61,541 bases of DNA from Octopus bimaculoides (taxonomy: Eukaryota): NCBI RefSeq assembly GCF_001194135.2, contig NC_068984.1:141014235-141075775 (forward strand), read 5' to 3'. Below the pieces are notes generated by a model, which worked only from the letters and a program-made list of their open reading frames with translations, did no database searches and was not told the DNA's origin. Positions 1 to 61,541 of the stretch are shown here, piece after piece. Within the stretch, counting starts at the first letter, position 1; every line of letters starts with the position of its first letter. The translations under genes and the position numbers were made by a program.

Positions 1-13160: not shown

Positions 13161-13490
13161 TACAAAACTAAACTGTTTGCTGGAAGAACCGTGATAGCCA
13201 TTTGAAACACACATGTGCTGTGATAATGCCTCTTGCTTTATGAATGTGTTTTGTTTATACACTAAATTTGCGGCGGGATAGTGTTCAGGGGAAACTCCCT
13301 TCACAACGCCGAGTGTTAAAGAATACCTGAATGTCATAGACAAGGTGAGACAACTTGCCTCAGAATCACCGAAAATGTTCTTTAACTCTCGACATTGTGC
13401 AGGGAGCTTTTTTTCCCCAGACGATATACTGCAGCAAATTTGGTGTATAAACTACACATACACTATGTATGTGCGACCGATGATGTTTAA

Positions 13491-13529
<39 letters not shown>

Positions 13530-13935
13530 GCTTGAATGAATAGATAGATGGGTTTATAGTAAAAGCCGTAAACAGATTTGATAAAAAATGTGCCTATATT
13601 TGTGCAAAAAGACGTAGACATACACACGCACACATCTTTGTATATCTTAATAAGTCTAACAGTTTACTGTTTGAAATTCAGTGCCATAGTTCTATGAAAT
13701 TTTTCTAGTCAGTTTGTTCCTAATACGTAGGCATATATACGCTACCCGGGCGCTACTGTTGTCCGAAGCCCTTTCACCGACAAAATCGTATGAAAACGTA
13801 TATTCTTTAACTTTAACAAATAGTCAAAGCCAATATCTTACAGTTATCACCAGTCACTCATTTCTATTGCTCAATCGATTTCTGCTAGATTCAATTCTTA
13901 CGCCGACATCAGTCATCTTAGCATAAGATACTCAC

Positions 13936-14148
13936 CAGCAAAAACACATAATGGCACACCAGCAAGTAAGTTTCTTGGATGTGAAAACCTTCCAGAATTT
14001 GACTTTAGGTGCCGTCTCAGCGGAAATCTCTGAGAAATATTCAACTGGAATCTCTTTCTTGTTTATTCTCGCCATGCGCTTGATTATCTTGTCTGCTTCT
14101 TCTAATCGTCCAGCGCTTATAAGCCATCGGGGAGATTCTGGGATGAAT
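13936..14148 (-). CDS. SLC22: SLC22 coding exon (PESPRW loop to TM7): FIPESPRWLISAGRLEEADKIIKRMARINKKEIPVEYFSEISAETAPKVKFWKVFTSKKLTCWCAIMCFC-W
   Basis: Not in the ORF track. Acceptor ctgtctttacag, donor TG|gtgagt. 213 nt, phase 2 to 2. PESPRWL signature. Confidence 0.94.
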
Positions 14149-14426
14149 CTGTAAAGACAGGAATTTTAAAAAATGGTAATTTTAATTTGAAACATATTGT
14201 GTTTAGAATTATTTCTTTTTTATCGATTAATTAATCTTTTATTTTATTTTCCTTTTTATTTTTGCTTTCTCTTTAAAATATATTTTGTTGAAGATCTACA
14301 AAAACGTCGTGAGGACTTCGATAGAAACCTCAAGTTCTTCCTTACTCTGTACACACACATATACACACAAACTCACAGTCATATATTTATTTATACACAC
14401 ACATACACTGACACAGACACACACCC

Positions 14427-14558
<132 letters not shown>

Positions 14559-15198
14559 ACACAGAGTGACCCCAAAATAAGGTTACAGTTATTACGCAGG
14601 CACTTTAAATTTCTTTTATAACATTTTATTACATTTAAATTTCTATCTTACAAACAGTATATCTTCTGTCTGGAGGTCAAGAACATGTTACTGATATTCG
14701 ATAAAATGAAATTCATCGAAATTGATTATATTTTCTTTATATAATTTTGTCTTTCATTCTTCCGGGGTCGATTTAAATAATCGATGTAGTACATTTATCC
14801 CCTAAATTGCTGGCTTTGTGCCAAAATTTGAAGTCAGTATCAACGTGTCTCTATTCAATACAATGTTATTATTCATCCTTAATCAGTCATTATTCCTGTA
14901 GTTATCCTTTTCTGTAAATCCAAATTACGGTTCATCAGCCACACACAAAACATTTTGCACATTACCTAAATATTATGATTGATATTATTATCCGTGACAC
15001 TCATTAACCATAAACACAGGCTTACCTGTGGATTCACTATTTTGCTATCAAGAAATTGCGCAGACGACACACAACACAACATATTGTAATGTTTGTTTGG
15101 TCACGTTGTTTCAGTGACTTTCAGTTCAACGTTTAAAAACAGTGTATCAACTATTGGAAACAGTGTATCATTCATTCACGTTAATATAGTGTTCAACA

Positions 15199-15415
15199 AA
15201 GGCGGCGAACAGGCAGTATCTTAAGCACGACGGGTAAAATGCGTAACGGTATTTCGTCTGTCTTCATGTTCTGAGTTCAAATTCCGCCGTGGTCGGCTTT
15301 GCCTTTCATCCTTTCGGGGGTCAATAAAATAAGTACCAGTTGAATACTGGAGTCGATGTAATCGACTTACTCTCTTCACCCGAATTTGCTGGCCTTGTGC
15401 CAAAATCTGAAAGCA
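15199..15415 (+). mobile_element. SINE family B copy (a 3' fragment also at 14748-14836, +)
   Basis: aaggcggcgaacaggcag...ggccttgtgccaaaatctgaa. Confidence 0.85.
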
Positions 15416-16575
15416 ATACACACCATTTTAATTTGTTTCATTTTTCTTATTTTACATTAATGGAAATATATTTCTTAAATACATGACGTTAAACTCACTC
15501 AATTTAAGATTTACTTAGAAATATTTATGGCAACTCGGTGAGGTTAGGGGAACTGGTGCGCAGCGACTGATAGAGGCAGGGGTCGGCTCCAATTGTCTAT
15601 CACACCTTTTATCCCTACCTTAGTTGAGGACAGTTTTACAAACTTATAAAACCTATGCGGCACAATGTAAGGTATAATGACAGGCTTCCATACAGTTTCC
15701 GTCTACCTTAATTCCACTCACAATGTATGAAGGTACTGCTAGTGGAATCGAACCTAGAGCTCATACTTGCGGAGTGGATCGCTTAACTAGACAAATATGT
15801 CTGTTGTTGTTGTTATTGTTGTTATTGTTGACGTCGTCGTCGCCGACATATGGTATGTCACAATAATTGGTAGCAATTGCATATAGAGAGAACGTACCAA
15901 GTAGATCCACTGCCGACAACTACGTGATGCCTGGTATCTGATATCAACGGCATCACTCTCTAAAAGAAACCTCTAAATTTAGCTTCACTAAGTTCTGGCA
16001 GGCTGTGACTGGAATAGACAAACTCTTGATATGATCAGCAACCCACCCTCCACCCATCATCATCATCATCATCACTATAACCATCACCAGTATCACCGCC
16101 AACACCACTACTATCAGGACCACCACGACCACAAGAACAACTGCCATCACCGCCACGAGAACAACAACGAAATAACGCATCACCAAAAAGTAAATAAAAA
16201 AACAACAGCTGCAGCAAAAACGCCAACAGCTGAAGAACAGAGAACAGTTGTAAGGAGTGAGTAGTGACCTTGACATATCAGATTTCATCTTGACGGTGGT
16301 GCACGTACAGCTGTGAGGGGCGACCTCGAGATATTAGTTACAGTTTTTTTTTTTATATCTGTACAGTAAGGAGGCATGACCTACTGGCACTAACGTGTCG
16401 GGCCTATTTCACCACGTTTTACATGAGTTTCGGGATAGGGCTAACACTATTTCGGTGGATTAAATAGATTTCTATGCGAGATATTTTGATACATACATAC
16501 ATACATACATACATACATACATACATACATGCATACATGTACATACGCAAAAACACACATACATATACATATATA

Positions 16576-16615
<40 letters not shown>

Positions 16616-17304
16616 NNNNNNNNNNNNNNNNNNNNNNNNNNNNNNNNNNNNNNNNNNNNNNNNNNNNNNNNNNNNNNNNNNNNNNNNNNNNNNNNNNNNN
16701 NNNNNNNNNNNNNNNNNNNNNNNNNNNNNNNNNNNNNNNNNNNNNNNNNNNNNNNNNNNNNNNNNNNNNNNNNNNNNNNNNNNNNNNNNNNNNNNNNNNN
16801 NNNNNNNNNNNNNNNNNNNNNNNNNNNNNNNNNNNNNNNNNNNNNNNNNNNNNNNNNNNNNNNNNNNNNNNNNNNNNNNNNNNNNNNNNNNNNNNNNNNN
16901 NNNNNNNNNNNNNNNNNNNNNNNNNNNNNNNNNNNNNNNNNNNNNNNNNNNNNNNNNNNNNNNNNNNNNNNNNNNNNNNNNNNNNNNNNNNNNNNNNNNN
17001 NNNNNNNNNNNNNNNNNNNNNNNNNNNNNNNNNNNNNNNNNNNNNNNNNNNNNNNNNNNNNNNNNNNNNNNNNNNNNNNNNNNNNNNNNNNNNNNNNNNN
17101 NNNNNNNNNNNNNNNNNNNNNNNNNNNNNNNNNNNNNNNNNNNNNNNNNNNNNNNNNNNNNNNNNNNNNNNNNNNNNNNNNNNNNNNNNNNNNNNNNNNN
17201 NNNNNNNNNNNNNNNNNNNNNNNNNNNNNNNNNNNNNNTAAATCGGTTTCGCAACCAAGAGAAGTAGAACTCAAAATATGAGTATATGTTTATTAATATC
17301 TTGT

Positions 17305-17390
17305 AGAAGTAACAGAGTGACTCAAGGTCCGAGAGTTTGATAAGTGCAAACGCACGAAATTCTCGAACTCTGAGTCACTCTGTTACTTCT
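17305..17390. repeat. 86-bp hairpin / mini-MITE
   Basis: Perfect 20-bp IR agaagtaacagagtgactca (17305-17324) / tgagtcactctgttacttct (17371-17390), extending imperfectly inward. Confidence 0.7.
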
Positions 17391-18952
17391 GGGTTCGATT
17401 TCTGGATCAGGCGATGCTTTGTATCCTTGAACAACGCATCTCATTTTACGGTGCTTTAGTCTACTCATCTGAAGATGAATACGAGTCTAGGGCGTGGTAC
17501 ACCCTTCTTTCAGTTCACCTATCATATCCTGGATTTTCCGCTTGGTCAGAGGCCCAGGGGGATGTCTATTTTTATTCACAAATACACAGAACGAGCAGTG
17601 AACGCATGGGACATTTCGACCGAATTTTATTCGCTTACGAGTGACATTCTCGGTTTGTTTTTCCTTGTAGGTGAAGTGAAATGGTTTGAATTAAATATTC
17701 AAAGCAACAACATTTACCAAGCAATGCTTTAGATTTTGAAAAAAAAAAAAAAAAAAAAAANNNNNNNNNNNNNNNNNNNNNNNNNNNNNNNNNNNNNNNN
17801 NNNNNNNNNNNNNNNNNNNNNNNNNNNNNNNNNNNNNNNNNNNNNNNNNNNNNNNNNNNNNNNNNNNNNNNNNNNNNNNNNNNNNNNNNNNNNNNNNNNN
17901 NNNNNNNNNNNNNNNNNNNNNNNNNNNNNNNNNNNNNNNNNNNNNNNNNNNNNNNNNNNNNNNNNNNNNNNNNNNNNNNNNNNNNNNNNNNNNNNNNNNN
18001 NNNNNNNNNNNNNNNNNNNNNNNNNNNNNNNNNNNNNNNNNNNNNNNNNNNNNNNNNNNNNNNNNNNNNNNNNNNNNNNNNNNNNNNNNNNNNNNNNNNN
18101 NNNNNNNNNNNNNNNNNNNNNNNNNNNNNNNNNNNNNNNNNNNNNNNNNNNNNNNNNNNNNNNNNNNNNNNNNNNNNNNNNNNNNNNNNNNNNNNNNNNN
18201 NNNNNNNNNNNNNNNNNNNNNNNNNNNNNNNNNNNNNNNNNNNNNNNNNNNNNNNNNNNNNNNNNNNNNNNNNNNNNNNNNNNNNNNNNNNNNATATATA
18301 TATATATATATATAAATTGTGTGTCTACATATATATATATATACATATATATGTGTGCATATGTATATATGCATGCTTACATAATATGTGTATGTGTTCA
18401 TGTGTGTATGTATGTGTGTGCATATGTGTGAGTGCATGTATGTATGTGTGTGTGTGTGTGTATGTCTATGTCTGTAAGTGTGCGTGTATGTAAGCGAAGA
18501 CCAGATGAATGATTCTCTCCCTTTTCAGGATTCTTGTTGAGTTTGAAATGTTGGATTTTGAAGGATTCCGTTTACTGATTCAGAAAAAGTTACGAAATGC
18601 AATTTGTGAATTTAAGTTTGTTCGTCGTGAAGTATGGAAAAAAATCTCATGTTTTAAAATGGGATTTTCGTTGGGAACTGCGAAAAAAAAAAAAAAATTT
18701 TTTTGACGAAGGAACAATTTTGAAACGTCAGATTCTTCTTCTTTCAATCTTATCAAAACTGATGACCTTCGTTGCAACTATAGTTTGGTTCTCTCCTCAT
18801 TGTTTGCATGTTTTATGTTTCCATTTTCGGCGTTACATCTCGATCGGTATATATGCCAATCGTCCTCGAACGCCATATTTCTCCGATTTTGAGTTATAAA
18901 TTTGAAAGATTGCATGGTATATATGTTTATATATATATACATACATATACAT

Positions 18953-18987
<35 letters not shown>

Positions 18988-19214
18988 NNNNNNNNNNNNN
19001 NNNNNNNNNNNNNNNNNNNNNNNNNNNNNNNNNNNNNNNNNNNNNNNNNNNNNNNNNNNNNNNNNNNNNNNNNNNNNNNNNNNNNNNNNNNNNNNNNNNN
19101 NNNNNNNNNNNNNNNNNNNNNNNNNNNNNNNNNNNNNNNNNNNNNNNNNNNNNNNNNNNNNNNNNNNNNNNNNNNNNNNNNNNNNNNNNNNNNNNNNNNN
19201 NNNNNNNNNNNNNN

Positions 19215-19270
<56 letters not shown>

Positions 19271-19412
19271 GTATGTATATACATGTATTTCTGTGAACAT
19301 ATATATACATATACATAGACATATACGTTTATATATGTATATATGTATGTGTTTAGTACGCCCATCTTATTTGTCTAATATAAATCAGCGTACACTCACA
19401 CACGCGTACACA

Positions 19413-19476
<64 letters not shown>

Positions 19477-20049
19477 TCTATACACAATTGCCGCTAGTGT
19501 TTGTTTAGCTTCTCTGGAAGCGAAGATAATTTCATAAAGAATCTATCTTGTACGGTTTGAAATATGTCTTTTGTTTTTGATGTTGCTCTACATTCCGATC
19601 TATTTCGCTTTACTTGAATATGTCTATGGCTTACGTTTGGCTGGAGTAACAGTAAGACATCACTGTTTTAATGACACCTACTGAGGCAGAAATAAATGTT
19701 TACAGCTGATCTCTTTCCAGAAACAAAACAAAAAAAAAAAAAGAATATCGTTAATTCAGGAGAATTCCAGATTCCATGGCATTATCTCCGATTCACATTC
19801 GGAGTCAACCGCAATCACCGCTTGCTGCTTGTTTACTTTTTCCTCGAAGCAAAAATTATTTCAATCAATCAAGAATTTATCTTGTACTATTTAAATATAT
19901 TTATTGTCCAAATCCAAGCTCAGAGTTATATCTCTTCGCTCATTTTCGTATGTGTGTATGTGTGTACGGAGATGAATAAATTGATGAATGACTTGGACAG
20001 ATGTATGTATGATGATGGTTAGATAATCAGATCGATAGATAGACAGCAT

Positions 20050-20296
20050 TCTTCTTGAGTTCTATGGACTCACAAGGGCCGGTTTCCCAGTTAATTTCTT
20101 TGATGCATATAGATTTACACACTGGACGGGATGCCGGTCAGTCGCAGCGTTACTCGTTTTTGCCAGCGAGTGAACTGAAGCAATGTGAAATGAGATATTT
20201 TGCTCAAGAACACAACACGTTGCCCAGTCCAGGAGTTGAAACCGCAATCTTACTATCATGAGTCCAACACGCTAACCACTGAGGCACACACCTCCA
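20050..20296 (-). mobile_element. tRNA-head SINE with Nin/Deu-like central domain
   Basis: Minus strand: gtggaggtgtgtgcctcagtggttagcgtgttggactc (tRNA-like head), then ttgagcaa..cacattgcttcagttcactc.ctggcaaaaacgagt, then gactgaccggcatcccgtccag. Domain naming is from recall. Confidence 0.7.
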
Positions 20297-22876
20297 CAGA
20301 TAGACAGATAGATAGACCAATAAGATATTTTGGTGTAGTATTATGTATTTCCTCCCTGCATTTTCTATTTACTGTTATGAAGTTGGCGAGTTTCCATGTT
20401 TTTTAGTAGTTGCTATTTTTGTTGCAGTTGTTTTTGCGATCGTAGTTGCTATTGTCCTTGTTGTTATTGTTCGTGTCTCTTAGTGCTTTTGCTGTAGTTA
20501 CTAATATTTCTGTTTGAGTAAAGACAGTGACGATATTAGTGTAGGAACAGTTGACAGGTTCTGTACTGTTCTGTCAACCTTCCAGGTTTTCATCCAGCGG
20601 TGTTTTTTTTAGTCTCAAATTTCACACAAAAAATTTTTTGATACGGATCTTTCGTCTTAACCTCGCCAAACAACACAACTTTAGATTCTGAGGGTGTCTG
20701 AGGCAGCGTGGTGTTTGTGTTTTCGAGAAGGAGCTCTTTGTCAGGCTACACCTTTTGCATATGGCGGCGGGTCCTTTTAGTTTTTGTAGAAGGGATGAGG
20801 TGTAAGTTTCCATCATTGTTTTTACTGCTGATGTTAATAGTTGCTACTGTTATTGTTGTTGTTATACCGGCTATTGTGGTTGTTACGGCTGTTGTGGACT
20901 TTACATTTGTACAGACCTTCTCCGTTTTCCCCTAAGACGTCGTTTGAAGATCCTTATATAATTGGTAACTTCCGTGCCTTTACTCTTTTACAACAACAGT
21001 AGAGTGCCGTGTAACAGATCCATCACATCGGAGACGCTTTCAATAATTACCTGAATAGTTTGAACCAAGATCTCCATCCCCATTCCCAACCGTTCTTTCA
21101 GTGAATTTTGAGTTCCTTCAGATACAGCTACTTCGTTTTTTTATACGGCTGCCACCAAACATCCGGTATTTATTTGTAGCAGTACATCCGCTCCTTTACC
21201 CTTATCTTTTCTCGATCCATTACAAAATGATGATGAACTTATCACACTTAGAGATCTTCTAAATGGACTAGTTTCCTAGTTAGAAACCGATCATCGCTAT
21301 TTTATTTTTCCATTCTCTGTAGGTTCTGTCATCTTCAAGGACACTCTAAGGTGACATTTCTGCCCGCTTTTCACTCAAATCTTTGGGCTCTTCGCAAAAT
21401 CAATCGAATATTTTAATGAATCTAGCTATATTTGCAGAAAAAGGTACTTTTAGTAGCCATTTTGCTTTAACCTATGTTATGTTGTAAAAAGGGGACTATT
21501 GCTCACTGCAGCAATGAAAACTGTGACAATTTTAGCCTCAGTGTTGCTTTGGTGCTATGAGAATTTTCAATCGACTCTTTGAGGAATAGGTGGCGCTGTT
21601 GTTGTTGTTATCATCATTATTTTCTGTTTTTTTTTCCTTCAGTGGTATTACTCCCGGCGTTGAGTATATTGTTCTGTTGGTCGTAACGCTCGGAATTTGT
21701 TGTTGTTGTTACTGGTGCTGGTGCTGCTGCTGTTGTTGTTGCTGTTGTTGTTCTTGTTCTTGTTCTTCTTGTTCTTCTTCTTCTTCCTCTTATTTCTCTT
21801 TCTTCTTCTTCTTAGCGTCACTCTTACTGTACAGGTTACCATTGTTGTTGTTATTGTCGCTTGGCATGCCTTTGATTTGTTGTTTTCTGCTCTGCGTCAT
21901 GAGTCCCAATGGTTTCTTTTCACACCCACGACAGGTCATAACTCACCTCCGCCCCGTATCGTATCACAAGGGTGGAAACGAACCAAGGATCAACGTCATT
22001 GCTAATATTCTTTCTTGTGACATCTGTGCCATGTCACCCTACTTATTGTGACTCCTGCCTATGAATATTTGTATAAAGTATAAGCTCGGCTGGTCTTCTC
22101 TCTCAGTTTTCAGTTTTGAATGAGTGATATCCCATAAGCCCTATCCTCGTCCATGGCGATGTCGCTGCACATATTAATTAAGGCTACCTTCAGTAATTGC
22201 TTGAGGAGAGAGTATAGGGAAAATCCCTATTTTCGGAGATACAGAGGAAAGCGACCTTACTCCATTCCTTTAAGGACAAAGAAAATGTTTCGAGCAAGGA
22301 GGTATTTCCTTGGTCACTTATCTTTGCCACGTTGATATATTTTGTCAGCTCAGCGACTTGTGTTAATCGCTTTTTTGATGTTAGCAACACTAGAGAAGGA
22401 ACCGTTGAGAATGTTATCTAAATATCTCAAAACGACGCGCTCGCTCAATAAATTTTACTCGTTTTCTCCGTGCGTTTTGTTGTTTTTGTCAGCAATATTG
22501 TTCAAACTGACGTTTTTAACAGTTAAAATATTATGTTCGTTGCGTGTAATGCATGGGTCTAACAGTGAAATTAAATTGTTTTTCGCTTATTTGTTAAACT
22601 TTTTGTCCGCTCAGTAGCTGTGTTCTCTCTCTCTCTCTTTTGTTTTTCGCAGATGATGTTTCTCTGATGAGAAGCCAGTGTGAGTTGAACGTAAACTCAA
22701 ACAGAAGAATAAGGATATTTCTAAAAACGATAGATCTTGTCTCTTCCTCAGTATGGGATAAATGTTCATCGCATTCTTGGAGGTTCTCTGTCGAAAATGA
22801 TCTAAAAATGAATGTTGTTTCAAAATTTCGAAATTCTCAGTGTGAGGTGAAGACACATCTGCTCACGGTAATATTC

Positions 22877-22909
<33 letters not shown>

Positions 22910-22910
<1 letters not shown>

Positions 22911-23122
22911 TAATGTTATAGACATCTGACTGAAGGAGATTGGAATAGAACGTCCTGTAGAGCTTCTACAGAAAGTTTGTCTCTTAGGGACAGGAACGAT
23001 TATCAGAAAGATTTTGAGCACTTGAAAGACTATTGAAAGCTTGTGGATATCTATGGTTACATATAGTAAACCGCTACCCACATTAATTCTGCCAGGAATA
23101 AGACCAAACCTGAGTCAAATCG
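22910..23122 (+). mobile_element. 5'-truncated R4/Dong-type (RLE) non-LTR element, 3' end, embedded in (AAT)n
   Basis: LKEIGIERPVELLQKVCLLGTGTIIRKILST* is the typical C-terminus of R4-clade ORFs (LQK..LLGT..I.RK.L); (AAT)n on both sides. Confidence 0.75.
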
Positions 23123-23149
23123 AATAATAATAATAATAATTATAATAAC

Positions 23150-23209
<60 letters not shown>

Positions 23210-23210
<1 letters not shown>

Positions 23211-24152
23211 TCATCGCAAACGTGTCCAACTATAGACGGCAGAGAGCTCACCAATACATTAAGAATTGTAAACGATTGGAAAGCTCTTAGGATTGATAAT
23301 TAATACATATGGGTGTAGGGTGGTAGTTTTTAATGAACTGGCAATCAGACAAGAAGGGACATGTGATTAGATGCTGGAGTTGGGGAGCTAAAAAATAACG
23401 GTGACCCCGCCAAAACTACAAAGCTATAAATCACTTGTCAACAACAGACAAATTCCTTAGATCCAAACTCTACAAACAGTTGGTTAGTCACCTGGAAAGC
23501 AAAAACACATTACCAGAGGAGTAAAAAGTGTGATAAAGGAGAGAATTATATGACTGTTAAAAGCGGTTATTTGAACCGAGCCGTTATAGAAAACAGTAAA
23601 AAGAGAAAGCTAAAACTCAGGAAATAATATACCCCAGTGCATCATACTGTTACATGTTTGAGACACTTCATAGAAACACATCAACCTTCCAATATTGTAA
23701 GATCACATATACCTTGTCTTATCAAGATGGAAAGCAGCATAATCACAACAAGACACAGGGGAGATAATTAAAACCAGGTTTACACCCATGATAAGCGTAA
23801 ACTTCTATGAGGGCCCCTTATCTCATTTATCTTAACATATCTGTTTAATGATTCTTGGTGCGAGGAACAAATTATAAAAAAATCTCCTTTATGTGAATGA
23901 CAGGAAATATTTAAAAGGGATAATATTAGGGTCACAAACTGCAACAACTTTCAAAGAAAAGATAAAATAAATGTTGAACTTCATAAATATCTAATTGTAA
24001 TTGTATTTTAATTAATGTGTTTGACATGATGTCTTAACTTCTTAATGTTATTCCAAGAAAATTAGATTAAGTCGATCTCCCTAGTCTCAGTAAAGTGTAA
24101 TTTTTTAAAGCGTTGAATTTGATAACCAAAAATTATACATCATGTCAGACTT

Positions 24153-24211
<59 letters not shown>

Positions 24212-25029
24212 TAATAATAATAATAATGGCTTCAAATTTTGGCACAAAGTCAGTAATTTCAGGGGAGGGGAAAAGTCGATTACATCGACTCGTGTTTCAC
24301 TGGTAGTTTTTTTTACCGACCACGAAGGGATGAAAGACAAAATCAATCTAAGTGGCATCTGAACTCAGAACGTAAAGACAAACAAAACTCCACCAAGTGG
24401 ATACATATTTTGTCCTTTCCAAACATAGAGAAGGAAAAAGCAAACAAGCTGGAAAAATGGTCTGTCCTTTTCACAAGGGAACGATTGACAATTCGACGAA
24501 AAATTTGAGGGTTGCACAAAAGACATGTGGTTCAAAGCTATTATAAGTGGCACATTAATTCAAATTGAGAACATAAAATTAGATACAGATGCCAGAGAAA
24601 TCAGATATAACTACTCATATAAATATTTAGCAGCAGATGAAACACACGGAAATGAAGGAGAAAATTGGAAACGTTTGGTACTACTGAAAAGTCAGACTAA
24701 TATAAAAAAAACTGAAGCCAATGCTAGAAACAAGTTAATAGGTATATATACATTAACCGTCTCAGTAATGAACTAAATCTTCAACTGGTAGCTAAGTGAT
24801 TTGGAAAGAAGTAGCAGGAAAAACCAGGAAAGTACCAACATCATCCTGAAACCTGTAATACAAAGCCGATATAAATAGATTATATCTACTCCTCAATACA
24901 CACACACGCACACGCACAGAGGACTTGTTTTGATATAAATAGAAAAATATCATAAAATAGAAATAGAGGATATAAAAATACATATAAGCAAGTAATGGCA
25001 AAATGAGTAGCGTAATAAGGAAACGTTAA

Positions 25030-25095
<66 letters not shown>

Positions 25096-25720
25096 AATAC
25101 AAATTAGAAAGTAAAAAGGCCGAAGAGACAAAATCAATAGAAAATGTTAGAAATAAGAGACAAAAATACCAAAAAGAATATCAAAATATAGTTAAGAGAA
25201 ACGGTGAGAAAAACCACTCCATGGCCAATACTCCGCAAAACTTGTCAGAAAGTAAGCCAGAATAAAAGTCAACAACGTCTTAAACGCTCTGGATGAAAAG
25301 CAAAAGCAGGAGATCTGATTTTACCTGTTCAAGATGAATGTAGAACCACATGTAACTGCAAAAATATGGTTTTAAAAAAATGGTTAAAAAGTATTAGCAT
25401 CAAGGGAAGAGTGTGCGATGAGACAACTGACCATTCTATCTTCGGCTGTCTCATTCTTGAACAAGTCAGCAACCAATACTAGCTGCTGCTAAGCAATATG
25501 CTGATAATTCGACGTGAAAATGAATAAGGAGTGGTATAAATATATATCAAACATGGTATATGATATGACAGGGACATATTCATCCAGACCAACAAGCAAA
25601 TTAAAACAAACTACACAATTATAATTATCAAGGATGGAAAATAGCTGGCCGGTATGGACATTTCGATCACTTCTGACGAAATCATCACCCAAAAGAAAGT
25701 GGAGAAACTGTCAGATTCCA
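23210..25720 (+). mobile_element. Decayed R4/Dong-type non-LTR retrotransposon copy 1 (RT, CCHC, RLE)
   Basis: Frame-broken motifs in order: NDWKAL, SHLESKNTLPEE, YKYLAA..ANARNKLIGIYTL, EKPLHGQY, DETTDHSIFGC, DIFIQTNKQIKTN..ITQKKVEKLS. Interrupted by SINE B and (AAT)/(TA) tracts. Confidence 0.8.
24228..24385 (-). mobile_element. SINE family B, 5'-truncated, nested in an R4-type LINE
   Basis: aaattttggcacaaag...tgaactcagaacgtaaagac; preceded by an (AAT)n tail. Confidence 0.75.
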
Positions 25721-26349
25721 ACCAACATAAATCAAATTATCTTGATTTATGTTAGTTGCACAACAGAACAATGAAACAGACGATTCAAGCGGTATAAGTT
25801 ACAGTAACGGTACTTCGACGGAATTTACCGAATATTTACATCAAACGTCTGTAACTTTGAGGAACACTTGAAAATATTCTGACTCTACTGCAATTTCAGG
25901 CCTCAAAACATATGAAGATGAATATATTTATGGATTACTAACGTCCCATCCTGGAAGAATGAACAAATTGACAGAAGTCCATCACAATTTACACAAAACT
26001 TTTCGACTAAGTGTTCTTTTTCCTGTTTTCTTTTCTCTTTTTTCCCTTTTTCTTTTTTTTTTTCGTTGCCAGTTATGAGGAAGCAAAAAAACTGATGCCA
26101 GCGTTTTGAATAAAATGGATTGCATGATATTCCCGTTCATATTTTGAAATCCTGTATTTCTGCTTTTTTGTTTTTCATTTTTTCATTTTAAACGCAAGGA
26201 AAGCAGATATACTGTCGAAATATTGTTCAATTCAATAGACAAAACCATTCTCTATTTATTACTAATCGTATGGCGCTTTTTTCATTGCTTATTTACCTTC
26301 GTGAAGAATTACATCAATCATAATAATAATAATAATGACAATAATAATA

Positions 26350-26701
26350 ATCCTTTCTAATGGAGGCACAAGGCCTCATATTTATGGGGGGGGGGGGNNN
26401 NNNNNNNNNNNNNNNNNNNNNNNNNNNNNNNNNNNNNNNNNNNNNNNNNNNNNNNNNNNNNNNNNNNNNNNNNNNNNNNNNNNNNNNNNNNNNNNNNNNN
26501 NNNNNNNNNNNNNNNNNNNNNNNNNNNNNNNNNNNNNNNNNNNNNNNNNNNNNNNNNNNNNNGGTACTTAATTTATCAATCCCGAAAGGATGAAAGGCAA
26601 AGTCGACCTCGGCGGAATTTGAATTCAGAATGCAAGGACAGACGAAATATCGCTTAGCGTTTCGACCGGTCTGCTCACGATTCTGCCTGATCACCGCCTT
26701 A
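26350..26701 (-). mobile_element. SINE family B spanning an N-gap
   Basis: ggcacaaggcc before the gap; ggtacttaatttatcaatcccgaaaggatgaaaggcaaagtcgacctcggcgg...ccgcctt after it. Confidence 0.8.
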
Positions 26702-27725
26702 ATAATAATCATAGGAAAGTATTTATAAACCTATTTGTTATCGTCATAACTAGAACGATAAACAATCACTTCTACAAATACGTTGATAGATTGCCTTTGA
26801 AGATGGACATGGGCACGTTCCAGAAAATTGCAATATCATTATTTGTAAACATTGTTACGGCATTCTTTCTCAGTATTTGTTTATCTGGAATATCTGTGAC
26901 CTTGAACTTCCTTTTTAACGTTGGTCAACTTTATGCCTGTTTTCCGTTGAACATGTGGTAGAATTTTAATATCGTTTGTTAACTTTAGAAAATTTTAAAA
27001 CGGTTAACACATCCATTGATATAAGTCTTAATTAAAGATGTGTCTGAAAGCGAATTCAGCTATAAATAATAGCTTATTATATAGTGAGATAAACTCACCC
27101 ACTGGATGGAAAAACAAAAGGCGAAAAAAAAAAAAAGCTGCTTGCGGAGATCGAACCGCGTAACTTCTGCTGCCCAGATAGACATGCTACTGCTTAAACT
27201 CTAGCAGTTACCTGTCTACCTTCCATCAAATTAAACGCTTTGACCTTACGAACGAGAAAATTTGTTTACATTTAGAGCACAAATGTAGAAGCCTCGAGAA
27301 ATATGCCAATAGATCTATAAAGACATATTTCTTGATGCTCCTACATTCTAAATGTAAACGTTTTTCTATGAACATTTTCGTTAACATTGAACGCTTCGGT
27401 AAACATTTTCCATTGAACAAGTCATTGACAGTCGTCTGTTTCTTTTTCGTTTAACATTTTCCTTAAACGTGAATATCCTTGTTTAAACATAAGCATGTTT
27501 TATGCTGGTTTTCCAAGATGATTCCAGAAAAGAAACTCTTCGTGTAATTATCAAACCATGGATAATAAATATAATAATGAATTTTTTTCTTTGTTTTTAT
27601 TTTATTTATTTTCTTGTATTGTATAATGGGTTCTTTATTGGCAACAGGTGGAGAAATTACAAGAAAAGCTTTGCATTGTGCATGGTAAACAGGCTTGAAT
27701 AGGACAACAATAAAGTATAATTAAG

Positions 27726-27749
27726 ATGATGATGGTGATGATGACAATG

Positions 27750-27797
<48 letters not shown>

Positions 27798-27807
27798 TTA
27801 ATGATAT

Positions 27808-27862
<55 letters not shown>

Positions 27863-28345
27863 GANNNNNNNNNNGAAGAAGAAGAAGAAGAAGAAGAAGA
27901 AGAAAAAGAAAAAGAATAAGAAGAAAAAGAAGAAGAAGAAGAAGAAGAAGAAGAAGAAGAAGAAGAAGAAGAAGAAGAAGAAGAAGAAGAAGAAGAATGG
28001 TATAGTGGTAAAAGTTAGACGAAGAAAAAGAAGCTGAGAAGGAGAATGAGGCGGAAAAGAATGAGAAGATGGAAATTAAGGAAGAGAAGGAAAAGAAGGA
28101 AGTGAAGAAAGAGGAGGAGGAGGAAGAAGAGCAAGAGGAAGAGAAGAGGAGAAGGAGGAAGAAGGGGAAGAGAAAGAGGTGGAAGAGGAAGGAGAAGAGA
28201 AAGAGGTGGAGGATGAAGGAGAAGAGAAAGTGGAGGAAGAGGAAAATGAAGAAGAAGGGGAGGCGAAAGAAAAAAAAGAAGAGAAAAAGAAGAAGAAGAA
28301 GAAGAAGAAGAAGAAGAAGAAGAAGAAGAAGAAGAAGAAGAAGAG
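27726..28345. repeat. Compound (GAT)n/(AAT)n/(AAG)n and polypurine tract
   Basis: Read directly; source of the poly-I/N/K/E/R ORF artefacts. Confidence 0.95.
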
Positions 28346-29003
28346 AACGAGGAAGATGGATAGAAGAAATCAATAACGGAAACACAGAACTGGCAAAAAG
28401 AGAGACAAATACAACCAAAATGCAACGAAAGAAAAAAAAACAGAAAGTCGGCATCAAAAACCGCCTAAAACCAGAAATATTCGCTGACTGACAAAGAAGC
28501 CGTCGTTCTGAATAACAAGAACGATTGAATAAAGAAAGAGGTTTATTAAACTGTAATGATTTTTATCAAGAACTAAATAAAACTAAAATTGAAATCAATG
28601 TAAACAACAAAAGACAAAGAATTTAAAGATGGAGAAGAGACCATCACGGATGAGAATAATTAAAACAATAGGTACCACTGAACAATGGTGAGGAGTCATA
28701 TTGGTTCTAAGAAGTAACACAGGCGCTATTAAAAACGAACAACTGGAAGCTAAAGTTGAACAGTTCTGGTTGAAATACTTAACAGGCACACAGAAAGAGC
28801 TTGTAAAAATATTTAATGATTAACTGAAAGAACTAAAAAAAAAATTAACCGGAGGTAGGACTATCTGAATCCCAAAGATTGAAGAAATAACGAACGCCAA
28901 AAATATACAGGCTCGTAAAAAATGCTTGTTCAAAATAAAACCGTTAACTGCTATAATATCGCAGAAGATACATACTGACATGAAATATTAAGTATGTATT
29001 TTG

Positions 29004-29318
29004 TATACTGTTTATATTAGTAGGACTGATGTCCTCATCTTGATTGTTGCTCTCACTACATTTCGGCTGTTATACACTCCAATCTTCTTTAGGTGTCTTA
29101 CAAGTCTTGTATTGAACTTAGTTGTTGTACCAGGAGACGCAAAGAGCGAAGTGAGAACAATGTACCCGCATGGATGAAATAAAGAGTTTGGTTCGAATTT
29201 CTGATACAACAGCCGAATTCATCACAAGACACCTGAAGACGGCTGGAGCACACAACAGCCGAAATTGTGAAGCAACAAACAAGATAAGGACACCAGTCAG
29301 ACTAATATGAATAGTATA
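29004..29318. mobile_element. Head-to-head inverted pair of Penelope-like terminal repeats carrying hammerhead-type motifs
   Basis: About 95-bp arms at 29004-29100 (-) and 29226-29318 (+). The + arm has CTGAAGA-C-GGCTG-(10 nt)-CAGCC-GAAA at 29233-29264. Confidence 0.65.
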
Positions 29319-30220
29319 AGAAGGAAGAGGGGATTGAGCTTGGACTGGATTGATTACCTGAAGTCTTTTTAACAGTACTCGCCACGCATGAATTGTGGAA
29401 ACATCAGCCATTAGTAACGACAGAATTATAATAAATGATAATAAACGGAGAGACCAATGATCAGGAAGAAATGATAAATCTGTAGGTTCAAGTGAAAGAA
29501 GGAACAATTAAAACAAATCCATTGGAAGAGAAATATTCGAAGGGAATTCCTCTTTTCCACTTCTTTGTTATCTCGTTTTAAAAACTTTAACATGCTAAAG
29601 CAGATTAGACACCAATACGAATGCTATGAGAGGACAATCAACCATTCTTGTATATGGATTATATTGAGCAGTGTATAGATACAGCAGAGAAACTAACAGG
29701 AAATTCGGTTTTAGAAAATACATCAAGACAACCTGGAAGAGAAGAAAATTAATAAAAACTACTTATATATTATTAAGGAAATATAGATAAGAATTTTTAA
29801 AAAATACTTAGGAATTAATGAACTAAATAAAACACAGTCAAAGCACTTGGAAGGATTATAGACAAATTAAATTAATATTTAAAACGAGGCCAAATGCCAA
29901 AATATATGGTAAGATGTGTCGATAGATTAGCTAGTATTATGTTACACCTGGAAGCTAGAGCTAGATTGAAAAAAACACTGATTATATTGTTTAGAATGTA
30001 CTTAAAGGATATATACTACTCAAAAGCCGACACAAAAAGAATATAGAAGATATGGGTATTGGGAAACGAGAAAATTTGTATGAAATATCTATTGCAAGAC
30101 TACGAAAATATTTAGTAAACATTAAAAGAAACTTAGACGTTTGCGTAAGTTTCCTTTCAATTGCTATAAAAAAATGAACAAAGCAAATAAAAGTTATGTC
30201 TTTAAAGAAACCAACGAATA

Positions 30221-30421
30221 CGAGGTGCGTTCAAGAAGTATCCGACTTTATTTATTCCTGCCAAGACTAATGCCGTGTGGGCAAAATCCTTTGGATGAAA
30301 AGTGACACCACCTTTCCTGCACATGCCTGAAAATATTTTCGTGCCGGTAGGCTAAATAATTTCTCGGCTGTTGCGTTTAGAGTACAACGTGTAACGTAGA
30401 TACTTTTTTGAACGCATCTCT
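30221..30421. mobile_element. Mariner-type MITE nested in R4 copy 2
   Basis: TA|CGAGGTGCGTTCAAGAAGTA ... TACTTTTTTGAACGCATCTCT|TA. Confidence 0.8.
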
Positions 30422-31413
30422 TACTATATAAAAGCTAAGATACCAGTGAGACATTGGGGAAAAAGAGAAACAACAAGCTTACGATGAAGCCATATGCTAA
30501 GCTACAAATTGGGTTACAGTACACCATGGTAAGAAATTTTCAGGAAAAGTCCTTCCTTAAATACTGGATAAGACTGAAGAAAGTGGAAATAGATGAAGAA
30601 AAATCACAACAAAATTGAATATAAGAGCAAAATCGCTTCATAGGTGAGGGTTGGGATGAAACAAGTATGTTGTTTCTAGTTGCCGAGGTTTAATCAAGAA
30701 GACACGCATACGCTGGAATGGCTGAGTTAGATATTTCGGGAACTGGAAATTATACCATCTTTATGAAATGCAAAAGGACGAGGTCGGTCAAGTGAAACAG
30801 ACAAAAAGATTAAGACAAAATGGCCGTCACGATATTATCAAAGATTACCAAGGAAAGAAATCTTTCTCAACGTTTGTAACAAATTCAACAGACAACAACG
30901 TATTTCTAAAAATGGAGAAATTACCCAATTATAATGTGGAAATAGAAACCATTTGGTTATATGAACTTAAAATGAAGCGATCTCCATAATAACAGATGCC
31001 TTTGGGAATGATAGCAATAAAGATGTAGATATGTACATAATCAACATCCTTGAACGTAGACATACACACAACATACAATAAACATTATAAACACGTATCA
31101 CATAGAATACTTTACATACAATAACAAACACAAAAAACGACACAAAAACGTTTGACACACTCTAATTACACAGAAATGATTGTGCAGAGAAAAAAGCACG
31201 AAAAACAGCAAGACTAACGGGAAAAAGTAATTATAAAAACAAAGAAACAAAAAAAGTGAGCATTTAAAAAAAATAATAATAATCAGATTTGTGGAGTTGC
31301 GGAGGTTGAAAAATGAAGGCGTGGAGGAATTGCTAGGAAACATATTTAATGAATCATGAACCACGACTAACTGGTGAAAGAGTTATCATATATTATATTA
31401 TATCATATGATAG

Positions 31414-31467
<54 letters not shown>

Positions 31468-31621
31468 ATTCGAAAACTNNNNNNNNNNATGCTGACCATT
31501 AATTGAGCAAGTTTCTCGTTTGATTATAAAATGAAGGAACTTGTTTTTTTATATATTCCTTATTGGTAAATGTGTATCGACTACGTCCACGAGGTTTGTA
31601 TGAGTTCATTTCTCATTCCCA

Positions 31622-31670
<49 letters not shown>

Positions 31671-32231
31671 ATTCGAAAACTTGATTGTCTTTTGATCACA
31701 CTACAACGGATAGTTTCAGCATAATCGGTTCTTCAAGTAATCATTTTAATCCACCTCAATTCATGGATTGCTGAGACAAGTGATTTTGAATGTGTGTACA
31801 CTTCTACACGTACACCCGCACAAACATACATACATGCACGCACGCACGCACACACGCGTATAGATAGAAAGAAGGATGAACAGATAGATAGAATTAGATT
31901 GAAACAACTAAATACACGTATAAGCTAATCTAGAAATATTCCTATATCGTCAAGTTTAGGATGAAACGCATGATTCAGCACTGGTGTAAGAAAAACATTG
32001 ATAAATATATTTTAAAATTACAAAACTAAATTTTAGCCGAGATGCAGACACGTTGTATTAAGCATTATATACGTGTTGCTATTTTAAGTATTTATTTTCT
32101 TTAATATTCTAGTATTGATCTGTCTATCATATGTATTCTCTTCTGTAAAACCTATTTCCATCTCAAGCACCATGGTTAAATTGTGGGTATGATATCCTTG
32201 CAGTTTATTATTTTTATTATATAACGTTGGT

Positions 32232-32430
32232 GTGGAGGCGCAATGGCCCAGTGGTTAGGGCAGCAGACTCGCGGTCGTAGGATCGCAGTTTCGATTCCAA
32301 GATCGGGCGTTGTGAGTATCTACTGAGCGAAAACACCTAAAGCTCCACGAGGCTCCAGCAGGGGGTGGTGGTGACCCCTGCTGTACCCATTCACTACAAC
32401 TTTCTCTCACTCTTTCTTCTTGTTTCTGTA
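32232..32430 (+). mobile_element. SINE family A, 5' half
   Basis: tggaggcgcaatggcccagtggttagggcagcagactcgcgg head; similarity ends about 32430. Confidence 0.85.
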
Positions 32431-33132
32431 AGATAGAGTGAAATACTTTTTCATACAACACAGAGTAAATATGACGAACAATGCAACATATTAATATCAA
32501 TCAAATTAAACGTTTAAAATAGGGACGAAAGTAAAGTAGAGTGTCTCCTCTCGGCTAGATATTATTCTTACACCATTCAATTGTAACAGTGTTTCCGTAC
32601 ATCAGCTATCAGATCTTTACAGAGTTATAGGAATATTCACGTGTAAAGTCACTAGACAAGGTAAGCAAATGTATGGAGTAGGATACGTGTATAGCTTATT
32701 GTTTCAATTTCTTTTCTCGGAATCATGAAAATAGACAAAATAAAAAAAAAATTCTTGGAGAACCACTAACACTGTGGATAGTTCAAGAACCTTTTTCATT
32801 AATTTTTTTTACTTTATTGTTACCTCAGCAATCAAGGTATAAGTGTGAATTAAAATAATCACCTGAAGAACTGATTTCAATAAAGCTACTAGTTGTAATA
32901 TATCGAAGACACTTGGAGAAAGTTTTCTGTTGGTTAACATTATTTTCCTAACACACACTCACATATGTATATGTGTAACTGTGGCCTCTAAGCCACACAT
33001 TGATTGGTCAAAGTACAGTTTGTAAGATTCAGCCTGCTGGAGCCCATCGGAGGGTATTTAAAGGAAAATCTAACGATTTCAAGACAATTGTCAATTGTGG
33101 AACACGACTGTCACTACATAACCCTGATGATT

Positions 33133-33320
33133 CTTTTCTACTCTAGGCACAAGGCCCGAATTTTTGGAGAGGGGGCCATTCGATTAGATCGACTCCAGTA
33201 CGCAACTGGTACTTGATTTATTGACCCCGAAAGGAATTTGAACTAAGAACGTAAAGACAGATGAAATACCGCGAAACATTTCGCCCGGCGTGTTAACGTT
33301 TCTGCCAGCTCGACGCCTTA
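33133..33320 (-). mobile_element. SINE family B with 17-bp TSD
   Basis: TSD acataaccctgatgatt (33116-33132) and acataaacctgacgatt (33321-33337). Confidence 0.87.
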
Positions 33321-33876
33321 ACATAAACCTGACGATTGCGCAACACATGAAAGCACTAGTTTATTTCAATGTTGTAAAATTGTAAAAATTGTAAATAATA
33401 AAATGTGAAAATCAGACTAAGCTGGAATTTCATTTGTTACTATATTCTTCACGTGCACTTATAGATGTATATACATACACACATTAGTTTGTGTGCGTGT
33501 GCGCGTGTTTTCATGTCTGTTTTTATGCATACAAAAGTCTACGAACTGGTATTTAATTATGCTGTATCCCTTTATGTCTTGTAAGGTTGTGGTCTGACAA
33601 TCTGATATCGATAAAATCAGTCTCAGACTGAAATGTTTACTTGGGTCGATATGACCAACTAAACCTTGAAGTTGGTGCCCCAGTTTGGCCACAGTCCCAT
33701 GACTGAAAGCTGTAAAAGAATGCCTGAACTGTATCCAACATGTCTCTGTGGTTTATCGTAAACTCTAGATGTTTATATAATCGGTCTACAGCTCAAAACA
33801 CATTTATGATTGTAGCCATTACAGACGACGCCTCATAAAACTTTAAAAAAGCCTTGTCTATTCAACGCTAAAGAAT

Positions 33877-34021
33877 CTTTTCTACTCTAGGCACAAGGCT
33901 CGAAATTTTTAGACGACCCCAGTACGCAACTGGTACTTAATTTATCGACCCCGAAAGGGTGAAAGGCAAAGTTGACCTCGGCGGAATTTGAACTCAGAAC
34001 GTAAAGACAGACGAAATACCC
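33877..34021 (-). mobile_element. SINE family B, 5'-truncated, with perfect 15-bp TSD
   Basis: tcaacgctaaagaat at 33862-33876 and 34022-34036, as expected for target-primed reverse transcription. Confidence 0.88.
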
Positions 34022-34686
34022 TCAACGCTAAAGAATGATATTCATATCCTCCTATCAGCAGTCTGAATATTTCTGAGTAACAAATAATTTGGAACAAATT
34101 GCAGACCATCAAAATCATTTTTAAACTTTTACTCTCGCAACACACGACACAAACATCGATCGTCTACACAACAAAACTAATAAAAACAAAATTATTTCAT
34201 TGGAAAGTTACCTAGATAAACGTGGAATAATATACGTTACGGTTTTTGTTCTGTCTCTTTTGTTCTGTGTAGGAATCTTATCGCGGTTAAATTTGTATTT
34301 ATTCCTTCCAAATTAATGAAATACATTACAAGTATGCGCTGGAGTCAGCTTAAACGACTACCACTCACCCTCGCCGCCACCTCCATTATACAAACATATG
34401 TGATTCTATACCTGTGTTAGAAATTATTTTAATCATGGGACGAGATAAATTCAAAACACATGTACACCATAATAGCGATATTAGTAATGTTTTAGGACCA
34501 CTTCTTTTTTATAGACTTATTATACCTTCTAATATAATCATTTATAAGCCAAACATTAATGTTCACACAGGGTGTCTTTCTTTCACCAGCCCTTATTGAA
34601 AGCAAACCACGAATCTCCCTATACATTACAAATAGCCTAGTAACAATGTGGCACCTCGACTCCCGCTAAACATCTCAAGCAATCTA

Positions 34687-34767
34687 CGGAATTTGAACTC
34701 AGAACGTAACGAAATACCGCTAAGCATTTCGCCCGGCGTGCTAATGTTTCTGCCAGCTCGCCGCCTT
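34687..34767 (-). mobile_element. SINE family B 5' fragment
   Basis: ggaatttgaactcagaacgtaacgaaataccgctaagcatttcgcccggcgtgctaatgtttctgccagctcgccgcctt. Confidence 0.85.
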
Positions 34768-35279
34768 CGACACTAAATATGTCACCAGTAAATACTAAAG
34801 AATTGGCGAACGAAATACAGCACATCCATTCGTACATAATTTTCTATGTGACTCTAAAAATCAAGAATAGGTCCAAGCTAGCCATCCCGCTCACTTAGCT
34901 CTAAACTTGTCCACAACCTGTATATAATTAATATCAGAGAATCTCTTCACGAAGTTGCTATGATAGCACAACTTTTAATCAAAGATGTTCCTTCCAAGCA
35001 TGACCATCTGTATAGAATACTTACATCTCTATTATTCAGTAAGTCTTTCTTGTTTTATGATAATAGTATAAGGTTTGAAGGCGATTCGGTTGCTATTTCT
35101 AGAAACACCCTTCGTCTCATTGATATAAAATGATATATTAACAAAATCAATGCCTTATACCAAGAATATTTTAATCTTGTATTTTCTATTTCCAATTCTT
35201 GTGGCCCACATCTAAATTTCCTACAAAATACTGATAAACTTCTACAACTAAACATTCTACTTACTTCGACCGAAATGTA

Positions 35280-35541
35280 GACAGCTGCCATACTTTTGAC
35301 AGCTGCCATACTTTTGACAGCTGCCATACTTTTGACAGCTGCCATACTTTTGACAGCTGCCATACTTTTGACAGCTGCCATACTTTTGACAGCTGCCATA
35401 CTTTTGACAGCTGCCATACTTTTGACAGCTGCCATACTTTTGACAGCTGCCATACTTTTGACAGCTGCCATACTCTTGACAGCTGCCATACTTTTGACAG
35501 CTGCCATACTTTTGACAGCTGCCATACTTTTGACAGCTGCC
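35280..35541. repeat. Minisatellite (GACAGCTGCCATACTTTT) x14.5
   Basis: 18-bp unit; 14 full copies plus 10 bp; a single variant base at 35475. Confidence 0.97.
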
Positions 35542-38500
35542 TTGTTTAAAGTTTAAAGATTTCTTGTTTTTCAAGACACTACTTTTTCTGAATGAAATTA
35601 TCTTATTCTTTGTTTCTTCTTTTCCTTTTAATACCTCTTTTGTTCTTTTATGTTTATCCGTTCTTCTAACCGAAGATATACCAAAAAAGGGATGCCGTCG
35701 TCAGAAACGAAATATGCACTTCTATCTTGAGTTCAAAACCTCGGCCTATTTTATGTACTTCGCTTTTCCTCTACGTTGGGAAAAGTTACAATATCTGGGG
35801 AAATCATCTGCAAAAGACTGGCATCCTATCAAAGATATATTTTTATCAGTTTACCTGTTTAAAATCGAATAATTGCAGGGCAAACTTCTTAACATTCCCT
35901 ATTACAGACGTGCTGTTTCCCCCACCGCTCTCTCTGCTTTTTCTGGCGCTACTTCAGAAGTCTACGTTCCTCGTATCTGAATGTCCCAGCCAAGCATTCT
36001 AGACTTACTGGTTACCCCTAATTTCCTTATCCTTAGTATGTCTCCAAACCACAAGGTCCCACTCAATGCCCAGTCCATTCCATCAACGTCAACCTCTCAA
36101 GATTTCTCTTCGTGCAAATGGCTTTCTTTCTTCAGAAATCGCTTGTATACAACAGTTCAAGTATAAAACCTTAACGACATCGGTTTTGTCGGTCTTGGAG
36201 GCTCTGGGAAGGCTATGAACACACCCCCTTCTTCTAAACTAAACTAAACACGTAGCTCCTTCTTCTAAACCAGACTAAAGAGTTAATTTGCGGTCCTAAT
36301 GAATATTTCGGAGGAACTAAGTTGTTACATTGAATATTGTTTTTTCTTTTGCTATCGTACAAGAATTTTCTCTCTGTGTTGTTGATTGAGCTACTTACTG
36401 TAGATTAATATATATTCATAGAAGCCACATGTTAGCAGAATATACTGGAAGCCAAATAAAAAGAAAATGTTGTACAAATAAGAATCAAAGATCTAGTTAA
36501 TGATAATCAGAGTGCACTTCGATATTTATTGCCGTTTCAGCAGCATGGTTCGAACATAGGACAATATACGTATGTGTGTGTACATAGTACCAACGGTTAG
36601 AAGATCCTTTGAATCGCTAAGATATGTGTGAAAAAAAGTGAGTGAAAGAAACGTAGAAACTTGCTCAATGAATGGTTTTTTTATAATATTTTAAATAATT
36701 ATCTGAAAATAAAATTCTTGAAAGGCAATGGCTTAATTTCAATCCGGTTTTAATACGCGAACATTGCTGGTTTAGTTTATTTTTCTTCGATAAGAATAGT
36801 TTGTTGGTAGTTGTTGAACAGTTCTCACTCCAAAACTCCCAAATGACATTCAACAATTCAAACAAAAACACCAACCATACCAATCTCACCTCTTCATCAC
36901 ATTCTTCTGCTCCAGAAGGGCTTCCATAGACTATAGACCGAGCGCCCTTCCTCTTTGGAACAGCACATGAACACCTCTCGTCCTGTTATTCATCTGCAAC
37001 GGAAGAAGTCTTAACACAAGTTAATTTTTCCCTTTTAAATGCAGCAGACTATTTCGAGTGACCTTTTCTCTTTTGCAGGAAACAACAGAACAGAATGAGA
37101 GTTGATGACACGTATCGACGAACGTGCAGTCTACAGGCCGTCACCACTGTGGAGAGGTACTTCAATGTTTTGTAGAATCTCTGCGATTAGAACCAGATGT
37201 ATCACTGCCGATGTCCAACTGGAGTCTCCCTTTGAACCAGTCTCCTTCACTTTACAAAGATCTCGTCACTTACCTTATGACACCGAACTTACCTTCATTA
37301 AGAAGCAAAGTGTTAATTGTTAATAAAATTGATCCTGCCAAAACAACATTTTATTCAGTTTTCACCTGAGAGCTAACTCTAACTCCCGATTTAGGAATTT
37401 GTAGTGGCTGTTGTATAGACCCAGGTCTGTTCTAATTCAGCAGGCCTATGACTAAAGACAATCTAGTTATGACCATCCTATCTTATTCACTTATCCACAC
37501 AACAGTGTATCCACACAACAGTGTATTATGCAAACTGTCCTGCCCCTTTCAAGTAGGTAGGGTGTGGTCTGAGGGGGATTTGGCTGTTATTTCTACCAGG
37601 TCAACCGGCGACACAGAGTTCTTCTCCAATAATAAGAACAAATTTAAGGTATTTAGCTCTTGTTAGTAATCTCTGATCGAGCTAATATATGACAAAAGAC
37701 GTTACAACTTTGACTTTTCCTTAATTTACCGTAAATAGGAAAACAATATGTAATCAGTCTTTCGTTCATCGAAGATGATACGAAATAATTTGAGGAAGAT
37801 TTGGCTATTATTTCTAAAATTTGAGGGAGATTTGGCTATTATTTCAAATGATTATGTAGTGTCTCACTTGATTTTCGGACGAGCTGCAAGTTATTTGACA
37901 ATGGTGTTAGTCTCAAGATGGACAATCTCAGTTATTCAGGATCTTTGTGATATAAGAGGTAATATTACAGAAGTTTAACCGTCGAAATAACAACCTAGAA
38001 ATTGGCGTATCCCGCCCAAGTACATAAAGAAATGTTTTTAACAGATTTTGTCTTCGGACCTATATTTTTGTAGTTCAATAACTTTCGGTTATGAGATCGT
38101 TGTCATAAAGGGAATTTCCAAGTGGTATGCCATAAAGCAACCGAGATTTCGTTTACACCCTTACAACAAACGAAGTGGATCAGAAGCTTCCCTCTTGCAA
38201 ATGATATCATCAGAGAACTTGACAATTGTTTTAGCGCAACTAAGAAACTAAGGAAAGTCGAGTAATTCTTTCAAAGATTTATATGGATCAATATTTTATT
38301 TTCTGGTGTTTTATTCAAATTTTCTTGGTCTAGGACTTATTTCCCATGTCTGAGAGTAGCTTTAAGCCCCGACATTGGATAGCGGATAGAATATTGTAGA
38401 TATTTCGCCCCCCAAAAACCGGGTATCAGCTATTTCTGACAGCCAGCTTTAAAACATGGATTCTGGAAATGCTCGATGCAAAATGTAAGTGAATCGTCCA

Positions 38501-38615
38501 AATACTCAAAGGAGAGTTTTCAACAGATTCCAAAGTAGGACCCATATTCTCTCGTAGGTTCAATAACTTATCCATTTCGTTACTACAAATCATAAATTAC
38601 AATATATATATTTAT

Positions 38616-38941
38616 ATATATTGTATAAAAGATCGTGGATAAGGCCAAAACAATGTGAAGTAAATGCAAGGTAAATTACAAGAGAACAAATATATGAATT
38701 AATGTAGACTTACCTTGTATTCAATATTTCGGGGTTATGGTCCCATTTTCAAGAAATTGACGAATGTTGCCGATGTGCGCACATCGGCAACATTCGTCAA
38801 TTTCTTGAAAATGGGACCATAACCCCGAAATATTGAATACAAGGTAAGTCTACATTAATTCACATATTTGTTTTCTTGTGATTTACCTTGCATTTACTTC
38901 GCATTGTTTTGGCCTTACCCACGATATTTTATACAATATAT
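38616..38941. repeat. 326-bp palindrome (163-bp arms, no spacer)
   Basis: Centre between 38778 and 38779 (gatgtgc|gcacatc). Inner 84 bp perfectly complementary; 6 mismatches in the outer 79 bp. Confidence 0.95.
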
Positions 38942-38970
38942 TATACACAACGCTTCACAGTAATTATTCC

Positions 38971-39018
<48 letters not shown>

Positions 39019-39229
39019 TATAGTATACACAGTAAGAATAAGTTCTCAGCCTCACATTTGATAAATGTTCTTCATTTATGTATTAACAATGTTACCAATA
39101 GTTACATGTGAGAGTATTTCCACAATTCTCGAGTTTGAAAATTGTGCAAATTCTAACCACGGGAAACCATTGATAGCCTTGTTAGTCCACAACAAAAATA
39201 TGGATGTGTGCCTTTGTGTGTGTGTATAC

Positions 39230-39270
<41 letters not shown>

Positions 39271-40085
39271 TATACAAAGCGGATGTACACGAAGTACGAT
39301 CATTGCTAGAAATAGCAGCCGGTAAGCTATCGGCACTATGTAGAGCTTCTCTGAATGTTTAGAGGCAGAGATGTTTGCGGGCGGTGAATATAGAAAAATT
39401 CTGTCTGACCTCTAGGGAGACCGTTAAAGGAATGAAGGATAATTCAATACTACAGTTTCAAATTTTTCGGATCACGTGCATGAGCGCGAATCCGATTGGT
39501 TGTCTTTCTTCAGTTGAATCTACCTCTGCCAACCAAAATTTAAAATATCCACTACATCTCTGCCTGTTTACTCGGCTGAAATCTCCAGTCAACATCAGAA
39601 CCGAACCAAGATCAGTGAAAAGATATACAGATATACATCTTTCCATAAGTTTTTACACCGGTCGTATAATACGGTGCTGATTTCTTACTATATATCATAA
39701 CTATAATTTTCTTTAACCTATTTTCTTTAATCTTAATCGCATCCTAACTTATGGAGCTTACTACAGTTTACATGCTGAGCTTAAGTTAAAAATGATAATA
39801 CATAAAATATCAGTTTTCTGTACTTTATGTATCATAACTTAAACTATATTACTGCAGTTTTACGATTTACCATAGTCTTCTGTAGTGCTTTTTCTACACT
39901 TTCTAGAACCCATTAAATTATACAATATATCCTACAATCGTTATACAACAATATAATGAAAAATCTGCTAATGGCAGTCAACAACAATAAAATCAACATT
40001 AATAGTCAACACAAAGAAAAGTTGCGAAATATCTGAAAGTTGATATTGTCATATAGAAAAATGAAACATGAACAGTACGAAGGGC

Positions 40086-40112
<27 letters not shown>

Positions 40113-40116
<4 letters not shown>

Positions 40117-40356
40117 TTTTTTGCCACAGGGGCAGCTTGCCACAAGGGCAGCTTGTTGAACTGGTACTTATTTTATCGACCTCCGAAAGGATGAAAGGCA
40201 AAGTCGACCTCGGCGGAATTCGAACTCAGACCGTAAAGACAGACGAAATACCGCTAAGCATTTCGCCCGGCATGCTAACGTTTCTACCAGTTCGCCGCCT
40301 TAATAATAATGATGATAATAACAACAACAATAATAATAATAATAATAATAATAGTG

Positions 40357-40421
<65 letters not shown>

Positions 40422-40645
40422 TGTTTCTCTAATTTAGCCATAAGGCTAACAAATTTGAGAAGATGAGATTAGTCGATATCATCGAACCAGTACTGGACGG
40501 GTACTTCCTTTTGTCGATCCCAGAAGGGTAAAAGTAAAGTTGACCGTGGTGGCGTTTGAACTAAGATAAAAGAAAAAGAAGCTGGAACGAAATACGGCAA
40601 GGCATTTTCTCCGAGCTCCGCTGGTTCTGCCAGTTTACTCCCCTT
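40113..40645 (-). mobile_element. Two tandem SINE family B copies (40113-40301 and 40425-40645) separated by (AAT)n
   Basis: Both show the family B body and end in -cctt followed by AAT/GAT repeats. Confidence 0.82.
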
Positions 40646-41796
40646 AATAATGATGATGATGATGGTAAAATAACAGCAATGAGAAGAAGAATAACAATAA
40701 TTACAACATTAATAATAATAACAATAATAATAATGATTTCTAACATGGACATAGGGTCTTATATTTTATAGGGAGGAGTGTAGCTGTCATTTTTTCCCCT
40801 TGTATATGACTGGTATTTATTTTCCTTGTCCCGATAGCCAGTCACTAACATTAGTTATTTTTATATTTTTTTCATTTTGTACGGGAGATAACTCCTAACG
40901 GGGTTCGAGGTTATTGCGACTTCATCAGGTAGGAAATCATCATATAAATGTCTCAACATCTGTATTGTAACATAAAACTGTTTAGAAATACCATTTGCAT
41001 GAAAACCAATAGTACGTTACGTCATCTCCGAAAAACAAACCCTTCCTCGATCGGCTTTATTTGAATTCAGAATGTACATGTCGGTAAGTAGACCGCGTTT
41101 CACCCAATTGTATCAGCCCTTTTGTCTTTATTATTGAAAAGATCAATTAATTAATAATTAAAACAAATAAATATAAAGGTCAATCGATGAAGAAAAGGTC
41201 GGCCATGATACTTTGAGGGACGCTATTAAGTCTCTTCATGGTCTGAATTTAATCAGCCGAGGTGAACATAGCCTGTTTCTAGTACTTTTAAGGAAAAAAA
41301 ATGAATGGAAAACAAAGATCGAGAAACAAACGAATATGAAAATATAACCAGTTGTTAGTAACACGAAATAATATTCTACGTGTTCAGTACAATTGTCGTT
41401 ATTGTTCTATGGCGTCAGATCATCTCTTATCTGGTAGACTTATGACCAAAATTGTTCCAACAAAGCACATCCCCTCTTTTTGTGTATCAGAAATCTTAAT
41501 ACTGTCAATTTAATTTAAAATGACAGTGTGTGAGGTGTCAAAAATTTACCTGCTATTTCTGGCAAGTTGAGCAGCCATGTAAAAGTTGATTCGTATCGTG
41601 AATAGTTTGAAGAAAGGCAAAAGTCGTATTTCACGTTATTAGTCAAATATATCGTATACCCGGAACCCACCTCTTTTTTTCTGTAAATAAACACCAGGGT
41701 GTTTTGATAGAACAGGAAGTATACGTGGGCATGTGAGGGTTTTCTTTTGTGTCTGTGAGTCAAAAATGAGAAAAAGGAAAGAGTTTGATAACTTAC

Positions 41797-41951
41797 CTAA
41801 GATAAACGTTGGTATGTAAGAACCTGAACATCCAATCCCTGTTAGGAATCGCAAAAGATAAAACAAGTAAATGTTATTGACCCATGCGCTCCCTAAAGCA
41901 GCTGAACCTTGTAGCAAGATGGAATACATCATCACAGTTCTTCTTCCCACG
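41797..41951 (-). CDS. SLC22: SLC22 coding exon 4 (MFS motif A, TM3-TM4): VGRRTVMMYSILLQGSAALGSAWVNNIYLFYLLRFLTGIGCSGSYIPTFIL-G
   Basis: Acceptor after a long pyrimidine tract (ccaatctag), donor G|gtaagt. 155 nt, phase 2 to 1. SD-x-x-GRR and RFLTG motifs. Confidence 0.94.
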
Positions 41952-42339
41952 CTAGATTGGTTGCAAAGGAAATATAAGAAGGAAAGAAAAAAAAAGACAA
42001 AAAGAAAAATACATCTTTAGTACGACATATGTATATGAATTTGCATGTGATTATTACAGTTGCAGCTGTCGCTTATAATGTTTCACCACCACCACCACCA
42101 CCACCACCACCNNNNNNNNNNNNNNNNNNNNNNNNNNNNNNNNNNNNNNNNNNNNNNNNNNNNNNNNNNNNNNNNNNNNNNNNNNNNNNNNNNNNNNNNN
42201 NNNNNNNNNNNNNNNNNNNNNNNNNNNNNNNNNNNNNNNNNNNNNNNNNNNNNNNNNNNNNNNNNNNNNNNNNNNNNNNNNNNNNNNNNNNNNNNNNNNN
42301 NNNNNNNNNNNNNNNNNNNNNNNNNNNNNNNTTTTACTA

Positions 42340-42805
42340 ACAGAACATCTATGCTAAGCTTCTGTCAGTTGTTTGACCTTAACCAGTTGAGCATGTCCCT
42401 TGGTGGCTGACGATATGTGCATCTCTGATCACGAGCAGAAGTAGTTGGGGAGCATCATAGCCATGTGTTGAGAGGAATTCTTTGGGGTTTGAATAATTCA
42501 CCTCTGGAAACATGGGTGTTTCGTTCATTTTTAAAAGACCCTTATTCAGGGACGTGTTGAGCGAGATGGGCTACTCAATCTGAAGAAAATTCTAACTGGG
42601 CCCCACTTCTGAGGTCATGCACTGTTTATCTTGATACGAGATCACCATATTGTGCACATACGGTTGTGATGCATGTGCCTGGTGTACCCTTATCAGATGG
42701 GTAGTCATGACGGGTATAATGGGCTTCGTATATTTTACCCCAGTGTTACTTTGATGGCATATACTGCTCGCTCACTCAATAATAATAATAATAATAATAA
42801 TAATG
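42340..42805 (+). mobile_element. Unclassified retroelement-like segment ending in an (AAT)n tail
   Basis: Non-coding segment, GC-richer than its surroundings, terminated by cactcaataataataat. It resembles an abundant octopus repeat from recall only; single copy here. Confidence 0.45.
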
Positions 42806-42880
42806 AAAAAGTCGATGGCAAAAACATCCATGTATGTATGGATATTAATATATATGTATGCGTGTATGCATGTATACGTG

Positions 42881-43114
42881 TTATTTCTTTACTACCCACA
42901 AGGGGCTACGCACAGAGGTGACAAACAAAGACAGACAAACGGATTAAGTCGATTATATCGACCCCAGTGCGTAACTGGTACTTATTTAATCGACCCCGAA
43001 AGGATGAAAGGCAAAGTCGACCTCGGCGGAATTTGAACTCAGAACGTAGCGGCAGACGAAATACCGCTAAGCATTTCGCCCGGCGTGCTAACGTTTCTGC
43101 CAGCTCGCCGCCTT
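42881..43114 (-). mobile_element. SINE family B, full length, near consensus (young)
   Basis: ttatttctttactacccacaagggg...gccagctcgccgcctt; short TSD atgcatgtata. Confidence 0.9.
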
Positions 43115-43360
43115 AATGCATGTATATGTGTATGTATGTATGCATGCATATATATATGTATGTGTGTATGTACGTATATACATACGCAAGTATATGCATA
43201 TATATATGTGTGTGTGTATAAATATGTTTGTACGTGTGTATTAATACATGTGTATGTATGCCTGCATGTGTGTGTGCTGGAATCTATACGTGCATATATC
43301 ATATAAATGTTTGGGTGAGGTAGTGTTGAATGCATATTAAAAAGTTGTAAGTCTACTTAC

Positions 43361-43464
43361 ACATCCGATACGTTTCCCAGTGTCACTACGCCAAGTAGCA
43401 CACCAAAGAAAAAAACCACGATACAGTTCGCTGACATGAGACTTCGATCGCAAACAAGATCCAA
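43361..43464 (-). CDS. SLC22: SLC22 coding exon 3 (TM2): LDLVCDRSLMSANCIVVFFFGVLLGVVTLGNVSD-V
   Basis: Acceptor cttctgaaccag, donor GT|gtaagt. 104 nt, phase 0 to 2. DLVC and G.L.G....G.VSD motifs. Confidence 0.93.
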
Positions 43465-43911
43465 CTGGTTCAGAAGACAGAGAATATATACATATATTGG
43501 TGAGTGAGTGGGATAGAGAGAGAAATAGTGATGCAGATATACACGCTAGGGCTTGATATATAACATATACAGAGAGAGAGAGTGAGAGAGAAAAATTCAT
43601 GCTTACGAACACCGGTGTATAAGCATACAGCTATTTATTAATTTACAGAGAAAATTTACAAGCAGTACAAAATATACAGAAAAATGAGGGGAGAAGCATG
43701 GTAAATCCAACAGCTGTTTCTGGGGGCTCGGAATTACGTAATAGTTCTAATGCTTATAACTGGAAAATGGAATGTGAAAAAATTCAAAGATATGCGACCA
43801 GTAAAGAAGGCATATAACTATTACCATAAGACCGGCCTCCCTCTTCAGGGAGGAAAGGTTGGCAAATAGTATTTACGCACAGGCATGCATATATATATAT
43901 GTGTGTGTGTA

Positions 43912-43953
<42 letters not shown>

Positions 43954-45022
43954 CATACGTACATGCGTGCGTACGTACGGACTTACGTATGTATGCCATT
44001 ATTCAGTTTATTTCAAGATTTCTTGCCGAGAGAGAAAGAGCCGGTTTCTAACCTAGATCCAAGGCTCCTTCATTGGAATTTCAACAAATTCAACAGGATA
44101 TTTTTGCATGTATATATACGTACAGTATTTGGAGTGAGTGCATGTGCATATTTGGATGTTTTGTTTTATGTATATTTTCTCATGCATGTAGCTGCATCAT
44201 ATCTATTATGTATATATGTATGCAACAAATTGACTCGGCATCAATTTCGAGAAATTCGACTTCCCAAACCAGAAAGGAGAAAGCAAATCAGAAGATGACA
44301 GATTCAAGCCTTCAATGCAACTGTAGTCGCAATATATAAATATCTTTATGCTTGCACATATGTGCTTATCTAAATATATTTAGTTATCTATGTTTATACA
44401 TATCTCCCTATATATATATCATCTATGTGTATCTTTATGTGTATATGTATGTATGTAAATATGTATATTTATATGCACCAATCTTAATTCTGTTTGTCTG
44501 CATCACTCCCTATATATGTATGTATGTAATTTTGTATACGTGTGTGTATGTGTATGTATGTTTACATATATCTATATGTGTATGCATGTGTAAACATGTA
44601 TGCAAGTATGTACTCATGTATGAATACCCGTATTTGTGTATATGCACATGCTTCGATGCATATGAATGCGTAGGTCGAAGTTGAAGTTCTCTGCTAGACT
44701 GTTTATGTCGGTGTTCTATATATATATGTGTGCATATGATATGGTTCTATGTCATGCCTTAGTTACAACAATTCTAATGATTAGACCATTCTATGAGCGC
44801 GTCTGTAAGTGTTCTTGTGGAGGAGGTATGTAAGTGTATTAAATAAGGATTAATATTGTGAAAAAGAAACTTCACTGATGGGGAAGGTCTGTGTTTGAAA
44901 GTGGAGTCAACTTTCAGCGGAAATCTAAATTTTCCCTGACAATTTAAGCAGCCAGTTGATCTGGTTGAAGCTACAGTAGTCAAAACGAATTTTCTGATTT
45001 AGCTATCTATGCTCTCGCTCAC

Positions 45023-45054
<32 letters not shown>

Positions 45055-45118
45055 GACACACACACACACACACACACACACATACTCACAAACACACACA
45101 TATGTATATATATATATA

Positions 45119-45150
<32 letters not shown>

Positions 45151-45305
45151 CCTATATCTATGAATATATATATATATTGTTGGTTTCTATGTTCAGTTAT
45201 AATAAGAATGAATTTTACATTAATGTGAAAGGTTACGACGTAGAGTACAAGTTTATTATTCTTCAAAAAAAGTAGTACTGACAGTGACTTCAAAATTTTG
45301 GCCAG

Positions 45306-45347
<42 letters not shown>

Positions 45348-45484
45348 CAAAATGAGATCACAAAATCAAGGCTGTGAGGAGTTTTTCGGGCATTTATAAG
45401 GAAAAAGATATATAGTCCATTATTTACATTATATTTGTCCTCATCTTGTTTGTTGTCAAATGTAAAATAACGTAAATAATGTGC

Positions 45485-45557
45485 ATAATTCCTCATCTCT
45501 TAAATTCCTCATAATTCCTCATCTCTTAAATTCCTCATAATTCCTCATCTCTTAAAT
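45485..45557. repeat. 26-bp tandem repeat x2.8 (ataattcctcatctcttaaattcctc)
   Basis: Read directly from the sequence. Confidence 0.9.
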
Positions 45558-45860
45558 ATAGAACTGTATAGATATAGGCTGTCAATGTATAGATTAACAC
45601 AATGTTACCAATAGTTTCATGCCTTAGGTCAATAATCCTAGCAGCTTTTGAATGAAATTAGACCAGTAATCTATTACTGAGGTATTTGTTCTTTGTTAAA
45701 TTACGTGCATTTATTAATGCGTTTGTAAGTACATGCCAACCGTTTTGTAATTACGCGTAACATTTGTTAAATTATGTAAGGTCTTTAGAATTTTGATTAT
45801 TTATATTGCAGCTTAGACGTAAAATGGTAGTAATACTAGCGAAGTTTAAAAACCATAGGA

Positions 45861-45910
45861 GAGGTTTAGTTGGGTTTAGTTGGGTTTAGTTGGGTTTAGT
45901 TGGGTTTAGT
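45861..45910 (+). repeat. 10-bp tandem repeat (TGGGTTTAGT) x4-5; canonical G-quadruplex motif
   Basis: GGG tracts at 45872, 45882, 45892 and 45902 with 7-nt loops. Confidence 0.85.
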
Positions 45911-46025
45911 GAGGTATTAATGACTTCATGGTTATTGTTTACGATGCTGCCGTAAGAGAAATAAGTGAGAGTTTAAAGGGTTAATTTCGAAGGAATCGGG
46001 AATAATTTTACAAAAAATAACTCAC

Positions 46026-46245
46026 ATCTTCTATAACTGATGTTCTGAAGACGGAATGGTCGTACACCCAAGAATTACACTGCATCTTCGTGCCATTTTC
46101 ACCGAGACTTGAGTTATACATGTGGCATTTGTCGTAAACGTACTGGTCATCTTTGAACTCATAGGGTATCGTTTTGTTGACTAAAGTATCATGGTAACTG
46201 CCTTGGCTTTTGTACGTATCATTCGGAAGATCCGGTAAAGCGCAC
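46026..46245 (-). CDS. SLC22: SLC22 coding exon 2 (large extracellular loop): R-CALPDLPNDTYKSQGSYHDTLVNKTIPYEFKDDQYVYDKCHMYNSSLGENGTKMQCNSWVYDHSVFRTSVIED
   Basis: Not in the ORF track; found by manual translation. Acceptor ttgttatag, donor GAT|gtgagt. 220 nt, phase 2 to 0, matching both neighbours. Has the conserved loop Cys, the C..WVYD.S.F motif and four N-x-S/T sequons. Confidence 0.93.
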
Positions 46246-46488
46246 CTATAACAAATTCATTAATATTTCTTTTAAGTGATATAATTAAAGATGGTTGCAA
46301 AGAAAAGAAAGAGGAAATGTAAAACAAAAAAGCAAAATATAAACATAATTGAAAATATAAAGGAAGAATTTTCTCAGTTGGATCGGAATAAAGTTAGTCA
46401 TCAAAATTTCATTGCTTGCCAAAACACGGTTACAAAATGCCTCAAACTTCCATATATTCGATTAATGTAGGTAGATATATAATAACAT

Positions 46489-46855
46489 GCCGGGCGAAAT
46501 GCTTAGCGGTATTTCGTCTGCCGTTACGTTCTGAGTTCAAATTCCGCCGAGGTCGACTTTGCCTTTCATCCTTTCGGGGTCGATAAATTAAGTACCAGTT
46601 ACGCACTGGGGTCGATGTAATCGACTTAATCCGTTCGTCTGTTCTTGTTTGTCCCCTCTATGTTTAGCCCCTTGTGGGCAATAACGAAATAGGTATTTCA
46701 TCCGTCTTTACGTTTTGAATTCTGTCGGGGTTGACTTTGTCTTTCATCCTTTCGAAGGTCGATAAAATAAGTACTAATTGAACACTGAGATCGATGTGAT
46801 CGACTTAGCCTCTCCCTAAAACTTATTGATCTTTGTGCCAAAATTTGAAACTAGT
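46489..46855 (+). mobile_element. SINE family B near-consensus copy (46489-46693) followed by an older second copy (46696-46855)
   Basis: gccgggcgaaatgcttagcggtatttcgtctgccg...ccccttgtgggcaataacgaaatagg; about 93% identical to the reverse complement of 42882-43084 by manual comparison. Confidence 0.9.
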
Positions 46856-47855
46856 GTAAACAGTGGTCTATTCAAATGTCACACATGTGAATGAGAACCT
46901 TCTTGACAACTGGAATCACTGTAATTAAGCAAATTTTGATATATTTATAAATATGTTCCACTGCTTTTTTCTTCTTCAATCATTTGAATAACTAACAATG
47001 GATAACTCAAAGTAACGATTCAAGAAACTTCACTTTCTAATAAAATATACAAATTCTACTTTTTATGGATTGAGTGGTTTTTACTTCGTTTGTTGCTACA
47101 AACGCTCGACTGGAAATCAAATAGTGACCCTTAAGTCCTGCAAAGAATATCTTGATATCGCCCAGAAATAAACCTGATTGGAAAAAAGATATCCATGAAA
47201 TAATCAGGAGAATAAGGCAGAAGTTATATTTCTTTGATAAAGGCAGTATGAATAGTACTATGTAAAAAAGGTTTGAGTTAAGAAGTTGTAATTCCTCCTC
47301 CAGAGAAACTCTGAGTCTGATTTTTCAGTACAATAAAAGGGTGACATTTAAAAAAAATTTAACAAAATTCCAAAAGCTTCACACACATGAATTTTCTTCA
47401 AAGAACACCAAAAATGTTTTACGAAATTGATATCCGCACATGTCATAGACATCGTTTCAGCAATATAACCAACACCTATAAGGAACGAAACTCTAGTTCT
47501 TACCATACTGTTAATTCAGGAACAAAAGAAATAGCCAGCAGCATAAAAGTAAACGATAGAACATAATCTATAGCTTTGCGTGAGTGATAACTTAGTTCTA
47601 AAAATCATAAAGATAATGTTCTTGCTAACCCCAAATGTAGATTAAAAAGTCCAGGGGAAAAAAAGGAGATATATAGACGCAGTGAAAATATTTTAAACTC
47701 CAGGTTGTTTAACTTTAAGTAGTTCACTTCACTTCCGTTATGAAATTATAGTTTATCACTTATACCTATATACATATAGACACACCTATATTGCGCTCAT
47801 GTCGCGTATATGCAAATACTCAGATACTAATACATGCACTCGTGTTTGCGTGCGT

Positions 47856-47953
<98 letters not shown>

Positions 47954-48005
47954 CGTAGACGTGTGGCGTTACAAGTGGAGAAATAGATCAATGCATTTAA
48001 AATTA

Positions 48006-48620
48006 TATGCATTCCATATGCCGACCATCAAACCACCGAATGAACTTAAAATTGAAGTCCTGTTGTGAATTAATGAAAAGTAGTTAAAAATAAGTGGTTC
48101 GGCTATGACACAAAACACCATTACAGCACACATGTAGTAGCGTATATAGTCACGCTTGGACAAACACCCGGTAAAAGAGAAATACCACAAAAATGGGTGG
48201 TTGAACAACAGCAGGGTGCCAGAAGGGTGGAAGATGGTGGGAAACGTAAGATTGGTTGCCGCCCAAAAACTTTCATGGGGTGGGTCGAATCTATTGCAGT
48301 GTCTGTATCTATGGCCTCATTAAGCAATAGATTTTGATAATAGTGGTATATGTGCCTCTGTATGTGTGTGTGCGCGCACACACACAGTGGCACTCGTTTT
48401 CATTCACTCATTCACACACATACACACACACACACGCATACATTGTCAAATAGTGTCCTCCTTGCCCATTCCTGCCTCTTGTTCGCTACAGGTAGGCTGC
48501 GATCGTGTCTTGTTACATAACTAACACACTATTTTTACTGCTTTTTTTATTTACCAATTTGTGAGAAACTCTCAAGGTTAATCCATTCGGTGGTTTGATG
48601 TTTAGCATATGGAATGCATA
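48006..48620. mobile_element. Unclassified 615-bp element with 37-bp TIRs
   Basis: tatgcattccatatgccgaccatcaaaccaccgaatg (48006-48042) versus cattcggtggtttgatgtttagcatatggaatgcata (48584-48620), 3 mismatches; can be read as TA|TGCA...TGCA|TA. Confidence 0.7.
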
Positions 48621-48952
48621 ACCATGTTTTATGTCACGTACAAAGAAAAGCGTCCCCTCATTTTATTTTCTGTGCAAATATGCGTATCAGTATGCCAGTG
48701 ATCATCGTTCAAATTTCTTCAATAAAGAATATTCCATTTCATCTTGAAAGCCTAATGTGCTCACAACTTTTCCCTTTGTGGACAAGCACAAGTGGTCAGC
48801 TTAGACAAAACACTGGCAATGACTCGTCTTGCATTATTGCCAACAACAGGCAGTTTTGCAAACCAATTTATATTTATTCTCGTTCTATGTCGTTTTGTTT
48901 TTCAATTCTTGTCTATTTTTAAGCAGTATTTCTGTGTGGTGTATATACATAT

Positions 48953-49023
<71 letters not shown>

Positions 49024-49112
49024 NNNNNNNNNNNNNNNNNNNNNNNNNNNNNNNNNNNNNNNNNNNNNNNNNNNNNNNNNNNNNNNNNNNNNNNNNNNNN
49101 NNNNNNNNNNNN

Positions 49113-49150
<38 letters not shown>

Positions 49151-49151
<1 letters not shown>

Positions 49152-49401
49152 TAGGTTAGTGCATAATTATTTCGGCTTTTTTTCAACAAATTTTATTCAG
49201 CAACAACAATAACATGTAGTAAAAAACATCTTTAAACGATTATTCCGGAGTATATTCACCATCTACTTCAATTACTGCTTCCCATTTGCTTGGCAAACGG
49301 TCAGACCGTCATTTAAAGATGTTTTTGTTAAATATTGTTATTATTTTCGTTGAATAAAATTTGTTGAAAAAGAAAGCCGCAATAATTATGCACCAACCCA
49401 A
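49151..49401. mobile_element. Mariner-derived MITE (TTAGGTTGGTGCATAATTATTGCGG-type TIR), copy 1
   Basis: About 55-bp TIRs; the minus strand carries a transposase C-terminus DRLPSKWEAVIEVDGEYTPE*. Confidence 0.88.
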
Positions 49402-50451
49402 AAAGTATTTCACGCACACACAAAGTATTTCCCTCAGTAGTTTTAGAGGCAAAACGTACACTAGATAATGTAGTCTTGAGAGAATGGAACATAGAGACAG
49501 AAAGAGAAACAGAGAAAGGGAGAAACAGACAGAAATACAGAGAGACTGACAGATAGACAGAGAGACAGATAGATAGACAGACAGGTAGATAGATAGAAAG
49601 AGTGAGAGAAAAAGAGAGGTGGGGAACAGGTGTACTCGGCCTTGTCTGAGTTTTTAATACCTAAAATAAATACAGTTCCAAGAATCCATTATATCCGGAG
49701 TGAATCGTTTTGAAAAGATGTTAATCTTCAGTTAGTCTAGGTTTGTTGATTCTCTTAAAATCATTGCATGACACTAATTCAGAAGATAAATCCTATTAAG
49801 CTTCATAAAAATGTGCCAAAAAAATTTAACAAACTAGAATTTCATATAAAACTTTTCTCATATATATTTTTTACTTGGAAAACAAAACGTGAAGCAAAAG
49901 GCAAATATGATTATATGCTTTACAGATTAAATCTATGCACGCAGTAGTCCGGGTCTGCTTTGTAAATTAAACTCAGCATTTTGAATAGGAGGCGTATGTC
50001 TAATGAATGAACCATTGTCGCCTAACGTCTGATTACATTATCGTCTGGAGGGGAGGAAATCGACTGCAACGTTTTAGATACTATCTCGGTTGAACTGAAA
50101 TGCTTTAGTTACCGTAATGATTCTGAAGTTCAACAAGGTTTTTGAAAGGAAGGAAAAGGTTGAGCCATTATTGCAAGATGATCCAAGAAGTCGTAACAGT
50201 ATCATAAGGTGGTGGCCTTGGTGGTGACGTTGACAGGAATGGTAGTGAGTGATTGTAACATCATTGTAAGATGGTGGCATTGGTGGTTGTGGTGGTGGTG
50301 TGACAGTGGTGACCGTGGTGGTGGCTGTTGTGGTGGTAAGAGGTTGCACCATCCCTATAAAGTGGCAGTGGTAGTGAGAGGTTGTACTACCGTTATAAGG
50401 TGGTGGTGGTGGTTCTGGTGGTAGTAGTGGTGGTGGTGTTGGTGGTGGTGG

Positions 50452-50482
<31 letters not shown>

Positions 50483-50587
50483 GGAGAGGTGGTGACGTTG
50501 CTATCGCTGTTACTGTTTGGTGTGGAATCATAGGGAAGCCATATTTCTTATGCGGTTTCCTGTCTCGATTGTACCATTTCCTTGTGA

Positions 50588-50855
50588 AAGCGCGTGGCTT
50601 TGTGGTTAGCGTGTTCGGCTCAAACTCGTCAGGTTCTGAGTTCGATACCCAGCGACGAGTTGTCCCCTGGGGCATTTCCTGTTGCTTCAGTCCACTCAGC
50701 TGGCAAAAATGAGTTGTACCTGTATTTCAAAGGGCCAGCTTAGTCACAAACTGTATCCCTTAGAACCTCTCTTAGAACCTCCCTTAGAACCTCCCTTAGA
50801 ACCTCCCTTACAACCTCCCTTAGAACCACGTCAAGGGTACGCGTGTCTGTAGGGA
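50588..50855 (+). mobile_element. tRNA-head SINE (Nin-like centre, family A-type tail) with internal 12-bp tandem expansion
   Basis: Head gcgcgtggctttgtggttagcgtgttcggctc..gagttcgatacc. Six copies of cccttagaacct at 50757-50827, then cacgtcaagggtacgcgtgtctgt. Confidence 0.7.
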
Positions 50856-51009
50856 GAGTTACCTTAGTCCACTGATTGTGGACAGATGACACTTTCTTAC
50901 ATCGCCCAGTTAGGTTGCAGTGTTAAACAACAATAACCACAGCAACAGCTACAACATCCAGATGTTTCTTTTCTCAGTAGCAATGTTAAAGTAATCATGC
51001 ATAAAATAG

Positions 51010-51300
51010 ACATTGTCTCCTTAAAATGTCCCTCTCTTAATTCTTAACGTTCTGTCCGTATAATGTAAGATCAGTCCTCTCCATGCCTTTTCTCAAAGAC
51101 CATTGACATCTTTTGTCATCCCAGACATGTTCAAACATTCAAAGATCCACGAATGTGGCATCATGTGATAGGCCTTGCAATCATCTACCCAGGCCATTGC
51201 TAAATTTATCTTCCTTCACTTACAATCTTTTATCTACAGTTTATCTATGAGCAGCTGACCTTTAGTTCCCATGGCCATAGAATACCACATGGGTGTCCGA
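51010..51300 (-). mobile_element. R4/Dong-type RT fragment
   Basis: GTKGQLLIDK..KDCK.RKINLAMAWVDDCKAYHMMPHSWIFECL...RIKRGTF*GD corresponds to RT motifs AWIDYKKAYD.VPHSW and RGIFQGD. Confidence 0.8.
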
Positions 51301-52685
51301 CGAGTTGAATCAGAAGTTCTTTAACCTTGGTTGATGGTCTTCCTAGTGATGGTTAGATGTCAGATAAGGTATAGAAGTATGCGCTGGTGCAGCGCATCGC
51401 TATATCTACTGTTTTCTGGTGATTCCCTAGGCCTGATGGATGATACCTTTGCACTACTTAGGCTAGAACCCTCCAACACATTGCTCTGTTTGAGTAATCG
51501 CTGCCGGTGAGGGATTTACGAAGTCGGAGTGCAAATTCTATCGCACAAAGACCTTTGACAACTGTTGGTTCTTTTGCCTTTCGCCTTTTTAGAACTAAAA
51601 TAGTCACTAAAATATTTTTTCATCTTCAACATGGCGTAAATTTTGAAAGCTAGCCAACAACAAAAATCAGTGAGGTAGAAAGTGTCATCGAAAGTTTCCC
51701 CTTAAGTGAAAATAATTTTCTCCGTGTGGCATTTACCTTCGTGGGTTGTGTAGGTGTGACAGTAGCCAAGGTAGCAGATGCCAGTCGAACAGCAGCAACA
51801 ACATAGCACATTTGAATGCTAGCATCACCAATACCACCATTAATACCATCACCACTAACAACAACAACAACAACAATGACGTCGACGACAGAAATTAGAG
51901 CGAACAAGAAAAAATATTAACAGCAGCAACACCGAAAATGAAAATAACTGTAAACAACGTGCAAAGGCTATGACTACGCATATCTACCACCACCACCACC
52001 ACCACCACCACTACCACCACCACCACCAACACTACCACCCCACCACCACCGTCCACCACCACCACCATAGTAACGGGTATTGATCTGACCACAAACACTA
52101 ATGTTTTAGACTGTCCCTCTTCCAAACTTGGCAATACAACGCCCCCTACTCCTAGTAAGTGGCTCCTACGTCCACCCCTTTATAACTCGTCTTTCTCTGT
52201 TCTCTTTTCTGCTTGAATATTTCCATCTTCTCCTCTCACCTTCTCCACACAACTGCCATTCCTCCAGTGCCCAGCTTGTTATAACCAGAAATGGCTCTGA
52301 CGAAAGCAGCATTAATTTTCTTGGGTCATTCAATTTGCCTCAATTGATCAATAGGCCAACTGCGTAAACCTATCAGTAATGTACCTGCAATGACTACTGG
52401 AAACAGCTGTAAGCCAAACTGCTCTAATAAAGGATAAAATATTTAATGACCATTATTATAAGTTTGTCTATTAAATAAAAGTCTTTGTAAAAACCAGTTT
52501 GTCTGGTGCCCGTCCACGGATTTATAATACAGAATTGTGATGACCATAGCTTTGGACCAAAAGATTACTTGGTGTTCTTCACTTAATCTAAGTAATATTG
52601 TTAGCCTGGTATACCAACGGAGAGCTTATGAAGTATTCTGTCCGGATTGATAATCCCTCACTTCTTGATCAATATATATATATAT

Positions 52686-53003
52686 TGTTGTTGTTGGCAC
52701 TCCGTCGCTTACGACATCGAGGGTTCCAGTTGATCCGATCAACGGAACAGCCTGCTCGTGAAATTAACGTGCAAATGACTGAGCACTCCACAGATACGTG
52801 TACCCTTAACGTAGTTCTCGGGGATATTCAGCGTGACACAGTGTGACAAGGCTGACCCTTTGAATTACAGGCACAACAGAAACAGGAAGTAAGAGTGAGA
52901 GAAAGTTGTGGTGAAAGAGTACAGCACGGTTCGCCACCATCCCCTGCCGGAGCCTTGTGGAACTTTAGGTGTTTTCGCTCAATAAACACTCACAACTGGG
53001 AAT
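52686..53003 (-). mobile_element. SINE family A copy, truncated by N-gap
   Basis: Near-identical to 1853-2220 (gttggcactccgtcgcttacgac...aaacactcacaac). Confidence 0.87.
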
Positions 53004-53496
53004 NNNNNNNNNNNNNNNNNNNNNNNNNNNNNNNNNNNNNNNNNNNNNNNNNNNNNNNNNNNNNNNNNNNNNNNNNNNNNNNNNNNNNNNNNNNNNNNNN
53101 NNNNNNNNNNNNNNNNNNNNNNNNNNNNNNNNNNNNNNNNNNNNNNNNNNNNNNNNNNNNNNNNNNNNNNNNNNNNNNNNNNNNNNNNNNNNNNNNNNNN
53201 NNNNNNNNNNNNNNNNNNNNNNNNNNNNNNNNNNNNNNNNNNNNNNNNNNNNNNNNNNNNNNNNNNNNNNNNNNNNNNNNNNNNNNNNNNNNNNNNNNNN
53301 NNNNNNNNNNNNNNNNNNNNNNNNNNNNNNNNNNNNNNNNNNNNNNNNNNNNNNNNNNNNNNNNNNNNNNNNNNNNNNNNNNNNNNNNNNNNNNNNNNNN
53401 NNNNNNNNNNNNNNNNNNNNNNNNNNNNNNNNNNNNNNNNNNNNNNNNNNNNNNNNNNNNNNNNNNNNNNNNNNNNNNNNNNNNATATTGACAAAC

Positions 53497-53639
53497 CTGT
53501 GATTTTTTGTTGGTAAGATAAATACACTGATTCCATAATGGTAGCCATCCATACTGGCACCTAGATAAATCCATAAGATCATAATTCTTTGGAACTTTCC
53601 CAAGGAACCGATATGGTTCAACAGAACATCAAACTTCAT
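53497..53639 (-). CDS. SLC22: SLC22-family transporter, coding exon 1 (N-terminus, TM1): MKFDVLLNHIGSLGKFQRIMILWIYLGASMDGYHYGISVFILPTKNH-R
   Basis: Typical SLC22 N-terminus (MKFD..L..IG..GKFQ, P..HRC). 143 nt = 47 codons + 2. Donor AG|gtttgt at 53495-53496. In-frame TAA just upstream of the ATG. An upstream acceptor (ttttgcag, 53671-53672) adds 31 nt of 5'UTR. Confidence 0.93.
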
Positions 53640-53751
53640 TTTTGAGATAGTAAGTTTCGGAATTTATAATCTGCAAAAATATAAAGAGAAAAAAAACTGT
53701 TAAAATATGGTCTTATAGATCGAAAATGAAAAGACATTTAGATTATAGCAA

Positions 53752-53956
53752 ATTTGGTTTTAAATGTTTGACACAAAATCAGAAATGTTGAGGGGAGGGG
53801 CTCAGTCGATTACATCGGCTCCACAGTTCAACTGGTACTCATTTTATCGACCTCGAAATAATGAAAGGTAAATTTGAATTGACCGCGTAAAGTCGGATGA
53901 AATGCCGCTAAGCATTTGGTCCGGCGCGCTAACGATTCTACCAGCTCACTGCCTTA
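53752..53956 (-). mobile_element. SINE family B copy
   Basis: gtcgattacatcggc...ggtactc..ttttatcgacctcgaaa...ccagctcactgcctt. Confidence 0.8.
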
Positions 53957-54182
53957 AAATGTAGAAATGATGAAGAACAACATATGTATGTGTGTGTATG
54001 TATGTATGCATGTATGTGTGTATGTATGTATGTATGTATGTATGTATGCATGTATGTATTTTCCCTAAAACTATATATTTTATATATACTTTATCTATAA
54101 GGCTCAATTTAATTTTATGTTTTTATAAATTGATTTTAATTGAGTTTTTACCTGTAATTTTGGATTCTGTCCCTAATATTAT

Positions 54183-54239
<57 letters not shown>

Positions 54240-54639
54240 GACGTATGCAATTTCATAAATTAGATATGGTTATATAGCAGCTACAGTGAAGAAAGACATA
54301 AATAAAACAGCGTTACGAAATCAATATCATGGAAAATTGTTCACAGTTTGTCATATATATTACTCAAAAAACATAATTATATATGCATCCGTCCATAGAT
54401 ACACATACCTGTGCGCACATACACATACATATATGTTAATAAGCTTGTGTATACATACACACACACAAAAAACAAAGACTATTCAGTGGCAATATTTAGG
54501 GTAGATTGCCAACTTTTCATATCATAATCAATCCTATCCATTCTATACAAAGCACTGAGTTGTGTTTGAGATGATGTTTATACAGTATAATATACTTGTT
54601 TTTTTTTTATATATATAATTTATAACGTTTACATTAATA

Positions 54640-55512
54640 CGAGGTTGTAACAAGAAGTTCCCGATTCGTTATGTTTAACAGAAATAACTTTATTTACCTA
54701 AGTTTTAACGCCATCTCCTTCGAAATAGTCACCTTGCGCAGCAATACACCGGTCCCAACATTCCTGACACTTTTGGAATCCGGCATGGAAGTCGTTTTCC
54801 GTAAGTGAGTCGAGGACCTCTTTCGATTCGCTCTGGATCTCAACCACGGTGTTAAAATGGGCAACTTTTGAGCTGCATTTTCATCTTGGAGAAGATATAA
54901 AAGTCCGCAGGGGCTAAGTCTGGCGAATAGGGCGAGTGGGGCCGCGACATCATGTTGTTGTTTTTGGCGAGAAACTCACGATTGAAGAGAATTCAATGAC
55001 AAGGGTGAAGTATTTAATTCTTCGCGCTCCACAGATCCGGTTGCTTTCGCCGAATGTCTTCCTTCAAACGCTCTAAAACGTCATTGTCTTCCGATGATCT
55101 GATGAATTTTTTCCCACATTTCGGGGTGACGCTCGTGGCACGTCTTCCAGATCGCTCGTCGTCTTCCACGGACGTTCTTCCGCTTTTGAAGCTCCCGTGC
55201 CTCTCGAAACATTGCGTACGACCCATTGCCACATCGCTGTAAGATTGCCGATGAATTCTCAATGTCTCCCTAACAGAATTCTCAAGTTTAACGCAAAACT
55301 TCACGTTGGTTCTTCGTTCCAACTTCGTGTCCATGGCAAAAATCGCAGACTACAGCATACACGTGATCACAAAAATACAAATCTCTCAACAGCGATGTCA
55401 CTGAAGGTCACCTCATGAAGGTCATTGCTAGCTCTCACTGCGCACGAAACTGTGCGCTGCCATCTATCGGGGTGCTACAGAACTAGTCAGAGAACTTTTT
55501 GATACCACTTCG
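54640..55512 (-). mobile_element. Internally deleted mariner transposon (873 bp)
   Basis: About 27-bp imperfect TIRs (cgaggttgtaacaagaagttc / gaactttttgataccacttcg), TA at 54638-54639. Transposase N-terminal HTH (55014-55334) followed by HSPYSPDLAPAD and CIAAQGDYFEG; the central DDD region is deleted. Confidence 0.92.
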
Positions 55513-55584
55513 CATGTACTTATTTATATACACTGCATGTGAGTGGATGGTTACTCTATGTATTTGAGGTCCTTTTATCTATAC

Positions 55585-55703
<119 letters not shown>

Positions 55704-56117
55704 CAAGCGATGGTGGGGGACAAACATAGCAAAGTACACTTGTCCAAGGTGTCACACAATGGGACAGAACTTGAAACCATGCGGTTAGAAAGCAAATTTT
55801 GTACCCCACGGACTCTGATATTAATTTTTCTCTCCTTTGTAGAGAATCCAGAAATTATTATGTAATCTTCGGATTTTCTTACCATGATTGACAAAGAATT
55901 CACTGCCAGGACGAAAAGCATTACAGATTAGCTACCATTCTGGAATATTTCTGATGAATATGCTTGTATCTATGTCTTGTGAGAATGTTGTGACAAGCTG
56001 TAACTTGCTACTATTGTCATGAATATTTCCTCAAAACAGCTTCAAGTCTTTAAGAACAAAAGGTGTGGGTGGCATTATATATGTATGGCATTGCATGTAT
56101 GTATGACATTATATGTA

Positions 56118-56372
56118 TTGGGTTGGTGCATAATTATTGCGGCTTTTTTTCAACAAATTTTATTCAACAAAAACAATAACATGTGACAAAAACATCTTTA
56201 AATGATTATTCCGGAGCATATTCACCATCTACTTTAATTACTGCTTATCATTTGCTTGGCAGATGGTCAGACTGTCATTTAAACATGCTTTTGTTAAATA
56301 TTGTTTTTGTTGAATAAAATTTGTTGAAAAAAAAAAAAAAAAAAAAGCCGCAATAATTATGCACCAACCCAA
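56118..56372. mobile_element. Mariner-derived MITE, copy 2
   Basis: Same element as 49151-49401; TA on both sides (56116-56117, 56373-56374). Confidence 0.9.
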
Positions 56373-56374
56373 TA

Positions 56375-56414
<40 letters not shown>

Positions 56415-57164
56415 ATATGTACGTGTGACACTATATGTATGTCTAAGTTTCTTGGATTATATTTAACAAACGTATCTCCAATAGACACAAAGATCTCCAG
56501 CTTAGATACAAAGATCCAGTATGGGAACATAGAAAACATAACTGAAACATTTTGCCAATGCATTTATACAATGATGAATGGATCCATGTTTGTGTGTACC
56601 TTTAAGATTTCTTGAAATTCTTCTGCGTAAATCAAGGCCGGTCGTTAACACGGTGACAATGACCTTTTGTATGAGCCAATGGGTGAGCGTAGAAGTATTC
56701 ATGTATGTGTTAACGTAATAGCACTCTTGCTATGTGCGTATGGAGATGTGTATGCATCAGTCTATCTATCTATCTATCTATCTATCTACCTACCTACCTA
56801 CCTACCTATCTATCTATCTATCTATCTAATTTTAGCCTCCTACGCCAGTCTTCAAAAAAAGTACAACAGAGAAATAAAATATTTTATTCAAAAATGAAGG
56901 AAAAATATGTTATTCTGGCAATTAAGAAGTTTGCTTCATAACTATGAGCTTCCGAGTTCGATTTCACTCAGCAGCACGCAAGGCTGATGTCTTGTACTAG
57001 AGTCTCATATTGACTAATGCTTTGTTAGTAAAATTTGATTGACGACACTAGGAGCCGTTACACACACACACACGCGCGCATACATACATCTCTCTCTATA
57101 TATATCGTCTGTAAAAAACATAAATCCGAAAAAAGAAGCACACTCTAAGATGTAGAACAGTATA

Positions 57165-57317
57165 TATTAAAAATGGGGAAGGCTGGTTTATGGGATTACC
57201 TTAGGTTTCCCGTCCATAAAGGGTTTAGCTTTATGGTGTATCGTCAGATCACAAAAACCTGTTGGCCCATGACCTCTTAAAGGTAATCTCATAAACCGGT
57301 CCCCTACATTTTTAATA
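57165..57317. mobile_element. Small MITE-like foldback element
   Basis: About 35-bp imperfect IR: tattaaaaatggggaaggctggtttatgggattacc / ggtaatctcataaaccggtcccctacatttttaata. Confidence 0.65.
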
Positions 57318-57533
57318 TATGTATATATGTATGTATATGCATGTATATGGATATATGTGTATGTATATATATATATGTATATATATACCGGCCTTATCTA
57401 ACTTTAATATATATATATGTGCATGTACATACACGCAGAATATTTACATTGCAAAACTGTGTCACAGCAAGCGTATTGCGTAGAATACATTCAATACGTT
57501 AGAACAACAAAACTAAATCAAAACAAGCAGAGG

Positions 57534-57617
<84 letters not shown>

Positions 57618-57769
57618 GAGTGAGAGTGAGAGAAAGCGAGAGACAGATAGTAAGAGAGATCGATTCGGATAAGCAAAAGGACAGAAGCGCTAGATTGTGC
57701 AGTTAAATGTCCAATAAAAGTGTTACCTACAATTACTATTGTTGCTGCTAATAACAGTAATAATAATGG

Positions 57770-57920
57770 TTTAAAATTTTGCCACATGGGCACGAATTAT
57801 GGGGGTCCCCTGAAAGACAATGTCGACCTCGGTGGAATTTGAACTCAGAATGTAACGGCAGACGAAATACTGCTAAGCATTTCGCCCGGCGTGCTAACGT
57901 TTCTGCCAGCTCACCGCCTT
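57770..57920 (-). mobile_element. SINE family B copy with internal deletion (another partial copy at 58668-58830)
   Basis: gtcgacctcggtggaatttgaactcagaatgtaacggcagacgaaatactgctaagcatttcgcccggcgtgctaacgtttctgccagctcaccgcctt. Confidence 0.82.
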
Positions 57921-58499
57921 AATGGTAATGATAACAACAACAACAACGACAACAATCCTTACTCCATGTCTGCTTAAATTAATTATTTCCTCGCTCAGTT
58001 GTTGAATGATGATTTTGTAGTACCTATTCTCTAGCGCAGAACATACCTGTCGGACATAAAAACAGTCTCACCTGAAGTTTCACTCCCGTTAAGGTCATTA
58101 ATGTTGTCTGGTTCATCACAAAACTCCCTTTGTTCAAGATAATTAATTAATAGCAGTAAGTAATACAGTCATTAGTGTTTTTATTGGGATACTATTCTAG
58201 AAGCATGGTCAACCAAGTCTGAAAAGGTGACCTTTGCCATCCGATAGTCTTAACCACACAGGACGCCTACCCGGTCTTTTTGAGGTTTCGGGGTATGTTT
58301 TAAGGCGATTCTACCGACAGAGGGATTTTTTCCCCGGTTATAACCAACTGCTAAAACTTACTGTATTTGAATTAATACTTGGTTGTTTGCAGCTTGAAGG
58401 TAAGAATGTAAACCAAAATAGGGATGGTTGAGAACGAAAGGAAGGGCCAAAAGAAATGCAGTTAATCAGTTCCACAGAGCCGCCAAGAATGTTTAAAAT

Positions 58500-58667
58500 G
58501 ATGACTCATCGCGGGAGTGGTTCCAAATGGAGGTTTAAAAGGGGAAACTAAGAGTTTGATGGTGGCTGCTCAAGGTCTAAACACTACTGCTTCCGCAGGC
58601 AAGGCTATTTATTTCGTCGCTTCAACGAACAGTGTTTGCTTATGTAACCAAGAAATTGAAAATATTA
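58500..58667 (+). mobile_element. R4/Dong-type fragment (post-RT, CCHC region)
   Basis: GGLKGETKSLMVAAQGLNT...CLCNQEIENI resembles the R4 pattern GLKGETEGLI.AAQDQAL.T..C..C. Confidence 0.65.
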
Positions 58668-58923
58668 TTTTCTACTCTAGGCACAAGGCCCGAAATTTTA
58701 GGGGAGGGAGCCCGGTGAAATACCAGCAATTTTAGAAGAAGGGGATCAGTTGATTACATTGTTCTCAGTACTGGACTGGAACATATTTTTACGACCCTGA
58801 AAGGATAGAAGGATAAATCGACCTAAGAGTATAATAGTAATATAGACCCTTACATTATCGAATACATGACACTATAAGGCCAGCGACTTACATTCTAGCT
58901 AGTTGCAAACAATTATAAATATC

Positions 58924-59290
58924 GTGGGGCTCCATCGGTTACGACGATGAGGGTCCCAGTTGATCCGATCAATAGAACAGCCTGCTCGTGAAATTAACGT
59001 GCAAGTGGCTGAGCACTCCACAGACACGTGTACCCTTAACGTAGTTCTCGGGGAGATTCAGCGTGACACACAGTGTGACAAGGCTGGCCCTTTGAAATAC
59101 AGGTACAACAAGAAAGAGTGAAAGGTGTGGTGAAAGAATACAGCAGGGTTCGCCACCATCCCCTGTCAGAGTCTCGTGGAGCTTTAGGTGTTTTCGCTCA
59201 ATAAACACTCACAACGCCCGGTCTGAGAATTGAAACCGCAATCCTACGACCGCGAGTCCGCTGCCCTAACCACTGGGCCGTTGCGCCTCC
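58924..59290 (-). mobile_element. SINE family A, full length
   Basis: Ends ccactgggccgttgcgcctcc. 15-bp TSD acaat(t/c)ataaatatc at 58909-58923 and 59291-59305. Confidence 0.88.
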
Positions 59291-59649
59291 ACAATCATAA
59301 ATATCCACGCAATCCACACAAACACATACCCCACATAATCAAGCATAGCCCGAAACTAAGATAAATAACATCAAACAAACATCGTCTACGAAACGCAAAT
59401 AGCACCCAAACGAAACAACGCAGCTCGCGTGTTCTGCGCAGACGACGAATCACTAAAATAACACCAGAAACAACAAATCAATGCGATGCAAAACTGTTGT
59501 AGCATAGAAAGAGAATTTTGCATTTGCCAAATAGACAATACAGCGCCTAACTCAGGAATTGCGTGTGGGGGTGTCTACGCATTGTGGAGCAGTTGAATAG
59601 ATGGTGTTGGTGATGATGATGATGATAATGATGATGATGATGATGATGA

Positions 59650-59697
<48 letters not shown>

Positions 59698-59779
59698 TAA
59701 AGACGATGACAATAGTCACATCGACAGAAATTTGTCTATCTCAGTACTTGACAGGTATTTTATCTTTCTATCCACAAAC

Positions 59780-60298
59780 GATTAAAAAGCAAAGCTGCTT
59801 TGCTGAATGTGCTGGCAACAGATGGACCGTCTGGCTCGTGGAACACGTTCCTTCAACAAGAAACTGAATAACAGTCATTCTAATTTGGTGGGGCGAGGCA
59901 CAACGGTCATTGCGTAAACAATAACGACGGCGATGTCGGCATTTGCCACCACAGCCCACCCTTTTAAGAGTAGCTTCCATTCGGCCCATTTCTGCGTAAA
60001 ACTGGCGACCCTGTTCAATACCTCGTCCCAGTTTTTATCCACCTGGAATTCTGGACCAAACCAGTCTCCAAGCGGTTTAACCGGTCCTTCTGTCCAGAGT
60101 CTACCAGCATCGTAAGACTGCATCGACCTGCCACTCCGGATGCCCAGCTACAAGCTCACCAATTTCTCAGCGTTAATCTTGGCTCCGACCACCGCCTCGT
60201 ATTCGTTTAGAATGATGCCGACCGTCTCTACTTCAATGATATCCGACGTAATGACAGTGACATAGCTGGAGTATGTCGACATAACCATCGCTGGCCCC
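59780..60298 (-). mobile_element. L1/Tx1-clade LINE RT C-terminal fragment (decayed)
   Basis: STYSSYVTVI..EYEAVVGAKINAEK..LG..WTEGPVKPLGDWFGPEFQVDKNWDEV..W..KLLLKGWAVVANA..LE*LLFSFL..RRSICCQ; the YADD motif is destroyed. Confidence 0.82.
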
Positions 60299-61541
60299 AG
60301 TTAGAAAGGAACTTAACTCAACGTTTGTTTCTTTCATTTCTTCATTTACTTACAGAATGCTGACAATTCAGAAACTGGAAACACAAATAGAACCATTTTG
60401 AGGACATCCACACCTTTAATGTTACCATTTCTATAAAACCGCAAGCTATTGCTATGAATCTTGTGAAAAGCGAAGAAATTTTAGTTCGTCCGATACCGTT
60501 TCTAATAAATCTTACACCATCGTAAAGGTTTTCTGTGTTTAAATTTCTGTTAAAATTTCTCTTTCAGTTCTCAACCTTCAACGCCGTCAACAAATTGTTG
60601 AGTTAGTATTTTTTTTTAATGAGTTCTCAGCTAAAGTGAAATTTAATGATTTTTCAAATGTTGAATTTCAAAGTCGTATTTTTTTTCAAAATATATAACT
60701 GGAATTGTGGAATGCTGATTTCTCCAGTAATCTCCTAAATCTCTATAACACCCGAATCCTTATGTGCAGCAGTTTCAATTTTCTCAAGTTCTTAAACTGT
60801 TAATTTTAATATCTCAGTTACATTCTGTTGAAACAAAAATAAAATAAATTTCTATATCTTCTGTCATCTACCTTCGTAGAATTTGTTTTCGATTGAAAGA
60901 AATGTATGCATTTGCAGAAAGTAGTCAGTTGGCCTGATTAGCACATAAGAACTTGATGCTTTCTAGGAATTCCAAATTCTCTCAGTGCAAAGATGTAAAG
61001 ATAAGCACCTGGCTGGTACATGGTAAAGAATATTTTAAAAATTCATATTAACGTCTTTTTGCATACGGTTACAGACAAGTAGACATACGTTTTCACATTA
61101 AAACTATGCAGCTTCACTGGGAACTATAGTTAGCTCTCCATCTTAATATATAAATCTGAAATTGTGTGTTTGTGTGAAGCCTTTTTGAATGTTTATAGAA
61201 ATCCACATTTTCCACTTTTTCGTAAAAATTTTTACATCAATGGAATTTTCTCGATCTGAACTTTCCAGTGCAGTAATTAGATTTTTTAAATTCCGTTTAC
61301 TTTGTGTGATTTAAGGGAGATTTGGCTGTTGTTTCTAGCAACTTTTATATTTCATCCCTGCTACCTGGAACGTCATTCTTACACACGCGCTCAACATAAA
61401 AATATAGAGAGTAAAAGTAAAAGAGGGAGAGGGAGAGAGAGAGAGAAAGTGATACATACAACGTCATAGATTAAACTTTCATCTCAGTATTCTTTACCTA
61501 TTTTTCATAACATAGATACGTAAAAACATACACAACCACAC

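What the first reader, a model, noticed from the sequence alone, without database searches (positions are those of the whole stretch)
42881..46693. Young inverted SINE pair symmetrically brackets SLC22 exons 2+3: candidate 324-nt circRNA with a stop-free circular frame, or in-frame loss of the extracellular loop
Seen: the two best-preserved family B SINEs of the same tail subtype (42881-43114 minus; 46489-46693 plus) are inverted, with about 14 mismatches over ~203 nt. They sit 246 nt past the exon 3 donor and 243 nt before the exon 2 acceptor. Exons 2+3 total 220+104 = 324 nt and are phase 2 at both ends. Back-splicing gives GAT GT|G TGC (Val), so the circle has no in-frame stop and carries three Met codons. 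Skipping both exons joins CAC AG|C GTG in frame, deleting the glycosylated loop and TM2. Established: inverted intronic SINEs promote back-splicing and are ADAR substrates; stop-less circles with length divisible by 3 can support rolling-circle translation; coleoids edit RNA heavily. Inference: this locus may produce a circRNA or a skipped isoform controlled by SINE pairing and editing.
Basis: partly seen in the sequence, partly recalled or inferred. Interest (0 to 1): 0.75.

Follow-up and report, generated by a model that had tools for sequence, protein, structure and literature searches.

The report
Inverted SINE pair flanking SLC22 exons
Two copies of a common octopus mobile element lie in opposite orientation in the introns on either side of exons 2-3 of an SLC22 transporter gene; this could favour a circular RNA, but such arrangements are common in a SINE-rich genome and nothing here shows that a circle is made.

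Summary
The window is Octopus bimaculoides chromosome CM046604.1. The minus-strand gene is NCBI's 'SLC22 member 27 isoform X1' (XP_052823506.1), and its protein confirms exons 1-4 and their phases.

- **SINE pair:** 42882-43090 (-) and 46483-46691 (+) are 193/209 complementary (92%). They lie 246 nt and 237 nt from the exon 3 donor and the exon 2 acceptor.
- **Pairing strength:** it is the strongest and nearest inverted pair in the assembled gene. It stays paired (194 bp) in the minimum-energy fold of the 4.2-kb pre-mRNA segment.
- **Reading frame:** exons 2+3 total 324 nt. The circular coding frame has no stop and three AUGs, and skipping both exons stays in frame.

The interpretation remains a prediction.

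- A stop-free circle follows automatically for coding exons whose length divides by 3, about 1 in 3 by chance.
- SINEs are dense: about 13 copies of this family in 61 kb. With insertion sites fixed and orientations random, an exon-bracketing inverted pair arises 88% of the time.
- Published octopus data report only 296 confident circRNAs across 18 tissues, attributed to ADAR.
- No skipped isoform is on record.

Most likely this is an ordinary intronic dsRNA-forming repeat pair and a probable ADAR hyper-editing substrate. Interest is low.

The parts
42875..43120 (-). SINE copy A. It is full length, with the AAGGCGG head and the long tail subtype. It is sense in the pre-mRNA, lies in intron 3, and is 246 nt downstream of the exon 3 donor. 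The paired arm is 42882-43090.
46483..46693 (+). SINE copy B. It is 5'-truncated and has the same tail subtype as A. It is antisense in the pre-mRNA, lies in intron 1, and is 237 nt upstream of the exon 2 acceptor. The paired arm is 46483-46691.
46700..46860 (+). Older, diverged, 5'-truncated copy of the same SINE family directly adjoining B in the same orientation. It is a weak second partner for A (90 nt, 81%).
46026..46245 (-). SLC22 exon 2 (220 nt, phase 2 at its 5' end). It encodes most of the large extracellular loop, with 4 N-x-S/T sequons. Its acceptor has a poor pyrimidine tract (43% Y).
43465..46025 (-). Intron 2 (2561 nt), rich in microsatellites. It includes a (UG)n run in the pre-mRNA at 45023-45100.
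43361..43464 (-). SLC22 exon 3 (104 nt). It encodes the DLDLVCD motif and TM2 and has a strong GTAAGT donor.
53497..53639 (-). First coding exon (ATG at 53639; 143 nt of CDS; encodes TM1). Its donor, CACAG|GTTTGT, is followed 12 nt later by a 481-N assembly gap.
41797..41951 (-). Exon 4 (155 nt; encodes GRR...TM3-TM4). The annotated X1 protein reads through its donor into the intron and stops after 52 extra residues.
40159..40304 (-). Next sense-orientation SINE copy downstream. It is the best competitor for B (119 nt, 94%; duplex -217.7 kcal/mol) but lies 6.2 kb away.
47807..47950 (.). (CA)n in the pre-mRNA, in intron 1. It is complementary to the (UG)n at 45023-45174 in intron 2 (78 nt at 94%; duplex -163.7 kcal/mol). 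This alternative pairing would bracket exon 2 alone.
42112..42331 (.). Assembly gap (220 N) in intron 3. There are further gaps in intron 1 at 49024-49112 and 53004-53484. Hidden repeats cannot be excluded; the edges of the first two gaps are microsatellites.

Best explanation
This is an ordinary product of SINE accumulation. Two independent insertions of one unclassified octopus SINE subfamily landed in opposite orientations in introns 1 and 3 of an SLC22-type transporter gene.

When the gene is transcribed, the antisense copy B is made first and the sense copy A about 3.4 kb later. The two can zip into a duplex of about 209 bp and 92% complementarity, looping out exon 2, intron 2 and exon 3.

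The most likely consequence in an octopus cell is promiscuous A-to-I hyper-editing of both arms by ADAR, which then weakens the duplex. Normal linear splicing remains the dominant outcome. Back-splicing of exon 3 to exon 2, or skipping of both exons, would be at most a minor by-product without a selected function.

Shown: the repeat, its strength, its position relative to verified splice sites, the frame arithmetic, and the lack of a stronger competitor in the assembly. Inferred: duplex formation in vivo, editing, and the low yield of circles.
For: **The pair and its pairing**
- Repeat geometry and identity are established.
- The insertions were independent: the 5' truncation points and flanks differ, and B is nested next to an older copy.
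- Duplex energy is -371.7 kcal/mol against -93.5 for shuffles. It is stronger than every alternative partner (-217.7, -200.8, -134.9).
- 194 A:B base pairs persist in the MFE of the 4.2-kb pre-mRNA segment.

**How common the arrangement is**
- The window holds about 13 copies of the family and 44 inverted repeat pairs at E<=1e-8. A second, equally strong pair lies 3.4 kb apart at 1924-2174/5579-5824.
- An orientation-randomised model gives an exon-spanning inverted pair in 88% of trials.
- SINEs make up 11.6% of the O. vulgaris genome.

**Literature**
- O. bimaculoides has the highest hyper-editing signal of 19 species. It is concentrated in long, near-perfect dsRNA formed by neighbouring inverted repeats, which ADAR then unwinds (PMC5625713).
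- CircRNAs are few and low in octopus: 296 across 18 tissues, 200 of them in a single tissue. This is attributed to ADAR antagonism (PMC9699675).

**Isoform record**
- Only the unskipped protein is on record, and the skip products are not in a 15-billion-sequence collection.
Against: - The geometry is close to what works best in mammalian minigenes. The arms are long and highly complementary, each under 250-300 nt from the back-splice sites. No intra-intronic competitor is present, and the upstream intron is long (7.25 kb).
- Exon 2 has a weak acceptor (43% pyrimidines against 70% for exons 3 and 4). This could slow linear splicing of intron 1 and give pairing time to act.
- SLC22 transporters are typically expressed in excretory and digestive tissues, where ADAR activity may be lower than in the nervous system (general knowledge, not tested).
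- No RNA data of any kind were available, so absence of a circle is not shown.
- The protein search tool was patchy. It returned no octopus paralogues at all, so 'nothing on record' is weak evidence.
Confidence: 0.65

Rival explanations
1. SINE-driven circRNA. A:B pairing brings the exon 3 donor next to the exon 2 acceptor, and the spliceosome back-splices them. After removal of intron 2 this gives a 324-nt two-exon circle, detectable in at least one tissue. ADAR editing of the arms tunes the yield.
For: - The splice sites are canonical.
- It is the strongest and nearest inverted pair in the gene, with arms 237-270 nt from the sites.
- No competing within-intron pairing involves either arm.
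- Exon 2 has a weak acceptor.
- Octopus does make some circRNAs by back-splicing at annotated sites.
- The mechanism is established for Alu pairs in mammals (general knowledge; Ivanov et al. 2015, as cited).
Against: - There are no junction reads or any other expression data.
- Only 296 confident circRNAs were found in 18 octopus tissues, despite SINEs being over 10% of the genome. The predictive value of an inverted pair is therefore low.
- A 209-bp near-perfect duplex is an ideal hyper-editing target.
- B can be removed with intron 1 before A is transcribed (inference from transcription order).
- The annotated transcript is a truncated, intron-retaining form, and the middle exons of the gene are missing from the assembly. 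The level and integrity of expression are therefore uncertain.
Confidence: 0.15
2. In-frame exon 2+3 skipping. Looping-out by the SINE duplex, together with the weak exon 2 acceptor, promotes direct exon 1-exon 4 splicing. The resulting protein lacks the extracellular loop and TM2.
For: - The exon 1-exon 4 join is in frame.
- The exon 2 acceptor has a poor pyrimidine tract while exon 4's is good.
- Looping-out of exons by flanking complementary repeats is a known route to skipping (general knowledge).
Against: - The exact predicted product, with the X1 C-terminus, is not in the protein collection. No second protein sharing exons 1 and 4 was retrieved.
- Removing one TM helix from a 12-TM MFS fold would invert the topology of everything downstream. 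The product would almost certainly be non-functional (inference from the SLC22 alignment).
- There are no RNA data.
Confidence: 0.1
3. Rolling-circle translation. The 324-nt circle is translated without termination from one of its three AUGs. The product is a concatemer of the extracellular loop plus TM2.
For: - The circle length is divisible by 3, with 0 in-frame stops and 3 Met codons.
- Rolling-circle ORFs are translatable in human cells, and ADAR editing can boost this for MAPT circles (PMC9242994; PMC9825173).
Against: - It requires the circle to exist first.
- The property is generic: 14% of human circRNAs have host-frame rolling-circle ORFs, and about 1 in 3 of in-frame exon sets would by arithmetic.
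- There is no evidence of an IRES-like element, ribosome association or peptides.
- Only Met54 has a purine at -3, read from the sequence.
Confidence: 0.02

Closest known systems
Inverted-repeat Alu (IRAlu)-flanked exonic circRNA loci of primates (complementary-sequence-mediated exon circularisation; Jeck 2013, Zhang 2014, Ivanov 2015; from general knowledge, with Ivanov 2015 cited)
   Same: - Two SINE copies in opposite orientation lie in the introns flanking internal exons, within a few hundred nt of a canonical acceptor and donor.
- Cross-intron pairing is stronger than any within-intron pairing.
- The upstream intron is long.
   Different: - The SINE is an unrelated, unclassified octopus family.
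- No back-splice junction has been observed for this locus.
- The host organism is reported to have few, low-level circRNAs.
Human MAPT 12->7 and 12->10 circRNAs (PMC9825173)
   Same: - The circle is made only of coding exons.
- Its length is divisible by 3 and it has no stop codon, so it is potentially translated as a rolling circle.
- A-to-I editing is proposed as a modulator.
   Different: The MAPT circles are experimentally shown, as are their translation and editing. Here everything after the DNA arithmetic is hypothetical.
Hyper-edited dsRNA formed by neighbouring inverted repeats in metazoan pre-mRNAs, strongest in O. bimaculoides (PMC5625713)
   Same: It is a long, near-perfect intramolecular duplex (209 bp, 92%) between two nearby inverted copies of one repeat in a single transcription unit.
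   Different: Editing at this particular pair was not measured.
SLC22 organic ion transporters (OCTN2, URAT1, OAT1 structures)
   Same: - The N-terminal 207 aa align collinearly with residues 1-217 of human SLC22 proteins (E 4e-17 to 1e-13).
- There are Pfam Sugar_tr and MFS_1 hits.
- A large Cys- and sequon-rich loop lies between TM1 and TM2.
   Different: - The annotated product is a 259-aa truncation.
- The exons for roughly TM5-TM6 were not found.
- C-terminal exons lie 27 kb or more downstream (14165-10040) and are not joined to it in the annotation.

Membership tests
Inverted-repeat-flanked exonic circRNA locus | Observed back-splice junction (downstream donor joined to upstream acceptor), resistant to RNase R | not testable with these tools
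   No RNA-seq access. The protein databases hold no product carrying the junction peptide, which is only very weak negative evidence.
Inverted-repeat-flanked exonic circRNA locus | Canonical AG acceptor and GT donor at the two back-splice sites | tested here: met
   The sites are TTATAG|GTGCGC at 46245 and GGATGT|GTAAGT at 43361. The exon borders are confirmed by XP_052823506.1.
Inverted-repeat-flanked exonic circRNA locus | Reverse-complementary match between the upstream and downstream flanking introns | tested here: met
   209 nt at 92%, with duplex energy -371.7 kcal/mol. It is retained in the MFE of 4.2 kb of pre-mRNA.
Inverted-repeat-flanked exonic circRNA locus | Cross-intron pairing not outcompeted by within-intron or nearer pairings | tested here: met
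   It is the best inverted pair in 30000-54200 apart from an unrelated palindrome. The competitors for B are shorter and 6-13 kb away. Caveat: there are three assembly gaps in the flanking introns.
Rolling-circle-translated circRNA (infinite ORF) | Circle length divisible by 3, with no in-frame stop and at least one AUG in that frame | tested here: met
   The circle is 324 nt. Stops per frame are 0, 14 and 8. Met residues are at 42, 54 and 83.
Rolling-circle-translated circRNA (infinite ORF) | Evidence of cap-independent initiation and concatemeric product | not testable with these tools
   This needs ribosome profiling, mass spectrometry or reporter constructs.
tRNA-derived SINE | 5' part recognisably derived from a tRNA (Pol III A and B boxes) | tested here: inconclusive
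   ARAGORN found no tRNA. Rfam gave no tRNA match even at E<=10. A B-box-like GAGTTCAAATTCC is visible in the consensus, but that is a resemblance only.
SINE (generic) | Short, non-coding, many dispersed copies with a common 5' head, 5' truncations, and a range of divergence | tested here: met
   There are about 13 copies in 61.5 kb on both strands. Eight copies reach the common 5' head (a 5-nt GGCGG core, or a one-mismatch variant of it) and three are truncated. JC distance to the consensus ranges from 0.05 to 0.22.
CORE-SINE superfamily (octopus OR1/OR2, MIR) | Shares the ~60-nt CORE central domain | tested here: not met
   Local alignment to a MIR consensus that I recalled from memory scored 19, against 17.1 +/- 2.3 for shuffles; 103 of 500 shuffles scored as well. 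The test is rough because the reference sequence was not taken from a database.
SLC22 / MFS transporter | Sugar_tr or MFS_1 profile match, and SLC22-type large loop between TM1 and TM2 | tested here: met
   - Pfam Sugar_tr scores 37.6 bits (cut-off 22.3) and MFS_1 38.4 bits (cut-off 33.4).
- PDB SLC22 hits have E-values down to 3.6e-17 and are collinear.
- The exon 2-3 peptide has five N-x-S/T sequons and five Cys; four of the sequons lie in the extracellular loop and the fifth (NVS at residue 104) follows TM2.

The most novel reading that the evidence does not exclude
The SINE pair drives tissue-specific back-splicing of SLC22 exons 2-3 into a 324-nt stop-less circle. ADAR editing of the arms sets the circle's abundance, and the circle is translated as a rolling circle into a loop-TM2 concatemer. 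This would be the first SINE-dependent, editing-gated, translated circRNA described in a cephalopod.
Probability: 0.02. Interest if true: 0.55.

Novelty: new member of a known kind. Interest (0 to 1): 0.2.

Why it matters
If the circle existed and depended on the SINE arms, it would be a convenient single-locus test. It could show whether the very high ADAR activity of coleoids suppresses repeat-driven back-splicing, as Zolotarov et al. proposed from bulk counts. It would also extend the Alu-type mechanism to an unrelated invertebrate SINE.

As it stands, the locus is one of what are probably thousands of similar intronic inverted SINE pairs in a genome that is about 8-12% SINE. Its 'infinite ORF' is a by-product of exon phase arithmetic. 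Its practical value is as a well-characterised candidate for anyone already screening octopus total-RNA data.

Tried and rejected
**Sister-species test of SINE presence**
- This was not possible. Two protein searches returned no Octopus orthologue whose locus could be fetched: one hit for the N-terminal half and no cephalopod-annotated hit for the C-terminal half.
- The Logan contigs reached through P0017 and P0002 are only 72-75% identical paralogue or distant sequences, or do not match at all.
- The searchable DNA collections hold no cephalopod genomes.
- Dating is uninformative. JC distance of about 0.06-0.09 to the family consensus corresponds to roughly the 18-My SINE wave. That overlaps the 13-33 My O. 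bimaculoides/O. vulgaris split.

**Looking for annotated skip isoforms**
- Exact look-ups of three hypothetical products found none.

**Classifying the SINE**
- ARAGORN, Rfam at the gathering threshold and Rfam at E<=10 gave nothing relevant; there were only spurious miRNA-like hits in the flanking CATA microsatellite.
- CORE-SINE similarity was not supported.

**Completing the gene model**
- tblastn with 18 SLC22 homologues and a six-frame ORF scan recovered exons at 14165-13935, 12868-12629 and 10291-10040.
- Neither recovered the exons for Sugar_tr profile positions ~120-189. These are probably lost in the many assembly gaps or too short to detect.

**Segmental inverted duplication as the origin of the pair**
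- Rejected. Homology stops at the SINE borders and the copies have different 5' ends.

**The 246/243-nt 'symmetry'**
- I give it no weight. No mechanism requires it, and with BLAST-defined ends the values are 246 (or 270 to the paired arm) and 237.


Full report
**Locus and gene**

The window is identical, gaps included, to Octopus bimaculoides chromosome CM046604.1 (GCA_001194135.2) at about 141.04-141.08 Mb.

On the minus strand lies the gene that NCBI calls 'solute carrier family 22 member 27 isoform X1' (XP_052823506.1 = UniProt A0A0L8FN27, 259 aa). My hand-built exons all have GT-AG borders. Their conceptual translation is 100% identical to that protein over 207 residues.

| Exon | Coordinates | Length (nt) |
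|---|---|---|
| 1 (CDS) | 53639-53497 | 143 |
| 2 | 46245-46026 | 220 |
| 3 | 43464-43361 | 104 |
| 4 | 41951-41797 | 155 |

The annotated protein then reads through the exon 4 donor into the intron. The N-terminus matches Pfam Sugar_tr and MFS_1. It aligns collinearly with residues 1-217 of human OCTN2, URAT1 and OAT1 structures. Together they carry five N-x-S/T sequons, four of them in the loop, and five Cys.

Further SLC22 exons (ESPRWL motif, TM7-TM11) lie at 14165-13935, 12868-12629 and 10291-10040. The exons for roughly TM5-TM6 were not found, and eight of the window's twelve assembly gaps lie between exon 4 and the 14165-13935 exon. The gene is thus long (over 43 kb) and imperfectly assembled and annotated.

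**The repeat pair**

The repeat finder and BLAST agree on arms 42882-43090 and 46483-46691. They are 209 nt, 193/209 complementary, ungapped and 3392 nt apart.

The element belongs to a roughly 190-nt family with about 13 copies in the window on both strands. Most copies share an AAGGCGG head and several are 5'-truncated. Divergence from the family consensus spans JC 0.05-0.22, which is typical SINE behaviour. Only these two copies share an additional ~70-nt tail, so 'same tail subtype' is right.

Copy A is full length. Copy B starts at about position 31 and directly adjoins an older copy in the same orientation (46700-46860). The two arose by independent insertions, not by an inverted duplication.

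No tRNA or other Rfam similarity could be shown. A rough test against a MIR/CORE consensus was negative. The family remains an 'unclassified SINE', like most octopus SINE families in the recent O. vulgaris annotation.

**Position and pairing**

In the pre-mRNA, B (antisense) lies in intron 1, 237 nt upstream of the exon 2 acceptor. A (sense) lies in intron 3, with its head 246 nt and its paired arm 270 nt downstream of the exon 3 donor.

Predicted duplex energies are as follows:

| Pairing | Energy (kcal/mol) |
|---|---|
| A with B | -371.7 |
| Shuffled A with B | -93.5 +/- 7.2 |
| B with the 40159 copy | -217.7 |
| B with the 33914 copy | -200.8 |
| A with the old copy next to B | -134.9 |

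In a full minimum-energy fold of the 4.2-kb pre-mRNA segment, 194 A:B pairs form and only 4 bases of each arm pair elsewhere.

A self-comparison of 30000-54200 shows no within-intron inverted repeat involving either arm. No stronger pair exists in the gene apart from an unrelated palindrome at 38613-38945.

A (CA)n/(UG)n pairing between intron 1 (47807-47950) and intron 2 (45023-45174) could bracket exon 2 alone. It is weaker (-163.7 kcal/mol), and another (UG)n run lies in intron 1 itself.

The caveat is that intron 1 holds two assembly gaps and intron 3 holds one. Two of the three are bordered by microsatellites rather than SINEs.

**Frame arithmetic**

Exons 2+3 total 324 nt. The host reading frame of the circle has no stop, while the other frames have 14 and 8, and it has three Met codons. 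The back-splice codon is GTG. Joining exon 1 to exon 4 gives AGC and stays in frame.

These statements are correct but carry little information. Any set of internal coding exons whose summed length is divisible by 3 has a stop-free circular host frame unless the junction codon happens to be a stop. That is roughly one case in three. In human data, 14% of full-length circRNAs already have host-frame rolling-circle ORFs (PMC9242994).

**How surprising is the arrangement?**

- A pair of this geometry placed at random in the 43.6-kb gene brackets at least one whole exon in 22% of placements. It does so with length divisible by 3 in 8%.
- Keeping the real insertion sites of this one family and randomising orientations gives an inverted pair no more than 5 kb apart in different introns in 88% of trials.
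- The window as a whole has 44 inverted repeat pairs at E<=1e-8. A second pair of similar quality lies only 3.4 kb apart at 1924-2174/5579-5824.
- SINEs make up 11.6% of the O. vulgaris genome (PMC13282606). By inference, many similar brackets must exist genome-wide.
- The one uncommon feature is that both arms lie within 300 nt of the splice sites (0.2% of random placements). That is a post-hoc criterion.

**What it most likely does**

The literature gives two relevant facts.

First, O. bimaculoides shows the strongest hyper-editing signal of 19 species examined. The signal is concentrated in long, near-perfect dsRNA formed by neighbouring inverted repeats within one transcript, which ADAR then unwinds (PMC5625713).

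Second, a survey of 18 O. vulgaris tissues with total RNA-seq found only 296 high-confidence circRNAs, 200 of them in a single tissue, at overall low levels. The authors attribute this to ADAR melting intronic duplexes (PMC9699675).

Together with the transcription order, this makes ADAR hyper-editing of an otherwise inconsequential intronic duplex the best-supported outcome (confidence about 0.65). B and the exon 2 acceptor are made about 3.4 kb before A, so intron 1 can be removed first; this step is inference.

A detectable exon 3-to-exon 2 circle is possible (about 0.15). It is favoured by the ideal geometry and by the weak exon 2 acceptor, which is 43% pyrimidine against 70% for exons 3 and 4.

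In-frame skipping is possible (about 0.1). It would delete one TM helix from an MFS fold and so probably yield a dead protein. No such product is on record.

Rolling-circle translation needs the circle plus internal initiation and is very unlikely (about 0.02).

**Comparison with known systems**

Mechanistically the proposal is the IRAlu model of exon circularisation transplanted to an octopus SINE. The translational idea mirrors the stop-less MAPT circles, whose translation is enhanced by ADAR editing (PMC9825173).

The sequence-level defining features of an inverted-repeat-flanked circRNA locus were tested and met: splice sites, cross-intron complementarity and lack of a competitor. The defining feature that matters, a back-splice junction, could not be tested.

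The locus is at most a new candidate member of a known kind, and nothing in it departs from that kind.

**Limits**

- No RNA data were accessible.
- The protein word-index search was visibly patchy: it returned no octopus paralogues. Negative database results are therefore weak.
- Sister-species comparison was impossible.
- Dating puts the insertions near the species split and so decides nothing. JC to the consensus is about 0.06-0.09, against 0.065 for about 18 My and a split at 13-33 My.

Noticed in passing
window 38613-38945: A near-perfect 334-nt palindrome (95.8% self-complementary). As RNA it folds into a hairpin of about 165 bp, at -257.6 kcal/mol and z = -36. It lies inside the annotated range of the same gene (53639-37270). 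It looks like a foldback or MITE-like element and would be a stronger ADAR or Dicer substrate than the SINE pair.
   Followed up: partly
window 35280-35541: An 18-nt minisatellite (GACAGCTGCCATACTTTT, 14.6 copies, 99% identical) that is open in all three minus-strand frames. NCBI's next gene model (378 aa, no Pfam hit) starts at window 35525, inside the array, so that model looks doubtful.
   Followed up: partly
window 14165-13935, 12868-12629, 10291-10040 (minus strand): Intact SLC22 exons (ESPRWL motif, TM7-TM11) lie 27 kb or more downstream of exon 4. They are not joined to the annotated 259-aa product, and no identical protein was retrieved. The exons for about TM5-TM6 are missing from the assembly. 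The gene is probably split or truncated by annotation and assembly gaps.
   Followed up: partly
window 1924-2221, 5546-5917, 32231-32430, 52695-52996, 58917-59292: A second interspersed repeat family of about 300 nt at 85-93% identity. It includes an inverted pair only 3.4 kb apart (1924-2174/5579-5824) that is as strong as the SINE pair under study. The copy at 52695-52996 is cut off by the 53004-53484 assembly gap.
   Followed up: no
window 53671-53700 and 53795-53965: A good 3' splice site (a long T-rich tract followed by CAG) sits about 30 nt upstream of the ATG, so the first coding exon is probably preceded by an unannotated 5'-UTR exon. A diverged sense-orientation SINE copy at 53795-53965 would then also be intronic. 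It would be a weak partner for B (71 nt, 83%).
   Followed up: no
window 54855-54938 (minus strand): A 28-aa tblastn match (50% identity, E 1e-4) to an SLC22-like protein of Pinctada, upstream of exon 1. It may be a relic of a neighbouring paralogue's exon, or chance.
   Followed up: no
window 49143-49401 and 56110-56335: Another repeat, with a direct copy 6.7 kb away (233 nt, 89%) and an internal inverted segment (49154-49239/49309-49398, 84%). It forms a local hairpin inside intron 1.
   Followed up: no
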